Source: a virus | Lineage: Duplodnaviria; Heunggongvirae; Uroviricota; Caudoviricetes | Length of the DNA stretch: 38,049 nucleotides | Virus record (IMG/VR): IMGVR_UViG_2802429217_000005 | Location: 1 to 38,049 of that record | Strand: one strand, 5' to 3' | Part shown: positions 1 through 38,049 of the stretch, in pieces | How positions within the stretch are numbered: position 1 is the stretch's first letter | How the letters are laid out: each line of letters starts with the position of its first letter | Notes under the pieces: generated by a model | Databases searched by the model: none | Seen by the model: only the letters and a program-made list of their open reading frames with translations | Told to the model about the DNA's origin: nothing | Made by a program: the position numbers and the translations under genes

Positions 1-123
1 CTCATTACAGAAAAAATAACGTTCTCCACCGACCTCTGTCAGATCGATTTCCCAGAGCACCACGCTGGCCGACTGCTCCGCACGGGTGCATTCATTCAGT
101 GTTTCCTGCCGGATATCCTGCAT
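1..123 (-). CDS. L: tail tip assembly protein L, N-terminal fragment (gene continues beyond the left edge)
   Basis: Reverse complement of 1-123 translates MQDIRQETLNECTRAEQSASVVLWEIDLTEVGGERYFFCNE, matching the lambda gpL N-terminus; ATG at 121-123 overlaps the TGA of M. Confidence 0.85.
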   Translation of the reverse strand, partial: MQDIRQETLNECTRAEQSASVVLWEIDLTEVGGERYFFCNE

Positions 124-452
124 CAGTTCACCACCTGTTTAAACTCTGCGCTGAACTCAACACGCAGCATACTGACCTGCGACGACCATTTTGCGCAGGT
201 CACCTTTATCTTCCTGTAACCATAAGGCGGCGTCCACAGAAAGGCCTTCCAGCCTCCGTGCTCTGCCAGAAACGACTCCAGCGCCGTGGCCTCCTCACGG
301 GAGACAGACAGCGTCACGCTGTACGTTTTCAGGTCAGCGTTCAGCCCGGCAGGCGCTCGCTGGGAATAGCCATCACCAAAGCGCACCTCCCTGACGGAAG
401 GAGCCGATGTCACATCCATCCCGGGTTTCACTTTCCAGCGGAAGGTTTTCAT
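123..452 (-). CDS. M: minor tail protein M
   Basis: 109-aa ORF MKTFRWKVKPGMDV..., same length and near-identical to lambda gpM as recalled; sits between H and L as in lambda. Confidence 0.93.
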   Translation of the reverse strand: MKTFRWKVKPGMDVTSAPSVREVRFGDGYSQRAPAGLNADLKTYSVTLSVSREEATALESFLAEHGGWKAFLWTPPYGYRKIKVTCAKWSSQVSMLRVEFSAEFKQVVN

Positions 453-3010
453 CGTCCACCTCCGGAGAACAGACCACCATCGCGCATCTGCCCGGTCACA
501 ACATCCATTGCCGCCTTACGGGCTACGTCATAAACAGCCTTCAGCGCCTGTGGCCCTATCTGCCCGTTCGTGCCGTCGTTGTTAATCACCACATGGTTAT
601 TCTGCTCAAACGTCCCGGACGCCTGCGACCGGCTGTCTGCCATGCTGCCCGGTGTACCGACATAACCGCCGGTGGCATAGCCGCGCATCAGCCGGTAAAG
701 ATTCCCCACGCCAATCCGGCTGGTTGCCTCCTTCGTGAAGACAAACTCACCACGGTGAACAATCCCCGCTGGCTCATATTTGCCGCCGGTTCCCGTAAAC
801 CCTCCGGTTGCAAAATGGAATTTCGCCGCAGCGGCCTGAATGGCTGTACCGCCTGACGCGGATGCGCCGCCACCAACAGCCCCGCCAATGGCGCTGCCGA
901 TACTCCCGACAATCCCCACCATTGCCTGCTTAAGCAGAATTTCTGTCATCATGGACAGCACGGAACGGGTGAAGCTGCGCCAGTTCTGCTCACTGCCGGT
1001 CAGCATCGCCGCCATATTCTGTGCAATACCATCAAAGGTCTGCGTGGCTGCACTTTTTACCTGCGACATACTGTCCGTGGCGCTCTCTTCCCACTCACTC
1101 CAGCCGGACTTCAGGCCTGCCATCCAGTTCCCGCGAAGCTGGTCTTCAGCCGCCCAGGTCTTTTTCTGCTCTGACATGACGTTATTCAGCGCCAGCGGAT
1201 TATCGCCATACTGTTCATTCAGGCGCTGTTCTGTGGCTTCCCGTTCTGCCTGCCGGTCAGTCAGCCCCCGGCTTTTCGCATCAATGGCGGCCCGTTTTGC
1301 CCGTTGCTGCTGTGCGAATTTATCCGCCTGCTGCGCCAGCGCATTCAGGCGCTCCTGATACGTGACCTTATCGCCAAGTGCAGCCAGCTGGCGTTTGTAC
1401 TCCAGCGTCTCATCTTTATGCGCCAGCAGGGATTTCTCCTGTGCGGACAGCTGGCGACGTTGTGCCGCCTCCTCCAGTACCGCGAACTGACTCTCCGCCT
1501 TCCACAAATCCCGGCGCTGCTGGCTGATTTTCTCATTTGCTCCGGCATGCTTCTCCAGCGTCCGGAGTTCAGCCTGAAGCGTCAGCAGGGCAGCATGAGC
1601 ACTGTCTTCCTGACGATCGCCCGCAGACACCTTCACGCCGGACTGTTTCGGCTTTTTCAGCGTCGCTTCATAATCCTTTTTCGCCGCCGCCATCAGCGTG
1701 TTGTAATCTGCCTGCAGGATTTTCCCGTCTTTCAGTGCCTTGTTCAGTTCTTCCTGACGGGCGGTATATTTCTCCAGCGGCGTCTGCAGCCGTTCGTAAG
1801 CCTTCTGCGCCTCTTCGGTATATTTCAGCCGTGACGCTTCGGTATCGCTCTGCTGCTGCGCATTTTTGTCCTGTTGAGTCTGCTGCTCAGCCTTCTTTCG
1901 GGCGGCTTCAAGCGCAAGACGGGCCTTTTCACGATCATCCCAGTAACGCGCCCGCGCTTCATCGTTAACAAAATAATCATCCTTGCGCAGATTCCAGATG
2001 TCGTCTGCTTTCTTAAACGCAGCCTCTGCCTTAATCAGCATCTCCTGCGCGGTATCAGGACGACCAATATCCAGCACCGCATCCCACATGGATTTGAATG
2101 CCCGCGCTGTCCTGTCTGCCCAGGTCTCCAGCGTGCCCATGTTCTCTTTCAGGCGGCGGGTCTGGTCATCAAACCCTTTCGTTGCGGCCTCGTTCGCCGC
2201 CTGCAATGCCCCGGCTTCATCGCCGGAACGCTGCAACTGAGCAACATACGCAATCTGCTCCGCCGTCACGTTATGGAACTGGCGTGCCATCGCCGTCAGC
2301 CCCGACGTCGGGTCTGTGGTCAGCTTCCCGAAGGCTTCAGCGACCTTGTCCACCTCCACGCCGGATGCAGAGGAGAAACGCGCCACACTCTGGCTGATGG
2401 ACGCAATCTGAGCCTCACCGCTTACCCCCGCCTTAACCAGTGCGCTGAGTGACTCGCTGGTCTGGTTAAACGTCAGCCCTGCCGCCTGCCCGGCTCTGGA
2501 CAGGACCAGCATACGATCTGCCGTCAGTCCCGCCTGATTGCCGGAAAGGACCAGCGTTTTGTTGAAATCGGACAGGGTTGAGTTGCCCTGATACCAGGCA
2601 TACGCCAGCGCACCGGTCGCCACCGCCAGCGAGGTGGCCCCCACCATCGGCAGGGTGATCGCACCGGCAAGCCCCCTGAACATGGGGATCATCCCGCCGA
2701 AGGAGTCCTTCACCTGCCCCCCCTGTTGCAGCAGGATCAGCCACGGACTTTGCCCGCCTGCAAGCTGCGTGGCCACGTCGGTGAACTGTGCAGGCAGCAT
2801 ACGCATGGCGGCTTTATACTGCCCGACGGAAATCCCCGCTTTCTGTGCAGCCAGCGCCTGTCGGCTCAGCGACTGTTCAACGACTGCCGCTGTTTTTTTC
2901 GCATCACTTTCCGTACCGGAAAAATGACGCCTGACTCTGGCCATCTGCTCGTCAAATCTGGCCGCATCCAGACTCAAATCAACGACCAGATCGCCTACCG
3001 GTTCAGCCAT
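449..3010 (-). CDS. H: tail tape measure protein H
   Basis: 853-aa ORF, coiled-coil rich with a Gly-rich C-terminal region; length and sequence match lambda gpH; start overlaps the end of the T frame. Confidence 0.95.
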   Translation of the reverse strand: MAEPVGDLVVDLSLDAARFDEQMARVRRHFSGTESDAKKTAAVVEQSLSRQALAAQKAGISVGQYKAAMRMLPAQFTDVATQLAGGQSPWLILLQQGGQVKDSFGGMIPMFRGLAGAITLPMVGATSLAVATGALAYAWYQGNSTLSDFNKTLVLSGNQAGLTADRMLVLSRAGQAAGLTFNQTSESLSALVKAGVSGEAQIASISQSVARFSSASGVEVDKVAEAFGKLTTDPTSGLTAMARQFHNVTAEQIAYVAQLQRSGDEAGALQAANEAATKGFDDQTRRLKENMGTLETWADRTARAFKSMWDAVLDIGRPDTAQEMLIKAEAAFKKADDIWNLRKDDYFVNDEARARYWDDREKARLALEAARKKAEQQTQQDKNAQQQSDTEASRLKYTEEAQKAYERLQTPLEKYTARQEELNKALKDGKILQADYNTLMAAAKKDYEATLKKPKQSGVKVSAGDRQEDSAHAALLTLQAELRTLEKHAGANEKISQQRRDLWKAESQFAVLEEAAQRRQLSAQEKSLLAHKDETLEYKRQLAALGDKVTYQERLNALAQQADKFAQQQRAKRAAIDAKSRGLTDRQAEREATEQRLNEQYGDNPLALNNVMSEQKKTWAAEDQLRGNWMAGLKSGWSEWEESATDSMSQVKSAATQTFDGIAQNMAAMLTGSEQNWRSFTRSVLSMMTEILLKQAMVGIVGSIGSAIGGAVGGGASASGGTAIQAAAAKFHFATGGFTGTGGKYEPAGIVHRGEFVFTKEATSRIGVGNLYRLMRGYATGGYVGTPGSMADSRSQASGTFEQNNHVVINNDGTNGQIGPQALKAVYDVARKAAMDVVTGQMRDGGLFSGGGR

Positions 3011-3841
3011 ACCGGACTCCTCCTGCGATCCCTTCTGATACTGTCATCAGCATTACGTCATCCTCCGTCATGTCCGCCACATCCGGGGAAGTAGGGATAA
3101 CTTCATTCCCGTCCGGGCCAAAGCGGACACCTCCGGCAAGCCCTGCCGCTTTCTGCATCAGCACATCATCTTCAGGCTCTTCGTCAGCCTCACGCCGGTT
3201 CAGCAGACTGAAATCCAGCGGATGCATATCCGGATCGCTGAAAAACAGGCTGAGCACGGTGTACGTCAGCCCGGAAAAGTGCATATCCAGCAGAACATCA
3301 TGAAAATAATGGGTACTGTAAAAGCGGTGCCAGTCGGCATACTCCGTGGATGACATCCCGGCAAGCATGGCACGCCAGTCGGGTCGCCCCATCTCACGCG
3401 CCAGTTTCAGGGCAAAACTCAGCTCACCGTCGAACACTTTCCCGCAGAAACAGGCTCTGCGGGCCCGGCGTCCTCTGTCTGTTCAGGGGCATTATTCACC
3501 ACAAACTCATACATACCAGACAACCGGTACACCACGTTTTCAGCATGAGAAATTGCCTCTGTAGGCCAGGTGGTAAGCACTTCCTGCTCAATCTGTTTAA
3601 CGGCTTCATTCATGGACGGCATCTGCGTCTTCTGCGGATGGTTATGCCACAGGGACATCGCCACCAGAAACGCGCCGGTTCTGATGGCGTCTTCCACAGT
3701 AAACTTCCGGTTGCTGTCTGACTCCGCCTGTTCTGCCTGCCGTTTCATCAGGGCGAGATGCTCAATACGCTGCAGGGCTGACAGTTCAGAAAGCGTGACG
3801 GTCACGCCGTTATGTTCAAATGATTCGGTTTTCAGGAACAT
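3003..3841 (-). CDS. T: tail assembly chaperone G-T fusion made by programmed -1 ribosomal frameshift
   Basis: The -1 frame downstream of the GGGAAAG heptamer stays open to 3003 and encodes a lambda gpT-like sequence (FDGELSFALKLAREMGRPDWRAMLAGMSS...); the T frame has no start of its own apart from the track's GTG artefact. Confidence 0.75.
3419..3841 (-). CDS. G: tail assembly chaperone G
   Basis: 140-aa ORF MFLKTESFEHNGVTVTLSELSALQRIEHLALMKRQ... matching lambda gpG; ends ...AGKCSTVS with the slippery site in its last codons. Confidence 0.9.
   Translation of the reverse strand: MFLKTESFEHNGVTVTLSELSALQRIEHLALMKRQAEQAESDSNRKFTVEDAIRTGAFLVAMSLWHNHPQKTQMPSMNEAVKQIEQEVLTTWPTEAISHAENVVYRLSGMYEFVVNNAPEQTEDAGPAEPVSAGKCSTVS
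3437..3443 (-). promoter_or_regulatory. slippery heptamer G GGA AAG for the G to G-T -1 frameshift
   Basis: Plus-strand CTTTCCC at 3437-3443 is GGGAAAG on the minus strand, in phase X XXY YYZ with G codons 133-135 (Ala-Gly-Lys). Confidence 0.8.
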
Positions 3842-3856
3842 CGCTGACTCTCCGGA

Positions 3857-4597
3857 TTAACTGTCGGTGACAGTGATTTCTGCAACCGCAGCAAGTTCAC
3901 CATTACCGGATACAACCGGAATGTTGACCTTACCTGCAGCAACGCCTTTCACGGTGATGGTCATACCACTGACCGACACGGTGGCTTTTGTTTTATCCGC
4001 TGACACCGCACGGAAGCTCTTGTCAGTTGCGCCCTCCGGCTGGAATGCCACGGTCAGCGTGGTGCTCTGCCCTTTCACCACCGAGGAGCTGGCAGGCGTC
4101 ACAGTCATACCGGTTGCCGCCGTCACCGTACTGCGATCTTCTGCCATTGACGGACGGCCCACATTGGTGACCTTCACCGTACGGGTGATCACTTCCTTCG
4201 CCGTCACCGCCTTACCGATACTGCTGACCCAGCCACGGAACACATCGACCGTGCCGTTCGGGAAGCGGATTTTATAGGCACGGGTATCACCTTCATTAAA
4301 CCACGCCAGCAGCGCCTGCTGCCCCTGCTCTCCGGGCATCCACGCCAGCGTGAAGCTGGTATCTCCGGCGGATTTCTGCCCCTGCCCGGTCGCGGTCCAG
4401 TCCGCATCTTCATCATCGAGATAACTGTCGTCATAGGACTCAGCGGTCAGTTCGCCGGGCGTCAGGTCTTTAACTTTAGCCAGACGCGACCAGTCAACGT
4501 CTGAAAGCGGGTTCGCATAAGGGTCGCCGCTCCCGTTATAAACCCACAGGGTGGTCCCGGCACCTTTCACCGGTATTGCTGGATTTGGTACAGGCAT
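3857..4597 (-). CDS. V: major tail tube protein V
   Basis: Protein from the internal ATG at 4597 ([20 protein letters not shown]..., 246 aa) matches lambda gpV including the C-terminal Ig-like region; GAGGA Shine-Dalgarno 5 nt upstream. The track ORF is extended 10 codons upstream. Confidence 0.93.
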
Positions 4598-4604
4598 ATC
4601 GTCC

Positions 4605-5000
4605 TCACATTTCATAGGTAATGACATAAGTCAGATCGGCAGAACTCCACAGGCCCGCATCATCGTCGCGCCGGTAGTCATAGCCACTGGCCACCATACT
4701 GGTGAGCAAATCTGACAGTGCCGGGATATCGCTCATCACCGGATAAATCCGGGACTCCATCCACGAATCCAGCTCTGAATCCGGTACCTGAGCAGGCAGG
4801 AAAACTTCGATATGCAGCTCCGCCTGCCAGGTATCGCTGTCCAGCTCTTCGCCCGTGTATTCAGCGCCGGTGAGATAAACGGCAACTGCCGGAAAATCCG
4901 CCTCATCAAAAACAGCGGGGCGACCATCAAAAAACGTCGCCCCGGTGTCATGCTTCTCCAGTGCATCCAGTACGGCTGCACGGAGTTCAGTATGTTTCAT
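4605..5000 (-). CDS. U: tail terminator protein U
   Basis: 131-aa [34 protein letters not shown]... matching lambda gpU. Confidence 0.93.
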
Positions 5001-5575
5001 CGCTTTATTACCATCCTCAGTTGATGCTGCAGCGCATAGCCCAGCTCTTTCGGAAGACGTTCACGCCGTATCCGCTCAATATTTTGTTTAAACGCCGTGG
5101 TCAGCGGCACCGCCATCGGGATTTTCACCACATCAATGGGGTAACGGTTTTTCCCGGCCACACGCTGCATGACATGCCACCGGCCATTTTTCAGTTGCTG
5201 AATAAACGCGCCGGGAATACGACGGTTACCCACCACAAGCACGCTGCCGCCACCTTTCAGGGATGAACGCTGCCCCTTTTTACGACGCCTGCGGCGCGAA
5301 AGGACAACCCGCGCATTACCCAGCTTGATTACGGGCAAATCCCCCCGGTTAACTTTGATTCTGGCCTGCGGATTTTTGACCGTGGCCCTTTTCAGCCTGG
5401 CCCTTTCCTTTACCAGTTTCCGGCGTACCTTTGTCTCACGGGCAACCTGTGACGCCGACTGCGATATCGCGGATGAAGCAACGCGGTTAATGGCCATTGC
5501 GGCGGCACCGGGCACCGCCGTTCTGCTGATACGGCTGAGGTTTTCAACGGCCTGCTCAAGACCCTGTATGGCCAT
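4997..5575 (-). CDS. Z: tail completion protein Z
   Basis: Protein from the ATG at 5575 (MAIQGLEQAVENLSRISRTAVPGAA..., 192 aa) matches lambda gpZ; the track ORF is extended upstream. Confidence 0.9.
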   Translation of the reverse strand: MAIQGLEQAVENLSRISRTAVPGAAAMAINRVASSAISQSASQVARETKVRRKLVKERARLKRATVKNPQARIKVNRGDLPVIKLGNARVVLSRRRRRKKGQRSSLKGGGSVLVVGNRRIPGAFIQQLKNGRWHVMQRVAGKNRYPIDVVKIPMAVPLTTAFKQNIERIRRERLPKELGYALQHQLRMVIKR

Positions 5576-5586
5576 ACATCCCCCTT

Positions 5587-5940
5587 TCAGCGACGACGGC
5601 TGGCGGCAGGTGGTTGCCCCCGGTTGAGCCAGAGATAACAACTCCCTCCGTCATCCGGAGAAACACGGTCCACCCAGAACATCTCGCCGTTAATGGTCAG
5701 CGTGTCACCACGCCGTACAGCACAAACCGTATCCGTAAGCACAAATAATGACGGGTTACTTCCTTCAATACGGATCCCACTACTGGCAAAACCCAGCGAC
5801 TCCGGATCGTCAAAAACGCCATGAACCTCGCCGCCACGCTGTGCACCGGAGGTGAACTGCGCACTGATGCCCATCACTTCAACAATCGTACTGTCCACCC
5901 CGGCAAGGGCGGCATCAAAGGCATTCTGAAAATCACGCAT
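5587..5940 (-). CDS. FII: head-tail connector protein FII
   Basis: From the ATG at 5940: MRDFQNAFDAALAGVDSTI...WVDRVSPDDGGSCYLWLNRG, 117 aa, clearly related to but diverged from lambda gpFII. Start chosen by alignment to lambda. Confidence 0.8.
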   Translation of the reverse strand: MRDFQNAFDAALAGVDSTIVEVMGISAQFTSGAQRGGEVHGVFDDPESLGFASSGIRIEGSNPSLFVLTDTVCAVRRGDTLTINGEMFWVDRVSPDDGGSCYLWLNRGQPPAASRRR

Positions 5941-6307
5941 AAACAGCCATTCCACCATCAACGTGTGTTTTTGCATCTGAGGACATAATCAGAATCACCC
6001 GACCAACATCCGCAAGCTCAACGGATTCCCCCGTTTCACCATCAACGCCACAGAGATGGAGGCAGGTCAGAACTCTGATGCGCGTTAACGCGCCGGATGT
6101 TTCCTCACGAACATCATGAGCCGCGGTTTCCCGCTCCCGGATATCCATATTCATAACCTGTACATCATCGCCGGATGACTGCATTTCCTCTTCCCATTCT
6201 GCCACCCGCTGCGCTATCTCTGCGGCACTCCCGGATATATCCGGCTCACGCCCCAGAATCAGGGCCAGTTCATCAAGCCGTTTCAGATTTTGCTCTTTCG
6301 TTGCCAT
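5933..6307 (-). CDS. FI: head completion / DNA packaging protein FI-like
   Basis: Position between E and FII; acidic protein starting MATKEQNLKRLDELALILGREPDISGS at the ATG at 6307; only weakly resembles lambda FI from memory. Confidence 0.65.
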   Translation of the reverse strand: MATKEQNLKRLDELALILGREPDISGSAAEIAQRVAEWEEEMQSSGDDVQVMNMDIRERETAAHDVREETSGALTRIRVLTCLHLCGVDGETGESVELADVGRVILIMSSDAKTHVDGGMAVYA

Positions 6308-6358
6308 ATCAGCCCCCTGTGAAAAAAGACACGGGGGCATTTCGCCCCCGCTCACGGA

Positions 6359-7387
6359 TTATTTCACCTGTACCACCACAAACTCATCCGGATCCGGCAA
6401 CACCATCAGCGGCGCGGACTGCGTCATGGTAAATTCACGGGCGGGATCCCCTACCGTCAGCCAGTGTTTCGGATAACGGGAAGAGGCCACCACACCTTCG
6501 GACAACGCCTGAGCATCCTGAATGGCACCGTAACAACGGATCCCATCTGCAGCAGTATTCCCCAGAACCAGCATGCCATCTGGAAGATAACGTTTTTCGA
6601 TACCGTCTTCTGCTATATAAGACGTTTTCGCCACCACAATGGCCAGATCGCCGTAATACCCCTTGAAGGACACCACTGCGCCCAGATCTTTCACTGCCGT
6701 TTCGAGTTGAGAATTTGAACCGCGACGGGTATCCAGTTTTTCGCGGAACAGCTTAAAACCATTCAGAAGACGCCAGACGGTACCGTCCATAATGGCAATA
6801 TTCACAAGACCGCTGGCCTGGTCGCAGTAGAGGTCAATATCATGTGTAGGATCGAACGTGTCACGATCCTGTTTTGACCACTCCTTACCACTACCCTGAG
6901 TGATGTTATTCTTCGTCGACCTGCCAAAATCGACCTCAATTTTCTCGAACTGGTCTCCTTCCATGGTGTATTTGCCATACAACACAGCATTTACCGCCTG
7001 CATTTCTTCCACCTGGACAATCGCGTGCTCTTCCTGTTTGAGGTTATCGGTAATGATACGCAGACGGCGGTAAGCCGGATCATTCAGTTGAGATGGATCT
7101 TCACCAGGAAGGCGCTCAACCGCCTGCTGGTAATTAAATTCGTGTTTCGGCTTGACGTAGCCCGGACGCAACACGCGGGTTTCACCACCACGATGACGCA
7201 GCACTTTTCCTTCAACAACCGGGGAGACATAGGCCGCCACCGGCGTTTTTCCGGTAATTTTGTCCAGCATCACCTCTTCGGTATGGAAATTCACCGTACG
7301 GCGGAAAAACAGCTCCAGAAACAGCGCACGAAATTTAACTTTTTGTTCGGTATAACCGAGTAACTGGCGGGTCGTAAACAATCCCAT
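6359..7387 (-). CDS. E: major capsid protein E
   Basis: 342-aa ORF with extensive blocks shared with lambda gpE (e.g. PGYVKPKHE, EEMQAV, KEKLDTRRGSNS, GDPAREFTM, QSAPLM) but clearly diverged. Confidence 0.9.
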   Translation of the reverse strand: MGLFTTRQLLGYTEQKVKFRALFLELFFRRTVNFHTEEVMLDKITGKTPVAAYVSPVVEGKVLRHRGGETRVLRPGYVKPKHEFNYQQAVERLPGEDPSQLNDPAYRRLRIITDNLKQEEHAIVQVEEMQAVNAVLYGKYTMEGDQFEKIEVDFGRSTKNNITQGSGKEWSKQDRDTFDPTHDIDLYCDQASGLVNIAIMDGTVWRLLNGFKLFREKLDTRRGSNSQLETAVKDLGAVVSFKGYYGDLAIVVAKTSYIAEDGIEKRYLPDGMLVLGNTAADGIRCYGAIQDAQALSEGVVASSRYPKHWLTVGDPAREFTMTQSAPLMVLPDPDEFVVVQVK

Positions 7388-7444
7388 AAATCAGTTCCTT
7401 TCATTCAGAAATCAGTCAGGCCACCGCGGTGGCCTGATAACGTG

Positions 7445-7792
7445 TTACGGCAGCGCCGCGTGACTCAGGGCACTGCCAGCAAAGGCGTTGGCCTTTTTGT
7501 GTTCATCCACACTTTCAGGCCAGTGGATTGCCTCCGTCGCAAAGGTTCCCGACTTGTAATACGTCAGCGCCGTCTCTGTGCCGTCAAGCGGCAGTACCAG
7601 TATGCCAACCGCACTACCGGCTTTCTGTCCGTCCCAGACCACCAGTTTCCCGGTGGCTTCATCCAGCATCAGGGGCGTCAGTGCCGGTGTTGGCGAGGAA
7701 ATCCCGCTGCTGCCTGTGGCGGTATGAGCCGGATCATTACCGGCAAAAATACGTACTTCCGCACGCTGTTCAGTGATGGTTTTCGTCACCAT
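7445..7792 (-). CDS. D: capsid decoration protein D
   Basis: 115-aa ORF with lambda gpD motifs (NDPAHTAT, TPLMLD, WDG, AVGIL, YKSGTF, AFAG), diverged. Confidence 0.85.
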   Translation of the reverse strand: MVTKTITEQRAEVRIFAGNDPAHTATGSSGISSPTPALTPLMLDEATGKLVVWDGQKAGSAVGILVLPLDGTETALTYYKSGTFATEAIHWPESVDEHKKANAFAGSALSHAALP

Positions 7793-7828
7793 ATTGTAAA
7801 AACCTCCTGTTGATGGTCAGCACTGGCT

Positions 7829-9334
7829 TCATGGCATGGCCATGAGCATTTTCACGTCCGCATCACCATCTGCTGACGTCTGTGGCACGCCACCCTGTAC
7901 CGCTGCCGGTGAATGGTTCGCCATGAAATGTTCAAACATGGCGGTTGTGGATGCAGAGACCGGTTCTGCCTTACCTGATCCCGCAGCCAGCACAGCCCGG
8001 GCGCTCTCCACAGTCATTCCCGGGCAGGCAGCCAGCTGTTCAGCCTGCACCTCAGCCCCTTTTGCCTCATCCAGTGCCATGATCTGATCACGGAGTGATG
8101 GTCCGGCATCCGCCTGCGGTGAAGCAGCCAGGATCGGGCGGGCTTTTTCCACCGTCATCTCCGGCATCGCCGCCAGTGTTGCCGCCAGTTGTTCACGACC
8201 GTTCGCTTCTTCACACGCCATAATGCGATCGGCTTCACTCTGCGTGGATGCCACCGGCTGCTGCGGTGCCGCCGCGGCCAGAATCGCCCGGGCCTGTTCA
8301 ACGCTCATGCCCTGTTGTCCTGCCAGCATCGTGGCAAGCTGTTCACGTCCTTTCGCTTCCTGGCATGTCAGGATCCCCATCACTCGCTGGTTCTCCTGCG
8401 CGGCGGCTTCCGTTGCAGTTAATTGCGGCATAGTGCCTCCTCTGACATTACTGTTCAGCGCCGTGGCCATCACACTGATGGCATCCGACGCATTGATTAA
8501 TTCATCCGCCAGCCCGGCCTCAATGCCGGACTGACCTTCAAAAACGGCGGCCTCTGTTCCCGTGACTGCATCAACAGACAGACCGGTAAACATCGCCACT
8601 TTTTCGGCAAACATCCGGCGCGCCGCATCAATCCGCTGCTGCATGTCCTGGCGAACCTCTGCCGGCAACGCTTCAAACTGATTGCCATCCACCTTGTGCG
8701 CCCCTGAGTAAATCAGCGTGATATCCACACCGGCCTGCGCCAGATGACCGGCATAGCTGACATGGCTCATCATCACGCCAATGGAACCGATACGGGATGT
8801 CTGGGTAACCAGCCGTCGGGAGCAGGCCGACGCCAGCAGCATGGCTGCAGAACAGGCCGTGTCATTGCACAGTGCCCAGACCGGCTTCTGCTGACGGAGG
8901 CGGTAAATCATGTCAGCGCAGTCAAACGCGCCGGCGGCCTGCCCACCCGGACTGTCAATGTCCAGCAGTACGCCCCGCACCTGGCTATCCGCCATTGCCT
9001 GCTGAAGACAGGCGACAATACCGTCATAGCCTGTCATTCCGGAAAATGGCCGCATACCACCCAGCCGGTGCACCAGCGTGCCGGTCACCGGCAGTACAGC
9101 AATACCGTTCACCACCCTGTAAACACGGGCAGGTCGTTTACCTCCGGCCATGTACTCGTCCGTTTCAGCCAGCATTCCGGGAGCATCAAACTGTACCTGC
9201 TGTTGTGGTACCGAAAGACTTGCTGCCCCCATCTCGCGCCCGAGCGCGCAAAAGAAAACCCGCGCATAGGCGGGCTCCAGAAGCAGCGGTTCATTGAATG
9301 CTGCGGCAATAATGTGTGAAAGATTACGTCTCAC
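7829..9334 (-). CDS. C: prohead protease/minor capsid protein C with in-frame Nu3-like scaffold region
   Basis: 501-aa ORF; N-terminal S49/ClpP-like peptidase region resembling lambda gpC; C-terminal part has three tandem ~40-aa repeats resembling the Nu3 scaffold region. Confidence 0.88.
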   Translation of the reverse strand: MRRNLSHIIAAAFNEPLLLEPAYARVFFCALGREMGAASLSVPQQQVQFDAPGMLAETDEYMAGGKRPARVYRVVNGIAVLPVTGTLVHRLGGMRPFSGMTGYDGIVACLQQAMADSQVRGVLLDIDSPGGQAAGAFDCADMIYRLRQQKPVWALCNDTACSAAMLLASACSRRLVTQTSRIGSIGVMMSHVSYAGHLAQAGVDITLIYSGAHKVDGNQFEALPAEVRQDMQQRIDAARRMFAEKVAMFTGLSVDAVTGTEAAVFEGQSGIEAGLADELINASDAISVMATALNSNVRGGTMPQLTATEAAAQENQRVMGILTCQEAKGREQLATMLAGQQGMSVEQARAILAAAAPQQPVASTQSEADRIMACEEANGREQLAATLAAMPEMTVEKARPILAASPQADAGPSLRDQIMALDEAKGAEVQAEQLAACPGMTVESARAVLAAGSGKAEPVSASTTAMFEHFMANHSPAAVQGGVPQTSADGDADVKMLMAMP

Positions 9335-10916
9335 GTGGTGTTGTCTCCTCTTCCGGCCTGCGACTCTCCGCTATCTGCTGCTGATACGCCTGCGCTATCC
9401 ACACCGGACGTGAGAGTCCGGCTTTTTGCCGCTCAGCAGATTCCCTGACCTGCTGGCGGAAAATGTCCTGATAATCCTCGCCCATCAGCGCCAGCTCTTT
9501 CTCATACGTGCTCAGTCCGGCCTCAATGCGCATCACTGATTCCTGGACTTCCTTGAGCCCGTCAATGGCCATTCTTCCGGCACCAATCCACTCTGCCCGT
9601 GACCAGGCTGATCGCGCCTGATAAAAATCAAAACGTGCCCGTGGCGGACGAATAATCCCCCGAAGAAGTGCCTCTTCCAGCCAGCAGGAAAACATCTGCG
9701 TGGCCAGCCGGGCCGCAATAAATTTTCGCCGCCCCATAAAATAGCGCCACGACTCATTGGCGGAGGCGCGGGCACTTGAGTAACTGACCTTCGAGTAATC
9801 ACGGGACAACTGTTCGTAGGAAACGCCAAGACCGGCGGCGATATACCGCAGCAGCGCCTGTTCAAGCGCAGAAAATCCATTGTCTGAATCCTGCGCAGTC
9901 TGTAGTTTCAGATCATCACCAGGGAAAAGGTGCGGAATTTTGACACCGCCCAGTGTCACGTTATTCGTGTCATACCAGCTGGAGAACTTCTCCAGAATAT
10001 TAATAAGCGGATTATCCTTCTGCTCCTGTGGCGCGCCGGCGATATATTCAAAGGCCTTTTCGGTATCAAGTTCACTTTCAATCGTCGCTGCATACATCGC
10101 CTTCACTATGGCCGACTGAAGCTGTGTTGCCTGCAGGGAATCGAGCATCTTCAGCCGTTCCATGACGCTGTAAAACTGATTAGCCCCACGGGTCTGCCCG
10201 TCCTCCACCGGCTCGAAAATATGCAGCATGGCCGGACGCCCGGTGGGAAGTTCACGCGGGATCCGTTCCCATCGTCCACTACCAGAGAACGGAAAATCAT
10301 CCTCACAGATATGGTACGCGACGGCACGGCCATATCGATCGACCTCCACACCGGCCCGCAGAAAACGGTTCCCCATACCGTGTCCAGGCGTGTCCACCCG
10401 TTTCGGACTCACGGCTTTAAAACGCGTACGGAATAACTGCGTGGTTTCCGTATCCCAGACCGGCTGCACAAAGATTTCGCCGTTAAACGCATGAACGCCC
10501 ACACCTTCACGGATAAATTCCGTGAACGTGCGTTTTCCTTCCACGTCGATCTCGCCAAACATCCCTTCGGCGTATTCCGACCAGGCCGCCTCCACCTCAT
10601 CGACAAAGCTTTTTGCTGCGGTCTCCCGCATCCCCAGCCAGCGCCAGTTCGGACGGTAGCTGATCAGAAACATATGCCCGACAATGTGATCCTTATGCAG
10701 AGCCACCGCATTAGCCGCTATTCCGTTATTGCGCACCAGATCATCTGCCCGGGCATTCCCCAGACGCAACGCGGGCAGCAGGGCCGCATCGGCACTCTGC
10801 GCCGGTGGCAACCACTCAGCCATTTGCCCGCCAAATCCTGCACCGCCCCCGTTGTAGCTGAGACTCTCACGAAGCGGAACGCCGTTCACATCAATCAGGA
10901 CAGGCGTTCGTTTCAT
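9324..10916 (-). CDS. B: portal protein B
   Basis: 530-aa ORF between W and C, length and position of lambda gpB (533 aa). Confidence 0.9.
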   Translation of the reverse strand: MKRTPVLIDVNGVPLRESLSYNGGGAGFGGQMAEWLPPAQSADAALLPALRLGNARADDLVRNNGIAANAVALHKDHIVGHMFLISYRPNWRWLGMRETAAKSFVDEVEAAWSEYAEGMFGEIDVEGKRTFTEFIREGVGVHAFNGEIFVQPVWDTETTQLFRTRFKAVSPKRVDTPGHGMGNRFLRAGVEVDRYGRAVAYHICEDDFPFSGSGRWERIPRELPTGRPAMLHIFEPVEDGQTRGANQFYSVMERLKMLDSLQATQLQSAIVKAMYAATIESELDTEKAFEYIAGAPQEQKDNPLINILEKFSSWYDTNNVTLGGVKIPHLFPGDDLKLQTAQDSDNGFSALEQALLRYIAAGLGVSYEQLSRDYSKVSYSSARASANESWRYFMGRRKFIAARLATQMFSCWLEEALLRGIIRPPRARFDFYQARSAWSRAEWIGAGRMAIDGLKEVQESVMRIEAGLSTYEKELALMGEDYQDIFRQQVRESAERQKAGLSRPVWIAQAYQQQIAESRRPEEETTPRET

Positions 10917-11119
10917 AACCTCACTCCCAGCGGACGACGGCGACGCCGGGTTGTCCCCAGTACCGACTCCGCATCATTGATCGCCCGGTTAAGCTCATCC
11001 AGAGAAGCCGCCGTATATTCAATTCTGCGACCATCTTTCTGGACAGACACCACCCGTTTACCGGTTAATAAATCAAGGCGCGCCTGACGCAGCGCCTGCA
11101 GTTCAGCGACTGTAACCAT
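10913..11119 (-). CDS. W: head-tail joining protein W
   Basis: 68-aa [38 protein letters not shown]... matching lambda gpW in length and sequence. Confidence 0.9.
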   Translation of the reverse strand: MVTVAELQALRQARLDLLTGKRVVSVQKDGRRIEYTAASLDELNRAINDAESVLGTTRRRRRPLGVRL

Positions 11120-13031
11120 TCACTCCTCCGGACAGCTTCGCTGCCAGTTCTTTAAGGGTTGGCCGGGTCGTCTCTTCTTCCCGGGATTTTGCCAGTACAG
11201 CCAGATCAAGCTGCCAGCGTTGCACGGACACACGTAATGCCGCGTAGGCATACACCAGGCAGTCCAGCGCTTCGTTACGCCGCTTTTTGTTATCCCACAG
11301 CAGACGCATCTTTCCTTTTTCCCACTTCTCCACAAGCTCTTCCGCGACCAGTTGCTGCGCCTCTGTCTGCGAAAAAATCTCCGGATCATCAGGAAAACGG
11401 ATGGCATACGACGTGGCTTCATCCACAGGCGTGGGATCGGCTTTCATACGGGCATAGAGAATTTCTTTTGCGGTGTCCGTCCCCACTTCACACAGATACA
11501 CGCCCCGCTGATTGCGGGTTTTTGGCATGGTGATCACCGGCTTGCCATAGACAGATGCGCCTTTTATCGGCAGCACCCGGAAAACACCGTGTTTTTTTGA
11601 CCTCTGATAAACGATTTCGCCATCGATCCCCCCGATGTCCCAGCAGACACGAGAAATAGTCATTTCGGTTCCGTCTGCATGGCGGTATTTTTTGTTGATC
11701 GCCGCATCCACACGTAACAGCGTCTCTTCCTCATCGGGACGCCCCATAATGATGATTTTATCCACCAGAAAGGCTTCCTCTCCCGGAGCCCATCCCCAGA
11801 CATACATCTCAAAACGGTTTCGCTGCGAGTCAATGCCCGCCGTCAGATAAACCACCCGGGCAGGCACCGCCGCCGTGTAACGCACAACCTTATCCATCAG
11901 TACCTGGTGATCGAGTTTTTCGCCCACGGCCTCTTCCCAGGTCTCGCCCAGCGTGGTGTTCACAAAGGTTTTCAGGCCGTTGGGATCTTTCAGTGCATCC
12001 AGCCAGTCATAGACAATCTGTACCCATGTGGTGAACGGACTGTACGCCGTCCAGATATGGAAAGTGATGGAGCGCGGCGGCGGAATTTCATCACCCCGGG
12101 CGCTGAAAAACATCAGGCCGTCACGGGTCCACATGCCCGTGTTTTCACAGATCCACCGCCCGTTACTCTGGTCAAGCTCAGACTGATGGATCACACAGCC
12201 ATGATGCTCACAAAGGTAGAAAACACTCTCTGGCTTATTCTTCTCCCACTTAAGACCGAAAGGCGAGGCATCATCGCCAAATTTCAGATACTGCTCCTCC
12301 CCACAGTGCGGACAGGGCACATAAAAACGCATGAAGTGTGCCGACTCGTTAGCGGCTTTTTCGATCTGGCAGGAGCCTTTGATTTTAGGCGTCGAGCCGC
12401 GAATGGATTTTGGCCATACAGAGCCCTCAATACGTTTATCCCCCAGCAGGGTTGGCGAACCCTCTTTTTCAACATCCGGTTCGAACGAGGAAAGCTCGTC
12501 ATAACAGACCACATCCACGGATTTTTCACGGTAGTTTTTTGCTGCCGCACCACCCAGACACCAGAACCCCACACCGGAGGAAAAACGCTTCAGGGTGAGC
12601 GTATTATCGCGGTGTTTTCTTCCGAACCATGGAGCCAGCTCCAGCAATGCAGGAACATCCCTTATCGTTGGCTCAACATGAGATTTCATAAAATCTTCAG
12701 CAGCTGAGTCCGTGGGCTGAAAAAGAAGGCTGTTGCGTGATTTATGCTCAATAAAATAAGCCTCCACTCCCAGCAACATCTTTGTATAACCAACACGGGC
12801 AGATTTAATCAGGTTAACCGTGCGAATCAGATCGTTGCCCATACAGTTCATGATGCCAACCTGAAACGGCAGTGTTTCCCACCGCCCCGGGGTATAAGAC
12901 GACTCTTTAGGAAGGTAATAATGTTTATTGGCCCACTGAACTGTCGTCAGTGGAACAGGAATAATGAGAGATAAAAGCCCTGTAGCTATCGCACCGGCTG
13001 CATTAGCTGCCTTCTGCGCGTCTGAAATCAT
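11103..13031 (-). CDS. A: terminase large subunit A
   Basis: Long blocks identical or near-identical to lambda gpA ([63 protein letters not shown]); start placed at the ATG at 13031, giving a lambda-like ~29-nt overlap with Nu1. The N-terminal ~45 aa differ from lambda. Confidence 0.93.
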
Positions 13032-13551
13032 CGATCCACCCGCCCACGTTTTCACCGGCCTTAGCTGCAACATTGGAGGCTTTCGCGATTTCAGTTTTCA
13101 CCACATCAAGGTGTGATGGTGAAATGTCCGGATATTTACGCTGTAATGTCAACGGCACACGCACAAGTATCCCCGAAATCTCCTGTGCCACACGTTGCAG
13201 AATGAAGGTAAACAGTTCAGTTTCCAGCACTACTCCGTCTTCACGGGCATTTTTCAGTTCCTGCGCATCTGCCTGCGCTTTTGTGAGCCTGTAGCGTTCA
13301 TAGTCAATGGTGCCGGGTTGTAAATCTGACTCCGCTGCCGCACGCAAATCGTCCAGTTCTTTGCGGAGCTTTTCGTTTTCGATATCAGTTTCCCTCTGCG
13401 CATACCACTGAATTGCCATGGCAGTATCAAATACAGATTCAATGCCCTTACTACCTTTGGAGGCGCAAGGGAGTCCCTGAGACTGCCAGCGTTCAATCGT
13501 CCGCGGGTCCACGTTGAAAATTTCGGCAAGCCTCTTTTTATTAACCTTCAT
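13003..13551 (-). CDS. nu1: terminase small subunit Nu1
   Basis: 182-aa [31 protein letters not shown]... with an HTH and strong similarity to lambda Nu1 ([36 protein letters not shown]). Confidence 0.9.
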
Positions 13552-13726
13552 GAAAACAACCCATTATCAAATACAAGGCCCGACATGAAAACGCCAGAAA
13601 AAGGCATTTTCGGACACTTTCATGTCGGACCTTTACGGATGAAATATTAAAAAAAACAAAAAGTTATATTCGAGAAGTACCGACACGATTTTCCCTGAAA
13701 AATTTTCATAAATAGTGAAAAACCGC

Positions 13727-13738
13727 GAGGTCGCCGCC
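13727..13738. other. cosN cohesive-end site (12-nt overhang); cosB presumably lies between it and nu1
   Basis: Plus-strand AGGTCGCCGCCC is GGGCGGCGACCT on the minus strand, the lambda left cohesive end, followed by CTCGCGGTTTTTCACTATTTATGAAAATTTT matching the lambda cos flank; about 187 bp from the nu1 ATG, as in lambda. Confidence 0.8.
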
Positions 13739-14299
13739 CCGTAGCCTGCCGGATCACCGGAAAGGACCCGCAAAACCGAGAATAAGTATCAATACTATTT
13801 GTGATTTGAATGATGCACATCATTGAAACGCCATTCATCCATATACCAGCAGCATTCGGTGTTGCACTTCGTAACTCTGTGACTACGGTTATAAAAGCAT
13901 TGGCAACTTTTGCCACCGGCAAGTCTTCAATGGATTTCCCCTGCCGGTTTTTTATTTTCGTCGATGCATAACATTGCATTTACATCAATAGCAGCTATTG
14001 TCATTAGTATGTTACATCGATGCATGGGTGGTATTGGCGGTCTTCGCCGACCGGTTCTGTGTAGCTCCCTATGACCGGTTTTTTATTTCTAAGATTACAG
14101 AAGCCCTTCACTGTATGAAGGGCTTCTGTAACTCTTCTTACTTAGTAATTTTCGCACCTTCCGGTATTTCCATGAGTTGAGAAAACCTCATACTATCCGA
14201 CAATAATCATCAATATACGATAAAGACATCTGACCAGATTGCAGTATTAAAAGCACTCATGCAGACTACGCCCCTCATATCATATACAAGGGGATACTG

Positions 14300-14710
14300 A
14301 TGGCTCAGGTTGCCATTTTTAAAGAAATATTTGATCAAGTGCGGAAAGATTTAAACTGTGACCGGTTTTACTCTGAACTAAAACGCCACAATGTCTCACA
14401 TTACATTTACTATTTAGCCACAGGTAATATTCACATTGTATTTGAGAGCGATAACACGGTGTTAATAAAAGGTTTCCATGATGTTATTCATGTTAGCTTT
14501 TGCAGAGACACGCGACTTATAGAAACTTACCTTCATAAGTTGAAATCAAGAGAAATCACATTTCATGAATACAGGGTAAATCTGGCTAAAGCTGGAGTTT
14601 TCCGATGGGTTACAAATATCCACGAACACAAAAGATATTACTATACCTTTGACAACTCATTATTGTTTACCGAAAGCATCCAGAACACGACTCAAATTTT
14701 TCCACGCTAA
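14300..14710 (+). CDS. DUF1398-family moron protein (YbcV-like)
   Basis: 136-aa [43 protein letters not shown]...; recalled as the YbcV/DUF1398 family found next to bor in lambdoid prophages; opposite strand to the late genes. Confidence 0.6.
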
Positions 14711-14934
14711 ACCATAACGTCCGGTTTGATCCGCCTCAGTAGCCGGCACTCCCACACAGGAGTTACCAGTCGGTGCTGTGGCCATAGTTAATCTGGGTAT
14801 ACAGTAAAGATACAGCACATCTGGCATACTTTAATAAACATTAACAATATGAGATTTCAACTCATTGTTTAGGTTTTGTTTAAATTTCCACAAATACGAT
14901 GCACCAAACTTAAAAACACAACGGGAATCACACG

Positions 14935-15228
14935 ATGAAAAAAACGCTACTCACTTTCACACTGGCGCTGCTTATCTCTGGATGTGCTCAACAGACGTTT
15001 ACAGTTGAAAACAAACCTACAACAGTAACACCGAAGGAAACCATCACTCATCATTTCTTCGTTTCAGGAATTGGTCAGAAGAAAACTGTCGATGCAGCCA
15101 AAATTTGTGGTGGCGCAGATAAAGTTGTTAAAACTGAAACCCAGCAAACATTCGTAAATGGATTGCTCGGTTTTATTACTTTAGGCATTTATACTCCGCT
15201 TGAAGCTCGGGTCTATTGCTCACAATAA
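14935..15228 (+). CDS. bor: Bor lipoprotein (serum-resistance moron)
   Basis: 97-aa ORF MKKTLLTFTLALLISGCAQQTFTVENKP... with a signal peptide and lipobox (LISGC); near-identical to lambda Bor from memory. Confidence 0.9.
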   Translation: MKKTLLTFTLALLISGCAQQTFTVENKPTTVTPKETITHHFFVSGIGQKKTVDAAKICGGADKVVKTETQQTFVNGLLGFITLGIYTPLEARVYCSQ

Positions 15229-15235
15229 TTACATG

Positions 15236-15265
15236 CGCTGCCCATCAATATGGGCAGTTTTATTT
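15236..15265 (+). terminator. candidate intrinsic terminator after bor
   Basis: Hairpin CTGCCCAT-CAAT-ATGGGCAG (8-bp stem) followed by TTTTATTT, directly after the bor stop. Confidence 0.6.
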
Positions 15266-15658
15266 ACACTGTTAACCCCTTGGTTGTTTCAGCCGCCGGG
15301 GTTTTACTTGTTATTCACTGGTATGAGTACGACATCTGGCCATTTCATTCCGGGCTTTACTGTCGCCGCGACAGATGCAACGCATCGTATCGCCGTTCAG
15401 CGTAGTGATATAAGCCTCATCCGTTTTCTCTACCTGCAAACATGAAATATTCCCGTTCCGGCAATACTCAATTTTTGCTGCCAGATGGGTATTACGCGGG
15501 TAAAACTCCATACGATACATATCCCCCCAGGACATGCACTTCCTCAACCTGACGACCATCTTCAGTTACCGTAATCTTTTTCAGTGCGTACATACGTACC
15601 TCCGTTCTTTCGTTTTTTGAACAATAAAAAAGCCACCGAAGTGACCTTTTCGATGAGT

Positions 15659-16204
15659 TTATAAACCAACGCGCTCTTTCATCCAGCCATAGACAAACGA
15701 CTCGTTAGCCTCGCGTTTCTCTGCCAGCGCCAGATAACGCTCACCCTGCGTACAGTTCAGGGCTTTCACCAGTACCAGTTCGCCATCCCTGCCGCGATTT
15801 TTCAGATAAGAACGTAACGCATTAATGGTTCGCGGCCCGATCCCCCCGTCTGTAACTATGTCCGGATACAGCATTCCCTTCTGATTAAACACATTCAGCC
15901 AGCGCTGAAGCATTTTTGTGGCTACCGACGGCCCCATGTTTACCCCGGTATCACACAGTTCTGCAGCAATATCAGGAGACAGGTTTGCCACCTGGTCAAA
16001 ACGAGGTCCATACCAATAGTCCGCCTCAAGGATTTCCAGAGCCTGCCCGCGGCTCAAATCACGCATATCACCACGGTAACCATGCGCGCGCGCCACTTTT
16101 TCAGTAATTCCCCACTTCGTCGCTCCGCCTGTATCGTCAGGATGACTGACATAACCCCCCTCTTTTCCGAGGATTTCATCAAAAATTTCATCTCTCGATT
16201 TCAT
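15659..16204 (-). CDS. endolysin, glycoside hydrolase family 108-like with C-terminal peptidoglycan-binding domain
   Basis: N-terminal motif SRDEIFDEILGKEGGYVSHPDDTGGATKWGIT typical of GH108 muramidases (TtsA-like) as recalled; sits directly after two small membrane protein genes; start set to the ATG at 16204 (the track starts at a GTG). Confidence 0.7.
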   Translation of the reverse strand: MKSRDEIFDEILGKEGGYVSHPDDTGGATKWGITEKVARAHGYRGDMRDLSRGQALEILEADYWYGPRFDQVANLSPDIAAELCDTGVNMGPSVATKMLQRWLNVFNQKGMLYPDIVTDGGIGPRTINALRSYLKNRGRDGELVLVKALNCTQGERYLALAEKREANESFVYGWMKERVGL

Positions 16205-16205
16205 A

Positions 16206-16484
16206 TCAGCCACTCAGGAAAGCAAAAATTTTTGAAACATTACCGCGCGCACGCACTACCATGACACCAAATACCAGGTTCAGCATCACCACCAGCCAGT
16301 CTGCCGGCAACGGATGACCACAGAGATAACTTAACGGCGTTATCGCATACAACAGCATCAGACACCAGGCGCACCACGATATCAGCGGTTTGTGTCGTGA
16401 CTCTTTTCTGCGGTAGAAAAAAAGCGTCAGCACGATAACCGTACATAACGCCGCATTCAGTAATCCTGGAAGATTATTTGTCAT
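16206..16484 (-). CDS. small 3-TM membrane protein of the lysis cassette (holin or antiholin-like)
   Basis: About 92 aa from the ATG at 16484 with three hydrophobic segments; GGAGG upstream; lies between the putative holin and the endolysin. Confidence 0.5.
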   Translation of the reverse strand: MTNNLPGLLNAALCTVIVLTLFFYRRKESRHKPLISWCAWCLMLLYAITPLSYLCGHPLPADWLVVMLNLVFGVMVVRARGNVSKIFAFLSG

Positions 16485-16866
16485 TACCACCACCTCCTCC
16501 ACGCTGACGGGAGAACAGACCGGATACCAGTGATGTAATCTCCTGCTGGTGGATGAATGACAGGACTTTTACTGAGAGCACCGACACCAGGACCGCACAC
16601 AACGCATCAACGGAAGCACTGTTAAACCCAATACGTTCCGCCATGTAACCGGCCACACCACGGGCCCCAAGCACACCAACAATAAAGGACACCAGAAAAT
16701 GTGCAGCCACACGCCAGGCTGAAAGTGTCTGCGGCATTGTTGCCACAAATAACGCACCAGCGAACGCACCAAATACAATCCCGAAATCCGTCCCGGTAAA
16801 CAGCCCGAATACCGTCGCCCCGCCGAGCGCCACAGCAGTGCCGGAACCGGATAAGGGTTCAGACAT
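16474..16866 (-). CDS. putative holin
   Basis: About 130 aa from the ATG at 16866 (AGGAG 8 nt upstream); Gly/Ala-rich hydrophobic segments and a charged C-terminal tail; first gene of the lysis cassette. Confidence 0.55.
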   Translation of the reverse strand: MSEPLSGSGTAVALGGATVFGLFTGTDFGIVFGAFAGALFVATMPQTLSAWRVAAHFLVSFIVGVLGARGVAGYMAERIGFNSASVDALCAVLVSVLSVKVLSFIHQQEITSLVSGLFSRQRGGGGGNDK

Positions 16867-17065
16867 ATTTATTCTCCTGTAAATAAAAAGGACCATCAGC
16901 GGCCCCGTAACTGACATTTTATTAACGTTTGAAGATATGGATATTTATCAGGGTTTACCGTTTTCTGAACCCTGGATATGTTAAGCATTCAGCCCGCCAG
17001 TGGTGGGACGCTGGCTCATCATAGAGAAAGAGGGATGGCTGATTACCTCTGATCAGGGAAATTAC

Positions 17066-17335
17066 ATGCAGTTTTTACATAAAAGAATGCATTTAAATGC
17101 AGGAGATACGGTAGTGGTTGACTGCTCTCATCAGTGCAATATTTTGCTGATGACAGATACAAACTTTAATAACTACCGCAACGCAAGAAGCTTTCATCAT
17201 CACGGTGGTGGCGGTTTTTTTCAGAGATTACCGGCCCACCTTCATGTCCCGCATTCAGGTTACTGGAATATTACAATTGATTTAGGAGGCGGAAGTGCAG
17301 CTATTCGGCACTCCATTTCCGTCATCCCAGCATAG
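17066..17335 (+). CDS. hypothetical protein
   Basis: ORF on the strand opposite the late genes; start placed at the ATG at 17066 (MQFLHKRMHLNAGDTVVVDCSHQC...); contains HHHGGGGFF; no family recognised with confidence. Confidence 0.35.
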   Translation: MQFLHKRMHLNAGDTVVVDCSHQCNILLMTDTNFNNYRNARSFHHHGGGGFFQRLPAHLHVPHSGYWNITIDLGGGSAAIRHSISVIPA

Positions 17336-17700
17336 CAACTCGCCTTTAGCCTGAGTAAATGCGTCCTCAAGGACGGCAACGAGTCGCAGTTGCGTGCCGT
17401 CCTTTACACAGCGTGTGCAGCAATACCTTCAGAACTTTCATTATGCCGAGCTCATACAATTTCACCATTTTGTTCAACTACAACGCTCATAATTTTCTTA
17501 CACTTTTTTAATAAACCACACCAATAACAACCATCACCGATACCTTTTGTATGCTGTTATTTTGCATTACGGTGTAACGGCAAGAGCCCCCTCCCCGCCC
17601 ACCAACACACCATCAGCCAGTACCGACATCAACCGCCCAGTGAAATCCACTGCCACTACCAGAAACAACAGGATGGCAGCCAGCACAAGGCCCGCACTTT

Positions 17701-18126
17701 TCACAGATACTGCTCCAGTGGTAACTGAAGCGCCTGTGCAATTTTCTTGAGCTGCGCTTCTTCATCCGGACCAATGCCATCCTGATCAGCGATATCCAGA
17801 CAGAGGCAAAGCACGTCAACCGCCTCAGTTGTCCCCGCCACATCAGCCAGCTCACGTAATGCATGCGCATTCGCACTACGCGGTGACGCTTCATAACGGG
17901 CGCGGATATTGGCGCTCATCTGGGCAATCTCACCAGAGAACGGTGCAAAAGCAGGAAGCGCAGCAATGGTTTTCTCCAGTACTGCGATTTCTTTTGCGTC
18001 GCAGGTGCCGTCGGCATATGCAATGGAATATGCGCCCCAGACGGTCGCCTCCACCGCATCACGGTTCTCCATCTTCTTCACTTCAGTGATGGCCTTGCGG
18101 GTTTTCTTTTTGAAAATACCTAACAT
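17701..18126 (-). CDS. TerB-like (tellurite-resistance TerB family fold) protein
   Basis: 141-aa ORF; pattern AYADGTCDAKEIAVLEKTIAALP ... LCLCLDIADQDGIGPDEEAQLKKIAQAL resembles the TerB/DjlA N-terminal family as recalled. Confidence 0.45.
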   Translation of the reverse strand: MLGIFKKKTRKAITEVKKMENRDAVEATVWGAYSIAYADGTCDAKEIAVLEKTIAALPAFAPFSGEIAQMSANIRARYEASPRSANAHALRELADVAGTTEAVDVLCLCLDIADQDGIGPDEEAQLKKIAQALQLPLEQYL

Positions 18127-18307
18127 CGTGACTTTTCCTTTGCGTAGACGAGCCTGCGCCAGATGGTTACCAGCCCACAGTGAAAGTCACACTGACAATC
18201 CCGTAAGCACCTCCTGAAAGGCTCTGTGTTTTTGATGTGCGCCAGGTGTGGCTCAGATACAAAAAAAGCTCGCCGTAGCGAGCTAACAGAAAATATGAAG
18301 CATGTTT

Positions 18308-18586
18308 TTATCCACGAAGCATGACAATGAACTCATCCATGCCTACACGGCTGGCTATCTCGTTGTATTCCTCAACAAGAGCCAGCAATTCTGAATTAGC
18401 AGCCATGAACTCATCAAAAACCTTATGGATGGCATCACTGTTTAATAAAACAATGTTCTTTCCTGAAAGGCGATCAGGGGTAGAAAATATAACTGTTAAA
18501 CGACTAAAGGCCCTGGCTCGTTCAGCATTAACATCCTCAATACGCTGCAACAAGCTGGAGCACCTGGAAATATCATCAATATTCAC
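18308..18586 (-). CDS. hypothetical protein
   Basis: 92-aa ORF starting at a GTG with AGGAG 5 nt upstream; no family recognised. Confidence 0.4.
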   Translation of the reverse strand: MNIDDISRCSSLLQRIEDVNAERARAFSRLTVIFSTPDRLSGKNIVLLNSDAIHKVFDEFMAANSELLALVEEYNEIASRVGMDEFIVMLRG

Positions 18587-19105
18587 TCTACTCCTGCCAT
18601 CTGGATGATAATCATTTCACGGAGAGAAGCACTCAGAAGTACCACTGAAGTATAACTGGTGACCAGCTGCTTACACATCTGTTGCCATCCTGCTGATGAT
18701 AAGTCGATATTAACCCTTCTGTCTATAAACGAAACAAAGGATAAGTTCAGGTTTTAAACACACTGCCAGGATAAAGTATTGTATACAGTATAGAAGAGCG
18801 TTATTGAATGACATAAAAAACCAGACCTAATCCCTTATCCGGAATATATATCAAATAAACGGGGAAAATGTATTAAGATGGCGTTCCTATTCTCTCCATC
18901 CCTGATGTCCACGTAACTCGTTATAGAATCAGAACGCCATCTGAATACACACAAAAAAGCTGGCTTCACACCCTCCTGCATGTGTGAACGCAGTGCCCGA
19001 CCACGTGCTTTCGCAACCAGCGAAAATCAGTTTTAAATACCGAAAAACGATAAGAATATATCAGAACTTCCAAGCATCCTGCTTGGCTTAGATATTAATC
19101 GAAGA

Positions 19106-20191
19106 TTAGCTCCTGTTCTTATCTAATTGTGCATTTCGCAATTTATCGTTCAGCACCAATATTTCACCAACTGTTTGTTCAAAACGCCCGGACTCAAGTT
19201 CAACCCCAATCGTGCGACGCCCCAATCCCATTGCTGCTTTTATTGTTGCCCCCGATCCCATAAAAAAATCCGCAACCACATCCCCCGGACGACTGCTGGC
19301 AGAAATTATCTGACGCAACATATCCGCCGGTTTTTCGCAGGGATGCTTACCCGGATAATACTGTACGGGCTTATGCGTCCAGACATCCGTATAAGGAACG
19401 GCGGCCGATACAGAAAAATAACGCCGCAGAGATTTGTATTCCTCAAGCAGACTGGCATATTGCCGGTTCAGTTCACTGTATGTGCTGACCAGCAGTTGGT
19501 GTGGCGTTGCCAGCTCCCCACGCTGGTGTTTTTCTTCTGCAACACGCGCGAACAGCGCCTGCAGTTTTCTGTAATCAGCTTCGTTCGGTAACTGCCACTG
19601 ACTGGTACCAAACCAGTGCGACACCATGTTTTTCTTTCCGGTGGCTTCCGCTATCTGTTTGGACGTTATTCCCAGTGATTCACGCGCATCACGAAAGTAA
19701 AAAATCAGCGGGGCCATGACGTGTTGTTTAAGCTCGCGCTCCTTTGCCGCATAGCCGGCATTTTTTGGCTGATATGGCCCCTGATAATGTTCGGCAAACA
19801 GAATGCGCTCTGTTGCCGGGAAATACGCCCGCAGGCTTTCTTTGTTGCACCCGTTCCAGCGTCCGGACGGCTTCGCCCAGATAATGTGGTTCAGCACATT
19901 AAAGCGCTCACGCATCATGATTTCGATATCAGATGCCAGGCGATGACCACAAAACAGGTAAAGACTTCCGGCAGGCTTCAGTACCCGCCAGAACTGAGCC
20001 AGACACTGGTCCAGCCATTTCAGGTAATCATCGTCTCCCTTCCACTGGTTATCCCAGCCCTCGGGCTTCACTTTAAAATATGGCGGGTCTGTGACTATAA
20101 GATCGACAGAGTTTTCCGATAAGGTCTGGATAAATTCCAGGCAATCGGTGTTGATTAACTCACAACTGGATATTTTTACAGTATCAACCAT
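19106..20191 (-). CDS. orphan DNA methyltransferase (N6-adenine/N4-cytosine class, DPPY motif)
   Basis: 361-aa ORF with motif IV DPPY near the N-terminus (LIVTDPPYF) and the AdoMet-binding motif near the C-terminus (DFFMGSGAT); no adjacent restriction endonuclease gene recognised. Confidence 0.85.
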   Translation of the reverse strand: MVDTVKISSCELINTDCLEFIQTLSENSVDLIVTDPPYFKVKPEGWDNQWKGDDDYLKWLDQCLAQFWRVLKPAGSLYLFCGHRLASDIEIMMRERFNVLNHIIWAKPSGRWNGCNKESLRAYFPATERILFAEHYQGPYQPKNAGYAAKERELKQHVMAPLIFYFRDARESLGITSKQIAEATGKKNMVSHWFGTSQWQLPNEADYRKLQALFARVAEEKHQRGELATPHQLLVSTYSELNRQYASLLEEYKSLRRYFSVSAAVPYTDVWTHKPVQYYPGKHPCEKPADMLRQIISASSRPGDVVADFFMGSGATIKAAMGLGRRTIGVELESGRFEQTVGEILVLNDKLRNAQLDKNRS

Positions 20192-20331
20192 AGATCAATA
20201 AGCACTTCTCTGATAGGCTCATACCGCTTTTGCGCAAAGCGGATGGGCCTGAGGTTTGCTTGTGACCCCGATTCATGAGCAGATGGCTGGCAGGTGCCGC
20301 TAACACCCACCAGCCGCCCATTACCACAAAG

Positions 20332-20355
20332 TAAAAAGCCTTCACTGCGGAAGGC
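20332..20355 (-). terminator. candidate intrinsic terminator between the winged-helix gene and the methyltransferase gene
   Basis: On the minus strand: GCCUUC-CGCAGU-GAAGGC followed by UUUUU, overlapping the stop of the 65-aa ORF. Confidence 0.5.
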
Positions 20356-20539
20356 GTCTGTAACAACCGAACTGATAATCTGCCAGACCCGCCATAACAA
20401 GCTGGGTCAGTATTAACTGACAGCGTTCGCGTGAAAGGTAAGTATTCTGCGCAATTTCCCCAACTGTTGCCGGTTCAGTGACGCTTAATTCATTAAACAC
20501 CACTCTGGCTGTTTCTGTCATATCCTGCTGTTTTAGCAT
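20342..20539 (-). CDS. small putative winged-helix DNA-binding protein
   Basis: 65-aa ORF; ATVGEIAQNTYLSRERCQLILTQLVMAGL resembles a MarR-like winged-helix recognition region; family not recognised. Confidence 0.4.
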   Translation of the reverse strand: MLKQQDMTETARVVFNELSVTEPATVGEIAQNTYLSRERCQLILTQLVMAGLADYQFGCYRRLPQ

Positions 20540-20712
20540 GTCTTTTTCTCTTTATTGGTTAACGTGACATACCAATAACTCTTGTCGAAGAAGCCAGCAA
20601 GCTGAAAGACCGGTATTAATAACCACCTGCACATTTTATGTACCGAACCATTTTTCTGGCATAAAAAACCTCTCAATGGCGGGCGGTAAAAATCTTTGTT
20701 ACTCAAGAAATT

Positions 20713-21426
20713 TTAACGCACTCTGACTGTATTAATTTCAAAATCATTAATATTTCCGCTATTAAATATAACGAATTTCTTACTCCCACTCCTGTATGAT
20801 TTCGATAACACCAGACGATCATCATAACGCGCAATAATGTAATACCATACATTCTCATAGTGGATCACCTGATATTCCCTCTTAAACTGTGGTTTGTACC
20901 AACCGGCAATAAGAGAGAATGCCCAGAAATAAATCATAAACCCAGCCATCATGAACTCAATTCGGTGATGGCGAATAAAAGACATTTCCGAAAAACATTT
21001 GACTGAAACAAGTCTTCTTCCAGACCTGACAAAAAGCGTGATTGTAAAGGCAGCAAGAATGCAGAAAATCAGTACATCTGGCTCAACATGCTGATGAATT
21101 ACCGAAAACTCCAGAACAGGTGGAATAAAAAGCAGCAATATCGCGAGAAAAAGCCGGATAAAACTCAAATTTTGTATATTGCGCTTTTGTTTTATGCCCA
21201 AAAAGAAAACAATACCAACTCCCCATCCAATAAGGAATATAACGATAACTGTCACAGCATAAAACAAACTTCGTGCAACATCATCGACACCAGCCCCGAC
21301 AACCCACCATGGAAAGCCATAGTAAAATGAAGTACCCCATCCATAGAAATAAGCGCTTCCCCATCCTAGACAGCCCATATAAGCAACAAAAAGTGAAGAG
21401 TTTCTGAGCAGAGCACTGTCATTCAT
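20713..21426 (-). CDS. multi-pass membrane protein of unknown function (late-region moron)
   Basis: 237-aa ORF with about five hydrophobic Trp/Tyr-rich segments; visibly AT-rich DNA; first gene downstream of the candidate tR'. Confidence 0.55.
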   Translation of the reverse strand: MNDSALLRNSSLFVAYMGCLGWGSAYFYGWGTSFYYGFPWWVVGAGVDDVARSLFYAVTVIVIFLIGWGVGIVFFLGIKQKRNIQNLSFIRLFLAILLLFIPPVLEFSVIHQHVEPDVLIFCILAAFTITLFVRSGRRLVSVKCFSEMSFIRHHRIEFMMAGFMIYFWAFSLIAGWYKPQFKREYQVIHYENVWYYIIARYDDRLVLSKSYRSGSKKFVIFNSGNINDFEINTVRVR

Positions 21427-21565
21427 AGTAACACCATTAACAACTCAAAAATATCAACACATATTACATAACAAATTGGATTCCATGCAGTCAAGGGGCG
21501 TCATTGATGGAGAAAGTATTGGCACAATCGTCATCACGTTTAATGTCTATGCCATTTTTTGGGGG

Positions 21566-21593
21566 GATAAAAAACCCGCTCGGTCGCGGGTTT
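21566..21593 (-). terminator. candidate tR'-type intrinsic terminator downstream of Q
   Basis: Minus-strand AAAACCCGC-GACCGA-GCGGGUUUUUUA: GC stem flanked by an A-tract and a 6-U tract. Confidence 0.6.
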
Positions 21594-21639
21594 TACTAGC
21601 TTTGCCATCACGTATAAAAACAGCAAAATATCAGATTTA

Positions 21640-21675
21640 CACGAAATATATGCGTTTTAATCTACTTTTGCAATA
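21640..21675 (-). promoter_or_regulatory. candidate late promoter pR'
   Basis: On the minus strand: -35 TTGCAA (21667-21672), 18-bp spacer, -10 TATATT (21643-21648); begins 9 nt after the Q stop and about 50-75 nt upstream of the terminator. Confidence 0.35.
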
Positions 21676-21680
21676 CTTTG

Positions 21681-22346
21681 CTATGAAAATGCCGCCTTTT
21701 GTTTTGAACGTGTTCTCTCCACTAACAATAAAGCTTCACTATCCAGCCGATGAAAAATGTGTTTCATTGCAACCCAGTGACCAGTAAATGTCTTGGACCA
21801 GTTTTTGGTTGTTACTCCCACCAGTAACGCCAGTTCCTGGTATTCATAACCTTCCCCACCAAAAAGCTCAGCTTTTACCGCCTGCGCCGCCAACCAGATC
21901 AACGTCTTCAGGCGCACCAGAGTTTTTCCTGCAATTTTTCTGGTACCGGATTGAGCATTAAATTCAGTCCACGCCCACTGCGTTATCGCGATCTTATACT
22001 CCCAGCAAATGCTACCGCTGTAACACCACAGCACCCACGCCTTCTGATGCTCTTCAAGAGACAGAACGGCGCGTCGCCATGATGATGTCGAAAACTCAAC
22101 CGGACTGACCAGGGCAATTGATGAACCTTTCGCCAGCGATTGCTTTCCCGGGATCGGTGGATTATCCAGCGTTACTATTTTTCCAGTGACCTTATCGCGG
22201 TACCGGATTTTTTTACGTCTGTAACGCCCTGTATTGAACATGGCATTCTCCTGCCAGGCTTCAAGCTGACCTTTTGTTGCTCCACTCAAATCAGCGGTGG
22301 CGATCGTGAGCTGCTCACGCACAAACTGTAAATACTGGTTATTCAT
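21681..22346 (-). CDS. putative late antiterminator Q (non-lambda Q family)
   Basis: 221 aa from the ATG at 22346, which overlaps the rusA stop; position directly after RusA and before a promoter-terminator pair matches Q; family identity is from recall only. Confidence 0.5.
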   Translation of the reverse strand: MNNQYLQFVREQLTIATADLSGATKGQLEAWQENAMFNTGRYRRKKIRYRDKVTGKIVTLDNPPIPGKQSLAKGSSIALVSPVEFSTSSWRRAVLSLEEHQKAWVLWCYSGSICWEYKIAITQWAWTEFNAQSGTRKIAGKTLVRLKTLIWLAAQAVKAELFGGEGYEYQELALLVGVTTKNWSKTFTGHWVAMKHIFHRLDSEALLLVERTRSKQKAAFS

Positions 22347-22702
22347 GCGCACTCCAGTTCTGTGATTTTTATCCCCAGCCGACCACCGGGAATAACCTGA
22401 CCGCGCATAATATTAACTTCATCAAACTGCTCATCGTCGATAAGCAGTCCCGCATGTGTCAGTGCATCCAGTGGTGCTTTCAGAATATTGTCCAGGTCAC
22501 GACGGCGCTTATCCGGCGGCTCTGCAATAATTTTTATTGCCAGCCTTCCGGACAGATTTAATTTCAGTCGCTGCTGGCGAACAATAAGCGCCACATCCCG
22601 GCGATAACGCTCCCCTGCTTTTGATACAAAATATGTGCTGCCACGACGACGCCAGTAGGTATTCACCGTCGGAGGGTAAGGCAAAACAAATTCTATCCCC
22701 AT
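22343..22702 (-). CDS. rusA: Holliday junction resolvase RusA
   Basis: 119-aa ORF with the RusA signature (LPYPPTVNTYWRRRG ... PDKRRRDLDNILKAPLDALTHAGLLIDDEQ); AGAGG Shine-Dalgarno. Confidence 0.9.
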   Translation of the reverse strand: MGIEFVLPYPPTVNTYWRRRGSTYFVSKAGERYRRDVALIVRQQRLKLNLSGRLAIKIIAEPPDKRRRDLDNILKAPLDALTHAGLLIDDEQFDEVNIMRGQVIPGGRLGIKITELECA

Positions 22703-22714
22703 CAGTAACCTCTT

Positions 22715-23764
22715 TTATCCGAGTACGCCCGTTGCAAAGGCGTGATCAAGAAAACGAAAAATTAAATCAACCTGAGAACCATGCTTTTCTTCGAACGCCT
22801 GCGGATCTGCATGAAGTTCGTTGTGATGTTCCCGGCACAGCGGCAACGTAAAAATATCGTGGGCTTTTGTCCCCATTCCGCCCTGACCGTGACCAATCAG
22901 GTGATGGGGATCGTCTGCTGGCTTACAACAACATGTACACGGCTGTGTCTTTACCCAGCGCGTGTATTTCTCATTCACCCAGCGGCGACGTTTAGGCCGC
23001 TTCATGAATGATTCCGGTGACTCCGGATCAACGGCAATGCTGACCACCGTCTTTTCCTGTGGTGGGTTCTGTTGCTGGTGGGCGTGAGGCAACAGCGCAA
23101 AATTTTTTGTGCGCTGCTTCAGTATGCTGGTGGCTGTCTGTTCTCCCGGTATGATGTCACTCTCGCGGTATACTGAGTGGATTTTTTCCGCGCGTAACCC
23201 CAGAGAACGATGTAATACTGCCTCCGGTATTGCGTCCGCTACCTGATTGCAGAGCGCCCACCAGGATAATTCAGCCAGCGATAATTCCCGTTCTTGTGCA
23301 CCACTTATTGCGTGACGTATGACGTCAATCATCCAGGCTGTCAGATTTTGTTGAGCAAGCTGCCCGAGTGATTCGGATGTCTGGTCGCGCAGCTGGTTGT
23401 CGCAGTGCCAGCACAACACCATTGCGCCGGTACCGTAACGATGTATGACGGTTTCACTGTGGTGATAGTCTCCATGAGGCCACTGGCAGGATTTAACATG
23501 ACGCAGGAGCCAGTCAGACAGTGCGCCAGCGCCGCCAGCAGCACGAATCACACGCTCATCGCTGAAAAACGGCAGCAATGTTTTATCTTCCGCCAGCGGC
23601 TGGCGAACGGCAGGAACGACTCCGGACGGCAGACCGCGCATGTTTTTCGGTTCCTGCTCCACCAGCACCCTGCCGTTATGGAATACCTGCATGGATTCAC
23701 GGCCTGGCTTAACGATAACCAGCCCAAGTTCCGGTACCAGAACAGGTCGAAGTAATACCCGCAC
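22715..23764 (-). CDS. DUF968-family protein (YdfU-like) with C-terminal Cys/His cluster
   Basis: 349-aa ORF; C-terminal QPCTCCCKPADDPHHLIGHGQGG ... LPLCREHHNELH; resembles prophage YdfU as recalled. Track start is a GTG; an ATG alternative is at 23692. Confidence 0.6.
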   Translation of the reverse strand: MRVLLRPVLVPELGLVIVKPGRESMQVFHNGRVLVEQEPKNMRGLPSGVVPAVRQPLAEDKTLLPFFSDERVIRAAGGAGALSDWLLRHVKSCQWPHGDYHHSETVIHRYGTGAMVLCWHCDNQLRDQTSESLGQLAQQNLTAWMIDVIRHAISGAQERELSLAELSWWALCNQVADAIPEAVLHRSLGLRAEKIHSVYRESDIIPGEQTATSILKQRTKNFALLPHAHQQQNPPQEKTVVSIAVDPESPESFMKRPKRRRWVNEKYTRWVKTQPCTCCCKPADDPHHLIGHGQGGMGTKAHDIFTLPLCREHHNELHADPQAFEEKHGSQVDLIFRFLDHAFATGVLG

Positions 23765-23765
23765 G

Positions 23766-24044
23766 TTACCTCCAGATCCGTTGCTGGAATGTGCGGGACT
23801 GACGCGGTGGGCGTTCGGAATAAGGAAGCCTGACGTAGATTATCCAGTGACGATAATCGGGGCTGAGGGCTTTCTTAATCTCGTATCCGCGTCTGCGGTA
23901 GCAATGAATTAACCATTCAGCCTGTTCTTCAGTGCATGGAGAATGCTGGAACCAGTCCGATTTGAATGCGTGAAAACGCCGTCCGCACCTGCTGGCAAAG
24001 ACGGCAGAATCATCAGAATTGTGTAATTTGGTATCGTGCGCCAT
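23766..24044 (-). CDS. hypothetical protein
   Basis: About 92 aa from the ATG at 24044 (MAHDTKLHNSDDSAVFASRCGRRFH...); directly upstream of the DUF968 gene; no family recognised. Confidence 0.35.
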   Translation of the reverse strand: MAHDTKLHNSDDSAVFASRCGRRFHAFKSDWFQHSPCTEEQAEWLIHCYRRRGYEIKKALSPDYRHWIIYVRLPYSERPPRQSRTFQQRIWR

Positions 24045-24503
24045 CGGTTGTCTCTGCTGGCGCAGCAGGTGCCAGTTGTTCAGGCTGGCGTATAAAGTAT
24101 AAATAAACTGGTTCCAGTGTAAAGCCCCTACATTAATGAAATAAAAATCAAACAACAGATTGCTGGGATAAAACACAACGCTTATTATTAAAAGCGATTA
24201 GATAAATTAAATTTTAATGTTATGCAAATTTGCCAGATCACCATAATATCTCGTTTGAAACCACCGAAATAACAACCATATCAATATTGATTATGTTAAA
24301 GCGAGTAAATATGGAAAACAACAAATCTGCACATTACGCTCCTTTTTTATCTGTGATACTTTTTGTTTTATGCTGTGTGTGGGCATTATTTTTATAAAAA
24401 TATTTACAGATAAAATAAACCCGCCGAATCAAGTTAAGTGTGGGTGCATTGAGGATGCCTGACTCATCAGAGGTGGCGAGGGATTTCTCCCTCGCCAGGT
24501 CTC

Positions 24504-24659
24504 TTACTCCTCAGGTTCGTAAGCTGTGAAGACAGCGACCTCCGTTTGGCTGGTTCGGATTCGTACCTCACAGAGATCTTTCCTCGTTACCAGTGCCGTC
24601 ACAATGACGGTTAAACAGATGACGATCAGGGCGATTAACATCGCCTTTTGCTGCTCCAT
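24504..24659 (-). CDS. hok: Hok-family type I toxin (HokD/RelF-like)
   Basis: 51-codon ORF missed by the >=60-aa track: MEQQKAMLIALIVICLTVIVTALVTRKDLCEVRIRTSQTEVAVFTAYEPEE, near-identical to E. coli HokD as recalled; AGGAG 9 nt upstream. Confidence 0.85.
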   Translation of the reverse strand: MEQQKAMLIALIVICLTVIVTALVTRKDLCEVRIRTSQTEVAVFTAYEPEE

Positions 24660-24841
24660 AGCCTGCTTCTCCTAGCCTTTCGGCACGTAAGAGGCTAACC
24701 TACATTTGTGAGACATAGATTGGGCCTCAGATTAATGTTAAGCGTCTTGCAGGACGCTTAATGTTAACTGTGCTTTTCTTTATCTGCCTTTTGGTGTTCA
24801 TGCCTGAGACAGATAGCCTCAATCACCCGCAGCGATTTTAC

Positions 24842-24856
24842 TTACCCTCCCCTCTA
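24842..24856. repeat. left copy of a 15-bp perfect direct repeat TTACCCTCCCCTCTA
   Basis: Exact 15-mer, repeated at 25962-25976; the flanks continue as an imperfect repeat (CGATACTACAAC vs CGATATACTA...GCTACAAC). Confidence 0.8.
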
Positions 24857-24943
24857 GTTCATTCGATACTACAACTTTATTTTCTTTTCGTTGTCTATAT
24901 AGTAAATAACATGTAATAAAAGTTACTCACTAACAATGGAGAG

Positions 24944-25168
24944 ATGCATATGCCCACACTTATCGGAAAAGTGCTTCGTCGATACACAAGTGCTGTAGCA
25001 ACCCATGTTGACACCCATCTTGAGCAAACGACAAAATATCGTCTTACAGTTGATGCGAACGGTAATGCCACCCTGAACATAGAAAACCCAGAAGTTCAAG
25101 CAGACATCATCAAGAAAATGAAACAATTGCGAAAACTACATAACCGTACAGACAAGGAAGTTGCTTAA
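24944..25168 (+). CDS. small basic protein of unknown function (first gene of the repeat-bounded operon)
   Basis: 74-aa ORF (likely start at the ATG at 24950, GGAGAG 6 nt upstream); its TAA overlaps the ATG of the next gene (TAATG); candidate -35 TTGTCT / -10 TAATAA upstream. Confidence 0.5.
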   Translation: MHMPTLIGKVLRRYTSAVATHVDTHLEQTTKYRLTVDANGNATLNIENPEVQADIIKKMKQLRKLHNRTDKEVA

Positions 25169-25959
25169 TGGGTCCATTGATTATAACTGTGATTCTCGTG
25201 TGTGGTTTTTGGTACACCGAGAATCACTATCAATCGAGAATTCATCACGCAAGAACAAATGGGTGGTCATCCTATTTCTACGTTGCAATGCATGGGTGTC
25301 GTTTTGTTGCTCAAGGATTTCTTTTGACGCTCGGGATCTACATGCTTTTCTGGCTACTGAACTCTATCCCACACATAATCAATATTTTCCGAGACAAACC
25401 TATAGAATGGCATTTTTTTAATTGGTTACTTGAAACCAAAGTGATGGAATTACCACTTTTTGCTGTCATCACCATCATTTTCGCTTGTTGTATTGCTTAC
25501 TCTGAGGGGGTGGATGCGCGAAAAGAAATGGAGAATGAAGAAGCGCGCCAAAAGGCTTACAGGGAGATGGCATCAAAAGATTCACTAGAAAACCTATTGA
25601 TCCAAGCCATTGACACAGAGATGCTGATTTTTGTAACACTAAAATCCAGAAAAGTATATATCGGGTATGTGTCAGCACCACGTGTTGAATTCCACAACAG
25701 TGCGCATCTTGAGATCATACCATTCATTAGTGGTTACAGAGATAAGGACTCACTACGCTACATAGAACAACACCGATACTATGATCTCTATCTATCCAAA
25801 GAAATCACATTTGAGTCCGAACCATTAAATTTACAACATTTTCGACACGTCATTCCTATCGAACAAATTGAAGCGATCTCGCTCTTTGATGAAAGCACGT
25901 ACAGCGATTTTGAAAGATTTTCCGAGCCAATGCCTGACACAAAGCAATTACCAGTATAG
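25168..25959 (+). CDS. membrane protein with three N-terminal TM helices and a ~150-aa C-terminal domain, unknown function
   Basis: 263-aa ORF, translationally coupled to the upstream gene; AAGGAAG Shine-Dalgarno; visibly AT-rich; no family recognised. Confidence 0.6.
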   Translation: MGPLIITVILVCGFWYTENHYQSRIHHARTNGWSSYFYVAMHGCRFVAQGFLLTLGIYMLFWLLNSIPHIINIFRDKPIEWHFFNWLLETKVMELPLFAVITIIFACCIAYSEGVDARKEMENEEARQKAYREMASKDSLENLLIQAIDTEMLIFVTLKSRKVYIGYVSAPRVEFHNSAHLEIIPFISGYRDKDSLRYIEQHRYYDLYLSKEITFESEPLNLQHFRHVIPIEQIEAISLFDESTYSDFERFSEPMPDTKQLPV

Positions 25960-25961
25960 TA

Positions 25962-25976
25962 TTACCCTCCCCTCTA
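25962..25976. repeat. right copy of the 15-bp direct repeat TTACCCTCCCCTCTA
   Basis: Exact match to 24842-24856, 3 nt after the stop of the 263-aa gene. Confidence 0.8.
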
Positions 25977-26282
25977 ACGATATACTAAAAAGCCGCTACA
26001 ACTGGACTGCCCCCATAAAGTTGGACAGTTCATGTTAAGCGGCTTTCAGGGCTTGACCCAACAGAAGTTAGATTGTAAGTATCCCGCTTAAACGGACCAT
26101 CTGGTCTTTGTTCCACGGTGACGTGCTCATACCTCCTGAAATGTGGGAGATTTGAGTATGGTTGTCCCTTATGAGCGAAATTTGCACGAAGCGGATAAGT
26201 TACCGGAGCTGAAGGTCCGCTGTGAGCGAAGAGCGGACCTGAGATTGTGGTATGCTAATTTATGGGGATCAGGTCAATTGTA

Positions 26283-26975
26283 TTAGTTATCTTTTTGCTT
26301 TTCTTTATCCCATTTCTTTGCAGTGGTCTGATACCACTCTTCACGCACTCGTTGTTCCTCGGCTCTGTCACTTGAATTATAGTTGTCCGTTTTAATTTTT
26401 TTGCTTCCATGGGAAATCGGCCTCCAGTCTTCTCTAATCTTTTTCACCTGCTCGGCTATCTGTGTCATTGGACTCCTTGCACCTAAGTAGCTAACCCCCT
26501 CGAAAGAAGCCATATCATAAGAATACTCATTCCGCTCTCTTTCAGTTGAGCCCGGCTGTTTAGACCAACTAATACTAACAGAATAAACTTGATCTTTAAT
26601 CTGTTCATACTTACAAAGACTGCTGTTGAGCGAATGGCCGTTTTTTAATACGCTAACCTTGCTAAATGGTATACCTATATTTTTTCTATGTTCAGCATTT
26701 ACCAGTGGGGGATTAAATCCGATTTCAATATCATAGGCTGGGGCATTTCCGGTATTAGCAATATTGATATCAAAATAAAAAGCAGCCCAAGAATTTGGTT
26801 CAAGAGTCACAACGACGTGAGGTTGAACTGATGCGTCAACCATCCTTTTTGTCTCGTCTGCTAATAGCCTTGTTACTCTCCACAAGAAAAATGTAGCAAC
26901 TGCTGTTAGCAATGCTGCCAAAGCGGAGATAAGTGTGCTTACAGTGTTTATATGCTCTGCGATAAATTCGATCAT
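26283..26975 (-). CDS. N-terminally TM-anchored protein of unknown function
   Basis: 230-aa ORF with one hydrophobic segment (residues ~10-32) and a Lys/Glu-rich C-terminus; AAGGA Shine-Dalgarno; convergent with the repeat-bounded operon. Confidence 0.55.
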   Translation of the reverse strand: MIEFIAEHINTVSTLISALAALLTAVATFFLWRVTRLLADETKRMVDASVQPHVVVTLEPNSWAAFYFDINIANTGNAPAYDIEIGFNPPLVNAEHRKNIGIPFSKVSVLKNGHSLNSSLCKYEQIKDQVYSVSISWSKQPGSTERERNEYSYDMASFEGVSYLGARSPMTQIAEQVKKIREDWRPISHGSKKIKTDNYNSSDRAEEQRVREEWYQTTAKKWDKEKQKDN

Positions 26976-27466
26976 GAGTTGTCCTTGGGGGCGTACTAAT
27001 TGTTTTCAAGACTAAAATAGCGCCGGGCTTGAAAAATTGCACACTTATGGTTCGATTTACCTCAACAGTTAAGGCTTCAGCTTCCCCCATGCACCTCACC
27101 CAGCTCAAGACTGTATGATGTCTGACAAAGAACTTACTGACACTTGAAAACGAGGTAGCGTCTAGGATTTCTCGTAGGGGAAGGATTGAATACGAAGCCT
27201 GTATATTGCTCCGCGAACGCTGCTGAGAGCAGTTTAAATGTTGGGCGTTTATGTGGCCTTTCACTCACCAGCATGAGTTCAATGCCTGTGAATTACCGAC
27301 AACAATATAAAGGGGGTGGCATCATCATATATCCAAGGTAGAGTCAAATCCTTTAACTGGTTTTATGATCAGCGTCAATTGTTTAATTATTGAACGTTTA
27401 CGAAGCGGCACGGGAGTCATATAACTAATGGGCAGGTATAAGCCTGTATCACGAGGAATCAGTAAA

Positions 27467-27646
27467 ATGGCTGATGATAAGACCAAAATCGGTACCCCTG
27501 ACAATGATTTAATAAGTATCAAACAGGATTACGAAAGACGTGATTGGGCTGAAAAGTTTGGAGTTAGCGAGGCCAAACTTGTTCAAGCCGTACAGGCTGT
27601 AGGTCATTCGGCTAAGAAAGTACAGGCATGGCTTAAAGACCATTAA
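27467..27646 (+). CDS. small protein, DUF3606-like
   Basis: 59 aa from the ATG at 27467 (MADDKTKIGTPDNDLISIKQDYERRDWAEKFGVSEAKLVQAVQAVGHSAKKVQAWLKDH); family recalled from the motif pattern only. Confidence 0.45.
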   Translation: MADDKTKIGTPDNDLISIKQDYERRDWAEKFGVSEAKLVQAVQAVGHSAKKVQAWLKDH

Positions 27647-27698
27647 TATATGAGCGCCTTTCTAGGCGCTTTTTTCTCTGTCCTTTTGGAGATGATTT

Positions 27699-27977
27699 AT
27701 GGCTAATAATTTATTTATTACTTATGACCTCATTAAAACGAAAGATTATGCGGCTGTGTATGATGCAATTAAATCTTTAGGAAATTGGGCTTTAACAACT
27801 GAATCGAACTGGTATGTTAACTGTAGTTACTCTGCCGAGGATGCAGCCAAAATTGTGAGGGCGGTCATGGATAGTGATGATAAACTTATTGTTGTAGACG
27901 CAACCAATAACTTAGTTTATTGGTACAATCTCTCTGATGAAGTTAGTAACCAAATTCAGACTGAGTGGTACAAGTAA
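27699..27977 (+). CDS. hypothetical protein
   Basis: 92-aa ORF with GGAGA Shine-Dalgarno 7 nt upstream; followed by a hairpin terminator; no family recognised. Confidence 0.45.
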   Translation: MANNLFITYDLIKTKDYAAVYDAIKSLGNWALTTESNWYVNCSYSAEDAAKIVRAVMDSDDKLIVVDATNNLVYWYNLSDEVSNQIQTEWYK

Positions 27978-27979
27978 TT

Positions 27980-28003
27980 AAAGGGGGATACCCCCCTTTA
28001 ATT
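27980..28003 (+). terminator. candidate intrinsic terminator after the plus-strand gene pair
   Basis: AAAGGGGG-ATAC-CCCCCTTT hairpin followed by an AATT-rich stretch, 3 nt after the stop at 27977. Confidence 0.45.
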
Positions 28004-28205
28004 CAGAAACTATCATGATTGAAACATTAAATATACTGGGTTTATTCTATCATCCCTGCTCTCTTGCTATATGTCCTGAAAGCGTTCTTTTAAACCTTCT
28101 GCTCAGTATGTCCGGTAATGGCACAAAGCGGACAACCACGCTAGCTCTACCCTATGCCATGAAAATGCCAATTCACATATTAATTAATGCTCTTAAATAT
28201 CATCA

Positions 28206-28625
28206 CTACAATAAATACCGAACATCTCCCTGATAAAACGACAATATGCGCTTCATAACTTCGCTTTTACGGCACTCACTACAAATTATATTATGACGCC
28301 TGTCGTAACGACGTATTTCTCCGTCTGGTAATGACCAAATAAGGTCTGGATCAACCACAACTGGTTTCTTCACCTTTGCCCTCGATAGTTTTTTGCGGGC
28401 GTTTTGCCAGTCTTTACGTGCCTGCTCAGACGGGAATAACCCGTAGCCAGAGTTGTATACGTCACCATTCGCAACCAACTCCCTGGCAAGAACACTTATC
28501 TGATATCTTGTCGCCCCCGTTTTAGTTTCCAGTTGTCGTAACGTCTCGCGCCCACTCTGGCGTACGAGATCAACGATCTGCCCTTTAATTTTTTCCCGCT
28601 CTTCCTGTGTAAATACTTTTGCCAT
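28206..28625 (-). CDS. hypothetical protein with HTH-like segment
   Basis: About 139 aa from the ATG at 28625 (GGGGAGGG Shine-Dalgarno); TGATRYQISVLARELVANG HTH-like segment and a C-terminal CSEC motif; directly downstream of the replication genes. Confidence 0.5.
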   Translation of the reverse strand: MAKVFTQEEREKIKGQIVDLVRQSGRETLRQLETKTGATRYQISVLARELVANGDVYNSGYGLFPSEQARKDWQNARKKLSRAKVKKPVVVDPDLIWSLPDGEIRRYDRRHNIICSECRKSEVMKRILSFYQGDVRYLL

Positions 28626-28641
28626 AAGCCCTCCCCAGGAA

Positions 28642-29439
28642 TCACTTTTCCGACACAATACGACTGGAGGAATCGACAATCTGTCGGACAATATCCTGGT
28701 GCTTGTTCAGCTCCCGCAGTGCGGCGCAGACTCGCTCCCACTTCTGGACATGACTTTTCGCCCGGCGCAGTTCGCGGTTTGCCATATGCAGCGATGGTAA
28801 AATCAGGCCATTGGCTCGCGTTTCAGTGAACGATGGCAACGACTGCACAATGTCCCCCACAGTATCTGTTTTAATTTCTTCCTGTGTTGCCGCTTCCTGT
28901 ACTGGTAACGTAACAACGGCTGGCTGAGAAAAGGCTTTACCAGGTGTTTTCTCTACCGATACAACTTTCGGCTCTGCTGGTAAATTTTCCCCGGTTTCTT
29001 TTACCCGCATCCACTTACACCCCTTCCCCTGTCCCAGCTTAATCACCATGCCATCGCGGCAAAGCTTTTCCATCGCAGAAACCAGCGACCTGACGCAATC
29101 AGCACGCCCCACAGCAATTGCAATCTCAGCGGTGGTCATTGCCCCACCATGAGCAAGTGTGGACAGGATGTCGCAGCGATTCAGTGGCTCACGCTCTTTT
29201 CTGCTGACCACCGGACGGGATTTTCTTTCCACTTTACACACCGTTACTTTTTTTTCTTTCACGCCCGTTTGTCGTTCTGAAACAGACCAGTAACCATTAA
29301 CCGACACAACTTCTCCCAGCTCTTCGTACTCCCTCAGCATTTTAATCGCCTCTGCAGGTTCAATGCCCAAACTGGCAGCAAGCTCGGTGCACGTCACCTT
29401 TTGCATCGCTTTTAACGTATCAATCAACGTTTCCATCAA
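28642..29439 (-). CDS. replication-module protein in the position of the helicase loader (P-like by position only)
   Basis: 265-aa ORF immediately after the initiator gene; two winged-helix-like segments; no ATPase motifs seen; not similar to lambda P from memory. Confidence 0.45.
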   Translation of the reverse strand: MMETLIDTLKAMQKVTCTELAASLGIEPAEAIKMLREYEELGEVVSVNGYWSVSERQTGVKEKKVTVCKVERKSRPVVSRKEREPLNRCDILSTLAHGGAMTTAEIAIAVGRADCVRSLVSAMEKLCRDGMVIKLGQGKGCKWMRVKETGENLPAEPKVVSVEKTPGKAFSQPAVVTLPVQEAATQEEIKTDTVGDIVQSLPSFTETRANGLILPSLHMANRELRRAKSHVQKWERVCAALRELNKHQDIVRQIVDSSSRIVSEK

Positions 29440-29481
29440 AATTTCTCCCGTTAAAAATTATTTACCAATCTCAAACAAAAC

Positions 29482-30444
29482 TTATCCCCTGAACCCTGGT
29501 GGAATTTCGGTGTCCGGTTCAGAAATGTGATTCACACAACGCTGTACAGGCGAACGCCCCAGACGGATAACCAGCTCATCCCATTTATCGCGAAGTTTTG
29601 ACGGACTCATGATGTTTTTTACCCAGAATGGATCCCGCTGTACCCGACCAAACATTTCGCAGATTTGTCTGTGAGTTCTGCCATCCAGCATCCGCATTAT
29701 GCGCACGTCATTGGCCCATGCTGTCCAGTTGGGTTCTTTCGGTCGGGTGATCTCGCCATCATCGCTGGCGGCCTGTTCGTAAAGACTCACGATTCGCCCC
29801 CAGATCCACTGTGCGCATGCCAAATCCTCCTGATTTCCCCACTGACGTTTTTTTGCACTAAACACAATCGCATCAGGATGTCGGGTTAAAAAGTCCTGTT
29901 CAGCCGTCTGCGGGTCCGGTTGCGAAGCTTCCGGACGAAAAGATCTTTTATCTGACGGATCAGGTTTTAATACTGACGGATCGGGGCCAACCATCGCCCC
30001 CATAACCGGCTGTTTTTTACCAACGGTTGATCCATCAAAATTTGACGGGTCAATCGTTGAGGGGGCAATATTTGACTGGTCAACTGTTAACGGGTCATTT
30101 TTTGCCGGGCTAATTTTTCTTTTCGGTTTATATGCCTCACGCGCCGCCTCAGCTGCTGCTTCGAGTTTTTCCACATTAAGGCGGTAGATATTGCTTTCAT
30201 TACGCCCACCGACCTTACGCTCCTCCTTCGTCAGCCAGCCGTTCTTTTCCAGTTCCGCTATCGCCGCTTTAACCGTTGATTCACTCTTTGCCCCAATCTG
30301 ACGACGAATGGTCTCCACTGCAGGCCATGACACACCTTCGTCATTGCTGTAGTCTGCAAGGCGAGCCATTACTGCCACCCTGGATAAGATCATGCCGGTG
30401 AAGGCGCACCCTTCCCAGACAAGACCATGAAGCTTGCTGCTCAT
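29482..30444 (-). CDS. replication initiator (lambda O-like organisation) containing the origin iterons
   Basis: 320-aa ORF with an N-terminal winged-helix domain and a tandem repeat array inside the coding sequence (encoding PLTVDQSNIAPSTIDPSNFDGSTVG), as in lambda O/ori. Confidence 0.65.
   Translation of the reverse strand: MSSKLHGLVWEGCAFTGMILSRVAVMARLADYSNDEGVSWPAVETIRRQIGAKSESTVKAAIAELEKNGWLTKEERKVGGRNESNIYRLNVEKLEAAAEAAREAYKPKRKISPAKNDPLTVDQSNIAPSTIDPSNFDGSTVGKKQPVMGAMVGPDPSVLKPDPSDKRSFRPEASQPDPQTAEQDFLTRHPDAIVFSAKKRQWGNQEDLACAQWIWGRIVSLYEQAASDDGEITRPKEPNWTAWANDVRIMRMLDGRTHRQICEMFGRVQRDPFWVKNIMSPSKLRDKWDELVIRLGRSPVQRCVNHISEPDTEIPPGFRG
30021..30110. repeat. candidate replication origin: three tandem ~30-bp iterons
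   Basis: CAACGGTTGA / CAATCGTTGA / CAACTGTTAA and TTGACGGGT / TTGACTGGT motifs recur with a 30-bp period, followed by an AT-rich stretch. Confidence 0.6.
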
Positions 30445-30467
30445 AAAAAACCCCGAACACCGTGCTA

Positions 30468-30893
30468 TTAGTGCATCACCACAGCATTTCCTGCCGGGCC
30501 ACCACGATTCATCTGATTGAAACCGGCGATTGCCACTGCGACAAAATCATCAGCGTCTCTCACCAGTCGTTCCCGCGTCTCCACCAACTCCCGAAAATAG
30601 ACTGAACTGTGGCTGCGCATCCGGGCCACCAGCAGAGGTGGCATTGCTTTTTCGATCGCTGGTAACAACGCCTGAATTTTTTCAACCGCATCAGTGGTGT
30701 CTTTCTCCACCCAGCGGAAAATTTTCTGGGTATTACGAGCCAGGGCTTCTGGATGGCTGTCGTCGTACAGTTCCGGGGACGTCATTCCCAGTTCGAAATA
30801 AGCCCTGGTTATCTTGGCCGCCGGAACTTTTTCACCATCCGGACGCGCCCAGGCATTCATAGCCATGCGGATGTGTTCATGCTTGATTTTCAT
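30468..30893 (-). CDS. YdaT-like protein in the cII position
   Basis: 141-aa ORF starting MKIKHEHI..., directly downstream of the Cro-like gene (ATGA overlap); resembles Rac YdaT as recalled. Confidence 0.45.
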   Translation of the reverse strand: MKIKHEHIRMAMNAWARPDGEKVPAAKITRAYFELGMTSPELYDDSHPEALARNTQKIFRWVEKDTTDAVEKIQALLPAIEKAMPPLLVARMRSHSSVYFRELVETRERLVRDADDFVAVAIAGFNQMNRGGPAGNAVVMH

Positions 30894-31117
30894 GAATCAT
30901 TCTTTCCTTCGTTCAAGGTGTTATCCTTCTTTTTGTAAAGTTCTGGGTTCAAAGATAATTTTCCCTTGGAGTATGCGGCAGCTTCCGCGGCCCTCCCCTT
31001 GGGAACTATTTCACCAGGACGTTTGCGCCACATGTATATAGCTTCACGGGTTATCCCATAAAAATCGGCAACTCTCTGAACAGAGCCAAAAAACTGGACA
31101 AGTTCATCAACTCGCAT
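30890..31117 (-). CDS. Cro/DicC-like small HTH regulator
   Basis: 75-aa ORF MRVDELVQFFGSVQRVADFYGITREAIYMWRKRPGEIVPKGRAAEAAAY... resembling DicC/YdaS-type Cro analogues; AGGAGGG Shine-Dalgarno; divergent from the repressor gene. Confidence 0.6.
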   Translation of the reverse strand: MRVDELVQFFGSVQRVADFYGITREAIYMWRKRPGEIVPKGRAAEAAAYSKGKLSLNPELYKKKDNTLNEGKNDS

Positions 31118-31209
31118 TTCACCCTCCTAAAACTAAGTATTTTTAGATTAAAGGATAATTTTTTTTAGGTCAATGCAATCTAAAATAATTTATATTCAAT
31201 TCACGGGAG
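31118..31209. promoter_or_regulatory. divergent promoter/operator region between the cro-like and repressor genes
   Basis: 92-bp AT-rich spacer with dyads CTAAAACTAAGTATTTTTAG (31127-31146) and TTTTAG-N11-CTAAAA (31163-31185); candidate leftward -35 TTGACC / -10 TAATCT and rightward -10 TATATT. Confidence 0.5.
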
Positions 31210-31860
31210 ATGATGATGGAAAGCCTTGGCATTAGGCTTAAGAGACTCAGAAAAGACAAGGGACTGACCCAAGTCGAACTGGGCAAGCTTTCTGGCGTAA
31301 CAGGGGTAACTATAGGGTACTGGGAGAAAGACCTAAACGAACCCGGTAGCAAAGCTCTTAGTAAATTAGCCCAAGCACTAGGAACTACTGAGTCCTATCT
31401 CCTATATGGAGTATCGTCTACTGAACCTACCCTTGTGCAGAACAATTCAGGCACCCAAATCCCCTATCTTTCATGGGGGGAAGCAATTTCTTTCCTAATT
31501 TTAGAAGGAGAGAAAACTATGGGAAATGCCGACAGAATCACCACATTCTTTGACGTCAAGGAGGGGGATTTTGCCGTTTCAATGCCTGATGACACTATGC
31601 ACAACCCATCAGGGTCGCCAAGCATTCCGGTTGGTGCCACAGTGATCATGAGGCCTAGAGAAAAATATAAAAATGGTAGTATCGTCGCTGTAATAGTCCC
31701 AGATCCGCTTACAAACGAACCATCTATGACTATAAAAAAATTAGTCATCGACGGAAAACTCGTGTATTTAAGCCCCCTCAATCCTCGCTATCAATCGTCC
31801 TTACTGACACCTGAATGTAAAATTGTTGCTGTAGCAAAAGGTGTGCAGTTCAGCCTATAG
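31210..31860 (+). CDS. CI-like prophage repressor (HTH-XRE N-terminus, S24 LexA-type peptidase C-terminus)
   Basis: 216-aa ORF; N-terminal LKRLRKDKGLTQVELGKLSGVTGVTIGYWE HTH; C-terminal FAVSMPDDTM ... IVAVIV ... MTIKKLV consistent with an S24 Ser/Lys autoprotease; GGGAGA Shine-Dalgarno. Confidence 0.85.
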   Translation: MMMESLGIRLKRLRKDKGLTQVELGKLSGVTGVTIGYWEKDLNEPGSKALSKLAQALGTTESYLLYGVSSTEPTLVQNNSGTQIPYLSWGEAISFLILEGEKTMGNADRITTFFDVKEGDFAVSMPDDTMHNPSGSPSIPVGATVIMRPREKYKNGSIVAVIVPDPLTNEPSMTIKKLVIDGKLVYLSPLNPRYQSSLLTPECKIVAVAKGVQFSL

Positions 31861-31883
31861 CTTCCACTTTGTTTTTCAATCAG

Positions 31884-31908
31884 AGGTCGGCTTTGTCGAC
31901 CTTTTTTT
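31884..31908 (+). terminator. candidate intrinsic terminator after the repressor gene
   Basis: AGGTCG-GCTTTGT-CGACCT hairpin followed by TTTTTTT. Confidence 0.6.
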
Positions 31909-31930
31909 AAATATATCTAGATCACACTTG

Positions 31931-31962
31931 ACTATAAAACTAAATAGATTTAGTTTTATAGT
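31931..31962. repeat. 32-bp palindrome with 15-bp perfect arms (candidate operator)
   Basis: ACTATAAAACTAAAT-AG-ATTTAGTTTTATAGT; arms perfectly complementary apart from the central dinucleotide; overlaps a TTGACT hexamer. Confidence 0.45.
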
Positions 31963-32056
31963 ATACCACCCCACCCCGCCCCACAGAACGCAGGGCAATA
32001 CTTCGAGTTACCAGGCAGTGGTCTGGGGTTAAGTAGCCAGCCCGAGGCGTAAGAAC

Positions 32057-32290
32057 ATGACGGCAGGGTTCAACTTTAACTATGCAGCAGGTTTTTGTTC
32101 CGCCACCCCGGCGTTAAGGGGAAATGAGGTCAGCATGGATACTATCGATCTTGGCAACAGCGAATCTCTGGTATGTGGCGTGTTCCCCAACCAGGACGGT
32201 ACGTTCACCGCGATGACATATACCAAAAGCAAAACGTTTAAAACCGAATCTGGCGCGCGTCGCTGGCTGGAAAGAAATTCAGGTGAGTGA
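32057..32290 (+). CDS. YdfA-like (DUF1391) small protein
   Basis: The C-terminal 51 aa from the ATG at 32135 (MDTIDLGNSESLVCGVFPNQDGTFTAMTYTKSKTFKTESGARRWLERNSGE) match E. coli YdfA as recalled; the longer 77-codon frame is also open. Confidence 0.6.
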   Translation: MTAGFNFNYAAGFCSATPALRGNEVSMDTIDLGNSESLVCGVFPNQDGTFTAMTYTKSKTFKTESGARRWLERNSGE

Positions 32291-32291
32291 T

Positions 32292-32420
32292 ATGGATTTC
32301 GACGCAATCATGGAAAAGGCTTACGAAGAATACTTCGAAGGCCTTGCCGAAGGCGAAGAAGCTCTCAGCTTCAGCGAATTTAAACAGGCGCTTTCCAGTT
32401 CGGCAAAAGCTAACAACTGA
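32292..32420 (+). CDS. YdfB-like small acidic protein
   Basis: 42-codon ORF missed by the track: MDFDAIMEKAYEEYFEGLAEGEEALSFSEFKQALSSSAKANN; starts 2 nt after the ydfA-like stop. Confidence 0.55.
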   Translation: MDFDAIMEKAYEEYFEGLAEGEEALSFSEFKQALSSSAKANN

Positions 32421-32512
32421 GAAGTTTATGATGGAATTGAGAGTTTGTTTCAAACTCTCAATAAACCAGAGGCAGGTAAGGAGCGTTAAATTATTGCTTG
32501 AGAGCAATAAGA

Positions 32513-33046
32513 TCACTCAATCTCACCGCTATAGGCATTCCATCTGAGCATGAGTGCACGCCAGAAAATATCGTTTATGTGCAAAACACAGTATGGATTT
32601 TCGTCGGGAAGGAGTTGCCCTTCCATGGGGAGCAAAATATTAGCAGATACCAGTTTTTTTATATCAGAATTATTGCGTACAGCATGGATCACAGGATAGT
32701 TCCTCGATAATGCCGTAATAAGAATTTTTTTCTGACCCGCAGTCAAGGAATCGATAACTGCATTGATATGACTGATTATTTTTTGTTCTCTTGTATTGTT
32801 CCGGTGACTTCGCCAGATCTTACGAAGAAATAAAGCTAAACGTTGGAGATTTATAGCCAGCACAAAAGAAAAGGCAAAAACGAATACCGGGTAAATATAA
32901 GGAATGCTGATTTTGTCTTGAACATACTCCGGTACAGAATCAGGCATAAAGAGCAATATCAAAACAAAGATAATAAGCATATACATAAGGCGCTCTAAGG
33001 GTTCGTTACTGAATAACTTGCTCAACAAGCCGAATACATCAGGCAT
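32513..33046 (-). CDS. membrane protein of unknown function, encoded antisense within the ydfAB-dicF operon
   Basis: 177-aa ORF with two N-terminal hydrophobic segments and a soluble C-terminal domain; visibly AT-rich; opposite strand to the flanking early-left genes. Confidence 0.5.
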   Translation of the reverse strand: MPDVFGLLSKLFSNEPLERLMYMLIIFVLILLFMPDSVPEYVQDKISIPYIYPVFVFAFSFVLAINLQRLALFLRKIWRSHRNNTREQKIISHINAVIDSLTAGQKKILITALSRNYPVIHAVRNNSDIKKLVSANILLPMEGQLLPDENPYCVLHINDIFWRALMLRWNAYSGEIE

Positions 33047-33357
33047 ATTAATAACTCTCTACTGTAAGGGTATTAAAATGTTATCACAGACTCTCGCTGT
33101 AGGGGTATAGCCGAGACCACCGAGCCTGAAGTGGTAAAAAGACAGGCACACAACACGAAAGCGCACGGCGAGGCTGTTAGTTCATAAATGGTCTGTCGTT
33201 AAATTTACGTCGACCGTGCGCTTCCGGTTGTGGCACTCCGCGAAATGGCGCGGCGGTAAGTATGGCGGGGTTATTCCTTCCCCCGTTGAGGACACCGGGT
33301 TGTCAGGTTGACCATACGCTTAAGTGACAACCCCGCTGCAACGCCCTCTGTTATCAT

Positions 33358-33415
33358 TTTTCTGGTGACGTTTGGCGGTATCAGTTTTACTCCGTGACTG
33401 CTCTGCCGCCCTTTT
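33358..33415 (+). ncRNA. dicF: DicF small RNA
   Basis: TTTCTGGTGACGTTTGGCGGTATCAGTTTTACTCCGTGACTGCTCTGCCGCCC followed by TTTTT matches the recalled 53-nt DicF sequence and its terminator. Confidence 0.8.
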
Positions 33416-33590
33416 TAAAGTGAATTTTGTGATGTGGTGAATGCGGCTGAGCGCACGCGGAACAGTTAAAACCAAAAACAGTGAAATGGGTGGATTCTCT
33501 GTATCCGGCGTTAATTGTTAACTGGTTAACGTCACCTGGAGGCACCAGGCACCGCATCAACAAAGTTCATTTGTAAAAATGGAGATAATT

Positions 33591-33812
33591 ATGATTGCTC
33601 ATCACTTCGGAACTGATGAGATTCCTCGTCAGTGCGTGACTCCCGGTGATTATGTTATTCATAAAGGAAGAACATATATTGCTTCGGTAAACAACATTAA
33701 AAAACAACGGCTCTATATTCGTGATTTTTCCACACAACACTGTATTAAGGAAACCATGATTAAAGTCTTCCTTGGTCGTGATGGTTTACCTGTAAAAGCA
33801 GAGTCATGGTGA
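33591..33812 (+). CDS. hypothetical protein in the position DicB occupies in Qin
   Basis: 73 aa from the ATG at 33591 (GGAG 6 nt upstream); does not resemble DicB as I recall it; function unknown. Confidence 0.4.
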
Positions 33813-33935
33813 GCAGTAATAAAATAACTGCCACAATACGACATTCAGCTTAATGAATACATCAGATTTGATTCTTATATGCCAGCAATGGCAGGGATTT
33901 GTTCACCCTTAAATCTGTAATGAGGTTAAAACAAA

Positions 33936-36410
33936 ATGAGTAAAGTCTTTATTTGCGCCGCCATTCCTGACGAACAGGCAATTACGGAAGAAGGTGCAGT
34001 TGCTGTAGCCACTGCCATCGAAGCTGGTGACGAACGCCGCGCCCGTGCCAAATTTACCTGGCAATTCCTGGAGCAATATCCGGCTGCTCAGGACTGTGCT
34101 TATAAATTTCTTGTCTGCGAGGATAAACCCGGCATGGCCCGCCCTGCCCTTGGTTCCTGGGATACCGAATATATGCAGGAAAACCGCTGGGATGAGGGAT
34201 CGTCTTCCTTTGTCCCGGTCGAACCAGAGCCGAATACAGAAATTGTTAACTTTAATCAGTTATCCGACGACAAACAGGCCGCTGTTCTCGTTAAGTTTGG
34301 CGCACATGAAAACGTCACCGTGGATATGGTCATCAACGCAAGCGGGCTTCTTGGCGATGACGACATGATGACCTTTGACGGACACCTCGCAGAGGCAATT
34401 ATCCGGACTAAAGAAATTAACGCCATGTATCCGGAACGTCAGATTGAATACATCAACGATGCCAGACGTGATTTAAAACCAACCGCCAAATGGCCCGACG
34501 TTCAGGCATATTTTCTCGACCGTAAAAAACGCCAGGAAAAGGAGCGCAAAGAAGGTGGTGCATATACTTCTGTTGTTGATCTCGCCCGCGCCAGCGTCAA
34601 CCGGCAGAACACTGAAAACTCAGTAGCAAAAATCAACCCTGTCACTACTGCCATTCGTCGCGAATACAAGCAGACATGGAAAACACTGGATGATGAACTG
34701 GCCTACGCTCTGTGGCCTGGTGACATTGATGCCGGAAACATTGACGGCAGCATCCATCGCTGGGCAAAAAATGAAGTTATCGACAACGACCGCGAAGACT
34801 GGAAGCGTATCTCGGCATCAATGCGCAAACAACCTGATGCCCTTCGCTACGACCGCCAGACTATTTTTGGCCTTGTCCGTGAACGTCCGATCGACATTCA
34901 CAAAGACCCTGTGGCACTGAACAAATACATTACTGAATACCTGACTACAAAGGGCGTGTTTGAAGATGAAGGAAGAAATCAGAGCGCAACTGATACTCTC
35001 TCGTCGCCAGTACCAGAAACTGATGCAGTGGAAACGGCAATTCCGGACAACGAAAAAACCGAATGCAAAGTGGAAGTCGAACCATCTGTAGAGCGTGAGG
35101 GGCCGTTCTACTTCCTCTTCACCGACAAGGATGGCGAAAAATACGGTCGCGCAAACAAACTTTCTGGTCTGGATAAGGCACTGGCTGCCGGGGCTACTGA
35201 AATCACGAAAGAAGAATATTTCGCCCGCAAAAACGGTACATACTCAGGTTCACAACAAAATACTGGTGCATCTGATACGACCGCACAACCAGGGCCGGTA
35301 AAAGTTACCGCTGACGAAGTAAACAAAATTATGCAGGCAGCCAATATCAGCCAGCCTGACGCCGATGAACTGCTTGCAGTATCACGCGGTGAATTTGTTG
35401 CAGGGATTAGCGATCCGAATGATCCGAAATGGGTAAAGGGGATTGAAACCCGCGATTCTGTGAACCAGAACCAGCAAGAAACGGAACAGAACGATCAGAA
35501 AGCGGAACAAAACAGCCCAAATACGCAACAAAACGAGCCAGAAACGAAACAACCTGAACCAGTAGTGCAACAGGAACCGAAAAAGATCTGCACCGCCTGC
35601 GGTCAGAGCGGTGGCGGCAACTGCCATGATTGTGGTGCGCTGATGGGCGACGCAACATACCAGGAAACATTCGATGACAAGAACCAGGTTGAAGTTCAGG
35701 AAGACGATTCGGAGAAAATGGAAGGCGCTGAACATCCACACAAGGGGAATGCTGGCAGCGCTCAGGACCACGCCAGCGATAGTGAAACTGGCGAGAGGGC
35801 AGATCCCTTAATTACGGTGAACGGTCATCACGTTATCACATCCACCAGCAGGACGTGTGACCATCTAATGATCGACCTTGAAACCATGGGAAAAAATCCT
35901 GATGCCCCGATCATCTCAATAGGTGCAATATTTTTCGATCCGCAAACCGGAGATATGGGACCGGAATTTAGTAAGACTATCGATCTGGAAACTGCTGGCG
36001 GAGTCATTGATCGGGACACCATTAAATGGTGGCTTAAGCAATCACGCGAAGCGCAATCTGCCATTATGACCGATGAAATCCCGTTAGATGATGCACTGTT
36101 ACAATTGCGGGAATTTATCGACGAAAACTCCGGTGAATTTTTTGTTCAGGTTTGGGGAAATGGAGCCAACTTCGACAACACGATTTTGCGCCGTTCATAC
36201 GAACGGCAGGGGATCCCCTGCCCGTGGCGTTACTACAACGATCGCGATGTACGCACAATCGTTGAGCTGGGGAAAGCCATAGACTTCGATGCCAGAACGG
36301 CTATTCCATTCGAAGGTGAGCGCCATAATGCACTTGATGACGCCCGTTACCAGGCAAAATACGTTTCAGTTATCTGGCAAAAACTTATCCCGAGTCAGGC
36401 TGATTCTTAA
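33936..36410 (+). CDS. RecE-like exonuclease: large N-terminal region plus C-terminal DEDDh (DnaQ-like) 3'-5' exonuclease domain
   Basis: 824-aa ORF; central block LLAVSRGEFVAGISDPNDPKWVKGIETRD resembles RecE; C-terminus has LMIDLETMG, WGNGANFDNTIL and HNALDDARY (DEDDh-like); Cys cluster CTACGQSGGGNCHDCG. Confidence 0.7.
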   Translation: MSKVFICAAIPDEQAITEEGAVAVATAIEAGDERRARAKFTWQFLEQYPAAQDCAYKFLVCEDKPGMARPALGSWDTEYMQENRWDEGSSSFVPVEPEPNTEIVNFNQLSDDKQAAVLVKFGAHENVTVDMVINASGLLGDDDMMTFDGHLAEAIIRTKEINAMYPERQIEYINDARRDLKPTAKWPDVQAYFLDRKKRQEKERKEGGAYTSVVDLARASVNRQNTENSVAKINPVTTAIRREYKQTWKTLDDELAYALWPGDIDAGNIDGSIHRWAKNEVIDNDREDWKRISASMRKQPDALRYDRQTIFGLVRERPIDIHKDPVALNKYITEYLTTKGVFEDEGRNQSATDTLSSPVPETDAVETAIPDNEKTECKVEVEPSVEREGPFYFLFTDKDGEKYGRANKLSGLDKALAAGATEITKEEYFARKNGTYSGSQQNTGASDTTAQPGPVKVTADEVNKIMQAANISQPDADELLAVSRGEFVAGISDPNDPKWVKGIETRDSVNQNQQETEQNDQKAEQNSPNTQQNEPETKQPEPVVQQEPKKICTACGQSGGGNCHDCGALMGDATYQETFDDKNQVEVQEDDSEKMEGAEHPHKGNAGSAQDHASDSETGERADPLITVNGHHVITSTSRTCDHLMIDLETMGKNPDAPIISIGAIFFDPQTGDMGPEFSKTIDLETAGGVIDRDTIKWWLKQSREAQSAIMTDEIPLDDALLQLREFIDENSGEFFVQVWGNGANFDNTILRRSYERQGIPCPWRYYNDRDVRTIVELGKAIDFDARTAIPFEGERHNALDDARYQAKYVSVIWQKLIPSQADS

Positions 36411-36482
36411 TGTTCAACTGTCGCCGGTTGTGACTGGTATTCTGCAACCGGCGCTCGTCTGATGTAAGAGATAAAGAAATCG

Positions 36483-36734
36483 ATGAGCGAAGTAATCATG
36501 ATTGTCTCTCCCGGCAAATGGGTATCCGAAGAACAGTTAATTGCGCTGAAAGGAATAAAAAAAGGTACGTTAAAAAAGGCCCGGGAAAAATCGTTTATGG
36601 AAGGAAGGGAATATAAGCATGTCGCTCATGACGGTATGCCATGGGATAACAGTCCATGCTTTTACAACCTGGAAGAAATTGATCGCTGGATTGAGCGCCA
36701 GGCATCAGCGAGACCAAGACGTCATCTTACTTGA
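36483..36734 (+). CDS. xis: excisionase-like protein (DUF1233-type)
   Basis: 83-aa ORF immediately upstream of the integrase gene; pattern recalled as the excisionase-like family; start uncertain. Confidence 0.5.
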   Translation: MSEVIMIVSPGKWVSEEQLIALKGIKKGTLKKAREKSFMEGREYKHVAHDGMPWDNSPCFYNLEEIDRWIERQASARPRRHLT

Positions 36735-36753
36735 CTAAAAGCCACACTAACTA

Positions 36754-38049
36754 ATGAGAGAAGTTGAAATGAAATATCCGACAGGCGTGGAAAACCATGG
36801 AGGGAAATTACGTATCTGGTTTGTTTATAAAGGCGTAAGAGTCAGGGAAAATCTGGGGGTTCCTGACACAGCAAAAAACAGGCGCGTTGCAGGTGAACTA
36901 CGCTCCTCTGTTTGTTACGCAATAAAAACTGGTGTTTTCGACTATGCAAAACAGTTTCCCTCCTCACGCAATCTGGAAAAATTTGGTGAGGCCCGACAAG
37001 ATTTAACCATAAAAGAACTGGCTGAAAAATTTCTGGCACTGAAAGAAACTGAAGTCGCCAAAGCATCACTCAACACATACCGTGCCGTCATCAAAAATAT
37101 CCTGAGCATAATCGGTGAAAAAAATCTTGCCTCATCGATTAATAAAGAAAAATTACTGGAGGTTCGTAAAGAGCTACTGACTGGATACCAGATCCCCAAA
37201 AGTAACTATATTGTTACACAACCAGGGAGATCGGCTGTAACTGTAAATAATTACATGACAAATCTTAACGCCGTGTTCCAGTTTGGTGTTGATAACGGTT
37301 ACCTGGCAGATAATCCGTTTAAGGGGATCTCGCCATTAAAGGAATCAAGAACCATTCCTGATCCTCTTTCACGGGAGGAATTTATCCGTCTTATCGACGC
37401 CTGCAGAAATCAGCAGGCCAAAAATTTATGGTGTGTTTCTGTTTATACAGGCATTCGCCCTGGTGAACTGTGTGCGCTTGGGTGGGAGGACATAGATCTG
37501 AAAAATGGAACAATGATGATCAGGAGAAATTTAGCAAAAGATCGTTTTACGGTACCGAAAACACAGGCTGGTACCAATCGGGTAATTCACCTTATCAAGC
37601 CTGCAATCGACGCTCTCAGGAGTCAGATGACACTAACGAGGCTGAGCAAAGAACATATTATTGACGTTCACCTCAGAGAGTTCGGCAGAACAGAAAAACA
37701 AAAATGCACCTTTGTTTTTCAACCTGAAGTGTCAGCGAGAGTAAAAAATTATGGTGACCATTTTACCGTTGACTCAATAAGGCAGATGTGGGACGCAGCG
37801 ATAAAGCGCGCTGGCCTCCGCCACCGCAAATCATATCAGTCGAGACATACTTATGCCTGCTGGTCGTTGACAGCCGGTGCCAACCCGGCATTCATAGCAA
37901 ACCAGATGGGACATGCAGATGCGCAAATGGTGTTTCAGGTATACGGGAAATGGATGTCTGAAAACAATAATGCACAGGTAGCCCTGTTAAATACACAGCT
38001 AAGCGAGTTTGCCCCAACCATGCCCCAAAACGAGGTGGTGAAAAATTAA
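36754..38049 (+). CDS. int: tyrosine recombinase / phage integrase
   Basis: 431-aa ORF (possible true start at the ATG at 36769); C-terminal catalytic region with R...HxxR...Y-type motifs (HLIKPAIDALR, SRHTYACW, YGKWM); stop at the window end. Confidence 0.9.
   Translation: MREVEMKYPTGVENHGGKLRIWFVYKGVRVRENLGVPDTAKNRRVAGELRSSVCYAIKTGVFDYAKQFPSSRNLEKFGEARQDLTIKELAEKFLALKETEVAKASLNTYRAVIKNILSIIGEKNLASSINKEKLLEVRKELLTGYQIPKSNYIVTQPGRSAVTVNNYMTNLNAVFQFGVDNGYLADNPFKGISPLKESRTIPDPLSREEFIRLIDACRNQQAKNLWCVSVYTGIRPGELCALGWEDIDLKNGTMMIRRNLAKDRFTVPKTQAGTNRVIHLIKPAIDALRSQMTLTRLSKEHIIDVHLREFGRTEKQKCTFVFQPEVSARVKNYGDHFTVDSIRQMWDAAIKRAGLRHRKSYQSRHTYACWSLTAGANPAFIANQMGHADAQMVFQVYGKWMSENNNAQVALLNTQLSEFAPTMPQNEVVKN

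What the first reader, a model, noticed from the sequence alone, without database searches (positions are those of the whole stretch)
24842..25976. Accessory cassette bracketed by perfect 15-bp direct repeats
TTACCCTCCCCTCTA occurs at 24842-24856 and again at 25962-25976, with imperfect repetition continuing into the flanks. The repeats enclose exactly one promoter-plus-operon unit (24944-25959) in visibly AT-rich DNA. It sits next to a hokD-like gene where the Qin prophage has relBE. This looks like a discrete module inserted or swapped by recombination at a repeated boundary sequence.
Basis: seen in the sequence. Interest (0 to 1): 0.75.

Follow-up and report, generated by a model that had tools for sequence, protein, structure and literature searches.

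The report
Prophage cargo operon with incidental repeat
A small two-gene accessory operon sits in a swap-prone cargo slot of an E. coli lambda-like prophage, but the 15-base repeat around it is a lineage-specific junction quirk and not the site where the module is cut and pasted.

Summary
The 15-mer TTACCCTCCCCTCTA is at 24842-24856 and 25962-25976, exact, with only two copies in the window. It is weak evidence for a recombination mechanism. The window holds three exact 15-mer pairs, and a pair this close arose in 15% of simulated windows. None of 11 near-identical relatives has a perfect pair: nine carry a length-variable poly-C tract (C7-C10) at the right copy and one has a mismatch at the left.

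The left copy appears to lie in the -10/-35 spacer of the hok promoter, where homology with other hok prophages decays. Prophages lacking the operon have different sequence there, so no empty site carries one copy. The right exchange boundary is about 250 bp beyond the right copy (26223-26238). The DNA between is scrap: an IS3-family end and an integrase 5' fragment.

The enclosed genes are real and mobile. They encode a 72-aa soluble protein and a 263-aa membrane protein with an Sm-like C-terminal domain. Their closest outgroups lie in the P2-like prophage defence hotspot between gpA and portal, and they lack flanking repeats. The slot beside hok carries varied cargo (relBE, AbiH, FRG, SIR2).

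Verdict: an ordinary moron or hotspot module of unknown, possibly anti-phage, function; the repeat-boundary mechanism is not supported.

The parts
24504..24659 (-). hok (HokD-like) toxin CDS, 51 aa
   Evidence: ORF; annotated hokD in relatives
24657..24826 (-). hok mRNA leader / sok region
   Evidence: Rfam RF01794, 81.8 bits, E 7.9e-18, full model length. A terminator-like hairpin at 24732-24767 followed by a T-rich tail lies on the + strand and fits Sok RNA.
24835..24840 (-). Putative hok promoter -10 (TAAAAT on the minus strand)
   Evidence: Read from the sequence. It aligns with TAGAAT of a TTGGCG-17-TAGAAT promoter in L002-type hok loci and lies 8-9 nt upstream of the Rfam hit's end. This is an inference, not a mapped start site.
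24842..24856 (+). Left copy of the 15-mer. It occupies the -10/-35 spacer of the putative hok promoter, and homology with other hok loci decays here.
24857..24873 (.). Lineage-specific junction filler (GTTCATTCGATACTACA)
   Evidence: No homologue in other hok loci or in P2-type operon loci
24874..24943 (+). Conserved regulatory region of the operon, with a putative promoter around TTGTCT (24891-24896) and the Shine-Dalgarno sequence GGAGAG
   Evidence: Aligned with P2-type homologues. The promoter assignment is inferred; the consensus scan did not call it.
24950..25168 (+). Small gene, 72 aa (74 aa if started at 24944), soluble, with no known family
   Evidence: Its stop overlaps the start of the next gene (TAATG).
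25168..25959 (+). 263-aa membrane protein: 2-3 N-terminal hydrophobic helices plus a C-terminal Sm/LSm-like barrel
25962..25976 (+). Right copy of the 15-mer, in the 3' UTR 2 nt after the stop codon; a poly-C tract of 7-10 in most relatives
25989..26046 (.). Long hairpin, a possible bidirectional terminator (followed by a U-run on the minus strand)
   Evidence: Fold z-scores -3.55 (+) and -3.11 (-)
26002..26056 (.). Remnant of an IS3-family element end
   Evidence: 98% identity to the end of an IS3-family transposase pseudogene in NCTC10973
26056..26181 (-). Remnant of the 5' end and leader hairpin of a tyrosine-recombinase gene
   Evidence: An 80-nt element at 85-90% identity sits at the start of 'site-specific integrase' genes in about 900 E. 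coli genomes. The Nissle homologue matches Pfam Phage_integrase.
26223..26238 (.). True right-hand exchange junction (TGAGCGAAGAGCGGAC), inside the hairpin at 26215-26239
   Evidence: Homology with L033 (SIR2 neighbour) ends here, and homology with the module in P2-like prophages (L004 and about 90 genomes) starts here
26283..27977 (.). Next cargo module: 230-aa ORF (-, 26283-26975), DUF3606 (+, 27428-27646) and a 92-aa ORF (+, 27699-27977)
28206..28691 (-). DUF977 gene: the conserved right border of the variable slot, where the replication-side genes begin
   Evidence: Pfam DUF977, E 2.5e-29; the same border appears in other prophages

Best explanation
The region is one compartment of a multi-module cargo slot in a Qin/Rac-type lambdoid prophage. 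The slot runs from about 24857 to 28200, between hok/sok and the DUF977/DUF1627 replication-side genes. The compartment holds a self-contained two-gene moron: a 72-aa soluble protein whose stop codon overlaps the start codon of a 263-aa membrane protein with a cytoplasmic Sm-like domain.

The same gene pair travels among accessory slots of temperate phages. These are the P2-like gpA-to-portal defence hotspot, the lambdoid hok-adjacent slot, and (for distant homologues) the lambdoid slot downstream of Q. Movement appears to be by ordinary illegitimate or short-homology recombination, leaving scrap DNA (an IS end and an integrase fragment) at its right edge.

The 15-bp repeat is not the recombination site. 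The left copy belongs to the junction, which falls in what I infer to be the hok promoter spacer. The right copy is a slippery C-rich tract in the operon's 3' UTR. Their identity in this window is a lineage-specific accident of that junction: either chance similarity between two C-rich tracts, sharpened by one C/T difference, or a short stretch copied from the operon's 3' end as junction filler when the module was joined to hok.

The function of the gene pair is inferred, not shown. The most likely role is superinfection exclusion or abortive infection acting at the membrane, in which the Sm-like domain oligomerises and/or binds nucleic acid and the small protein acts as partner or regulator.
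For: Mosaic boundaries:
- Homology with thousands of hok loci stops at 24844-24854.
- The operon plus its tail is co-inherited as far as 26222-26238.
- Only 7 of 5,426 genomes carry it at this site.

Variable slot: FRG, AbiH, QueH, beta/sce7726, SIR2 and relBE occupy the same place in other prophages.

The repeat is neither conserved nor general:
- No relative has a perfect pair.
- No 15-mer is present at empty sites.
- In IMG/VR the 15-mer lies next to hok only when the operon is present.
- The closest outgroups (81-84% aa), all in P2-like hotspots, have no match within 3 mismatches.
- In 78 homologue loci the longest word shared by the upstream and downstream flanks is typically 7-10 nt. The only long ones are duplicated terminators.
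- There are no terminal inverted repeats and no recombinase gene inside the repeat.

Statistics are borderline.

Scrap DNA lies to the right of the operon.

The gene pair:
- A small ORF abuts the large gene in all 78 loci.
- The C-terminal domain has an Sm-like fold.
- The P2 homologues are listed among P2 hotspot loci in Rousset et al. 2022, Table S5A (PMC9122126).
Against: - Both copies lie in non-coding DNA exactly flanking the operon. The upstream flanks share extra colinear similarity (P about 0.005-0.01), so a historical duplication or templated junction cannot be told apart from chance.
- The left copy never occurs without the operon, which is also what an insertion footprint would predict.
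- No known defence HMM matches either protein (PADLOC), and no experiment supports an anti-phage role.
- In several P2 loci the pair sits beside recognised defence genes and could be hotspot-adjacent housekeeping instead.
- The hok promoter assignment is read from sequence only.
Confidence: 0.72

Rival explanations
1. The repeats are the footprint of the insertion event. Candidate events are a target-site duplication, att-core-like repeats from site-specific integration, Campbell-type integration of a circular cassette through a short shared sequence, or a decayed tandem duplication of the module.
For: - The pair is exact here, is the closest of the three 15-mer pairs in the window, and lies in non-coding DNA on both sides of the operon.
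- The upstream flanks add colinear similarity.
- In the collections searched, the left copy is found only together with the operon.
- An integrase gene fragment lies about 100 bp to the right.
Against: - No empty site with one copy exists in 5,426 E. coli genomes or in IMG/VR.
- The segment right of the right copy (25977-26222) is never found joined to hok without the operon.
- The exchanged block extends 250 bp past the right copy.
- There are no terminal inverted repeats and no transposase.
- The integrase fragment lies outside the bracket and belongs to a widespread unrelated element.
- Relatives have imperfect copies.
- The gene pair moves between phage types without such repeats.
Confidence: 0.17
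2. The 15-mer is a functional cis element present twice. Possibilities are a binding site for a regulator (perhaps the 72-aa protein) that couples hok and operon expression, a C-rich Rho-utilisation site, or a phase-variable tract whose poly-C length tunes expression.
For: - The left copy sits in what looks like the spacer of the hok promoter, about 35 bp upstream of the operon's conserved control region.
- The right copy is a homopolymer of variable length in relatives, the kind of tract used in phase variation.
- A promoter-like site (CTGACA-17-TAGTAT, ending at 25962) sits just upstream of the right copy.
Against: - Homologous operons in P2-like and other lambdoid phages lack the motif entirely, so it is not part of the conserved unit.
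- The poly-C tract lies after the stop codon, with no ORF or convincing promoter depending on it.
- The number of promoter-like hits in the region is below the shuffle expectation.
- The variation in tract length could partly be homopolymer assembly error.
Confidence: 0.06
3. Pure coincidence with no shared history: two independent C/T-rich stretches that happen to match.
For: - Three exact 15-mer pairs occur in the window, and a pair this close arises in 15% of simulated windows.
- In most relatives the right copy is simply TTA-poly(C)-TCTA.
- The downstream flanks are not significantly similar.
- The 12-mer upstream match lies in sequences native to each side. One is the hok leader, conserved in all hok loci; the other is the gene's C-terminal codons, conserved in P2 homologues.
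Against: Both copies fall in the small non-coding fraction at the two ends of one operon, and the left one sits exactly on a mosaic breakpoint. My rough estimate of the joint probability is below 1%. This reading is largely contained in the best explanation, which leaves chance and templated filler open as alternatives.
Confidence: 0.3

Closest known systems
Morons of lambdoid phages (Juhala, Hendrix et al. 2000; recalled from memory): autonomous transcription units inserted between genes that are adjacent in related phages
   Same: The two-gene unit has its own conserved upstream control region and a downstream hairpin, a lower GC content than the phage core, and is absent from the same position in related prophages.
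   Different: The promoter and terminator are inferred, not shown. The slot holds several stacked modules plus relics of mobile elements, not one clean insertion.
Defence hotspots of P2-like phages and P4 satellites (Rousset et al. 2022, PMC9122126; Moura de Sousa et al. 2026 preprint, 10.64898/2026.02.27.708500)
   Same: The closest homologues of the operon lie in the P2 hotspot between gpA/DinI and portal. The CFT073-type pair is listed in Table S5A of Rousset et al.. The next module in the window is shared with P2-like prophages, lying between the tail-sheath and tail-fibre-assembly genes. The rapid swapping and exchange with non-P2 prophages described in the preprint fit what is seen here.
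   Different: Here the slot is in a lambdoid prophage next to hok. The pair matches no PADLOC family, and I found no record that it has been tested.
Att-core or target-site duplications flanking integrated elements (for example the 15-bp lambda core, or IS duplications)
   Same: Two identical 15-bp direct repeats flank a discrete block of foreign DNA.
   Different: There is no recombinase or transposase inside, no inverted repeats, no single-copy empty site, copies are imperfect in relatives, and the exchange boundary lies elsewhere.
'Boundary sequences' between lambdoid modules (Clark et al. 2001, HK620; recalled from memory)
   Same: A short sequence lies at a junction between modules of different ancestry.
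   Different: A boundary sequence recurs at the same junction in many phages. This 15-mer does not, and other hok junctions break at different points with different sequence. The 16-mer at 26223-26238 behaves more like one, because it is shared by three different combinations of modules.
Sm/LSm/Hfq-fold proteins
   Different: It is fused to 2-3 transmembrane helices, has no sequence similarity to Sm motifs (Pfam finds none), and neither ring formation nor RNA binding has been tested.

Membership tests
Transposable element with target-site duplication | Identical direct repeats immediately flanking the element in all copies | tested here: not met
   Exact only in this window. The 11 relatives have a poly-C variant or a mismatch.
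Transposable element with target-site duplication | Terminal inverted repeats just inside the direct repeats | tested here: not met
   Best alignment of the inner ends scores 12 against a shuffle mean of 13 (P = 0.79). No linking inverted repeat was found.
Transposable element with target-site duplication | Transposase or recombinase encoded within | tested here: not met
   Only the two ORFs lie inside; neither matches a Pfam or PADLOC family.
Transposable element with target-site duplication | Empty sites carrying one copy of the target | tested here: not met
   Other hok loci have TTAACTCCCGTCACC or other sequences. The segment 25977-26222 is never joined to hok without the operon.
Site-specific integrative cassette (att core / integron-like) | Associated tyrosine or serine recombinase acting on the repeated core | tested here: inconclusive
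   Only a 5' fragment of a tyrosine recombinase gene is present (26056-26181). It lies outside the bracket and belongs to an element found in about 900 genomes that lack the 15-mer. Activity is not testable here.
Site-specific integrative cassette (att core / integron-like) | The same core sequence recurs at other insertion sites or cassettes | tested here: not met
   Of 25 exact hits in IMG/VR, 4 are the same locus and 21 are unrelated contexts.
Lambdoid module boundary sequence | The same short sequence at the homologous junction in phages carrying different flanking modules | tested here: not met
   Nine hok junctions were compared. The 15-mer occurs only with this operon, and breakpoints differ between lineages.
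Moron (autonomous accessory transcription unit in a prophage) | Absent from the same position in related phages whose flanking genes are conserved | tested here: met
   The hok-to-DUF977 slot has the same borders and different contents.
Moron (autonomous accessory transcription unit in a prophage) | Nucleotide composition deviating from the phage core | tested here: met
   GC 0.38-0.41 against about 0.50-0.58
Moron (autonomous accessory transcription unit in a prophage) | Own promoter and terminator | tested here: inconclusive
   A 70-nt upstream region is conserved with P2 homologues, and a stable hairpin lies downstream. The consensus scan called no promoter there, and there are no transcript data.
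Anti-phage defence system | Homology to a known or candidate defence family | tested here: not met
   PADLOC-DB 2.0: no hits at E <= 1. Pfam: none significant. PHROGs: unknown function.
Anti-phage defence system | Residence in validated defence hotspots | tested here: met
   40 of 80 IMG/VR homologue loci are P2-like. The loci are listed in Rousset et al. Table S5A. Neighbours include TIGR02391, AAA+RloB and SIR2 genes.
Anti-phage defence system | Protection against phage infection | not testable with these tools
   Requires cloning and plaque assays
hok/sok type I toxin-antitoxin locus (context, left neighbour) | Hok toxin ORF together with the sok/leader RNA structure | tested here: met
   51-aa Hok ORF; Rfam RF01794 at 81.8 bits against a gathering threshold of 59
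Sm/LSm fold (C-terminal domain of the 263-aa protein) | N-terminal helix followed by a strongly bent five-stranded beta-sheet that superposes on Sm proteins | tested here: met
Sm/LSm fold (C-terminal domain of the 263-aa protein) | Ring oligomer and RNA binding | not tested
   No multimer prediction or biochemistry was available

The most novel reading that the evidence does not exclude
The 72-aa protein and the membrane-anchored Sm-like protein form a previously unrecognised two-gene anti-phage (exclusion or abortive-infection) system. It shuttles between the P2-like gpA-to-portal hotspot and two different lambdoid cargo slots. In this reading the Sm-like cytoplasmic ring senses a phage nucleic acid or protein and gates a membrane-disrupting transmembrane bundle. 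The 15-bp repeat plays no part.
Probability: 0.3. Interest if true: 0.55.

Novelty: new member of a known kind. Interest (0 to 1): 0.3.

Why it matters
The repeat-bounded cassette would have been interesting as a new cut-and-paste mechanism for prophage cargo, but the evidence points away from that. Two useful results remain.

First, this is a worked example of how cargo slots in lambdoid prophages are built. Modules are stacked, several of them are shared with P2-like hotspots, and they are joined at irregular breakpoints littered with IS and integrase relics.

Second, it yields a concrete untested candidate. A conserved small-protein plus transmembrane-Sm-like gene pair sits in three different temperate-phage accessory slots and matches no family in the defence library searched (PADLOC-DB 2.0). 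If it proves to be an exclusion or abortive-infection system, it would add a new effector architecture.

Tried and rejected
- Target-site duplication or transposon: rejected. No inverted repeats, no transposase, no empty site.
- Repeated module boundary sequence: rejected. The 15-mer is absent from other hok junctions and from all homologous gene-pair loci.
- Right region as a remnant of a second hok/sok locus: rejected. The idea came from the 22-nt similarity between 26029-26050 and the sok terminator arm. That stretch is in fact the end of an IS3-family element, the matches are not colinear, and Rfam finds only one sok.
- Right 15-mer as vestigial C-terminal coding sequence (V*YYPPL* against VPQPTA* in the 268-aa homologues): left open, but weak. 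Only about 9 of 21 nt are identical, and a 263-aa P2 homologue stops at the same place as the window gene.
- Paralogy between the 263-aa protein and the 237-aa ORF downstream of Q in the window: none.
- Unrelated or unavailable: the afdb50 fold library was not available. BFVD gave only weak matches, almost all unannotated. The junction word GTTCATTCGATACTACAAC in L129 is a coincidental coding match. Literature searches found nothing on a transmembrane Sm-like defence protein.
Full report
**Observation**

The 15-mer TTACCCTCCCCTCTA is present exactly at 24842-24856 and 25962-25976, and nowhere else in the window even allowing two mismatches. It brackets a two-gene operon. The first gene encodes 72 aa (24950-25168; 74 aa from 24944). 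Its stop overlaps the start of a 263-aa ORF at 25168-25959.

The DNA is AT-rich at GC 0.38-0.41, but that composition continues to about 28300. A complete hok/sok locus lies to the left: the Hok ORF at 24504-24659 on the minus strand and an Rfam sok hit at 24657-24826. K-12-type Qin has relB-relE abutting hokD at this position.

**Is the repeat more than chance?**

Only marginally, taken on its own.
- The window contains three exact 15-mer direct-repeat pairs and none longer.
- In 300 simulations with locally trained second-order Markov chains, 15% of windows had a 15-mer pair within 1.5 kb.
- In its favour, both copies lie in non-coding DNA at the two ends of one operon.
- The upstream flanks carry extra colinear similarity (ATGCCTGAGACA / ATGCCTGACACA and CAAT.AC), with empirical P about 0.005-0.01. 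The downstream flanks do not.
- That upstream similarity lies in sequence native to each side. One side is the hok leader, conserved in all hok loci. The other is the last ten codons of the gene, conserved in P2-type homologues.

**Relatives**

Seven of 5,426 complete E. coli genomes and four IMG/VR contigs carry the operon at 99.5-99.8% identity in the same place.
- None has a perfect pair. In nine of the eleven the right copy is TTA-C7..C10-TCTA.
- The exact right copy occurs only in the window and in strain D217-5, and D217-5 has TTACTCTCCCCTCTA on the left.
- The underlying resemblance is therefore TTACCCTCCCCTCTA against TTA-poly(C)-TCTA. The perfect identity is a single-base state private to this sequence.

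**Left junction**

Homology with thousands of hok-bearing prophages ends at 24844-24854. The common hok type continues as ...TCTACTTAACTCCCGTCACCTCGCCAATATAAAATC. On the hok strand this reads as a TTGGCG-17-TAGAAT promoter.

The window lineage keeps the -10 (TAAAAT, 24840-24835 on the minus strand) but diverges from ACTTA onward. The left 15-mer therefore occupies the promoter spacer, and the -35 is supplied by foreign DNA (promoter assignment inferred). Two other lineages break at nearby but different points with unrelated sequence (L133, L134).

No hok locus without the operon carries the 15-mer, either in the nine junctions compared or in IMG/VR. There, the 25 exact hits are the four operon-bearing contigs plus 21 unrelated sequences. 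After the 15-mer come 17 lineage-specific bases (24857-24873). The operon's own upstream region follows, and it aligns with P2-type homologues.

**Right junction**

The block co-inherited with the operon does not end at 25976.
- Strain SA31-1 has the operon followed by a different neighbour (SIR2 plus an NTP pyrophosphatase). It stays homologous to the window up to 26238.
- About 90 genomes carry the next module (230-aa ORF, DUF3606, 92-aa ORF) without the operon, inside P2-like prophages between the tail sheath and tail-fibre assembly genes. Their homology starts at 26223.
- The shared 16-mer TGAGCGAAGAGCGGAC (26223-26238), inside a stable hairpin, is therefore the real exchange junction.

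The 250 bp between the right 15-mer and that junction is scrap:
- a long hairpin at 25989-26046 (z -3.5);
- the end of an IS3-family element at 26002-26056, 98% identical to one in NCTC10973;
- the first codons and leader hairpin of a tyrosine-recombinase gene at 26056-26181, an element present at the start of a short integrase gene in about 900 E. coli genomes.

This segment is never found joined to hok without the operon.

**The gene pair elsewhere**

The closest outgroups (81-84% aa identity; Citrobacter, Enterobacter, E. coli) all lie in P2-like prophages between the replication endonuclease gpA and the portal gene. In some of these the pair is the only cargo between gpA and portal apart from one small ORF. 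More distant members sit in the same hotspot next to TIGR02391 or AAA+RloB genes. The CFT073-type pair is listed among P2 hotspot loci in Rousset et al. 2022, Table S5A, as 'hypothetical + hypothetical' (PMC9122126).

Of 80 IMG/VR loci found with a family profile, 40 are P2-like and 15 are lambdoid. The lambdoid set includes distant (34-35% aa) pairs sitting just downstream of Q. In all 78 loci analysed, a small ORF abuts the large gene.

None of the near outgroups has anything within three mismatches of the 15-mer. Across the 78 loci, the longest word shared by the 250-nt upstream and downstream flanks is typically 7-10 nt. The exceptions are duplicated terminator hairpins, not C-rich motifs.

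**What the proteins are**

Neither protein matches Pfam or PADLOC, and the PHROG families they match have unknown function. The large protein's family is essentially confined to Enterobacterales and has the invariant motifs TLKSRKVYIG and IPFISGYRDKD.

**Mechanism**

Shown:
- The operon is a discrete module in a variable slot.
- The slot's contents differ between prophages that share the same hok and DUF977 borders: FRG, AbiH, QueH, beta/sce7726, SIR2, relBE.
- The module's limits are about 24857 and 26222-26238.
- The 15-mer is neither a conserved boundary nor an empty-site mark.

Inferred:
- The module was joined to hok by illegitimate or short-homology recombination, of the rapid swapping kind described for P2/P4 hotspots and their exchange with other prophages (preprint 10.64898/2026.02.27.708500).
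- The left 15-mer is either a chance match between C-rich tracts or a short filler templated from the operon's 3' end at the junction.

Speculative:
- The pair acts at the membrane in superinfection exclusion or abortive infection (my estimate is about 0.3).

**Comparison and verdict**

The closest known kinds are lambdoid morons and the cargo of P2/P4 defence hotspots. Membership in the transposon/TSD, att-core or integron, and boundary-sequence categories fails on the features tested. What is present is an ordinary, if uncharacterised, prophage accessory module. It is a new member of a known kind, of modest interest mainly as an untested candidate system.

Noticed in passing
window 25962-25976 and the same site in L013, L015, L029, L032-L038: In near-identical relatives the right copy is a homopolymeric C tract of 7, 8, 9 or 10 bases. 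It is interrupted by a T only in the window and in D217-5. This may be real slippage or may partly be homopolymer assembly error.
   Followed up: partly
window 26056-26181 (minus strand); L039 2501-2581; L040 3001-3130: A fragment of a tyrosine-recombinase gene (MSTSPWNKD...) with its leader hairpin. The same 80-nt element sits at the start of a short (200-aa) Phage_integrase gene in about 900 E. coli genomes, next to variable cargo (SLATT+SMODS, dynamin-like and others).
   Followed up: partly
window 26172-26179 and 26223-26238: The word TGAGCGAA recurs exactly where homology switches. One instance is at the end of the integrase element. The other is at the junction shared by three different combinations of modules (TGAGCGAAGAGCGGAC). 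L040 has TGAGCGAAGAACGGAC directly after the integrase element, so the window may carry a 51-bp duplication. This may be a recombination site for that integrase family.
   Followed up: no
window 26002-26056; L041 2497-2554: The terminal about 55 nt of an IS3-family element, 98% identical to the end of a transposase pseudogene in NCTC10973. It forms the right arm of the long hairpin at 25989-26046.
   Followed up: partly
window 26223-about 28200; L004: The neighbouring module (230-aa N-terminally hydrophobic ORF on the minus strand, DUF3606, 92-aa ORF) is 96-97% identical to cargo in about 90 E. coli genomes. In the one locus examined (L004) it lies in a P2-like prophage between the tail sheath and tail-fibre assembly genes. 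A lambdoid slot and a P2 tail-region slot therefore share cargo.
   Followed up: partly
L110, L114, L121 (about 3700-4800): Distant homologue pairs (94-aa ORF plus a 265-aa protein, 34-35% aa identity) lie immediately downstream of the Q antiterminator in other hok/DUF968 lambdoid prophages. This is a third accessory slot for the family.
   Followed up: partly
L105 329/1693 and L106 3650/5014: In one metagenomic lineage the homologous pair is flanked by two copies of a 22-nt terminator hairpin, ACCCGCCATTGAGCGGGTTTTT.
   Followed up: no
window 24835-24863 against L002 3417-3450: The -35 box of the hok promoter (TTGGCG in the common type) has been replaced by foreign DNA in this lineage. Three lineages break within about 10 bp of the -10. 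Whether hok is still transcribed normally is unknown.
   Followed up: no
L005 4064-4330: A P2-like prophage in an O22:H8 strain keeps the promoter and small gene (78% nt identity), but the large gene is truncated after a few codons. This is a decayed copy of the operon.
   Followed up: no
window 5122/13095, 15091/27840, and 24771/26296: Two other exact 15-mer direct-repeat pairs, and a 14-mer (TGCTTTTCTTTATC) shared by the sok region and the 3' end of the 230-aa ORF. All look like chance matches.
   Followed up: no

Follow-up and report, generated by a model that had tools for sequence, protein, structure and literature searches.

We describe a mobile two-gene cargo cassette, or moron, of a Rac/Qin-like lambdoid prophage. 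Its larger gene, orfB, encodes a protein that modelling predicts to be anchored in the membrane and to expose a cytoplasmic Sm/LSm-like domain, and its smaller gene, orfA, is a near-obligate partner that co-varies with orfB. We put at roughly 0.5 the probability that the pair is a phage-exclusion or abortive-infection module expressed in the lysogen, in which OrfB acts at the membrane as the effector and OrfA regulates it, a function that we infer from the observations set out below. As a sequence, the OrfB family is already known from PHROGs and from the hotspot catalogue of Rousset et al. (2022, PMC9122126), although it is unnamed and has no Pfam or defence-database model in the resources searched. 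To this the present analysis adds a predicted Sm-like fold, an estimate of how large the family is, the finding that orfB is almost never without orfA, and the several hotspots in which the cassette occurs.

Results

The cassette within the prophage

The window, that is, the whole stretch of 38,049 nucleotides that was analysed, is a Rac/Qin-like lambdoid prophage in which the cassette lies between the replication genes and hokD/sok. The minus strand carries a cro-like gene, YdaT, an O-like gene, DUF1627 and DUF977 on one flank and hokD, DUF968, RusA and Q on the other, with the genes for lysis and terminase beyond them, whereas orfA and orfB are both on the plus strand. The pair thus runs against the early-right transcription, as the preliminary description of this DNA had stated. 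The features of the region are as follows:

24657-24826, minus strand: sok (Rfam)
24842-24856, no strand: left copy of the exact 15-nt direct repeat TTACCCTCCCCTCTA, at the end of the ordinary hokD/sok homology
24891-24903, plus strand: conserved upstream box TTGTCTATATAGT, from the alignment of cassette upstream regions
24938-24943, plus strand: Shine-Dalgarno sequence GGAGAG of orfA, 8 nt from the ATG at 24950
24950-25168, plus strand: orfA, 72 aa, basic, soluble; alternative ATG at 24944
25154-25160, plus strand: Shine-Dalgarno sequence AAGGAAG of orfB, within the 3′ end of orfA
25166-25170, plus strand: TAATG stop/start overlap of orfA and orfB, one base common to both codons
25168-25959, plus strand: orfB, 263 aa
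25168-25503, plus strand: OrfB residues 1-112, membrane region with 2-3 TM helices (conservation, AlphaFold2 model, hydropathy)
25504-25614, plus strand: OrfB residues 113-149, charged helical linker (AlphaFold2 model)
25615-25902, plus strand: OrfB residues 150-245, predicted Sm/LSm-like beta-barrel domain
25903-25959, plus strand: OrfB C-terminal tail and stop, variable and of low confidence (conservation and AlphaFold2 model)
25962-25976, no strand: right copy of TTACCCTCCCCTCTA, 3 nt past the orfB stop
25989-26046, no strand: imperfect stable hairpin at the right end of the cassette; dG -30.1 (plus) and -34 (minus) kcal/mol, z -4.0 and -3.4

Generic homology to the hokD locus ends at about 24853, ordinary hokD loci being carried by 4,312 of 5,426 complete E. 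coli genomes. The cassette is found at the DUF977-hokD slot in just seven of these 5,426 genomes; this rarity, together with the end of the hokD homology, identifies it as dispensable cargo. In strain D217-5 the region is near-identical (99.3% identity).

The 15-nt repeat occurs only twice in the window, two copies were seen in none of 100 shuffled sequences, and the left copy keeps 14 of its 15 bases in D217-5. A reading of the repeat as a target-site duplication is not supported, since no empty site exists in the 5,426 E. coli genomes and the repeat is missing from other cassettes.

Upstream of orfA, alignment of lambdoid and P2-like cassettes reveals a box, TTGTC(T/C)TATA(G/A)T, kept 50-60 nt before the gene. 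Because it is conserved in cassettes of such different phages, the cassette appears to bring its own regulatory sequence, and the box is probably a regulatory or promoter region that travels with it. A promoter TTGTCT-17-TAATAA had been proposed at this place. Its letters are present, but TAATAA makes a poor -10 element and a consensus scan called no sigma-70 promoter upstream of orfA. The box includes the proposed -35 element, TTGTCT, and also TATAGT at 24898-24903, which, being part of the conserved sequence, is the better -10 candidate. At the other end of the cassette, the hairpin probably terminates leftward transcription heading toward orfB, because it is followed by a U-run on the minus strand only.

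Two coupled genes under purifying selection

The TAATG overlap bears out the translational coupling first proposed for the pair, with an OrfA of 72 aa and an OrfB of 263 aa. From its first ATG the small ORF would span 24944-25168 and encode 74 aa. We consider the ATG at 24950 the likelier start because of the spacing of GGAGAG and because the RefSeq product in D217-5 has 72 aa. When the pair is compared with an 83%-identical homolog from a viral contig of P2-like type, orfA has a dN/dS of 0.085 and orfB one of 0.036; these low values mark both ORFs as real genes under purifying selection and not chance ORFs.

OrfA has a pI of 9.7 and is predicted to fold as a helix, a conserved beta-hairpin (VDANGNATLN) and a second helix (model pLDDT 80). 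Neither Pfam, NCBIfam nor the structure model contains a recognisable DNA-binding or antitoxin domain for it.

In the AlphaFold2 model of OrfB (pLDDT 85), helices span residues 2-19, 32-74 and 97-122. Three N-terminal TM helices had been proposed; Kyte-Doolittle hydropathy supports two of them clearly (TM2, about 47-70, and TM3, about 94-112), but the N-terminal helix (3-16) is short and the count is best given as 2-3. An OrfB homolog in Table S5B of Rousset et al. (2022) is recorded with a Phobius assignment of '2 TM' (PMC9122126). The positive-inside distribution indicates that the topology is probably N-out/C-in. The cytoplasmic domain of the preliminary description is present and acidic (pI about 5); what had escaped notice is its Sm-like fold and a family that reaches far beyond a prophage oddity. 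In the model this domain consists of an N-terminal helix followed by a strongly bent five-stranded antiparallel barrel, as in the Sm fold, the last helix of the linker being the predicted counterpart of the Sm N-terminal helix. A fold search of BFVD returned only small uncharacterised Sm-like viral proteins. When solved structures were searched with a sequence profile, the sole match was a spurious one to a His-tag and was discarded.

Near the N terminus, the alignment shows a conserved cytoplasmic loop, ARxNGWxxYFxVAxxG, with G13, G32, Y36, G43 and F46. Invariant residues are G13, G43, K159-S-R-K-V-Y164-x-G166, S188, R191 and Y204, and the Sm-like domain also conserves the motif P185-x-(I/L)-S-G-Y-R-D-K-D, which contains S188-G-Y-R191.

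A large family without a name

How widespread are these proteins? A first search with OrfB gave 115 clusters, nearly all from Enterobacterales and none of them named. An exhaustive profile search increased the family to 2,923 clusters at 50% identity with E ≤ 1e-3, and to 2,149 at E ≤ 1e-10; the loops KSRKVYxG and SGYRDKD are kept over about 2,900 clusters. Homologs of both genes are conserved in many genera.

The statement that neither protein belongs to a recognisable family was borne out. Neither Pfam nor NCBIfam gave anything above noise for OrfA or OrfB, and in PADLOC-DB v2.0.0 neither protein had a match at E ≤ 1; 47 distant OrfB relatives gave no match either. The only matches are PHROGs annotated 'unknown function': OrfA matches phrog_32583 over its full length (E = 8.7e-55), OrfB matches phrog_3630 (E = 4.8e-75; residues 1-256 on a 274-position profile), and the C-terminal half of OrfB also matches phrog_23864 (E = 6.3e-91). 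A link to DUF6338 (PF19865) was examined and found marginal, since one of the 47 distant relatives matches it (E = 1.5e-5) while OrfB and 10 further distant members do not. Literature searches by accession, by motif and for Sm-like/LSm terms returned nothing relevant on the OrfA/OrfB family, and the conserved motifs of the OrfB family were not found in the DefensePredictor supplements.

orfA and orfB are nearly always paired

Whether the two ORFs ever occur together outside this locus had been set beforehand as a test of the pair, and the answer is clearly that they do. Among 140 fetched loci, which are not all independent although they span many genera, a small ORF of 40-125 aa lies directly upstream on the same strand in 127 of 128 intact orfB homologs, and 116 of these 127 ORFs are recognised by an orfA HMM. 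The gap between the two genes in the 127 paired loci ranges from -13 to +57 nt and is mostly 0-12 nt. The small ORF precedes orfB in settings as varied as the Pantoea chromosome, Photorhabdus, an Ignatzschineria prophage remnant and a metagenomic contig beside restriction enzymes. Conversely, a profile of the small protein retrieves partners in Pantoea, Photorhabdus, Xenorhabdus and Rahnella whose locus tags adjoin those of the orfB homologs.

Such a pair might also serve addiction, as a toxin-antitoxin module that has no specific part in phage defence, in which OrfB would be a membrane toxin and OrfA a labile protein antitoxin, and post-segregational killing would stabilise the prophage or mobile element. 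The two genes have the classic type II layout, the stop of the small upstream gene overlapping the start of the larger one, and they are both coupled and co-occurring. The cassette adjoins an addiction-type locus, hokD/sok, and other copies are carried by prophages or a megaplasmid or lie close to integrases. In addition, wherever an orfA-like ORF lacks an intact orfB, the adjoining orfB is frameshifted (five species) or deleted (in a P2-like prophage of an O22:H8 strain), and the reverse case, orfB kept and orfA broken, did not occur among the fetched loci. This survival of orfA is suggestive, as it might be expected if OrfB were a costly or toxic partner, but the pattern of orfB pseudogenes is equally expected from the ordinary decay of a mobile element. 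OrfA, on the other hand, matches no RHH, HTH, AbrB or similar family, its model being helix-hairpin-helix, and addiction does not explain the stable chromosomal copies in Pantoea. Toxin-antitoxin activity and abortive infection are moreover compatible, so that this reading overlaps with exclusion or abortive infection, and as an explanation by itself we judge it unlikely.

The cassette occupies several accessory slots

A strict motif scan of IMG/VR found 185 viral contigs, and 80 loci were kept for slot typing. More than half (43) are P2-like and carry the pair in the interval from gpA/DinI to the portal gene Q; 18 are lambdoid, 4 of them with the arrangement of the window and about 12 with a 34%-identical pair just after the antiterminator Q; and the remaining 19 belong to other types. 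The cassette is also present in isolated phages, namely Klebsiella ST15-OXA48phi14.1, Salmonella SEN4/SEN5, Pseudoalteromonas C5a and Cronobacter phiES15.

Experiments have established the gpA-Q interval of P2 as a hotspot of defence genes (Rousset et al. 2022, PMC9122126). The pair of the P2-like prophage of CFT073 (WP_001292590 and WP_000529102) is listed in Table S5A of that study (PMC9122126). In this interval, the neighbours of the cassette include bSEFIR in the Klebsiella phage and, in CFT073, a TIGR02391 gene like PD-Lambda-3_B/HEPN. PADLOC-DB v2 matches these neighbours to bSEFIR and PD-Lambda-3_B but gives no match for the homologs of the pair in the Klebsiella phage, SEN5 and CFT073. 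Sibling lambdoid prophages fill the DUF977-hokD slot with other genes, namely AbiH together with a hypothetical gene, an alpha/beta hydrolase, or QueH/DUF1971, mostly on the strand opposite to the early genes. Nevertheless, P2 hotspots also host non-defence cargo, such as partition systems and a cytolethal distending toxin (PMC9122126), and when 40 loci were analysed with PADLOC about 8 of the 148 immediate neighbours matched a defence model.

We also considered whether the cassette could be one of the validated systems of Rousset et al. (2022), '2TM-1TM-TIR' or '3HP'. This was rejected: the neighbour in the Klebsiella phage is a separate bSEFIR gene, and the motifs of the OrfB family are absent from the tables of tested systems, S2A and S2B (PMC9122126).

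Taken together, the cassette is found in several accessory slots of unrelated phages, the same slot holds other cargo in sibling prophages, and the cassette has its own upstream box, with a candidate promoter, and a flanking hairpin, as is characteristic of a moron or hotspot cargo. The architecture and location had been described as typical of exclusion or abortive-infection modules. The P2 gpA-Q interval, the position after Q and AbiH in the same slot strengthen the argument from location, whereas the cassette matches no known defence model.

The slots bear as well on a role in the life cycle of the phage itself, as opposed to protecting the lysogen; such a role might lie in the timing of lysis, in controlling how the genome is injected or leaves, or in counter-defence. 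The homologous pair that follows Q in the dozen or so lambdoid contigs points in the direction of late transcription, and in P2-like phages the pair is co-oriented with the early gene A, both of which would fit such a role. It is difficult to reconcile, however, with cargo that is dispensable, being present in so few E. coli genomes at the DUF977-hokD slot (7/5,426) and in a minority of P2-like phages, that is oriented in the window against the early-right operon, and that also occurs outside prophages. Of the explanations weighed here, we find this one the most improbable.

Many copies of the cassette sit at stable chromosomal positions among metabolic or housekeeping genes in Pantoea, Photorhabdus and others, the Pantoea copy lying between an NMT1-like gene and peptidase M19/pqq. 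These fixed copies, and the very large size of the family, are what might be expected of a lysogenic-conversion or host-physiology module, in which OrfB, regulated by OrfA and following an MscS-like logic, would work as a channel of small conductance or as a sensor in the membrane and would help the host through osmotic, ionic or envelope stress, not against phages. Indeed, 2-3 TM helices joined to a cytosolic Sm-like domain recall MscS-type channels. This reading has to contend with the strong bias of the family toward phage accessory and defence slots, with the lack of a match to the Pfam model MS_channel and with the absence of the C-terminal alpha/beta domain of MscS, and it seems to us a rather unlikely one.

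Discussion

What might such a cassette do? For exclusion or abortive infection we count the purifying selection, the loops kept unchanged over the family, the tight pairing, the loss of orfB but not of orfA, the presence in several accessory and defence slots, the conserved upstream box, the orientation opposite to the surrounding genes and the bounding hairpin. Against it we count the lack of a PADLOC match, the absence of the family motifs from the tested systems of Rousset et al. and from the DefensePredictor supplements, the low number of defence neighbours, the chromosomal copies, the non-defence cargo of P2 hotspots, the lack of a consensus promoter and the ordinary decay that would equally yield the orfB pseudogenes. 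We infer expression in the lysogen, oligomerisation, the interaction between OrfA and OrfB and any anti-phage effect.

In this model, OrfB subunits would assemble into a ring by way of their Sm-like domains, in the manner of Sm proteins and Hfq. The ring would bundle 12-21 TM helices and might thereby form a latent pore or gate at the place where DNA enters. OrfA, through its beta-hairpin and helix, would bind the acidic cytoplasmic domain of OrfB, and it could either hold OrfB inactive, in an antitoxin-like manner, or couple it to a trigger. Infection would then release or activate OrfB, with collapse of the membrane potential or a block of genome entry as the consequence.

A more daring version, which we offer as a speculation with little probability of being right, is that OrfB is the first membrane-tethered Sm ring to act as an immune effector and sensor. 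The KSRK and YRDKD loops, both basic and invariant, would sense phage nucleic acid or protein, possibly the incoming genome, at the inner membrane, and the multi-helix pore would open in response. By analogy with pICln, which holds Sm proteins in an open ring, OrfA might cap the Sm interface and serve as an assembly inhibitor.

If a role in defence or exclusion is true, the cassette is a further system of this kind, compact at about 1.1 kb, widespread and not yet named, whose membrane-anchored Sm-like effector architecture is found in no catalogued system, and it would account for a cargo item that recurs in the P2-like and lambdoid prophages that E. coli, Klebsiella and Salmonella carry. If the ring does act as effector and sensor, it would represent a new class of abortive infection or superinfection exclusion extending over thousands of protein clusters. 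If the pair is just an addiction module or a channel, it is ordinary prophage cargo. Because the cassette is small, its boundaries are clear and its invariant residues can be mutated, these possibilities are directly testable.

Comparison with known systems

The closest relatives are two entries in Table S5B of Rousset et al. (2022, PMC9122126). System #43, with 93 occurrences, consists of OrfB homologs of the same protein family, about 60% identical to OrfB and carrying TLKSRKVYIG and ISGYRDKDTL. System #57, with 75 occurrences, contains a distant OrfB homolog together with a small partner of 78 aa. Like OrfB, both are phage accessory cargo and have no Pfam domain. They differ in that they occupy the P2 gpA-Q slot, whereas the cassette of the window is in the lambdoid DUF977-hokD slot, and in that #43 is listed as a single '2 TM' protein, its small partner being omitted, while OrfB is here paired with OrfA.

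In their general layout, orfA and orfB resemble lambda RexAB, P4 gop-beta-cII and CBASS Cap15-type effectors, which are likewise borne by prophages or satellites, dispensable and located in accessory slots. [quoted passage not shown] We detected no sequence or fold relationship of OrfA or OrfB to RexAB, gop-beta-cII or Cap15, and OrfA, in contrast to the partners in these systems, has only 72 aa and lacks a sensor domain. A remote relation of OrfB to DUF6338 (PF19865), which is itself uncharacterised, is possible.

MscS channels assemble as rings, each subunit having three TM helices and, after them, a cytoplasmic LSM-superfamily domain. The TM helices and the cytoplasmic Sm-like domain give OrfB a likeness to them. 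However, OrfB gives no structural match to the MscS beta-domain, just as it fails to match MS_channel. It also has a helical linker in place of the direct junction between TM3 and the beta-domain, it ends without the alpha/beta domain, and it is accompanied by an obligate small partner gene.

With Sm, LSm and Hfq proteins, OrfB shares the predicted fold at a sequence identity of just 10-20%, and it differs from them in three respects. It is tethered to the membrane by its TM helices; its Sm-like domain carries a 20-residue helical insert ahead of the last strands; and the residues that never vary are those of the beta1-beta2 and beta3-beta4 loops, unlike Sm proteins, which bind RNA through loops 3 and 5, loop 3 being variable in OrfB. 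Canonical Sm-type RNA binding by OrfB is doubtful because the conserved residues are in these other loops. The Sm fold is normally that of an RNA chaperone, and a form that is tethered to the membrane and has a small partner of its own is an unusual structure, irrespective of what it does.

Cargo at the DUF977-hokD slot

The two-gene cassette (orfA and orfB) lies in a low-GC (about 40%) accessory block of ~3 kb, from about 24860 to 28000, that is completed by genes for a DUF3606 protein and a 92-aa hypothetical protein. The elements around the cassette are as follows.

24504-24659, minus strand: hokD toxin gene, within the hokD/sok region (24504-24826)
24842-24856 and 25962-25976: exact 15-nt direct repeat TTACCCTCCCCTCTA, one copy on either side of the cassette
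26283-26975, minus strand: gene for a 230-aa protein (PHROG 11802, function unknown) with one N-terminal TM helix
27428-27646, plus strand: DUF3606 small protein gene, opposite to early-right transcription
about 27700-27980, plus strand: 92-aa hypothetical gene, opposite to early-right transcription

In a sibling prophage of E. coli S1bESBLb (L141:4343-6732), the DUF977-hokD slot holds, on the opposite strand, an AbiH-family gene and a 463-aa hypothetical gene. This occupancy identifies the slot as a hotspot for cargo or defence genes in Rac/Qin-like prophages. The 230-aa gene, which adjoins the cassette in the window, travels with it in the 7 E. coli genomes that carry the cassette and accompanies it again in IMG/VR contigs L059-L062. 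Its product gave a faint hint of SLATT_4 (E = 0.84) and may be an additional cargo or defence candidate.

Possible traces of recombination beside the cassette

Between the cassette and the 230-aa gene, a 76-bp segment (26103-26178) has ~90% identity to a portion of the site-specific/tyrosine integrase genes carried by hundreds of E. coli genomes. By this similarity the segment is probably an integrase gene remnant, and it hints at an earlier insertion or recombination event. The 15-nt repeat bracketing the cassette may be a recombination scar or may have arisen by chance; its left copy is the terminus of the generic hokD/sok locus sequence. No empty site was found in 5,426 E. coli genomes, and the repeat is missing from other cassettes.

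Upstream region and disrupted orfB copies

Beside hokD, a sok antisense RNA was matched on the minus strand (24657-24826; Rfam RF01794, 81.8 bits). The hokD/sok region directly borders the upstream region of the cassette, so that it and the cassette lie in divergent orientation and promoter space may be common to both. In several P2-like cassettes (L064:5880-5910; L091), the stretch that separates the orfA start from the conserved upstream box holds a GC-rich hairpin with T residues after it, AAACGCCGCTGCCAGCGGCGTTTG, which could act as a 5'-leader attenuator; the cassette of the window lacks a hairpin of this type. Genome contigs L028, L032, L034, L036 and L038 come from five species (Pseudomonas, on a megaplasmid; Pantoea septica; Xenorhabdus vietnamensis; and two Photorhabdus species). 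In each of them orfB is disrupted by a frameshift or split, whereas the orfA homolog ahead of it is intact.

A different slot is used in IMG/VR lambdoid contigs L120-L133, where a 34%-identical pair (about 5700-6780) lies directly 3' of antiterminator Q, the location of Stx and other morons, and is oriented along late transcription.

What the first reader, a model, noticed from the sequence alone, without database searches (positions are those of the whole stretch)
26283..26975. TM-anchored 230-aa protein convergent with the cassette
It has a single N-terminal membrane anchor, a Lys/Glu-rich tail, a good Shine-Dalgarno and AT-rich DNA, with no recognisable family. It may be a separate moron or a third component of the neighbouring module.
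Basis: inference. Interest (0 to 1): 0.5.

Follow-up and report, generated by a model that had tools for sequence, protein, structure and literature searches.

The report
Membrane-anchored prophage cargo gene, likely antiviral
This is a real, well-conserved gene for a small membrane-anchored protein that travels on its own between phages and other mobile elements, sits in places where phages keep antiviral genes, and is most likely an untested single-gene defence against other phages, not a part of the neighbouring gene pair.

Summary
The 230-aa ORF (26283-26975, minus strand) is real and under purifying selection. It belongs to a large unnamed family (PHROG 11802; 1,834 representatives at 50% identity) with no Pfam, NCBIfam, PADLOC or PDB match. 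It is not a third component of the 24944-25959 pair: among 5,426 complete E. coli genomes the gene is in 105, the pair in 7, and they are adjacent in 5. It lies in a 1.94-kb cassette (26223-28160) that is ~96% identical to the Z/fun cargo locus of P2-like phages. Here the cassette sits in the hokD-DUF977 hotspot of a lambdoid prophage. The cassette's other half, DUF3606 plus a 92-aa gene, is listed as validated defence system DS-46 in the DefensePredictor paper. That paper scores what is almost certainly this gene's orthologue as a "predicted novel defense gene" (log-odds 7-8) but did not test it. The model shows an N-out/C-in transmembrane helix, a cytoplasmic Ig-like sandwich and charged helices. 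The helix is the most conserved part and shows heptad periodicity. Best reading: a stand-alone, membrane-acting phage-exclusion moron. The mechanism is inferred, not shown.

The parts
26283..26975 (-). CDS of the 230-aa membrane-anchored protein (phrog_11802 family; 'putative lysogenic conversion protein' ORF1 of P2-EC53)
   Evidence: ORF; phrog_11802 E=2.8e-145; 96% identical proteins in P2-EC53 and R18C; dN/dS 0.17-0.21
26982..26986 (-). Shine-Dalgarno AAGGA, 6 nt upstream of the ATG
   Evidence: read directly from the sequence; P2-EC53 annotates a ribosome-binding site at the equivalent position
26880..26942 (-). Codons 12-32: the single transmembrane helix (VSTLISALAALLTAVATFFLW)
   Evidence: hydropathy and positive-inside analysis; helix in the AlphaFold model; invariant A25, A27, T28, L31
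26832..26879 (-). Codons 33-48: juxtamembrane helix RVTxxLAxETKRMxxA. With the inner half of the TM helix it is the most conserved part of the protein, and its conservation has a 3.5-residue periodicity
   Evidence: entropy 0.63-0.75 here against 1.42 for the sandwich; periodicity peak at 3.5 residues, reached by 21 of 2,000 permutations
26514..26816 (-). Codons ~54-154: seven-strand Ig-like beta-sandwich, predicted cytoplasmic, with a conserved D69 / N74-T75-G76-N77 loop and an F87-x-P89-P90-L91 motif
26286..26471 (-). Codons ~169-230: two C-terminal helices and the Lys/Arg/Glu-rich tail
   Evidence: model; composition; the tail is the least conserved part (entropy 2.78)
26223..27200 (.). Module A of the shared cassette: the target gene plus ~225 nt of its 5' region. 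It is separable from module B
   Evidence: blastn boundaries against P2-EC53, R18C, A27, Pantoea, Kosakonia and NCTC11023
27210..28119 (+). Module B: DUF3606 gene (27428-27646) and 92-aa gene (27699-27977) with terminator-like hairpins at 27652-27671 and 27983-27995. It equals defence system DS-46. It is a neighbour of the target, not a partner
   Evidence: Pfam DUF3606 E=4e-18; found alone in NCTC11023; the same protein accessions (WP_001406733.1, WP_000002748.1) as in A27 are listed as defensive, DS-46, in PMC13092281 Table S6
28108..28160 (.). About 52 nt of lambdoid backbone downstream of the DUF977 gene, also carried at the edge of the P2-type cassette. Likely the recombination joint
   Evidence: homology with S88 resumes at 28108; ~870 other E. 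coli genomes match only this piece; 89-92% to lambdoid phages mEp460, Tritos, Evi; 84% to P2-EC53 and R18C
24855..28107 (.). Variable cargo hotspot of the lambdoid prophage between hokD/sok and the DUF977 gene. It contains the 74+263-aa pair, an integrase scar, and modules A and B
   Evidence: backbone homology with the S88 prophage ends at 24854 and resumes at 28108; other strains carry DS-33 or other cargo in the hotspot, and a sister prophage has RosmerTA just leftward of hokD

Best explanation
The gene is an independent, single-gene moron that protects the lysogen against other phages. Proposed mechanism (inferred, not shown): the protein inserts in the inner membrane with a short N-terminus outside and the bulk inside. 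The conserved inner half of the TM helix and the juxtamembrane helix form a helix-helix packing surface, either with copies of itself or with a conserved membrane partner. The cytoplasmic Ig-like sandwich, which has no catalytic features, acts as the binding or sensing module for a phage component. Engagement alters the helix assembly and compromises the membrane, or blocks an early membrane-associated infection step, so the infection is aborted or excluded. Shown: the gene is real and under selection, it moves alone, it lies in hotspots that hold validated defence systems, and the domain architecture is as described. Inferred: topology, oligomerisation, the sensor role and the antiviral phenotype.
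For: 1. Mobility as its own unit. The 1.94-kb cassette is ~96% identical between this lambdoid prophage and the Z/fun locus of the P2-like phages R18C, P2-EC53 and A27. Module A occurs without module B in Kosakonia, Biostraticola and Pectobacterium, and module B occurs without A in NCTC11023. No neighbour is conserved across 72 loci of Alpha-, Beta- and Gammaproteobacteria.
2. Defence-hotspot context in independent elements. P2 Z/fun is a recognised accessory/defence hotspot, and P2's own gene there, fun(Z), blocks T5. In the lambdoid hokD-DUF977 hotspot other strains carry DS-33, and a sister prophage carries RosmerTA just across hokD. Module B beside the target is listed as defensive DS-46. 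A truncated copy lies by an AbiJ-like gene next to a P4-type primase, with a pAgo (Piwi) gene and a YjhX toxin nearby in another strain. The Rhizobium homologue sits next to a TIR gene matching the PADLOC candidate PDC-S35. Homologues adjoin integrases in Xanthomonas and Klebsiella.
3. Independent machine-learning prediction. DefensePredictor Table S5 lists a 230-aa gene 492 nt from DS-46 with log-odds 6.99 (the paper's strict cut-off is 4), and Table S10 lists a cluster-mate at 8.24. Both are labelled 'Predicted novel defense gene'.
4. Architecture. The model has pLDDT 84.8. The K+R count is 0.26 on the N side and 3.66 on the C side of the TM across the family. Residues 22-48 are the most conserved part, with a 3.5-residue periodicity. 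The family is uniformly ~180-250 aa with no enzymatic fusion, and the fold is only a generic Ig-like sandwich.
Against: No experiment exists for this gene or for any family member, and it is absent from the tested sets of the DefensePredictor paper. That paper's own validation precision was about 45%, and its model uses genomic context, so it is not independent of the hotspot argument. Across the 72 diverse loci the immediate neighbours are mostly not defence genes; they include housekeeping genes such as gyrase/topoisomerase IV and GatB. No known defence HMM matches the protein. Topology, oligomerisation and the sensor role rest on sequence statistics and a monomer model (pTM 0.56). No clear sigma-70 promoter was found on its strand, so expression in the lysogen is unproven. 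The identity of WP_042002648.1 with this gene rests on length, spacing and neighbour accessions, not on a sequence comparison.
Confidence: 0.5

Rival explanations
1. Superinfection exclusion at the entry step. The protein sits in the inner membrane and blocks genome injection or an early membrane-bound step of incoming phages without killing the cell, as described for T4 Imm, P22 SieA and HK97 gp15 (established knowledge).
For: It is a small single-pass inner-membrane protein encoded by temperate phages in a lysogenic-conversion locus. The conserved TM and juxtamembrane face could dock on a conserved host membrane protein. The P2 gene at the same locus, fun(Z), is an exclusion gene. There is no enzymatic domain.
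Against: The predicted topology puts about 190 of 230 residues in the cytoplasm, with only ~10 residues outside. The family is found in bacteria from Rhizobium to Pseudomonas, often outside prophages, which fits a general mechanism better than a block tailored to one phage's injection machinery. There is no similarity to known Sie proteins in PHROGs or Pfam.
Confidence: 0.2
2. A non-antiviral lysogenic-conversion or mobile-element fitness gene, such as an envelope or stress function, or a maintenance function of the element.
For: It was annotated 'putative lysogenic conversion protein' in P2-EC53. Many homologues sit between housekeeping genes with no defence neighbour. Hotspots also carry non-defence cargo such as partition systems and toxins. 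The Ig-like sandwich is a generic interaction fold.
Against: The gene recurs next to validated or candidate defence genes in at least four unrelated element types. DefensePredictor gives log-odds of 7-8. There is no signal peptide, lipobox or enzymatic motif that would suggest a surface or metabolic role.
Confidence: 0.2
3. An accessory or regulatory partner of the adjacent DS-46 pair (DUF3606 + 92-aa), transcribed divergently from it.
For: The two modules travel together at ~96% identity between P2-like and lambdoid phages, and also occur together in Pantoea. In Pseudomonas machongensis a distant 92-aa-like gene lies immediately upstream of a distant target homologue on the same strand (phmmer E=6.6e-5).
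Against: DS-46 was cloned as the two-gene unit alone and scored defensive. Module B occurs without the target in NCTC11023. The target occurs without module B in about 68 of 72 loci. In Pantoea an extra ~310 nt separates the two modules.
Confidence: 0.07
4. Third component of the convergent 74-aa + 263-aa pair at 24944-25959.
For: They are adjacent in this window and in four or five near-identical prophages.
Against: The pair is in 7 genomes and the target in 105 of 5,426, with adjacency in 5. The pair is absent from every P2-type copy and every distant locus. An integrase-gene scar and a homology break at 26223 separate them.
Confidence: 0.02

Closest known systems
P2 Fun(Z) (NP_046777.1), the lysogenic-conversion gene of phage P2 that blocks T5
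   Same: It occupies the same genome slot in P2-like phages, between tail-fibre assembly gene G and sheath gene FI. It is non-essential prophage cargo.
   Different: It is 528 aa with no sequence similarity (best BLASTP E=1.6). It is transcribed in the opposite orientation relative to FI. It is a positional analogue, not a homologue.
DS-46 (DUF3606 + small protein), validated in the DefensePredictor study (PMC13092281)
   Same: It shares the same 1.94-kb cassette and the same hotspots, and has been co-transferred between P2-like and lambdoid phages.
   Different: The proteins are unrelated, lie on the opposite strand, and each module is found without the other. DS-46 has been tested; the target has not.
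drt1b, the small membrane partner of the DRT type 1 reverse-transcriptase/nitrilase system
   Same: DefensePredictor's HHblits run reports it as the only remote hit, with Prob 91-92 over ~16% of the query (about 37 residues), which is the length of the conserved helix.
   Different: No PADLOC model, that library's DRT models included, matches at E<=1. No reverse transcriptase is nearby in any locus. The coverage is too short to infer homology of the whole protein.
Membrane effectors of signalling defence systems (CBASS Cap15, Pycsar PycTM: TM helices plus a small cytoplasmic beta domain; from established knowledge)
   Same: The general plan is similar: N-terminal TM segment(s) and a small non-enzymatic cytoplasmic beta-rich domain that could bind a ligand and drive membrane disruption.
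Cytoplasmic Ig-like domain of inward-rectifier K+ channels (KirBac3.1, 1xl4)

Membership tests
PHROG 11802 (unannotated phage protein family) | Full-length match to the family HMM | tested here: met
   E=2.8e-145, residues 1-230 on profile positions 1-230 of 230
Any curated Pfam or NCBIfam family | Score above the curated cut-off | tested here: not met
   Best Pfam hit TMEM260-like, 11.9 bits against a cut-off of 24.2. Best NCBIfam hits 12.8 and 9.5 bits against cut-offs of 95 and 55
Known or candidate defence families in PADLOC-DB v2 (including DRT type 1) | HMM match to a component of a listed system | tested here: not met
   No family at E<=1. The published drt1b HHblits hit covers only 16% of the query
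Three-gene module with the 24944-25959 pair | Consistent co-occurrence and adjacency across genomes | tested here: not met
   Pair in 7 genomes, target in 105, adjacent in 5 of 5,426. The pair is absent from P2 copies and distant loci
DS-46 defence system | Being a required or constantly associated component of the DUF3606 + 92-aa unit | tested here: not met
   DS-46 was scored defensive as a two-gene unit. Each module occurs without the other
P2 Fun(Z) family | Sequence homology to NP_046777.1 | tested here: not met
   BLASTP best E=1.6
Prophage defence-hotspot cargo (moron) | Non-core gene in a variable locus flanked by conserved phage backbone, where other cargo replaces it in related phages | tested here: met
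   Lambdoid backbone homology breaks at 24854 and resumes at 28108, with different cargo in S88, 1344_LBHALD and D217-5. It lies at the Z/fun locus in P2-like phages
Anti-phage defence gene | Reduces phage plating or propagation when expressed | not testable with these tools
   Only a prediction exists: DefensePredictor log-odds 6.99 and 8.24. The gene is not among the tested units
Phage structural, lysis or replication families | Sequence or fold match to such a family | tested here: not met

The most novel reading that the evidence does not exclude
The protein founds a widespread family of single-protein immunity, with about 1,800 sequence clusters from Rhizobium to E. coli. In this reading its conserved transmembrane and juxtamembrane helix is a self-assembling membrane-disrupting module, possibly the same module as drt1b of DRT type 1. 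The module would be gated directly by a cytoplasmic Ig-like sensor domain, making a one-gene sensor-effector with no enzymatic activity and no partner.
Probability: 0.25. Interest if true: 0.65.

Novelty: new member of a known kind. Interest (0 to 1): 0.42.

Why it matters
If the cloned gene restricts phages, it would add a very compact (693-nt), partner-free and enzyme-free immunity gene. It has a broad distribution across Proteobacteria and a tractable architecture: a conserved membrane helix plus an Ig-like domain. The locus also gives a concrete example of how defence cargo moves. The same 1.94-kb block, made of two separable defence-type modules, is found at ~96% identity in the tail-gene hotspot of P2-like phages and in the hokD-DUF977 hotspot of a lambdoid prophage. 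The P2 copies carry about 52 nt of lambdoid backbone at one edge, and the window holds a scar of a hotspot-resident small integrase. The practical value is limited because the gene has already been flagged computationally as a predicted defence gene, and nothing here proves function.

Tried and rejected
- **Flanking inverted repeats as a mobility signature.** P2-EC53 annotates 'left/right inverted repeats' and the repeat finder gave weak pairs. A local alignment of the window's two flanks scored 19, against 16.5 +/- 2.5 (maximum 27) for shuffles, and the two EC53 repeats do not align with each other either. Rejected.
- **The ~52-nt edge as P2 backbone.** Rejected: it is lambdoid backbone, 89-92% to mEp460, Tritos and Evi but 84% to the P2 copies.
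- **Homology to P2 Fun(Z).** None.
- **PDB sequence search.** Only insignificant matches of the C-terminal helices to TFAM and designed coiled coils (E>=0.1).
- **Domain fusions.** The top 150 hits of the exhaustive profile search are all ~100-340 aa and show no added domain.
- **Conserved partner gene.** Clustering of all neighbouring ORFs, and Pfam and PADLOC scans of 143 immediate neighbours, found none. The largest cluster (8 loci) is one shared ICE-like element.
- **Small ORFs upstream of the homologues in Klebsiella, Yokenella, Xanthomonas and Rhizobium.** Unrelated to DUF3606 or the 92-aa protein.
- **Rfam.** Only sok in the region, nothing in the cassette.
- **Literature by accession or by 'P2-EC53'.** No main-text hits. 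The Rousset 2022 hotspot study concerns the other P2 hotspot, gpA-gpQ.
- **Promoter scan.** No sigma-70-like promoter on the minus strand upstream of the gene at the tool's threshold.

Full report
**Observation**

It is an ATG-initiated ORF of 230 aa on the minus strand at 26283-26975. An AAGGA Shine-Dalgarno lies at 26982-26986, six bases before the start (read). The protein has one hydrophobic segment, residues 12-32, and no other. In the last 35 residues, 17 are charged. It lies in a stretch of 40-43% GC, against 54-61% GC in the first ~11 kb of the window. It is convergent with the 263-aa ORF that ends at 25959.

It is a real gene. dN/dS is 0.17-0.21 against the ~96%-identical copies in P2-like phages and 0.045 against the Biostraticola orthologue, and the frames are intact. 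It matches phrog_11802 end to end (E=2.8e-145). A word-indexed search found 236 homologues. An exhaustive profile search of 1.84 billion representatives found 1,834 at E<=1e-3 and 158 at E<=1e-30; the 150 best listed are mostly ~180-250 aa with no fused domains. It has no Pfam, NCBIfam or PADLOC family and no sequence relative in the PDB.

**Setting**

The window is a Rac/Qin-type lambdoid prophage. Around the target it carries:
- Q, RusA and DUF968 genes;
- hokD (24504-24659) with its sok RNA (24657-24826; Rfam 81.8 bits);
- then, beyond the target, DUF977, DUF1627 and an O-like replication gene.

Backbone homology with the related S88 prophage stops at 24854, just after hok/sok, and resumes at 28108, just downstream of the DUF977 gene. 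So ~24855-28107 is a variable cargo hotspot. In S88 this hotspot holds two genes, one with the same accession (WP_014639476.1) and one a near-variant of the pair listed as defensive system DS-33 in the DefensePredictor study. In strain 1344_LBHALD it holds other genes and an intact ~200-aa site-specific integrase. In the near-identical sister prophage of strain D217-5, a RosmerTA system is inserted just across hokD (RmrA E=1.5e-105, RmrT E=1.4e-24).

**The cassette**

Window 26223-28160 (1.94 kb) is 95.5-96% identical to the 'Z-region' of phage P2-EC53 (AJ512682), where the target is annotated 'putative lysogenic conversion protein, ORF1'. It is equally close to phage R18C and to a P2-like prophage in strain A27. 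In all of these it lies between tail-fibre assembly gene G and sheath gene FI. That slot is P2's Z/fun locus, where P2 itself carries fun(Z), a gene that blocks T5. The literature recognises it as an accessory/defence hotspot.

The cassette is composite:
- **Module A** (26223-~27200) is the target and its upstream region.
- **Module B** (27210-28119) is a DUF3606 gene (27428-27646) and a 92-aa gene (27699-27977) on the other strand.

Module B occurs without A next to an integrase in strain NCTC11023. Module A occurs without B in Kosakonia, Biostraticola and Pectobacterium. In Pantoea an extra ~310 nt separates the two.

The last ~52 nt of the shared block (28108-28160) are lambdoid backbone. 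About 870 further E. coli genomes match only this piece. It is 89-92% identical to the lambdoid phages mEp460, Tritos and Evi but only 84% to the P2 copies. This suggests the P2 lineage acquired the block from a lambdoid phage through this patch (inference).

**Test of the 'third component' idea**

In 5,426 complete E. coli genomes the target is present in 105, the 24944-25959 pair in 7, and a query spanning both is covered in only 5. The pair is absent from every P2-type copy. Among the 72 loci retrieved from species-representative genomes of Alpha-, Beta- and Gammaproteobacteria, plus the E. coli contexts, it appears only in the sister prophage. Between the pair and the cassette lies a scar: the Shine-Dalgarno and first 20 codons of the hotspot's small integrase (about 26068-26138, minus strand). 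The target is therefore not part of that module.

No other partner emerges either. Clustering of all neighbouring ORFs, and Pfam and PADLOC scans of 143 immediate neighbours, found nothing conserved. The largest group (8 loci) is one shared ICE-like element with ParB-like and DUF932 genes.

**Published information found through the neighbours**

[quoted passage not shown] These are the accessions of module B in strain A27, and WP_001406733.1 is also the D217-5 protein. According to the text, this was the only one of 24 units with remote homology but a low score that defended.

Table S5 of the same paper lists, on the same contig at 61801-62493 on the opposite strand, a 693-nt / 230-aa hypothetical protein, WP_042002648.1:
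- mean log-odds 6.99 (the paper's strict threshold is 4);
- category 'Predicted novel defense gene';
- one HHblits remote hit, DRT_1~drt1b, Prob 91 at query coverage 0.16.

Table S10 lists a cluster-mate, WP_032223676.1, at log-odds 8.24. The 492-nt gap to DS-46 equals that in A27, so this is almost certainly the target's orthologue. I could not compare the sequences directly. None of these accessions appears in the tables of tested constructs. The gene is therefore computationally predicted as defensive but untested.

**Structure**

Numbering below is protein numbering. My alignment reference clipped Met1, so model residue n is protein residue n+1.

With a 59-sequence alignment AlphaFold2 gives pLDDT 84.8:
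- one long helix, residues 3-49 (TM 12-32 plus a juxtamembrane extension);
- a seven-strand beta-sandwich, ~54-154;
- a helix at 169-188;
- a terminal helix at 201-229.

Across the family the short N-terminal flank (median 10 residues) carries 0.26 Lys+Arg on average, against 3.66 in the 15 residues after the TM. By the positive-inside rule this predicts N-out/C-in, with the sandwich and tail in the cytoplasm (inference).

The 'anchor' is the most conserved part of the protein. Column entropy is 0.63 for residues 22-32 and 0.75 for 33-48, against 1.42 for the sandwich and 2.78 for the tail. A25, A27, T28, L31, V34, T35, L38, A39, E41 and T42 are invariant. The conservation profile of residues 14-48 peaks at a 3.5-residue period, reached by 21 of 2,000 permutations. 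That pattern indicates a helix-helix packing surface running from the inner leaflet into the cytoplasm, not a passive anchor (inference). The 16% query coverage of the published drt1b hit is about the length of this helix.

**Interpretation**

The best-supported reading is a stand-alone moron that confers phage exclusion or defence. The steps that are shown:
- It is an independent mobile unit.
- It recurs in defence-type loci of at least four kinds of element:
  - the P2 Z/fun locus;
  - the lambdoid hokD-DUF977 hotspot;
  - a site beside an AbiJ-like gene next to a P4-type primase, with pAgo and a YjhX toxin nearby in another strain;
  - a site next to a TIR gene matching the PADLOC candidate PDC-S35 in Rhizobium.
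- Homologues also lie at integrase-proximal edges of islands in Xanthomonas and Klebsiella.
- Its immediate cassette-mate is listed as a validated system.

The inferred steps are cytoplasmic sensing by the Ig-like domain, helix-mediated assembly in the membrane, and either membrane damage (abortive infection) or a block of an early membrane step. I put about 0.6 on an antiviral function of some kind and about 0.5 on the stated stand-alone membrane-acting model, with the abortive and exclusion variants unresolved.

Against it:
- There is no experiment.
- DefensePredictor's validation precision was ~45%, and its model uses genomic context.
- Most immediate neighbours in distant genomes are not defence genes.
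- No promoter was detected upstream of the gene.

**Novelty and interest**

The gene has been in GenBank since the P2-EC53 deposit, annotated as a 'putative lysogenic conversion protein', and is listed as a predicted defence gene in a 2026 supplement. The family itself remains uncharacterised, unnamed in Pfam, and widespread. I file it as a new (candidate) member of a known kind: single-gene, membrane-anchored prophage defence or exclusion cargo. Interest is moderate. The hypothesis is clear and cheaply testable, and the cassette-shuttling anatomy is informative, but the finding is not a conceptual surprise.

Noticed in passing
window 27428-27977 (+), module B 27210-28119: The DUF3606 gene and the 92-aa gene next to the target carry the protein accessions listed as defensive system DS-46 in DefensePredictor Table S6. 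The 92-aa protein looks Cas2/VapD-like (PADLOC Cas2_II E=0.02 over residues 4-80; an 'ITYDL' first-strand motif).
   Followed up: partly
window ~26068-26138 (-); homology 26103-26186: Scar of a small (~200-aa) site-specific integrase: an AGGAGG Shine-Dalgarno plus 20 codons (MSTSPWNKDQMVRLSGILTI*). The intact gene sits in the same hokD-DUF977 hotspot of other lambdoid prophages, for example 1344_LBHALD, and hundreds of E. coli genomes match this piece. It may be what mediates cargo exchange at this hotspot.
   Followed up: partly
window 24944-25168 and 25168-25959 (+): The 74-aa + 263-aa pair (phrog_32583; phrog_3630/23864) is rare, found in 7 of 5,426 E. coli genomes and always >=99% identical. 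It has no Pfam or PADLOC match. By eye the 263-aa protein has several N-terminal hydrophobic segments. It is itself an unexplained cargo module in a defence hotspot.
   Followed up: partly
window 24090-24416 versus L003 2324-4195: The sister prophage in E. coli D217-5 has a RosmerTA system (RmrA E=1.5e-105, RmrT E=1.4e-24) inserted between the gene next to DUF968 and hokD. The window lacks it, so there is a second variable spot just left of hokD.
   Followed up: yes
L006 (E. coli S88) 1924-3903: The cargo in the same lambdoid hotspot of S88 (WP_014639476.1 plus a near-variant of WP_000354965.1) corresponds to validated system DS-33 of the DefensePredictor study.
   Followed up: yes
window 28108-28160: About 52 nt downstream of the DUF977 gene are conserved in ~870 other E. 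coli genomes and in lambdoid phages (89-92%), and are carried at 84% at the edge of the P2 Z-region cassette. This is a probable recombination joint and suggests lambdoid-to-P2 transfer.
   Followed up: yes
L085/L086 6001-6573 (proteins P0064, P0057, P0033): An abundant E. coli variant (69% identical) lacks the TM helix. Its 5' end abuts an IS3-family element, and it lies beside an AbiJ-like gene next to a P4-type primase. It is probably an IS-truncated remnant in a satellite defence locus.
   Followed up: partly
L042 7526-7945 (+) and 8001-8600 (+), Pseudomonas machongensis: A distant relative of the 92-aa protein (phmmer E=6.6e-5) lies immediately upstream of a 45%-identical target homologue on the same strand. 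This is a second, independent adjacency of the two families, and it is unexplained.
   Followed up: partly
window 26214-26239: A perfect 8-bp hairpin (GGTCCGCT / AGCGGACC, 10-nt loop) lies 44 nt downstream of the target's stop codon. The left edge of the P2-homologous block (26223) falls in its loop. P2-EC53 lacks the hairpin. There is no T-run, so it was not called as a terminator.
   Followed up: no
L011 (Pantoea leporis) ~8001-8681: The Pantoea copy of the target shows one in-frame stop in my extraction and an elevated dN/dS (0.50). It is either a pseudogene or an extraction artefact.
   Followed up: no
window 24504-24826 (-): A hokD toxin gene and its sok antisense RNA (Rfam RF01794, 81.8 bits) mark the left border of the hotspot.
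   Followed up: yes

What the first reader, a model, noticed from the sequence alone, without database searches (positions are those of the whole stretch)
27428..28003. Opposite-strand two-gene unit with its own terminator inside the nin-like region
A DUF3606-like 59-aa protein and a 92-aa protein are encoded against the direction of early-right transcription and end in a hairpin terminator. This is typical of lysogen-expressed morons.
Basis: inference. Interest (0 to 1): 0.35.

Follow-up and report, generated by a model that had tools for sequence, protein, structure and literature searches.

The report
Mobile moron cassette, solo Cas2-like gene
The two small opposite-strand genes are real. 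They belong to a 1.9-kb accessory ("moron") cassette that also occurs, almost unchanged, in unrelated P2-like phages; one gene encodes a stand-alone Cas2-like protein, its function is untested, and the cassette was already on record as a moron of unknown function.

Summary
A DUF3606 gene (27467-27646, 59 aa) and a 92-aa gene (27699-27977) lie on the + strand, antisense to the prophage's early-right operon. A 12-bp palindromic hairpin (27976-28003) follows them.

Three corrections:
- 27428 is an upstream in-frame ATG, not the start.
- The canonical intrinsic terminator lies between the two genes (27652-27681).
- The pair is part of a larger cassette (26223-28160) that includes a divergent 230-aa membrane protein gene.

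The moron reading is supported. The cassette is about 95-96% identical to the "Z-region" of phage P2-EC53 and the fun(Z) slot of P2-like phage R18C. Of 102 complete E. coli genomes carrying it, 93 hold it in that P2 slot and 6 in this lambdoid slot. Its GC is 0.41, against 0.50 in the flanks. Sister lambdoid phages carry other cargo in the same slot, including Kiwa and retron defence genes.

The 92-aa protein is a diverged solo Cas2/VapD-like ferredoxin-fold protein from a large family that travels alone. DUF3606 models as a three-helix, UBA-like bundle. The two are not an obligate pair, which argues against a toxin-antitoxin module. Function and lysogen expression remain untested. This is a new location for a known moron; interest is low to moderate.

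The parts
24845..28110 (.). Variable cargo slot of this Qin/Rac-type lambdoid prophage, between hok/sok and the DUF977 gene
   Evidence: Backbone homology to thousands of E. coli prophages stops near 24844 and resumes at 28110-28119. Other prophages carry Kiwa, retron ATPase+HNH, PLD, QueH, ParA and other genes here. GC 0.408 against 0.50 in the flanks.
26223..28160 (.). 1.94-kb mobile moron cassette shared with P2-like phages
   Evidence: 95.0-95.9% identity over 1942 aligned columns to P2-EC53 Z-region AJ512682, phage R18C and a P2-like prophage. The left edge is sharp at 26223 in three genomic backgrounds.
26283..26975 (-). ORF1, a 230-aa single-pass membrane protein ('putative lysogenic conversion protein' of P2-EC53), divergent from the pair
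   Evidence: PHROG 11802 at E 2.8e-145; annotated CAD54906 in AJ512682. Invariant N-terminal TM segment followed by a conserved, uncharacterised C-terminal region; the family is widespread and travels alone.
27304..27309 (-). -10 hexamer TATATT that AJ512682 annotates for ORF1, mapped onto the window
   Evidence: Mapping of the record's regulatory feature. Not tested.
27397..27425 (+). Candidate sigma-70 promoter of the DUF3606 gene: TTTACG, 17-nt spacer, TATAAC
   Evidence: Read by eye at 9/12 matches. The -35 is invariant and the -10 is TATAAC or TATAAG in six diverged copies. The strict consensus scan did not call it.
27467..27646 (+). DUF3606 gene, 59 aa
27652..27681 (+). Intrinsic terminator or attenuator between the two genes
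   Evidence: 8-bp stem, 4-nt loop, U-run, dG -13.3, z -3.9. The stem is kept, with an A-U to G-U change and different loops, in 73%-identical relatives, and also where DUF3606 is replaced by another small gene.
27699..27977 (+). Gene for a solo Cas2/VapD-like protein, 92 aa
27976..28003 (.). 12-bp perfect palindromic hairpin at the end of the pair; stable on both strands
   Evidence: A G-run/C-run hairpin is kept at this position in diverged copies whose sequence differs.
28108..28160 (.). Right junction: a segment common to cassette-free lambdoid backbones and to the P2-type cassette copies
   Evidence: 28087-28160 matches P2-EC53 and R18C. 28108-28205 matches lambdoid phages Tritos, Evi, mEp460_ev081 and 204576, which lack the cassette.

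Best explanation
The finding is the right-hand two-thirds of a horizontally mobile, self-contained accessory ('moron') cassette, 26223-28160. It is lodged in the variable cargo slot that Qin/Rac-type lambdoid prophages keep between the replication-region gene DUF977 and hok/sok.

The cassette holds three independently evolving genes.
- ORF1 encodes a 230-aa membrane protein on the - strand.
- The DUF3606 gene lies across a 491-bp divergent control region. It has its own sigma-70-like promoter, a Shine-Dalgarno and a conserved intrinsic terminator.
- A 92-aa stand-alone Cas2/VapD-like gene follows, with its own Shine-Dalgarno and a closing palindromic hairpin.

Proposed working (inferred). The + strand unit is transcribed from its own promoter independently of, and antisense to, the phage pR operon, so it can be expressed in the repressed prophage. 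The inter-genic terminator lets only read-through reach the Cas2-like gene, so DUF3606 should exceed the Cas2-like protein. The terminal hairpin, stable on both strands, insulates the cassette and the phage operon from each other.

The Cas2-like protein most likely acts as a small nucleic-acid-binding or nuclease protein using the conserved Asp10 at the end of strand 1 and Ser36 at the b2-b3 turn; a Cas2-style homodimer is assumed by analogy and was not modelled. DUF3606 is a small protein-interaction (UBA-like) module.

I think the most likely biological role is in conflicts between mobile elements, meaning exclusion of or interference with other phages. I put this at roughly 0.35-0.4. The alternative is a host-fitness or stress role.

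The two genes are co-travellers, not an obligate pair.
For: Shown:
- ORFs, strand and DUF3606 identity.
- Purifying selection on both genes.
- Cassette 95-96% identical in P2-like phages at the fun(Z) slot.
- 102 of 5426 complete E. coli genomes carry the pair: 93 in the P2 FI/G context and 6 in the lambdoid context.
- A third context lies beside the integrase of another prophage type.
- The slot is variable and holds Kiwa, retron and PLD genes in sister prophages, and other cargo in phages Tritos and Evi.
- GC 0.41 against 0.50 in the flanks.
- Both hairpins are stable and conserved across diverged copies.
- Cas2-like fold, plus repeated sub-threshold Cas2 profile hits.
- BPSL1038, a structural neighbour, is an experimentally shown dsDNA nuclease with a D11/SST site in the same places (PMC10491678).
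- The 92-aa family is large, about 92 aa and mostly single-domain.
- There is no conserved neighbour in 84 distant loci, and DUF3606 is present in only one of them.
- DUF3606 relatives stand alone in chromosomes.
- The R18C paper calls the same two ORFs morons.
Against: - No expression data exist.
- The promoter is a 9/12 match that the strict scan did not call.
- No protein of the cassette reaches a significant match to any PADLOC defence model; the best is Cas2_II at E 0.02.
- The terminal hairpin lacks a U-tract.
- Location in a cargo slot is only guilt by association, because such slots also carry non-defence genes, such as the acetyltransferase in phage Evi.
Confidence: 0.72

Rival explanations
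1. Type II toxin-antitoxin module of the VapX/VapD kind. The upstream small DUF3606 protein would be the antitoxin that neutralises a Cas2/VapD-like ribonuclease toxin. The module would stabilise the prophage or cause abortive infection.
For: - Two small co-directional genes with the small one first.
- The Cas2/VapD fold with a conserved Asp.
- The terminator would give an excess of the upstream product.
- In relatives the upstream gene is swapped for other small genes while the layout is kept, as happens with antitoxins.
Against: - The 92-aa family has no conserved neighbour in 84 distant loci; only one of them has DUF3606 and many have no small upstream gene at all. A toxin could not travel alone like this.
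- DUF3606 relatives stand alone in chromosomes.
- A 52-nt spacer with a conserved intrinsic terminator is unusual for TA operons.
- The two genes have different divergence histories: 91-93% against 67-73% nucleotide identity to the same relatives.
Confidence: 0.1
2. Counter-defence gene. The solo Cas2-like protein would act as a decoy or poison subunit that interferes with host CRISPR adaptation (the Cas1-Cas2 complex) or with another nucleic-acid-based immune pathway, to the benefit of the mobile elements that carry it.
For: - Repeated weak Cas2 profile hits.
- The family is carried by prophages and viral contigs across many phyla, with no cas1 or other conserved partner nearby.
- It is often preceded by variable small genes.
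Against: - There is no evidence of interaction with Cas1.
- The family is found in very diverse hosts, whose CRISPR content I did not check.
- The invariant Asp10 and Ser36 suggest a retained active site rather than a pure decoy.
- Placement antisense to the phage operon at moron slots fits prophage-state expression better than early lytic expression.
Confidence: 0.05
3. Host-fitness or stress cargo. DUF3606 and the 92-aa protein would be small stress-type cytoplasmic proteins picked up from bacterial chromosomes and kept because they help the lysogen, with no role in phage-phage conflict.
For: - Distant DUF3606 genes sit in chromosomal clusters of small genes next to Ku/LigD.
- In distant loci the 92-aa gene is preceded by other small hydrophilic proteins that I judged by eye to resemble DUF2188-type and lysine-rich repeat proteins.
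- Most of the 61 genome loci are not obviously prophage.
Against: - In Enterobacterales every context examined is a prophage accessory slot.
- The Cas2-like fold points to nucleic-acid chemistry.
- No stress-regulon evidence is available.
Confidence: 0.12
4. Ordinary nin-region genes of the phage, or chance ORFs, with no independent status.
For: The position lies between the replication genes and Q.
Against: - The strand is opposite to the operon.
- The cassette is absent from nearly all related lambdoid phages.
- It is present in unrelated P2-like phages.
- The genes show strong family conservation and purifying selection.
Confidence: 0.01

Closest known systems
P2-EC53 'Z-region' cassette (GenBank AJ512682) and the fun(Z)-site morons of P2-like phage R18C (PMC6823313)
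   Same: It is the same DNA: 95-96% identity over 1.94 kb, with the same three ORFs, the same hairpins and the same orientation relative to the flanking phage operon. The R18C authors describe the two short ORFs, one of them DUF3606, as morons of unknown function.
   Different: Here the cassette sits in a lambdoid prophage between DUF977 and hok/sok, not between tail genes G and FI. Only 6 of 102 E. coli genomes with the cassette have this placement. AJ512682 annotates only ORF1 and flanking 'inverted repeats', and those repeats were not significantly complementary in my alignment.
Cas2 (CRISPR adaptation subunit), VapD toxins and BPSL1038 (the Cas2/VapD nuclease sub-family, PMC10491678)
   Different: It scores below the Pfam and PADLOC thresholds for Cas2. 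The A1 family profile found no Cas2, VapD or BPSL1038 chain in the PDB sequence set at E<=10. There is an extra strand and a C-terminal helix. No cas1 or other conserved partner turned up among clustered neighbours. The BPSL1038 D(X20)SST motif is not reproduced; here it is D10...T34-E35-S36. No activity has been measured.
Classical phage morons and prophage cargo or defence hotspots (the P2/P4 hotspots of Rousset et al. 2022, PMC9122126)
   Same: A short, low-GC insert between conserved phage genes. It has its own transcription signals, high turnover of content among sister phages, and neighbours in the same slot that are validated defence systems.
   Different: The P2 hotspot studied by Rousset et al. 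is the one adjacent to cos, not the fun(Z) slot. No anti-phage activity has been shown for any gene of this cassette, and none matches a PADLOC model significantly.
VapXD-type type II toxin-antitoxin loci
   Same: A small upstream gene followed by a Cas2/VapD-fold gene on a mobile element.
   Different: The genes are separated by a conserved terminator, the pair is not conserved across the family, and DUF3606 has no detected DNA-binding domain.

Membership tests
Phage moron (sensu Hendrix/Juhala) | Extra DNA absent from closely related phages at the same position | tested here: met
   Only 6 genomes cover at least 80% of the 6.2-kb lambdoid context. Thousands match only the flanks and carry other cargo.
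Phage moron (sensu Hendrix/Juhala) | Own terminator | tested here: met
   A canonical terminator at 27652-27681 and a hairpin at 27976-28003, both at z about -3.9 and both conserved in diverged copies.
Phage moron (sensu Hendrix/Juhala) | Own promoter | tested here: inconclusive
   A conserved TTTACG-N17-TATAAC at 27397-27425, but no site was called by the consensus scan.
Phage moron (sensu Hendrix/Juhala) | Base composition different from the surrounding phage genes | tested here: met
   GC 0.39-0.41 against 0.50.
Phage moron (sensu Hendrix/Juhala) | Expressed from the repressed prophage | not testable with these tools
   Needs a lysogen transcriptome or 5'-RACE.
DUF3606 (Pfam PF12244) | Score above the Pfam gathering threshold over the full model | tested here: met
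   65.3 bits against 24.3, profile positions 1-54 of 54.
Cas2 (CRISPR-associated, PF09827) | Sequence match above the curated threshold | tested here: not met
   The window protein has no Pfam Cas2 hit. 16 of 36 family members hit only at sub-threshold level, best E 0.0021. PADLOC Cas2_II gives E 0.02.
Cas2 (CRISPR-associated, PF09827) | Ferredoxin-like fold with a conserved acidic residue at the end of strand 1 | tested here: met
Cas2 (CRISPR-associated, PF09827) | Encoded next to cas1 and a CRISPR array | tested here: not met
   The neighbours in the window are phage genes. Clustering of ORFs within 2.5 kb in 84 distant loci found no recurrent partner. cas1 was not searched with a dedicated model.
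BPSL1038 Cas2/VapD nuclease sub-family | D11(X20)SST motif and detectable sequence relationship | tested here: not met
Type II toxin-antitoxin module | Antitoxin and toxin genes form a conserved, co-transcribed pair | tested here: not met
   DUF3606 is adjacent only in close enterobacterial relatives, in 1 of 84 distant loci. A conserved terminator separates the genes.
Type II toxin-antitoxin module | Toxicity of the downstream product, neutralised by the upstream one | not testable with these tools
   Needs expression assays.
Known anti-phage defence systems (PADLOC-DB 2.0) | Significant match of any cassette protein to a defence model | tested here: not met
   There were only weak hits at E 0.02 for the two small proteins and none for ORF1.

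The most novel reading that the evidence does not exclude
The 92-aa protein would represent a large, uncharacterised clade of stand-alone Cas2-like proteins (2392 cluster representatives). Phages and islands across Proteobacteria carry it, often behind interchangeable small genes. It could be a new class of mobile-element conflict effector. One version is a minimal nuclease-based exclusion system. Another is an inhibitor of CRISPR adaptation that mimics Cas2. The upstream small proteins (DUF3606, a 42-aa 'TGQFV' protein, DUF2188-like proteins) would act as swappable sensors or regulators.
Probability: 0.1. Interest if true: 0.6.

Novelty: new member of a known kind. Interest (0 to 1): 0.3.

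Why it matters
This is a clean example of one accessory cassette exchanged between two unrelated temperate phage families (lambdoid siphoviruses and P2-like myoviruses), landing in each family's cargo slot in the same orientation. The P2-type copies still carry about 50 bp that otherwise belongs to lambdoid backbones downstream of DUF977, which hints at the direction of transfer.

It also flags the DUF977-hok interval of Qin/Rac-type prophages as a cargo and defence hotspot worth mining.

Finally, it identifies a large family of solo Cas2-like proteins on mobile elements whose function is untested. If that family has a defence or counter-defence role, a simple cloning and phage-challenge experiment in E. 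coli would reveal it.

As it stands, though, the finding is an ordinary moron of unknown function that databases and one paper had already noted.

Tried and rejected
- **Flanking inverted repeats as a transposition or site-specific signature.** The 'left/right inverted repeats' annotated in AJ512682, and the matching window flanks, score no better than shuffled sequence. The P2-EC53 arms score 10 against 8.9 +/- 1.6; the window flanks score 14 against 11.5 +/- 1.9. Rejected.
- **Known defence systems.** PADLOC gave no significant hit for any cassette protein or for the neighbouring 263-aa protein. NCBIfam gave nothing.
- **Sequence relatives with solved structures.** None for the 92-aa profile or for DUF3606.
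- **Rfam on the cassette and its 491-bp intergenic region.** Only sub-threshold matches to the terminal hairpin.
- **Viral structure library (BFVD).** No match at E<=0.001 and all the better-scoring hits unnamed. The afdb50 library was not available.
- **Domain fusions as functional clues.** Longer family members have no Pfam domains. The exception is one 1507-aa protein with baseplate and CBM domains, probably a gene-call fusion.
- **A conserved partner gene for the 92-aa family.** Neighbour clustering found none. Re-searching with a broader DUF3606 profile changed nothing.
- **The 234-aa gene upstream of Yersinia ruckeri DUF3606 as an ORF1 homologue.** It is not one.
- **An internal promoter for the 92-aa gene downstream of the terminator.** Only 27 nt are available, and I saw no plausible hexamers by eye.
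- **Literature searches** for P2-EC53, solo Cas2-like prophage genes and P2 fun(Z) expression returned nothing useful.

Full report
**1. Setting**

The window is a lambdoid prophage read backwards. The integrase lies at 36754-38049 (+) and a LexA-family repressor at 31210-31860 (+). On the - strand run the early-right genes in order: cro, YdaT, an HTH_36 replication gene (29482-30444), DUF1627, DUF977 (28206-28691), then hok/sok, DUF968, RusA and Q. Rfam finds sok at 24657-24826 and DicF at 33360-33411, so this is a Qin/Rac-type element. The best match is E. coli BCE049 at 99.8%.

**2. The observation**

Both ORFs are on the + strand.

- The first is DUF3606 (E 4.3e-18). Its real start is ATG 27467, giving 59 aa. 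All homologues begin MADDK there, RefSeq annotates it so, and GAGGA lies at 27453. Position 27428 is only an upstream in-frame ATG.
- The second, 27699-27977, has a GGAG Shine-Dalgarno and belongs to PHROG 1090.

Both are under purifying selection. Against 73-93%-identical relatives the synonymous to non-synonymous codon changes are 11:2 for DUF3606 and 30:23 for the 92-aa gene.

The terminal hairpin 27976-28003 is a perfect 12-bp palindrome, dG -17.3, z -3.9. It is equally stable on the - strand and has no clean U-tract.

A better intrinsic terminator lies between the genes. The stem is 27652-27671, followed by UUUUUUCUCU, with dG -13.3 and z -3.9. Both hairpins persist in copies that are only 67-73% identical in the 92-aa gene, with an A-U to G-U change and different loops.

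**3. What it is part of**

Window 26223-28160 is 95.0-95.9% identical to three other sequences:

- the 'Z-region' of phage P2-EC53 (AJ512682);
- the P2-like phage R18C;
- P2-like prophages, where it lies between the tail-sheath gene (FI) and the tail-fibre-assembly gene (G).

That position is the classical fun(Z) moron slot. The shared block also contains a divergent 230-aa ORF (26283-26975, - strand), annotated in AJ512682 as a 'putative lysogenic conversion protein'. A 491-bp intergenic region separates it from DUF3606.

In both phage families the cassette has the same orientation relative to the flanking operon: the pair is antisense and ORF1 is co-directional.

Of 5426 complete E. coli genomes, 102 carry the pair. 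Of these, 93 have it in the P2 FI/G context and 6 in the lambdoid context.

A 73-75%-identical DUF3606 plus 92-aa pair lies beside the integrase at the end of a third prophage type.

The R18C paper already describes these two ORFs as morons of unknown function (PMC6823313).

**4. The lambdoid site is a cargo slot**

Homology to thousands of related prophages stops just past hok/sok (about 24844) and resumes at 28110-28119. In between, other prophages and phages carry:

- Kiwa, QueH, ParA and ATPases;
- a retron-type AAA ATPase plus HNH, and a PLD protein;
- a single 444-aa opposite-strand gene in phage Tritos;
- an acetyltransferase plus a regulator in phage Evi.

GC is 0.41 in the slot and cassette against 0.50 in the flanking phage genes. 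The slot in this window also holds a second + strand pair, 74 aa and 263 aa.

**5. Junctions**

The left edge is sharp at 26223 in the lambdoid, P2-like and Pantoea leporis backgrounds.

At the right edge, 28087-28160 is shared with the P2-type copies. The overlapping 28108-28205 is shared with lambdoid phages that lack the cassette (Tritos, Evi, mEp460_ev081, 204576). That phage search returned no P2-like phages other than P2-EC53 and R18C.

So the P2-type copies appear to carry about 50 bp of lambdoid backbone. I take this as a hint that the cassette moved from a lambdoid phage into P2-like phages. This is inference.

The 'inverted repeats' annotated in AJ512682 are not significantly complementary.

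**6. The proteins**

*The 92-aa protein.*

- It models at pLDDT 92.9 as b-a-b-b-a-b-b-a.
- No curated threshold is reached. Even so, 16 of 36 family members hit Pfam CRISPR_Cas2 (best E 0.002) and 18 of 36 hit PADLOC Cas2d.
- Y9, D10, S36, W38 and Y39 are invariant. D10 ends strand 1 and S36 sits in the b2-b3 turn. BPSL1038 and Cas2 place their active-site Asp and Ser/Thr at these positions (PMC10491678).
- The family is large, with 2392 50%-identity representatives at E<=1e-3, almost all about 92 aa. It is spread over Proteobacteria and beyond, in genomes and viral contigs.

*ORF1.* It has an invariant N-terminal transmembrane segment followed by a conserved C-terminal region of unknown fold.

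**7. Are the genes a functional pair?**

Mostly not.

- In 84 distant loci of the 92-aa family, a broad DUF3606 profile finds a neighbour in only one, and no other conserved neighbour exists.
- In closely related prophages the same layout is kept (small gene, terminator hairpin, Shine-Dalgarno, 92-aa gene), but DUF3606 is replaced by an unrelated 42-aa ORF.
- Distant DUF3606 genes stand alone in chromosomes, for example beside Ku/LigD.
- ORF1 relatives also travel alone, including next to AbiJ in a locus with a P4-type primase.
- Relative to the same relatives, DUF3606 plus its leader is 87-93% identical in nucleotides, while the 92-aa gene is 67-73% identical. The cassette is therefore mosaic.

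**8. Mechanism (inferred)**

A conserved TTTACG-N17-TATAAC at 27397-27425 is the likely promoter, although the strict scan did not call it. Only 27 nt separate the first terminator from the 92-aa start codon. The Cas2-like gene must therefore be expressed by read-through, which would make it less abundant than DUF3606. The terminal hairpin, stable on both strands, would insulate the cassette and the phage operon from each other.

Three observations point the same way:

- the slot's other occupants include defence systems;
- the P2 location is that of fun(Z);
- the fold is nuclease-like.

On that basis I favour a role in conflicts between mobile elements, at about 0.35-0.4. A stress or fitness role comes next. 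A toxin-antitoxin module (0.1) and a CRISPR-adaptation decoy (0.05) are less likely.

**9. Verdict**

This is a new placement of a cassette already recorded as a moron of unknown function. The cross-family sharing and the solo Cas2-like assignment add modest interest.

Noticed in passing
window 24504-24826: A hok/sok type I toxin-antitoxin locus. Rfam finds sok at 24657-24826 (-), 81.8 bits, and a 51-aa Hok ORF lies at 24504-24659 (-). It forms the left anchor of the variable slot.
   Followed up: partly
window 33360-33411: DicF antisense sRNA (Rfam, 76.7 bits) in the early-left region. It marks the prophage as Qin/Rac-like; dicB is nearby in the matching RefSeq record.
   Followed up: no
window 24944-25959: A second opposite-strand cargo pair in the same slot: a 74-aa ORF (PHROG 32583) whose last base overlaps the start of a 263-aa multi-pass membrane protein (PHROG 3630/23864). 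The 263-aa protein had no Pfam, NCBIfam or PADLOC hit; the 74-aa ORF was scanned only against PHROGs.
   Followed up: partly
window 28087-28205: The right junction segment is shared both with cassette-free lambdoid phages (28108-28205) and with the P2-type cassette copies (28087-28160). This suggests the cassette left a lambdoid phage with about 50 bp of backbone.
   Followed up: partly
L094/L096 about 4815-4945; also L015 and L020: In 70-76%-identical relatives of the 92-aa gene, DUF3606 is replaced by an unrelated 42-aa ORF (MAKKTVVRSAITGQFVKP...). A terminator hairpin and Shine-Dalgarno follow in the same layout. Other distant loci have what look by eye like DUF2188-type or lysine-rich small ORFs upstream.
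   Followed up: partly
window 27380-27646 compared with L004/L095: The DUF3606 gene and its leader are 87-93% identical in nucleotides to relatives whose adjacent 92-aa gene is only 67-73% identical. The leader contains a small conserved palindrome, CAGG(T/C)ATAAGCCTG, at 27433-27446. This could reflect recombination between the genes or an extra constraint such as an operator or RNA structure.
   Followed up: partly
L124/L125 4001-5446: A 190-aa relative of ORF1 lies next to an AbiJ-domain gene and a P4-type primase (Pox_D5/D5_N). This looks like the P4-satellite defence hotspot described by Rousset et al.
   Followed up: no
L014 4193-4506 (Pantoea leporis): The same cassette (about 94% identical) occurs in Pantoea leporis, with a roughly 310-bp insertion at the position of window 27203 and an N-terminally extended ORF1 call of 295 aa. 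I did not characterise the flanking context.
   Followed up: no
L001 156-246 and 2114-2226 (AJ512682): The 'right' and 'left inverted repeats' annotated in the P2-EC53 record are not significantly complementary in a gapped local alignment (score 10 against a shuffle mean of 8.9, sd 1.6).
   Followed up: yes

Follow-up and report, generated by a model that had tools for sequence, protein, structure and literature searches.

Short tandem repeats lie in the middle of an initiator gene in the window (the whole stretch of 38,049 nucleotides of viral DNA analysed here), and they raise the question of whether this coding sequence also serves as an origin of replication. According to our analysis, the 15-bp repeats are probably the iterons of the prophage replication origin, placed lambda-style within the linker-coding part of the initiator gene. 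We favor this reading because the repeat is real, synonymous variation in it is constrained, its sites covary with the DNA-binding domain, the whole behaves as a module, the layout is that of ori-lambda, the encoded linker is disordered and precedents exist.

The initiator gene and its repeat array

The gene lies in a lambdoid prophage of E. coli, within the early-right operon. Its parts and its neighbors are as follows.

29482-30444, minus strand: initiator gene, an open reading frame of 320 amino acids (aa)
30133-30444, minus strand: N-terminal winged-helix DNA-binding domain, aa 1-104 (AlphaFold2 model)
29566-29949, minus strand: lambda-O-like C-terminal domain, aa 166-293 (BLASTP against lambda O)
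29485-29544, minus strand: DnaT-like tail at the C-terminus, similar to the final 20 residues of DnaT of the host (…SEPDTEIPPGFRG) (phmmer)
31210-31860, plus strand: LexA-like CI
30890-31117, minus strand: Cro
30468-30893, minus strand: YdaT-family gene in the cII position
28642-29439, minus strand: DUF1627, downstream of the initiator
28206-28691, minus strand: DUF977, a Ren-like protein, downstream of the initiator

The initiator gene has a 100% match on the chromosome of E. coli D217-5, where it is annotated as a "helix-turn-helix domain-containing protein"; its relatives are labelled "replication protein O" or "primosomal protein" in phage records, and the PHROG family phrog_391, "replication initiation O-like," matches it over the full length (E 7e-112). 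A preliminary description had called the gene O-like, and this holds for the C-terminal half, in which aa 166-293 share 37% identity with aa 155-270 of lambda O (BLASTP, E 2e-26). It does not extend to the N-terminal domain: no N-terminal similarity to lambda O was detected by BLASTP, the NCBIfam model phage_O_Nterm gave no match to the window protein at E ≤ 0.01 (lambda O matches it at 5e-39), and no N-terminal domain of the Phage_rep_O or TIGR01610 type was found. The only Pfam domain in the initiator is HTH_36 (aa 25-71, E 6e-8; PF13730 score 32.7 bits, cut-off 25), and Pfam revealed no match to plasmid Rep families, including the Rep_3 type. By these comparisons, the initiator is O-like in its C-terminal half only, with an HTH_36 N-terminus that is unrelated to that of lambda O.

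The AlphaFold2 model, built with 20 homologues, gives the N-terminal domain helices at residues 3-16, 20-31, 43-50 and 55-67, a beta hairpin at 71-89 and a helix at 91-104 (pLDDT 72-88), and Foldseek matched this domain to dimeric winged-helix regulators of the MarR/PadR/ArsR/Fur type. Residues 109-202, which contain the repeats, are modelled as disordered (pLDDT < 50), and aa 205-295 as a helical C-terminal domain. The tail alone matched the DnaT chains 2ru8_A, 6aep_A and 9zbt_D of the PDB with E values of 2.5e-4 to 6e-4 (phmmer), and it is kept on relatives with unrelated C-terminal domains. A role for the extreme C-terminal tail of DnaT is not established in PMC4132743 or PMC13377028, one of which reports that removal of DnaT residues 154-179 weakens cooperative binding of ssDNA. 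No gene for a lambda-P-type helicase loader follows immediately downstream of the initiator, where DUF1627 and DUF977 are found instead; in relatives, this place is taken by a DnaC-like gene (locus L004 and phiP27) or by nothing.

The repeats and the segments around them are listed below.

30020-30109, no strand assigned: putative iteron array of six 15-bp units, encoding pentapeptide repeats
30020, plus strand: unit CCAACGGTTGATCCA
30035, plus strand: unit TCAAAATTTGACGGG
30050, plus strand: unit TCAATCGTTGAGGGG
30065, plus strand: unit GCAATATTTGACTGG
30080, plus strand: unit TCAACTGTTAACGGG
30095, plus strand: unit TCATTTTTTGCCGGG
30110, plus strand: seventh unit, degenerate
30110-30133, no strand assigned: T-rich flank with the degenerate seventh unit, upstream of the array in gene orientation
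29983-30019, no strand assigned: spacer from the array to the GATC boxes, holding a decayed proximal site

Three tandem units of about 30 bp had previously been proposed at about 30021-30110. The tandem repeats are real: Tandem Repeats Finder reported a period of 15 with 5.0 copies at 30035-30109 (66% matches, score 59), a separate repeat search found five copies from 30021 spaced by exactly 15 bp, and the lag-15 self-match over 30027-30116 reached 48 of 75 (window mean 20.0, sd 4.2, z 6.7), a score attained by none of 200 dinucleotide shuffles, the maximum of which was 40. At lag 30, the self-match at 30020 was 41 of 60, which is the maximum of the window. Therefore, the base period of the array is 15 bp, or five codons, with six units rather than three, and the 30-bp period is a real, weaker, secondary super-period.

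An 11-bp palindrome, TCAA-NNN-TTGA, occurs with at most one mismatch in the five units at 30020, 30035, 30050, 30065 and 30080; two of these copies are perfect, three have one mismatch, and all are exactly 15 bp apart. The sixth unit, at 30095, carries the palindrome with two mismatches. Half-sites thus alternate along the array (...TTGAC-nn-GTCAA-nnn-TTGA...), and the recurring motifs noticed earlier, CAACNGTTNA and TTGACNGGT, are present as parts of them. Over the whole window, TCAANNNTTGA with at most one mismatch is not enriched (19 matches found, 21 expected); five of the 19 matches stand exactly 15 bp apart at 30020-30090, and the signal is a phased cluster, not a window-wide count.

The array occupies codons 112-141 of 320 and thus lies mid-gene, as had been stated, with the correction that the gene is on the minus strand. 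Each unit reads on this coding strand as five codons, nTT GAC CCG TCA Ann, and the encoded peptide is the run of pentapeptides [SPAKN][DPLTV][DQSNI][APSTI][DPSNF][DGSTV]. The repetitive linker that the preliminary description expected is indeed encoded here, as pentapeptides within the disordered segment. The AT-rich stretch said to adjoin the repeats corresponds to the T-rich flank, of which the 40-mer 30094-30133 (gene nt 312-351) is 68% A+T and the third least stable in the gene, with a GC content of 0.375 at 30100-30139. Its bias is modest, and a better candidate for melting is found at 29937-29976. Strong A+T richness beside the repeats was not found in 40-bp windows inside the gene (minimum GC 0.375), and therefore duplex stability was used to rank the candidates for melting.

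The decayed proximal site in the spacer lies at about 29985-29999 and reads GCGATGGTTGG on the coding strand; at the matching position, an Edwardsiella locus (L009) has the perfect palindrome GGGTCAATGGTTGACCC. The array and the proximal site of the window are somewhat more degenerate than those of close relatives, which suggests that the prophage with this copy may be in decay, and since it has no obvious helicase loader, the copy may not be active.

Two other kinds of site were considered for this region and rejected. An internal or antisense promoter found no support in the promoter/terminator scan of 29300-31300, which returned no promoter-like site on either strand despite the TTGAC hexamers of the array. 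As for DnaA boxes, a single relaxed match, TTTTCCACA at 30167-30175, was found in the gene, the window as a whole has four matches with 3.7 expected, and TTTTCCACA is absent from the SfIV-type sequence inspected.

Inheritance of the array with its binding domain and the adjoining GATC boxes

The comparison set comprised 80 loci from different Enterobacterales species and 80 close E. coli viral contigs, to which SfIV, SfII, a Klebsiella phage and phiP27 were added. In nearly every relative with a readable linker, the winged-helix domain is immediately followed by a repeat array and then by two invariant "DP(S/Q)" boxes, and the same arrays are found in the inducible or isolated phages SfIV, SfII and phiP27. 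Almost all relatives share the 15-bp period, while a few have 33-bp repeats or one recognizable unit. Copy number is loose, with four to six sites in the E. coli alleles and down to a single recognizable unit in some relatives.

Our comparison of the linkers shows that the type of palindrome covaries with the subtype of the winged helix. In the nine genes of subtype A[KR]S, among them that of the window, TCAANNNTTGA occurs 5.9 times per linker and TCARAATCTGA is absent; in subtype AG (n = 69), there are 4.3 copies of TCARAATCTGA and 1.1 of CCAGAATCTGG per linker; and two "LA" genes have CCAGAATCTGG only. The dominant spacing of the sites is 15 bp across subtypes. Outside the linkers, TCARAATCTGA and CCAGAATCTGG are essentially absent, and TCAANNNTTGA occurs at a background of 0.2-0.5 per gene.

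At least four unrelated C-terminal domains occur fused to the combination of N-terminal domain, array and boxes. Conversely, the C-terminal half of the window initiator is 83-97% identical at the DNA level to the initiators of phage HannyBb and E. coli KW21, which have a different N-terminal module. Identity to the HannyBb initiator rises from about 45% to 83-97% at about position 29952, with the module junction at about 29950, right after box 2, and the HannyBb-type N-terminal module has repeats of its own, GGTCAAAATG in five copies, as well as an A+T-rich tract. These junctions in the aligned genes show that the N-terminal domain, the array and the boxes are inherited as one module. By analogy, this is the classical lambdoid pattern, in which an origin and its cognate binding domain move together.

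The two boxes and the segment around them have the following positions.

29973-29982, minus strand: GATC box 1, GATCCGTCAG, encoding D-P-S-V
29952-29961, minus strand: GATC box 2, GATCCGTCAG, 21 bp from box 1
29937-29976, no strand assigned: candidate DNA-unwinding element, with the lowest stability of all 40-mers in the gene

The nearest-neighbor dG of 29937-29976 is -46.6, compared with a gene mean of -56.0 (sd 3.1), and the segment is 68% A+T. GATC occurs in this part of the window at 29942, 29958 and 29979; the first two are complete within the 40-mer, and the third, belonging to box 1, lies just outside. Among 77 diverse relatives, the box segment is the least stable 40-mer in 66 (mean z 2.9) and has two or three GATC sites in 70; the boxes never have GAC for GAT, and they are spaced by 24 bp in 68. 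Based on its being the least stable 40-mer both here and in these 66 relatives, and on its lambda-like place, we propose the box segment, which follows the array in the direction of the gene, as the candidate unwinding element. At oriC and in P1, GATC sites in the unwinding element make firing sensitive to Dam and SeqA. Because of this behavior and the invariance of the GATC sites here, we hypothesize by analogy that Dam and SeqA may control firing in this group as well.

The array could also be a DNA element with another job, either an operator or roadblock by which the initiator or another winged-helix protein autoregulates the early-right operon or a centromere-like or other protein-loading site. 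The true origin would then lie outside it, a possible place being the intergenic stretch 29440-29479 with its 25% GC. We consider this unlikely. Such a role would account equally well for the covariation and for the DNA-level constraint described below; operators and plasmid centromeres, too, typically consist of short palindromes in close packing, and the local 40-mer of lowest GC is indeed intergenic (0.25 at 29440-29479), beside a 12-bp repeat at 29414-29439. However, neither an operator nor a centromere explains why a conserved low-stability segment with GATC sites adjoins the array, or why the array and boxes are co-inherited with the binding domain across swaps of the C-terminal domain. 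The placement of the array between the two domains of a lambda-O-related initiator is the lambdoid origin pattern; moreover, no partition genes are found nearby, and the array has no promoter-like site.

Constraint on the DNA of the linker

Codon usage was counted in 81 non-identical relatives from many enterobacterial genera and box codons in 77 diverse relatives; the sampled sequences are phylogenetically related, and raw counts such as the 302 of 353 cases (86%) in which the repeat Ser is encoded by TCA in the 81 Enterobacterales relatives therefore overstate independence. The second Ser of the linker is TCT in 353 of 563 cases. In the rest of the same genes, TCA makes up 25% and TCT 11% of Ser codons. 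In the subfamily of the window itself (Edwardsiella, Erwinia, Mixta and E. coli), the "Ser" position of the repeat turns into S, P or L while the DNA stays YYA-A (TCA AAT, CCA ACG, CCA AAT, TTA ACG). The conserved bases form a palindrome that straddles the codons, TCA[A/G]A-N-T[C/T]TGA in most relatives and extending up to CCTCCAGAATCTGGAGG in one branch, and the variable part of the unit is the 4-bp spacer between palindromes.

Diversity per codon was measured among 50 distinct E. coli alleles. At third positions, it drops from 0.126 in the N-terminal domain and 0.176 in the C-terminal domain to 0.032 across the array and 0.019 across the spacer, and the boxes have the lowest value, 0.008; this outlines the following zone.

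29941-30132, no strand assigned: zone of suppressed synonymous variation, about codons 105-168 (per-codon diversity, 50 E. coli alleles)

Second-position diversity is higher in the array (0.047) than in the N-terminal domain (0.011) in these alleles, and the spacer has raised diversity at both first and second positions. Therefore, a shallow genealogy is not the cause of the low third-position diversity. From this pattern we infer that 29941-30132, about 190 bp, is the extent of the cis-acting element.

The boxes are constrained in the same way. In box 1, the codons are GAT in 77 of 77 relatives, CCG in 73 of 77, TCA for all 63 Ser and GTA for 72 of 74 Val; in box 2, they are GAT for all 70 Asp, CCA in 64 of 76 and TCA for all 61 Ser. 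The Gly codons just upstream of box 1 vary freely (GGC 36, GGG 25, GGT 6, GGA 5).

These results bear on a purely protein-level reading, according to which slippage produced a pentapeptide linker (D-P-S-x-x) with no cis role and the codons reflect duplication and concerted evolution. Close alleles do differ in copy number by whole 15-bp units, which shows slippage or unequal exchange; a DPS-like peptide motif is recurrent across the initiator family; and the disorder predicted for the linker by AlphaFold2 fits as well. Nevertheless, this reading is very unlikely. TCA is the majority codon of the repeat Ser in 75 of 75 arrays from many genera, residues change (S/P/L/Q) while the bases stay, and non-synonymous diversity among the E. 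coli alleles equals or exceeds synonymous diversity in the constrained zone only. Furthermore, the boxes are not tandem and are equally frozen, each with its own Pro codon and next to Gly codons that vary, so the concerted evolution of tandem units cannot explain the freezing. Taken at the level of the bases, these patterns point to selection on the DNA rather than on the peptide. The preliminary description depended on the repeats being conserved at the DNA level among homologous initiator genes, and we found that the DNA is kept more strictly than the protein. The linker would then be a clean natural example of a DNA-binding code that overrides the protein code inside an open reading frame.

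Freezing of synonymous sites by mRNA folding, by antisense RNA or by a hidden overlapping gene is scarcely credible: palindromes can form hairpins and a 40-aa out-of-frame open reading frame (30087-30209, minus strand) overlaps the upstream end of the array, but no other-frame open reading frame spans 29941-30132, Rfam gave no match in the initiator gene at E ≤ 1 (28000-32000 scanned), and the conserved unit is a short dyad at fixed spacing that covaries with the DNA-binding domain.

A probable in-gene origin compared with known systems

For the origin reading, we infer that initiator binding, melting, helicase recruitment and firing take place at the array. Dimers of the N-terminal winged-helix domain would bind the 11-bp palindromes TCAA-NNN-TTGA; their packing every 15 bp, about 1.4 helical turns, would place neighboring dimers on roughly opposite faces of the DNA, which may underlie the 30-bp super-period. 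The resulting nucleoprotein array would destabilize the adjoining low-stability segment with its two invariant GATC boxes (29937-29982), and the lambda-O-like C-terminal domain, possibly together with the DnaT-like tail, would recruit the host helicase machinery. The iteron-type origin proposed in the preliminary description is thus supported by DNA conservation, covariation, module inheritance and the ori-lambda layout.

The preliminary description had also seen a mirror of lambda ori, and the resemblance to this origin, with which the 933W-type origins of Stx phages are grouped, is close. In both, dyad iterons lie inside the initiator gene at the boundary of the N- and C-terminal domains (codons 117-144 in lambda, 112-141 here), the iteron-coded peptide is a linker, and the C-terminal domains are homologous. 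In both, the least stable segment then follows the iterons in the direction of transcription; in lambda, the least stable 40-mer is O-gene nt 437-476, just after iteron 4. The number of iterons varies among relatives of lambda too, with four in lambda and six in Stx phages (PMC7466680).

Several differences are also evident. The N-terminal DNA-binding domain here is Pfam HTH_36 and not the N-terminal family of lambda O. The sites are 11 bp long and recur every 15 bp, whereas those of lambda are 18-19 bp long and recur every ~20-24 bp; this closer packing counts against the origin reading, as an O-some-like wrap is not assured with it. The unwinding candidate is less A+T-rich (68% versus 78% in lambda), which also counts against it, and carries two invariant GATC sites. 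Finally, no P homologue follows the initiator here, and the initiator itself bears the DnaT-like tail.

Iterons within a gene have precedents in lambda, P22 and L (PMC8022706; PMC7466680). In gene 18 of Salmonella phage L, an 11-bp repeat occurs six times, and Casjens and colleagues proposed an origin there from sequence alone (PMC8022706). The gene 18 repeats of L and P22 resemble those of the prophage in being short, imprecise, inside the initiator gene and read as an origin on the basis of sequence, but the repeat sequences themselves differ. Iteron plasmids (RepA, pi, RepE), P1 oriR and the 13-mers of oriC likewise have initiator-binding repeats beside an unwinding element. Plasmid iterons, however, are direct repeats of ~17-22 bp that do not lie within rep itself, and the Rep protein binds them as a monomer in which two winged-helix domains are present, whereas the sites here are short 11-bp palindromes inside the gene, and the initiator has a single winged-helix domain.

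In Stx phage regions of the "Eru8/Eru11" type, the genes next to cI encode an HTH_36 protein and a YdaT-like one (PMC8951638), which is the gene content found beside cI in the window as well. The papers defining the Eru replication types make no mention of iterons or of an origin (PMC8951638, PMC8044961). A search of the literature on the motifs and on the origins of SfV/SfII-type or Eru-type phages retrieved no description of these sites, and the literature searched contained no experimental report of binding or origin activity for the HTH_36 initiator family. A paper on the O protein of "P27" was set aside as experimental support; the P27 in question has iterons of the lambda type, and phiP27 (AJ298298), the one with the HTH_36 gene, is a different phage.

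Judged from its layout, the array most likely belongs to the ordinary class of lambdoid in-gene iteron origins; the arrangement is a familiar one, and an origin in the HTH_36 initiator family seems not to have been described before. A broader proposal would be a widespread, undescribed class of enterobacterial prophage origins that combines 11-bp palindromic iterons, closely packed and encoding a pentapeptide linker in frame, firing gated by the GATC pair and hijacking of the restart primosome or of DnaB-DnaC by the DnaT-like tail. We regard this as a tentative and rather doubtful possibility; if it is true, the hijacking by the tail would explain why many members have no helicase loader of their own.

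The ~190-bp segment and the site consensus provide a testable replication map for Stx and serotype-converting phages that are not of the lambda type. Such a map bears on the amplification of toxin genes in these phages, among which phiP27 is an Stx2e phage, and the GATC boxes and the DnaT-like tail point to possible dependencies on the host, namely Dam/SeqA and the primosome. The initiator type has a match in 2899 of the 5426 complete E. coli genomes searched, that is, in more than half of them, and the match is near-full-length in 1515.

C-terminal half of the initiator and the lambda P position

Two features were delineated in the C-terminal half of the initiator.

29566-29949, minus strand: homologue of the lambda O C-terminal domain (aa 166-293; 37% identity, E 2e-26)
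29485-29544, minus strand: DnaT-like tail (aa 301-320)

In lambda, the C-terminal domain of O is the P-interacting half of the protein. Although the initiator carries a homologue of this domain, the window differs from lambda in that no lambda-P-like gene follows the initiator gene; the P position is held by DUF1627 and the ren position by DUF977 (Ren-like). Among relatives, some have a DnaC-like ATPase instead of P (E. coli C325; L18 of phiP27, together with the helicase L19), and others have nothing of the kind.

The final 20 residues of the initiator, QRCVNHISEPDTEIPPGFRG, are nearly a copy of the extreme C-terminus of the host DnaT, and a query with the tail alone matched DnaT (PDB 2ru8, 6aep, 9zbt) with an E value of 2.5e-4. 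Relatives whose C-terminal domains are unrelated carry the P-x-GFRG tail as well. This similarity suggests mimicry of DnaT by the initiator tail; it is probably also the reason for the annotation as “primosomal protein I.”

Exchange of the N-terminal module and isolated sites near the array

In phage HannyBb (L006:1501-2466) and E. coli KW21 (L007), the same C-terminal module is joined to a different N-terminal module, and the recombination junction relative to the window lies at ~29950, directly after GATC box 2 of the window. The linker of the HannyBb/KW21-type module contains five repeats of the GGTCAAAATG type and, after these, the A+T-rich repeats TACAGAGAAT; this arrangement looks like a second, distinct in-gene origin.

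A lone iteron-like site with one mismatch, TTAACCGTTGA, was observed within the winged-helix coding region (30269-30279), ~180 bp away from the array. It was matched to unit one of the array in the repeat search as well (D6), and it may be a chance occurrence. A relaxed DnaA-box match, TTTTCCACA, is located 57 bp off the array (30167-30175); such matches are not enriched across the window, and this one is missing from the SfIV-type sequence inspected.

Methyltransferase genes, prophage state and other repeats

Methyltransferase genes near some related modules are notable in view of the invariant GATC boxes. A DNA adenine methyltransferase gene is found within a few genes downstream of some related replication modules (the regions of comparison loci L002, L005, L006, and L008). 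Downstream of the module, SfII carries dam and Klebsiella phi6.3 a Dam-family gene, while the HannyBb gene is annotated only as “DNA methyltransferase.” No methyltransferase gene was found near the initiator in the window.

The neighbourhood of the window gene in E. coli D217-5 (L001) includes hokD, dicB, and DUF1391 and DUF1482 genes, which are typical of Qin/Rac-like defective prophages; therefore, the window's prophage copy may be a decaying element.

Two further tandem repeats were recorded.

29414-29439: 12-bp repeat AACGTATCAATC, 2.2 copies, where the DUF1627 gene begins
35462-35552: period-21 repeat GAAACAAAACGAGCCAGAAAC, 4.3 copies, score 73

The former adjoins the lowest-GC stretch of the region (29440-29479; GC 0.25), which lies in the gap separating the stop codon of the initiator from the gene that follows. 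The latter, the strongest periodic signal of the window, lies within an 824-aa ORF (33936-36410), an “exonuclease” by annotation of the matching genome.

What the first reader, a model, noticed from the sequence alone, without database searches (positions are those of the whole stretch)
31127..31185. Operator-like dyads in the divergent immunity promoter region
CTAAAACTAAGTATTTTTAG and TTTTAG-N11-CTAAAA overlap the candidate -10 and -35 elements of the leftward cro promoter and sit near the repressor promoter. This suggests a lambda-like bistable switch with its own operator specificity.
Basis: partly seen in the sequence, partly recalled or inferred. Interest (0 to 1): 0.4.

Follow-up and report, generated by a model that had tools for sequence, protein, structure and literature searches.

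The report
P22-type prophage operators, mis-paired by reader
The repeated TTTTAG/CTAAAA words are real and lie in the control region between a prophage repressor gene and its cro gene, but they are halves of three ordinary P22-style 14-bp operator sites (CTAA-N6-TTAG) rather than the two dyads proposed, so this is a conventional phage switch whose recognition sequence I did not find described in the papers I could search.

Summary
The four CTAAAA/TTTTAG hexamers are at the stated coordinates and are far more clustered than chance allows: 4 of the window's 13 copies fall within 59 bp, P about 1e-4 under local-composition shuffles.

The proposed pairings are not the functional units. I compared 28 non-redundant related immunity regions from Escherichia, Yersinia, Xenorhabdus, Proteus, Rouxiella, Enterobacter, Serratia and phage mEp460.
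- The conserved dyad is CTAA-N6-TTAG, present in 27 of 28.
- CTAAAA-N8-TTTTAG occurs only in this window.
- TTTTAG-N11-CTAAAA occurs in 3 of 28.

The region holds three sites: O1 31133-46, a weak O2 31155-68, and O3 31180-93. They are colinear with P22 OR1-3 and interleaved with a conserved leftward promoter (-35 TTGACC, -10 TAATCT). The same dyad recurs after the repressor gene: a perfect copy at 31940-53 and a weak one at 31907-20, flanking a PL-like promoter for a ydfA/DicF/dicB operon.

A weight matrix trained only on relatives ranks O1, O3 and OL1 first, second and third in the 38-kb window.

The repressor N-domain and Cro are P22 c2/Cro homologues. The consensus differs from those of P22, DicA and CP-933P.

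Protein binding is inferred, not shown. Verdict: an ordinary lambdoid (P22-type) switch and a new member of a known kind.

The parts
30890..31117 (-). cro gene (75 aa, P22_Cro family)
   Evidence: Pfam PF14549, E 1.2e-9. It aligns with P22 Cro and with Cro homologues next to the related repressors. RefSeq names it 'Cro/CI family transcriptional regulator'.
31127..31132 (.). It lies in the cro leader next to the Shine-Dalgarno sequence (GGAGG on the - strand) and is not a conserved operator half.
   Evidence: It is substituted in EDL933 and shifted by 1 nt in 606R7/L004, although their repressor N-domain and Cro are identical. CTAAAA-N8-TTTTAG is found in 1 of 28 intergenic regions. The weight-matrix score of the 14-mer starting here is -4.0 bits.
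31133..31146 (.). O1 (OR1 equivalent): CTAAGTATTTTTAG. It covers the PR start region and overlaps the -10 by 2 nt.
   Evidence: Best weight-matrix hit in the whole window at 24.8 bits; the maximum over 200 null sequences was 17.0. The CTAA and TTAG columns are invariant or >=90% in 26 relatives. Its position matches P22 OR1.
31145..31150 (-). PR -10 candidate TAATCT (TAATAT in relatives)
   Evidence: It lies 17 nt from the -35. The A42/T43/T44/A45 columns are conserved in alignment A5. It falls below the threshold of the consensus scan (8 of 12 matches, so no hit). This part is inference.
31155..31168 (.). O2 (OR2 equivalent): ATAATTTTTTTTAG, a weak site filling the PR spacer and abutting the -35
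   Evidence: 5.5 bits, rank 6 of 38,030 positions. Relatives have the same position occupied by CTAA-N6-TTAG or one-off variants (e.g. L008, L019, L027). P22 OR2 shows the same overlap with the -35.
31168..31173 (-). PR -35 TTGACC
   Evidence: The TCAA columns (TTGA on the - strand) are invariant or >=90% in 26 relatives. P22 has TTGACT at the homologous place.
31180..31193 (.). O3 (OR3 equivalent): CTAAAATAATTTAT, next to the repressor gene
   Evidence: Second-best weight-matrix hit in the window at 22.5 bits. Relatives conserve CTAAGATAACTTAG here.
31181..31196 (+). Candidate PRM -10 elements: TAAAAT 31181-86 (inside O3) or TATATT 31191-96. The question is unresolved.
   Evidence: TAAnAT is invariant in all 26 aligned relatives, and TAAGAT sits at the same operator positions in P22 OR3. 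TATATT would place the O2 centre at about -41.5 and the O3 centre at about -16.5. There is no good -35 for either. This part is inference.
31216..31860 (+). cI/c2-like repressor (214 aa; alternative ATGs at 31210 and 31213)
   Evidence: HTH_3 E 2.1e-12 and Peptidase_S24 E 1e-10. The N-domain's closest solved relative is the P22 c2 N-domain (1adr, E 2.5e-7). The start at 31216 follows RefSeq.
31882..31904 (+). Intrinsic-terminator-like hairpin plus T-run after the repressor gene
   Evidence: Terminator scan: 10-pair stem and a T run.
31907..31920 (.). OL2 candidate: TTAAATATATCTAG (weak), upstream of the PL -35
   Evidence: -0.3 bits, rank 16. Positional homologue of CTAAGnnnnGTTTG, which lies 33-36 nt upstream of OL1 in relatives and corresponds to P22 OL2.
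31928..31956 (+). PL-like promoter: -35 TTGACT 31928-33, 17-nt spacer, -10 TAGTTT 31951-56
   Evidence: TTGACC/TTGACT lies 6 nt upstream of OL1 in most of the 17 relatives aligned there (14 have a clear TTGAC-type hexamer, the rest TTGCAA/TTGCAT or none); the -10 is TAGATT in 14 of them. P22 PL has the same layout. Downstream lie a DUF1391/ydfA homologue, DicF and dicB.
31940..31953 (.). OL1: CTAAATAGATTTAG, perfect 6+2+6 dyad within the PL spacer and -10
   Evidence: Third-best weight-matrix hit in the window at 18.9 bits. It is the only zero-mismatch match to CTAAATNNATTTAG. The homologous site is conserved in relatives and in mEp460.
30468..30900 (-). YdaT (cII-like) gene, with a YdaT-box over its start codon at 30883-30900
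   Evidence: PF06254, E 3e-10. On the - strand the box reads ATGATTCATGAAAATCAA, identical to the footprinted Rac YdaT-box (PMC11879457).

Best explanation
The intergenic region is the right operator (OR) of a P22-type lambdoid immunity module.

It contains three tandem dyad operators with the family consensus A-n-CTAAG-N4-CTTAG-n-T. The invariant core is CTAA-N6-TTAG, and in this E. coli lineage most halves read CTAAA.
- O1: 31133-46
- O2: 31155-68 (weak)
- O3: 31180-93
- Centre-to-centre spacings are 22 and 25 bp.

The inferred mechanism is as follows. Dimers of the c2-like repressor, and of the P22-like Cro, bind these sites through their helix-turn-helix domains. The outer bases are read directly and the A/T-rich central 4 bp indirectly, as in P22. 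Occupancy of O1 and O2 blocks the leftward promoter PR (-35 TTGACC 31173-68, -10 TAATCT 31150-45), which drives cro, ydaT and the replication genes. Occupancy of O3 shuts the repressor's own promoter.

A second set of sites, OL1 31940-53 and OL2 31907-20, flanks a PL-like promoter just after the repressor gene's terminator. It controls the ydfA-DicF-dicB-exonuclease-xis-int operon.

Shown here: site positions, symmetry, conservation, and homology of the proteins and of the layout. Inferred: actual binding, the order of occupancy, cooperativity, activation of PRM, and bistability.
For: 1. An unbiased scan of all half-site/spacer combinations over 28 non-redundant related intergenic regions puts CTAA-N6-TTAG first: 27 of 28 loci and 49 sites, with CTAAG-N4-CTTAG in 18 of 28.

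2. In the 26-sequence alignment (mean column identity 58%), the invariant columns are the CTAA/TTAG arms of O1 and O3, the TCAA of the PR -35, the -10, and TAAnAT in O3. Perfect palindromes occur, such as CTAAGTTAACTTAG in L027.

3. A weight matrix built only from relatives outside the window's own group ranks 31133 (24.8 bits), 31180 (22.5) and 31940 (18.9) first, second and third of 38,030 positions. The null maximum was 17.0. O2 ranks 6th.

4. The same dyad recurs as a pair flanking a TTGAC-type -35 (TTGACC in most) 30-90 nt after the repressor stop codon in most relatives, and in the isolated phage mEp460.

5. The recognition helix is nearly invariant across the family (GV[TS][GD]V[TA][IV]GYWEKD), which matches the invariant operator arms.

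6. The repressor N-domain is closest to the P22 c2 N-domain and Cro belongs to the P22_Cro family. P22 OR and PL read from the P22 sequence have the same order, the same overlap of OR2 with the PR -35, spacings of 23 and 25 bp, and OL1 6 nt after the -35 when trimmed to 14 bp. P22 repressor contacts positions 2-7 and 12-17 and reads positions 8-11 indirectly (PMC4267663). That matches the variable, A/T-rich central 4 bp seen here.

7. Between E. coli haplotypes whose repressor gene is only about 87% identical, the block 31133-31199 differs at 2 of 67 positions.
Against: - No binding or transcription data exist for this repressor or Cro.
- O2 and OL2 are weak in this window (5.5 and -0.3 bits) and rest mainly on positional homology.
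- The generic sigma-70 scan finds no promoter in the intergenic region. PR scores 8 of 12 and PRM cannot be placed with confidence.
- The relatives are phylogenetically related, so conservation counts are not independent events.
- O3 in this lineage has a degenerate right arm (TTAT).
- The O1-O2 spacing is 22 bp here against 24 bp in other genera, so cooperative geometry may differ.
Confidence: 0.8

Rival explanations
1. One reading: a 20-bp dyad CTAAAA-N8-TTTTAG (31127-46) and a 23-bp dyad TTTTAG-N11-CTAAAA (31163-85), each bound by one repressor dimer.
For: Both are exact inverted repeats in this window (I7 and I3), and the hexamer cluster is non-random.
Against: - The two units have different spacers and opposite arm orientation, so a single dimer geometry cannot fit both.
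- The first occurs in 1 of 28 related regions and the second in 3 of 28.
- The 31127 arm is lost or shifted in relatives with identical DNA-binding domains.
- The second unit spans the conserved -35 hexamer.
- Neither pattern recurs at the PL region, whereas CTAA-N6-TTAG does.
Confidence: 0.04
2. Only the strong dyads (O1, O3, OL1) are true operators. The O2 and OL2 positions are merely AT-rich promoter spacer, so the switch works with two OR sites rather than three.
For: O2 scores 5.5 bits and OL2 -0.3 bits. In many relatives the O2 position matches only 5-6 of the 8 arm bases. DicA was reported to bind only one of three sequence-predicted sites (PMC3441716).
Against: - O2 still ranks 6th of 38,030 positions.
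- It sits at a fixed distance from O1 and O3 in all relatives.
- It is a full CTAA-N6-TTAG in L008, L019 and L029.
- It corresponds exactly to P22 OR2, a real operator.
- Weak middle sites filled by cooperativity are the rule in lambda- and P22-type switches (textbook knowledge).
Confidence: 0.13
3. The repeats are asymmetric direct or inverted copies of a roughly 16-nt element (TAAnTnTTTTTAGRT, three copies), or they are generic AT-rich curved DNA, UP-element or nucleoid-protein sites rather than dyad operators.
For: Three copies of TAAnTnTTTTTAGRT lie at 31134, 31156 and 31178(-). The pattern has 7 matches in the window against 2.0 expected. The region is 74% A+T.
Against: - In relatives the flanks of that 16-nt element are not conserved, while the dyad arms are.
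- Perfect 14-bp palindromes occur.
- Two of the extra matches to the 16-nt pattern are simply the OL sites.
- Composition alone does not give the hexamer cluster.
Confidence: 0.03

Closest known systems
Phage P22 immC region: c2 repressor, Cro, OR1-3/PR/PRM and OL/PL
   Same: - The repressor N-domain is homologous (1adr, E 2.5e-7), and the Val of the recognition helix and the Glu equivalent to P22 E44 are kept.
- Cro is in the same Pfam family.
- There are three dyad operators between the divergent genes, with 22-25 bp centre spacing.
- OR2 overlaps the PR -35, and OL1 lies 6 nt after the PL -35.
- The AAG-N4-CTT core is shared, flanked by A at position 1 and T at position 18, with a variable A/T-rich central 4 bp (PMC4267663).
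   Different: - Positions 3-4 read CT(AA) instead of T[T/A](AA).
- No window site matches the P22 consensus within 3 mismatches, and P22 operators score only 2-6 bits with the family matrix, so the two are probably heteroimmune.
- Recognition-helix residues equivalent to P22 N32, S36 and Q37 are G, G and Y.
- The S24 domain has Thr for the nucleophile Ser and no Ala-Gly.
- The cII position is filled by a YdaT-type protein instead of P22 c1.
- The repressor gene has a leader with a Shine-Dalgarno sequence.
Qin prophage DicA/DicC with dicBp (E. coli K-12)
   Same: Same gene order. A repressor and a divergent Cro-like gene are followed by a PL-like promoter that drives ydfA-dicF-dicB (bioRxiv 10.1101/2023.04.14.536235). 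DicA also lacks an Ala-Gly cleavage site.
   Different: DicA is 135 aa with no S24 domain. Its operator Oc is TTGTTAGTCATAACTAACAA, which has the TTAG...CTAA orientation (PMC3441716). Nothing like it is found in the window.
CP-933P PaaR2/YdaS/YdaT switch (E. coli O157:H7) and Rac RacR/YdaS/YdaT
   Same: Divergent repressor and Cro-like genes followed by a YdaT/cII-like gene. Multiple operators overlap PR and PRM, and there is an OL/PL set. Bistability was demonstrated experimentally for CP-933P (PMC8630535). The YdaT-box is identical to the Rac one (PMC11879457).
   Different: PaaR2 and RacR are short repressors without an S24 domain. The CP-933P repeats have the consensus GTTTAGTAA in four 18-bp palindromes (PMC8630535), and this pattern is absent here. 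Cro here is P22_Cro rather than a clear YdaS family member.
Phage 434 operators (ACAA-N6-TTGT)
   Same: A 14-bp dyad with four conserved outer bases and six less conserved inner bases, in three tandem copies (own knowledge).
   Different: The arm sequence is unrelated. The repressor is closer to P22 c2 than to 434 cI in the solved-structure search.

Membership tests
P22-type (c2/Cro) lambdoid immunity region | Repressor with an N-terminal Xre/cI-type HTH domain homologous to P22 c2 | tested here: met
   HTH_3 E 2.1e-12. The best solved relative is the P22 c2 N-domain at E 2.5e-7, aligned over residues 4-67.
P22-type (c2/Cro) lambdoid immunity region | Divergently transcribed Cro of the P22_Cro family | tested here: met
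   PF14549, 38.2 bits against a cut-off of 30.2. It aligns with P22 Cro.
P22-type (c2/Cro) lambdoid immunity region | Three tandem dyad operators between the two genes, overlapping PR and PRM | tested here: met
   O1, O2 and O3 lie at 31133, 31155 and 31180, are conserved in position in 26 relatives, and are colinear with P22 OR1-3. O2 is weak.
P22-type (c2/Cro) lambdoid immunity region | Second operator set at a PL promoter beyond the repressor gene | tested here: met
   OL1 31940-53 and OL2 31907-20 flank TTGACT. The layout is conserved in relatives, mEp460 and P22.
P22-type (c2/Cro) lambdoid immunity region | Same operator sequence as P22 (homoimmunity) | tested here: not met
   No operator here matches ATTTAAG-N4-CTTAAAT within 3 mismatches. 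P22 sites score at most 5.6 bits with the family matrix. This is a related but distinct specificity.
P22-type (c2/Cro) lambdoid immunity region | Repressor and Cro physically bind the operators; cooperative binding; PRM activation | not testable with these tools
   This needs EMSA, footprinting and reporter assays.
LexA/cI-type self-cleaving S24 repressors | Ser-Lys catalytic dyad and an Ala-Gly (or Cys-Gly) cleavage site | tested here: not met
   The S24 domain is present and the Lys is kept. However, the residue aligned to lambda cI Ser149 is Thr (DDTM against GNSM). The position where distant homologues have VQAG reads GEAI.
DicA/DicC (Qin) operators | Oc-type site TTGTTAGT-N4-ACTAACAA | tested here: not met
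   0 matches at up to 3 mismatches. Oc sequence taken from PMC3441716.
CP-933P PaaR2/YdaS operators | 18-bp palindromes with half-site GTTTAGTAA | tested here: not met
   0 matches at up to 3 mismatches. Consensus taken from PMC8630535.

The most novel reading that the evidence does not exclude
The repressor's S24 domain may be a dead pseudo-peptidase: it has Thr in place of the nucleophile Ser and no Ala-Gly site. This holds across the window's clade, which is present in hundreds of E. coli genomes, O157:H7 included. If so, this P22-type switch, which also gates a DicF/dicB cell-division-inhibitor operon from its PL-like promoter, would be uncoupled from RecA. It would then flip by another route, either an unidentified antirepressor or stochastic Cro-driven bistability, as reported for Qin DicA/DicC.
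Probability: 0.35. Interest if true: 0.4.

Novelty: new member of a known kind. Interest (0 to 1): 0.22.

Why it matters
The result gives a usable operator definition, CTAA-N6-TTAG (18-bp form A-n-CTAAG-N4-CTTAG-n-T), for a repressor/Cro family. That family is common in E. coli prophages, including those of O157:H7, and occurs in Yersinia, Xenorhabdus, Proteus, Serratia, Enterobacter and the isolated phage mEp460.

It allows immunity groups to be predicted among co-resident prophages. It also identifies which promoter controls a DicF/dicB operon in these strains.

The family is a natural specificity variant of the structurally well-studied P22 c2-operator pair: recognition-helix residues N32/S36/Q37 become G/G/Y, and the operator TT becomes CT. 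That could serve studies of direct and indirect readout.

It does not reveal a new kind of mechanism.

Tried and rejected
- **Generic promoter scan.** The sigma-70/terminator scan of 30800-31500 found nothing, so PR and PL had to be placed by conservation and by homology to P22.
- **Asymmetric repeat.** My first idea was three copies of a 16-nt element, TAAnTnTTTTTAGRT. I dropped it once relatives showed clean 14-bp palindromes.
- **Window-only consensus.** My first consensus, CTAAAT-NN-ATTTAG, gave 4 hits at up to 2 mismatches, all in OR or OL. It was only marginally enriched (7 of 100 shuffles), and at 3 mismatches it was not enriched at all. I replaced it with a matrix trained on relatives.
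- **Known operator consensi.** DicA Oc, P22 and the CP-933P inverted repeat have no match at the sites.
- **Literature.** Full-text searches for six operator strings and for the mEp phages found no description of these operators.
- **YdaT sites.** A YdaT-box-like site was sought in the intergenic region. None was found at up to 2 mismatches, only the one over the ydaT start codon.
- **Induction route.** I looked for an SOS box or antirepressor that could explain induction of a possibly non-cleavable repressor. The only finding was a CTG-N10-CAG at 20164-83 next to a DNA methylase gene, and no antirepressor domain appeared in the ORFs scanned. This is inconclusive.
- **Half-site versus helix residue.** I looked by eye, for a link between G or A at half-site position 5 and Gly or Asp in the recognition helix. 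No consistent pattern emerged.
- **PRM.** It could not be placed. Two candidate -10 hexamers remain.

Full report
**Setting**

The window is an E. coli prophage. The 1,051 nt around the finding are 100% identical to strain ARS-C301 and 88-89% identical to prophages of O157:H7 strains and to phages vB_EcoM-606R7 and vB_EcoS-689R5. Left of about 29440 the gene content differs from ARS-C301 (one search compared), so only the immunity region is shared.

The finding lies in the 98-nt gap between two divergent genes.
- A 214-aa repressor at 31216-31860 (+) carries HTH_3 and Peptidase_S24 domains.
- A 75-aa Cro of the P22_Cro family lies at 31117-30890 (-).
- Cro is followed by a YdaT (cII-like) gene and a replication gene.
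- Downstream of the repressor are a terminator-like hairpin, a DUF1391/ydfA homologue, sieB, DicF RNA (33360-33411), dicB, an exonuclease, xis and int.

This gene order matches the Qin dicA-dicBF region and, more generally, lambdoid immunity regions.

Yes. CTAAAA lies at 31127 and 31180, and TTTTAG at 31141 and 31163. The hexamer and its complement occur 13 times in 38 kb, below the shuffle expectation of 20, yet four copies fall within 59 bp. No other hexamer family clusters more densely. Shuffling the AT-rich intergenic region itself gave four or more copies in 0 of 20,000 mononucleotide trials and 2 of 20,000 Markov trials.

**Are the proposed dyads the units?**

No. Three lines of evidence point elsewhere.

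First, E. coli relatives have a repressor N-domain (residues 1-68) and a Cro (residues 1-65) essentially identical to the window's, with one or two conservative substitutions near the repressor's N-terminus and none in its helix-turn-helix. They differ exactly at the 31127 hexamer: EDL933 reads CCCAAAT, and 606R7 has a 1-nt insertion. The block 31133-31199 changes at only 2 of 67 positions, although the repressor gene is only about 87% identical.

Second, I fetched 28 loci from other species that encode homologues at 32-93% identity. Their recognition helix is almost invariant (GV[TS][GD]V[TA][IV]GYWEKD). An unbiased enumeration of every half-site and spacer combination over the 28 non-redundant upstream regions puts CTAA-N6-TTAG first, in 27 of 28 loci with 49 sites. 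CTAAG-N4-CTTAG is found in 18 of 28.

Third, the alignment of 26 regions has a mean column identity of 58%. Its invariant columns are the CTAA and TTAG arms of two sites, the TCAA of a -35 element, a -10 element, and TAAnAT inside the site nearest the repressor gene. Perfect palindromes such as CTAAGTTAACTTAG occur.

**What is there**

Three 14-bp dyads lie in the intergenic region.
- O1: CTAAGTATTTTTAG, 31133-46
- O2: ATAATTTTTTTTAG, 31155-68
- O3: CTAAAATAATTTAT, 31180-93
- Their centres are 22 and 25 bp apart.

With two flanking bases the family consensus is A-n-CTAAG-TTAA-CTTAG-n-T.

A weight matrix trained only on relatives outside the window's own group ranks O1 (24.8 bits), O3 (22.5) and a third site at 31940-53 (18.9) as the top three of 38,030 positions. 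The best score in 200 Markov-randomised windows was 17.0. O2 ranks sixth at 5.5 bits.

In this lineage the commonest half-site is CTAAA. This is why a reader sees CTAAAA/TTTTAG repeatedly. Three of the four hexamers are the right half of O1, the right half of O2 and the left half of O3. 'Dyad 2' therefore bridges two neighbouring operators across the -35 hexamer. 'Dyad 1' pairs O1's right half with a non-conserved word in the cro leader, next to the Shine-Dalgarno sequence.

**Promoters**

On the minus strand, TTGACC (31173-68), a 17-nt spacer and TAATCT (31150-45) form the cro promoter. The generic scan misses it because it matches only 8 of 12 positions. However, the TTGA and TAAT bases are invariant or nearly so in relatives, where the -10 reads TAATAT. 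O2 fills the spacer and touches the -35, and O1 overlaps the -10 by 2 nt and covers the start region.

The repressor's own promoter cannot be placed with confidence.
- TAAAAT (31181-86) lies inside O3. The corresponding TAAnAT is invariant in every relative, and P22 OR3 has TAAGAT at the same operator positions.
- TATATT (31191-96) would give lambda-like geometry, with O2 centred near -41.5 and O3 near -16.5.
- Neither has a recognisable -35, as expected for an activator-dependent promoter. This last point is inference.

**A second operator set**

After the repressor stop codon and a terminator-like hairpin (31882-31904) the sequence reads: TTAAATATATCTAG (31907-20), ATCACAC, TTGACT (31928-33), ATAAAA, CTAAATAGATTTAG (31940-53), TTT.

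Most relatives and phage mEp460 have the same layout: a weak dyad, 7-8 nt, a TTGAC-type -35 (TTGACC in most), 6 nt, a strong dyad, then ATT. The -10 TAG(A/T)TT overlaps the strong dyad. This is the PL/OL equivalent and the counterpart of Qin dicBp (bioRxiv 10.1101/2023.04.14.536235). Finding the same dyad at both early promoters is what a repressor operator predicts. A chance repeat does not predict it.

**Comparison with known systems**

The repressor N-domain's closest solved relative is the P22 c2 N-domain, and Cro aligns with P22 Cro.

I read the P22 immC sequence directly. I assigned the operator names from the dyad symmetry and from my own knowledge of the literature.
- OR1: ATTAAAGAACACTTAAAT
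- OR2: ACTAAAGGAATCTTTAGT, whose last bases overlap the PR -35
- OR3: ATTTAAGATGACTTAACT
- Their centres are 23 and 25 bp apart.
- PL reads TTGACC-ATTT-AATTAAGAAGTCTTAAAT.

Trimmed to 14 bp, every element is colinear with the window. The AAG-N4-CTT core and the outer A and T are shared. Positions 3-4 differ: CT here, T[T/A] in P22.

P22 repressor contacts positions 2-7 and 12-17 and reads positions 8-11 indirectly, aided by Glu44 (PMC4267663). Here the central four bases are likewise variable and A/T-rich, and the equivalent Glu is retained. The Val of the recognition helix is kept, while the residues aligned to N32, S36 and Q37 are G, G and Y.

No window site matches the P22 consensus within three mismatches, and P22 operators score only 2-6 bits with the family matrix. 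The specificity is therefore related but distinct.

DicA's Oc (TTGTTAGTCATAACTAACAA; PMC3441716) and the CP-933P PaaR2/YdaS repeats (GTTTAGTAA; PMC8630535) are different and absent. Full-text searches for the operator strings and for the mEp phages found no prior description.

**Mechanism**

By homology to P22 and lambda, repressor dimers at O1/O2 and at OL1/OL2 would shut PR and PL. Occupancy of O3 would limit repressor synthesis. Cro would use the same sites to shut the repressor promoter, giving a two-state switch. The CP-933P module, which shares the YdaT component, has been shown experimentally to be bistable (PMC8630535). None of this was or could be tested here. The sequence evidence establishes the sites, their symmetry, their conservation and their relation to the promoters.

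**Side observations**

- The S24 domain has Thr where lambda cI has Ser149, and the Lys is retained. It lacks the Ala-Gly site that more distant homologues keep. RecA-dependent self-cleavage is therefore doubtful for this clade. I found no antirepressor or convincing SOS box in the part of the window I checked.
- The ydaT start codon is covered by ATGATTCATGAAAATCAA, identical to the footprinted Rac YdaT-box (PMC11879457).

**Verdict**

This is a conventional P22-type switch and a new member of a known kind, of modest interest.

Noticed in passing
window 31216-31860 (repressor C-terminal domain): The S24 peptidase domain has Thr (DDTM) where lambda cI has the nucleophile Ser149 (GNSM). The expected Ala-Gly cleavage site reads GEAI, and the catalytic Lys is kept. 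Close relatives share this, while distant ones (Proteus and Morganella, and the P0018-P0020 group at 42-45% identity, about the same distance as mEp460's repressor) have GDSM and VQAG. The repressor may not self-cleave.
   Followed up: partly
window 30883-30900: On the minus strand this reads ATGATTCATGAAAATCAA, identical to the DNase-footprinted YdaT-box of the Rac prophage, and it covers the ATG of the YdaT/cII-like gene. It is probably a YdaT autoregulation site.
   Followed up: partly
window 33360-33411 (+), with 31928-31956: A full-length DicF sRNA (Rfam, 76.7 bits) and dicB lie downstream of the PL-like promoter. The operators OL1/OL2 therefore probably control a cell-division-inhibitor operon, as DicA does in Qin.
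   Followed up: partly
window 24657-24826 (-): A sok antitoxin RNA (Rfam RF01794, 81.8 bits), indicating a hok/sok-type toxin-antitoxin locus in the prophage.
   Followed up: no
window 31147-31154, against the relatives in alignment A5: The E. coli lineage has a 2-bp shorter gap between O1 and O2 (centres 22 bp apart against 24 bp in other genera). This turns the PR -10 from TAATAT into TAATCT and makes it overlap O1.
   Followed up: partly
L010, L011, L014, L026 (Rouxiella and related), upstream of the repressor: These loci keep O1 and O3 but have no cro gene next to them. A different, larger ORF lies further upstream, and three of them (L011, L014, L026) carry an extra full or near CTAA-N6-TTAG site about 116 nt upstream of the repressor start; L010 does not.
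   Followed up: no
window 20164-20183: AACTGGATATTTTTACAGTA fits the minimal LexA-box form CTG-N10-CAG and lies at the start of a DNA methylase ORF (19106-20191, -). It might be an SOS-regulated gene, or it might be chance.
   Followed up: no
window 31210-31218: Three consecutive in-frame ATG codons lie at the repressor start. RefSeq uses the third, and the EDL933 and 606R7 variants have only two.
   Followed up: no

What the first reader, a model, noticed from the sequence alone, without database searches (positions are those of the whole stretch)
31931..31962. 32-bp palindrome downstream of the repressor gene
The arms are 15 bp and perfectly complementary (ACTATAAAACTAAAT / ATTTAGTTTTATAGT). 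It shares the core TAAAACTAA with the dyad between the cro-like and repressor genes and overlaps a TTGACT hexamer. This is a candidate OL-type operator for the rightward early-left operon, or a binding site for another regulator.
Basis: seen in the sequence. Interest (0 to 1): 0.45.

Follow-up and report, generated by a model that had tools for sequence, protein, structure and literature searches.

The report
Prophage early-left operator-promoter (OL/PL)
The 32-bp palindrome is real and is most likely the main repressor-binding site laid over the promoter of the prophage's early-left genes, which is an ordinary part of a lambda/P22-type immunity switch.

Summary
The palindrome is confirmed: 15-bp perfect arms at 31931-31945 and 31948-31962 around a 2-nt AG centre. 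None that long appeared in 100 simulated windows.

It lies 71 bp after the stop of a P22-C2-like repressor gene and after that gene's intrinsic terminator. It sits on a promoter-like TTGACT-17 bp-TAGTTT at the head of a ydfA-ydfB-DicF-kilR-recE-like operon.

Its core, CTAA-N6-TTAG, occurs exactly twice in 38 kb. The other copy is the cro-proximal site of a three-site array between cro and the repressor gene.

At least 47 of 49 related viral contigs, plus E. coli SE11, phage 606R7 and the Xenorhabdus and Arsenophonus prophages (repressors 46-52% identical, recognition helix invariant), keep the core at the same offset from the -35. Phlomobacter keeps only a degenerate remnant. Prophages with other repressors (Qin DicA, Rac RacR, Tritos, Evi) share the -35 and downstream leader but carry different dyads there.

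The best reading is OL1 overlapping PL, with repression by promoter occlusion. Binding itself was not tested.

Only the central ~22 bp are conserved. The perfect 32-bp form is limited to the lineage with an identical repressor (18 of 5,426 complete E. coli genomes) and weakens the -10.

Verdict: a new member of a known kind, of low interest.

The parts
31931..31962 (.). The 32-bp palindrome (15-bp perfect arms, AG centre). It is the extended form of operator OL1.
31940..31953 (.). Conserved operator core CTAAATAGATTTAG (CTAA-N6-TTAG). With its A/T flanks (31936-31957) it forms the conserved ~22-bp dyad.
   Evidence: One of only two exact matches in the window. It scores 19.0 bits with a matrix trained only on Xenorhabdus, Arsenophonus and Phlomobacter sites, against a maximum of 16.0 in 50 shuffles. 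It is conserved at the same offset in relatives.
31928..31933 (+). Putative PL -35 hexamer TTGACT.
   Evidence: TTGAC is invariant in the alignment with SE11, Qin and Rac. It is TTGACN in the E. coli relatives and TTGCAN or TTGAAT in the Arsenophonus and Xenorhabdus loci.
31951..31956 (+). Putative PL -10 hexamer TAGTTT, 17-bp spacer. It overlaps the right half-site. Relatives have TAGATT or TATATT here.
   Evidence: The generic consensus scan did not call it, because it matches only 3 of 6 positions.
31907..31920 (.). Weak candidate second operator OL2, TTAAATATATCTAG, 33 bp upstream of OL1 centre to centre.
   Evidence: It has two core mismatches here and one mismatch in some B-type loci and in the Arsenophonus and one Xenorhabdus locus, at 33-35 bp spacing. 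It scores 5.7 bits, which is not significant on its own.
31882..31904 (+). Intrinsic terminator of the repressor gene: a GC-containing stem followed by a T-run. It separates the repressor transcript from PL.
31216..31860 (+). Repressor gene (214 aa; HTH_3 plus Peptidase_S24). The N-terminal domain is closest to P22 C2.
31133..31146 (.). OR1-like site CTAAGTATTTTTAG, next to cro. It overlaps the inferred PR -10 (TAATCT, reverse complement of 31145-31150).
   Evidence: 22.9 bits, the top hit in the window. The promoter assignment is inference.
31155..31168 (.). OR2-like site ATAATTTTTTTTAG. It abuts the inferred PR -35 (TTGACC, reverse complement of 31168-31173).
   Evidence: 9.4 bits.
31180..31193 (.). 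OR3-like site CTAAAATAATTTAT, next to the repressor gene.
   Evidence: 19.3 bits.
30890..31117 (-). cro-like gene (P22_Cro family). Its product is expected to bind the same operators.
   Evidence: Binding is inferred from the lambda/P22 paradigm and from CP-933P (PMC8630535).
31963..32134 (+). Conserved C-rich 5' leader of the early-left transcript. It is shared by prophages of different immunity types, and homology to them starts at about the predicted +1.
   Evidence: There is no Rfam match and no excess folding.
32135..32420 (+). First genes of the controlled operon: ydfA-like (DUF1391, 32135-32290) and ydfB-like (32292-32420). Further downstream on the same strand lie DicF RNA (33360-33411), a kilR-like ORF (33579-33812) and an 824-aa RecE-like gene (33936-36410).

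Best explanation
The palindrome is OL1, the principal operator of the prophage's early-left promoter PL, which is the counterpart of dicBp in Qin. A dimer of the P22-C2-like repressor encoded just upstream would recognise the dyad AAAACTAA-N6-TTAGTTTT, and after induction the P22-Cro-like protein would do the same. The dyad fills the spacer and overlaps the -10 of TTGACT-17-TAGTTT, so a bound repressor would keep RNA polymerase off the promoter. That would silence the ydfA-ydfB-DicF-kilR-recE-like operon, whose products include cell-division inhibitors, in the lysogen.

Shown here: the palindrome, its position, the shared core with the OR sites, the conserved geometry in relatives, and its replacement in other immunity types. 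Inferred: actual binding, promoter activity, the transcription start near 31963, and any cooperation with the weak OL2 candidate or with OR about 0.8 kb away.
For: 1. Position. The palindrome starts 71 bp after the repressor stop codon, beyond an intrinsic terminator and upstream of the + strand genes ydfA, ydfB, DicF and kilR-like.

2. Shared motif. Exact CTAA-N6-TTAG occurs only at 31133 (OR) and 31940 (the palindrome) in 38 kb. With one mismatch allowed, 4 of the 9 hits lie in the immunity region.

3. Position-weight matrix scan. A matrix trained only on sites from the Xenorhabdus, Arsenophonus and Phlomobacter loci ranks OR1, OR3 and the palindrome as the top three of about 38,000 positions. 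All three score above every one of 50 shuffles.

4. Conserved architecture. At least 47 of 49 IMG/VR loci with 91-100% identical repressors, plus SE11, phage 606R7 and the Arsenophonus and Xenorhabdus loci, have a -35, then 6 nt, then CTAA-N6-TTA(G/T), with TAGATT or TATATT as the -10 at a 17-bp spacer, and a three-site OR spaced 22-25 bp. The Phlomobacter locus L008 keeps only a degenerate remnant and two recognisable OR sites.

5. Recognition helix. The segment GV(T/S)GVT(I/V)GYWEKDLNEP is invariant even in the 46-52% identical repressors, which matches the conserved half-site.

6. Other immunity types. Qin (DicA), Rac (RacR), Evi and 640R1 keep a TTGAC -35; these and Tritos keep at least the C-rich start of the leader. 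All carry different dyads between the hexamers, and Qin's is the DicA operator type (PMC3441716).

7. Literature. dicBp upstream of ydfA is the PL analogue repressed by DicA (PMC10448788). CP-933P has a PL with OL sites regulated by its CI and Cro analogues (PMC8630535).

8. The repressor has HTH_3 plus Peptidase_S24 domains, with an N-terminal domain closest to P22 C2. The divergent gene belongs to the P22_Cro family.
Against: There is no binding or transcription data for this element. The -10 in this lineage (TAGTTT) matches the consensus at only 3 of 6 positions, and the generic promoter scan did not call the promoter. The training sites for the matrix were picked with a pattern first seen in the window, which is partly circular. 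Only one strong site is present, whereas lambda and P22 have three at OL; the OL2 candidate is not significant on its own. The outer 5 bp of each arm are not conserved among relatives, so the full 32 bp is not explained by the operator model alone.
Confidence: 0.85

Rival explanations
1. The palindrome is a site for a different regulator, not for the adjacent repressor. Candidates are the YdaT/CII-like protein, a host nucleoid protein on AT-rich DNA, or Cro alone.
For: The segment is AT-rich and symmetric, so many DNA-binding dimers could in principle use it. Binding by the repressor was not tested.
Against: The published YdaT motif TTGATT-N6-AATCAA (PMC9986795) is not in the palindrome. Its best match in the window (one mismatch) lies at 30883-30900, at the cro/ydaT junction. 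The core is shared specifically with the OR sites. It tracks the repressor's recognition helix across genera and is replaced when the repressor type changes.
Confidence: 0.05
2. The perfect 32-bp symmetry has its own cause beyond a standard operator. One possibility is a mutational product: correction of a quasi-palindrome by intrastrand template switching. Another is selection for an unusually tight 'super-operator' that trades promoter strength for repression. The core would still be OL1.
For: B-type relatives have an identical left arm, but their right arm is complementary at 11 of 15 positions. In the window's lineage all four mismatched positions are complementary, including the A-to-T change that turns the -10 TAGATT into TAGTTT. 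More distant relatives (Xenorhabdus, Arsenophonus) have TAGATT or TATATT, which suggests the symmetric state is derived. The perfect form is rare, found in 18 of 5,426 complete E. coli genomes.
Against: The direction of change is not established. The surrounding intergenic DNA is also strongly diverged between the lineages, so four differences in 15 bp are not in themselves unusual. One locus (L024) carries an intermediate form, which fits stepwise change or recombination. A Xenorhabdus OL is also 14 of 16 symmetric, so high symmetry recurs without a special mechanism.
Confidence: 0.15
3. The palindrome acts as nucleic-acid structure rather than as a protein-binding site. It could be an RNA hairpin or terminator for read-through from the repressor gene, or a DNA cruciform or recombination site.
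For: It would form a 14-15 bp hairpin.
Against: The stem is almost entirely A/T and is not followed by a T-run. A canonical terminator already lies 27 bp upstream. Relatives keep the half-site letters and the promoter hexamers but not the pairing: symmetry falls to 6-11 of 16 positions while CTAA and TTAG stay. That is the pattern of a protein site, not of a structure.
Confidence: 0.02

Closest known systems
dicBp and its DicA operator in the Qin cryptic prophage of E. coli K-12 (the PL/OL analogue upstream of ydfA)
   Same: It has the same position and geometry: repressor gene, then a TTGAC -35, a dyad in the 17-bp spacer overlapping the -10, then ydfA, ydfB, DicF and the rest. DicA represses dicBp, and DicF is processed from that transcript (PMC10448788).
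   Different: The repressor is different. DicA is 135 aa and has no S24 domain. The dyad is also different: TTAG-N6-CTAA (Oc is TTGTTAGTCATAACTAACAA, PMC3441716) against CTAA-N6-TTAG here. Qin also lacks most of the conserved leader.
OL/PL of Salmonella phage P22 (C2 repressor and Cro) and of phage 434
   Same: The repressor N-terminal domain is closest to P22 C2 among solved structures (E = 2.5e-7), and the divergent gene is in the P22_Cro family. The layout is a tripartite OR plus an operator over PL. The 14-bp core, with 4-bp outer half-sites and a 6-bp A/T-rich centre, has the same geometry as the 434 operators (ACAA-N6-TTGT, from my own knowledge).
   Different: The operator sequence differs from the P22 consensus (ATTTAAG-N4-CTTAAAT, from my own knowledge). 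Only one strong OL site is present here, against three. The S24 domain has Thr where lambda CI has the Ser nucleophile.
PL933P with OL1-3 of cryptic prophage CP-933P (PaaR2 / YdaS / YdaT), E. coli O157:H7
   Same: It is a lambdoid immunity region with a YdaS-type Cro and a YdaT-type CII analogue. It has a PL-like promoter, with operators resembling those at OR, that is regulated by the CI and Cro analogues (PMC8630535).
   Different: The repressor is unrelated (PaaR2) and the repeat consensus is different (GTTTAGTAA). A toxin-antitoxin pair is inserted downstream of that repressor.
RacR-controlled promoter upstream of ydaG/ydaF in the Rac prophage
   Same: The length from TTGAC to the CATACCA leader is identical, and the leader is nearly identical.
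   Different: The dyad is TAGGCATTACCTA, for RacR, and the -10 is TATAGT.

Membership tests
Lambdoid OL/PL operator-promoter | Lies downstream of the repressor gene, on the same strand, at the head of the early-left operon. | tested here: met
   The repressor gene is at 31216-31860 (+) and its terminator at 31882-31904. The palindrome follows, then ydfA, ydfB, DicF, a kilR-like ORF and a recE-like gene on the + strand.
Lambdoid OL/PL operator-promoter | Overlaps a sigma-70 promoter, so a bound repressor occludes RNA polymerase. | tested here: inconclusive
   TTGACT-17-TAGTTT aligns column for column with TTGACC-17-TAATCT (Qin dicBp), TTGACA-17-TATAGT (Rac) and TTGACT-17-TAGATT (B-type relatives). 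In this lineage the -10 matches only 3 of 6 positions, and the consensus scan did not call it. No transcription data exist.
Lambdoid OL/PL operator-promoter | Sequence-related to the operators between cro and the repressor gene. | tested here: met
   The exact core occurs only at OR1 and here. The two share 18 of 22 positions. The matrix scan puts OR1, OR3 and OL1 as the top three hits.
Lambdoid OL/PL operator-promoter | Two-fold symmetry suited to a repressor dimer. | tested here: met
   The arms are 15 of 15 complementary. The conserved symmetric positions in relatives span about 22 bp.
Lambdoid OL/PL operator-promoter | Belongs to the immunity module: kept with the same repressor specificity and replaced with a different one. 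| tested here: met
   The core is kept in all sampled relatives except the Phlomobacter locus L008, which has a degenerate remnant, and one or two viral loci where it was not located; all share the invariant recognition helix. Different dyads sit at the same place in Qin, Rac, Tritos, Evi and 640R1, while at least the C-rich start of the downstream leader is shared.
Lambdoid OL/PL operator-promoter | Several adjacent sites (OL1-OL3) for cooperative binding. | tested here: inconclusive
   One strong site is present. A weak OL2 candidate lies 33 bp upstream (31907-31920) and is better matched in some relatives, but it scores 5.7 bits here, below shuffle maxima.
Lambdoid OL/PL operator-promoter | Physically bound by the cognate repressor and Cro. 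| not testable with these tools
   This needs EMSA or footprinting, or reporter assays.
DicA-type operator (Qin) | TTAG-N6-CTAA dyad recognised by the short, S24-less DicA repressor. | tested here: not met
   The half-sites here are in the opposite order (CTAA-N6-TTAG), and the repressor is a 214-aa HTH_3 plus S24 protein (PMC3441716). The element is a positional counterpart only.
Intrinsic (Rho-independent) terminator | G+C-rich stem followed by a T-run. | tested here: not met
   The stem is almost all A/T and is followed by ATACCACCCC. The terminator scan called 31882-31904 instead.

The most novel reading that the evidence does not exclude
The perfect 32-bp symmetry is a recent, derived state of an ordinary quasi-symmetric OL1. 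It would have arisen either by hairpin-templated (quasi-palindrome) correction or by selection for a single very tight operator, at the cost of a weaker -10. If so, it would be a natural example of an operator-promoter trade-off in a switch that controls the toxic DicF and Kil functions.
Probability: 0.15. Interest if true: 0.35.

Novelty: new member of a known kind. Interest (0 to 1): 0.15.

Why it matters
The result assigns a function to an unannotated intergenic element. The stretch carries no feature in RefSeq.

It also defines the likely operator code, CTAA-N6-TTAG with A/T flanks, of one P22-C2-like immunity group. That group was seen in roughly 460 complete E. coli genomes and in Xenorhabdus and Arsenophonus prophages.

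It locates the promoter that should govern DicF and Kil expression in these prophages. It shows that the mosaic joint between the immunity module and the shared early-left leader falls at about the transcription start.

None of this changes the accepted picture of lambdoid switches.

Tried and rejected
- **Alternative operator model.** I considered CTAAAA-N8-TTTTAG for OR1. I rejected it because a 1-bp insertion in B-type relatives changes that spacing while CTAA-N6-TTAG is kept, and because OL1 would then have an N2 spacing.
- **Generic promoter scan.** It did not call PL or PR. It listed only a minus-strand TTTATA-17-TATATT match inside and upstream of the palindrome, and the number of hits was within chance. 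I gave that match no weight.
- **Rfam.** Neither the gathering nor the permissive search found a family at the palindrome or in the leader.
- **Leader fold.** The leader does not fold better than shuffles, z = +0.66, so I make no claim of a structured antitermination RNA.
- **boxA.** No boxA-like sequence was found on the + strand in 31900-34000.
- **Genome-species scan with the repressor.** It returned only five useful loci. The viral-contig scan was the productive one.
- **Second nested operator.** I looked for one within the 32 bp. The best match, 31934-31947, scores 3.4 bits, so I rejected it.
- **YdaT motif.** It is not in the palindrome.

Full report
**Observation**

The sequence at 31931-31962 reads ACTATAAAACTAAAT-AG-ATTTAGTTTTATAGT. 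The two 15-nt arms are perfectly complementary and the 2-nt centre is not symmetric. Inverted repeats with arms of 15 nt or more and a spacer of 6 nt or less occur twice in the window. The other is a G+C-rich hairpin at 14095-14131. None appeared in 100 first-order Markov simulations of the window. TTGACT lies at 31928-31933 and overlaps the left arm. The 9-mer TAAAACTAA is shared with 31128-31136, and that match extends to 18 of 22 positions.

**Context**

The surrounding region is the immunity region of a lambdoid E. coli prophage of the Rac/Qin type.

- On the minus strand lie a YdaT-family (CII-analogue) gene at 30468-30893 and a P22_Cro-family gene at 30890-31117.
- On the plus strand lies a 214-aa repressor at 31216-31860 with HTH_3 and Peptidase_S24 domains. 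Its N-terminal domain is closest to P22 C2 among solved structures, and its C-terminal domain is closest to lambda CI.
- An intrinsic terminator follows the repressor gene at 31882-31904.
- The palindrome comes next, followed by a 170-nt leader.
- The leader is followed by ydfA-like (DUF1391) and ydfB-like genes, an oppositely oriented sieB, DicF RNA (Rfam, 76.7 bits), a kilR-like ORF and an 824-aa RecE-like gene.

**Promoter geometry**

I aligned the repressor-to-ydfA interval with E. coli SE11 (an 89% identical variant), Qin (dicA to ydfA) and Rac (racR to ydaG). The alignment shows an invariant TTGAC, a segment of fixed length, and then the shared leader beginning CATACCA or TATACCA. The hexamer pairs are:

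| Prophage | -35 | Spacer | -10 |
|---|---|---|---|
| Window | TTGACT | 17 bp | TAGTTT |
| SE11 / B-type | TTGACT | 17 bp | TAGATT |
| Qin | TTGACC | 17 bp | TAATCT |
| Rac | TTGACA | 17 bp | TATAGT |

The Qin promoter is dicBp. This is the experimentally studied PL analogue, from which the ydfABC-dicF-dicB transcript starts and which DicA represses (PMC10448788). Between the hexamers each prophage carries its own dyad. In Qin it is TTAGTCATGGCTAA, the same type as the genetically validated DicA operator Oc, TTGTTAGTCATAACTAACAA (PMC3441716). In Rac it is TAGGCATTACCTA. Phages Tritos, Evi and 640R1 have yet other repressors and other dyads, but share at least the C-rich start of the leader.

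Homology between the window and phages of other immunity types begins at window position 31963-31974, which is about the predicted transcription start. The palindrome therefore belongs to the immunity-specific module and sits exactly where such prophages keep the operator of the early-left promoter.

**Operator motif**

The core CTAA-N6-TTAG occurs exactly twice in the 38-kb window, at 31133-31146 between cro and the repressor gene and at 31940-31953 in the centre of the palindrome. The chance expectation is 0.29, and 4 of 100 shuffles had two or more matches. With one mismatch allowed there are nine hits, which is about the chance number. Four of them lie in the immunity region: three in a 61-bp stretch of the divergent intergenic region, spaced 22 and 25 bp centre to centre like lambda's OR1-OR3, plus the palindrome.

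**Relatives**

- A scan of viral contigs gave 49 loci. Of these, 47 have repressors 91-100% identical. All of the 47 keep the tripartite OR, and the OL1 core was found in all but at most two of them.
- The species-genome scan added prophages of Arsenophonus and Phlomobacter (52% identical) and two Xenorhabdus species (45-46% identical).
- In these loci the OL1 core sits 6 nt after the -35 hexamer, with TAGATT or TATATT as the -10 at a 17-bp spacer. The Phlomobacter locus is the exception: it has only two recognisable OR sites and a degenerate OL remnant.
- Xenorhabdus hominickii has three perfect cores in OR, and its OL reads TTTAAAACTAAGTTAACTTAGATTTAAA.
- The recognition-helix segment GV(T/S)GVT(I/V)GYWEKDLNEP is invariant in all these repressors, although the rest of the protein diverges to 46% identity. 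This matches the conserved half-site.
- A position-weight matrix built only from the Xenorhabdus, Arsenophonus and Phlomobacter sites ranks OR1 (22.9 bits), OR3 (19.3) and the palindrome core (19.0) as the top three positions of the window. All three exceed the maximum of 50 shuffles (16.0). OR2 scores 9.4. The training sites were selected with the core pattern, so this test is not fully independent.

**What is and is not conserved**

Across the variants, the symmetric positions that persist are the CTAA/TTAG cores, the inner A/T pair and the AAA/TTT flanks. Together these make a dyad of about 22 bp. The outer five bases of each arm vary.

The perfect palindrome is confined to the lineage whose repressor is 100% identical to the window's. 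That lineage comprises ten loci counting the window, three of which carry one change. This intergenic variant is present in only 18 of 5,426 complete E. coli genomes, where it carries no annotation.

Relatives of the B type have the same left arm, but their right arm is complementary at 11 of 15 positions. All four differences in the window's lineage restore complementarity. One of them turns the -10 from TAGATT into the weaker TAGTTT. More distant relatives have TAGATT or TATATT, so the symmetric state looks derived, although the polarity is not proven. This could reflect selection for tighter repression of an operon that encodes cell-division inhibitors, or hairpin-templated correction. I rate that reading at about 0.15.

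**Mechanism proposed**

A repressor dimer on OL1 covers the spacer and the -10 of PL and excludes RNA polymerase. After repressor loss, PL fires, and Cro can later bind the same site. Several steps are inferred:

- binding of the repressor and Cro to the site;
- the transcription start near 31963;
- a role for the weak upstream site at 31907-31920 (5.7 bits, not significant alone, but better matched at 33-35 bp spacing in some relatives);
- any OL-OR looping over the 807 bp between OL1 and OR1.

PR is inferred as TTGACC-17-TAATCT on the minus strand (31173 down to 31145), overlapped by OR1 and OR2.

**Rivals**

- *Structural role.* A terminator or cruciform is unlikely. The stem is A/T-only with no T-run, and a canonical terminator lies just upstream. 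Relatives keep the half-site letters but not the pairing.
- *Another regulator's site.* This is unsupported. The published YdaT motif has its best match at 30883-30900, not in the palindrome.

**Comparison with known systems and verdict**

In function and position the element matches lambdoid OL/PL, and most precisely dicBp with its DicA operator and PL933P of CP-933P (PMC8630535). It is not a DicA-type operator, because the half-site order is reversed and the repressor architecture differs. Its sequence is not that of the P22 operators either, although the repressor and Cro belong to the P22 families. It is a new member of a known kind, and specialists would not be surprised by it. Interest 0.15.

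Noticed in passing
window 31963-32134 (also L005 Rac, L001 SE11, L066-L069, L007 Arsenophonus): A C-rich 5' leader (ACCACCCCACCCCGCCCCACAGAA...TAAGTAGCCAGCCCGAGGCGTAAGAACATGACGGCA) is shared by prophages with unrelated repressors, and part of it is recognisable even in Arsenophonus. Most of it is deleted in K-12 Qin. It has no Rfam match and no excess folding (z = +0.66). It could be a Rho-loading or processing region, but its function is unknown.
   Followed up: partly
window 31216-31860 (repressor residues ~125-130 and ~85-92): In the S24 domain the position aligned with the lambda CI Ser nucleophile (GNSM) is Thr (DDTM). The Lys (IKKL) is kept. No Ala-Gly is visible in the linker (LSWGEAIS). 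The Xenorhabdus relative has Ser (NDSM). The repressor may not self-cleave in the classical RecA-dependent way.
   Followed up: partly
window 30883-30900: TTGATTTTCATGAATCAT is the best match in the window (one mismatch) to the published YdaT operator TTGATT-N6-AATCAA. It lies exactly at the cro stop / ydaT start junction, where CP-933P has a YdaT-activated promoter. It is a likely PRE-type site.
   Followed up: partly
window 33360-33411 (+): A DicF sRNA gene (Rfam RF00039, 76.7 bits) lies in the early-left operon upstream of a kilR-like ORF (33579-33812). This prophage therefore combines Qin-type (DicF) and Rac-type (kilR, sieB) left-arm genes.
   Followed up: no
window 24657-24826 (-): There is a sok antitoxin RNA match (Rfam RF01794, 81.8 bits), which implies a hok/sok-type module within the prophage.
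   Followed up: no
window 32436-32462: A 12-bp-arm inverted repeat, ATTGAGAGTTTG-TTT-CAAACTCTCAAT, lies between the convergent ydfB-like and sieB genes. It is probably a bidirectional terminator.
   Followed up: no
window 14095-14131: This is the longest perfect inverted repeat of the window, with 16-bp G+C-containing arms and a 5-nt loop (TTACAGAAGCCCTTCA-CTGTA-TGAAGGGCTTCTGTAA). It is terminator-like. I did not examine it.
   Followed up: no
L007 (Arsenophonus nasoniae) about 2360-2375: The early-left leader of the Arsenophonus relative contains CGCTCTTTAACA, a match to the boxA consensus (recalled from my own knowledge). This suggests an N/nut-type antitermination site there. Nothing similar was found in the window at 31900-34000.
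   Followed up: partly
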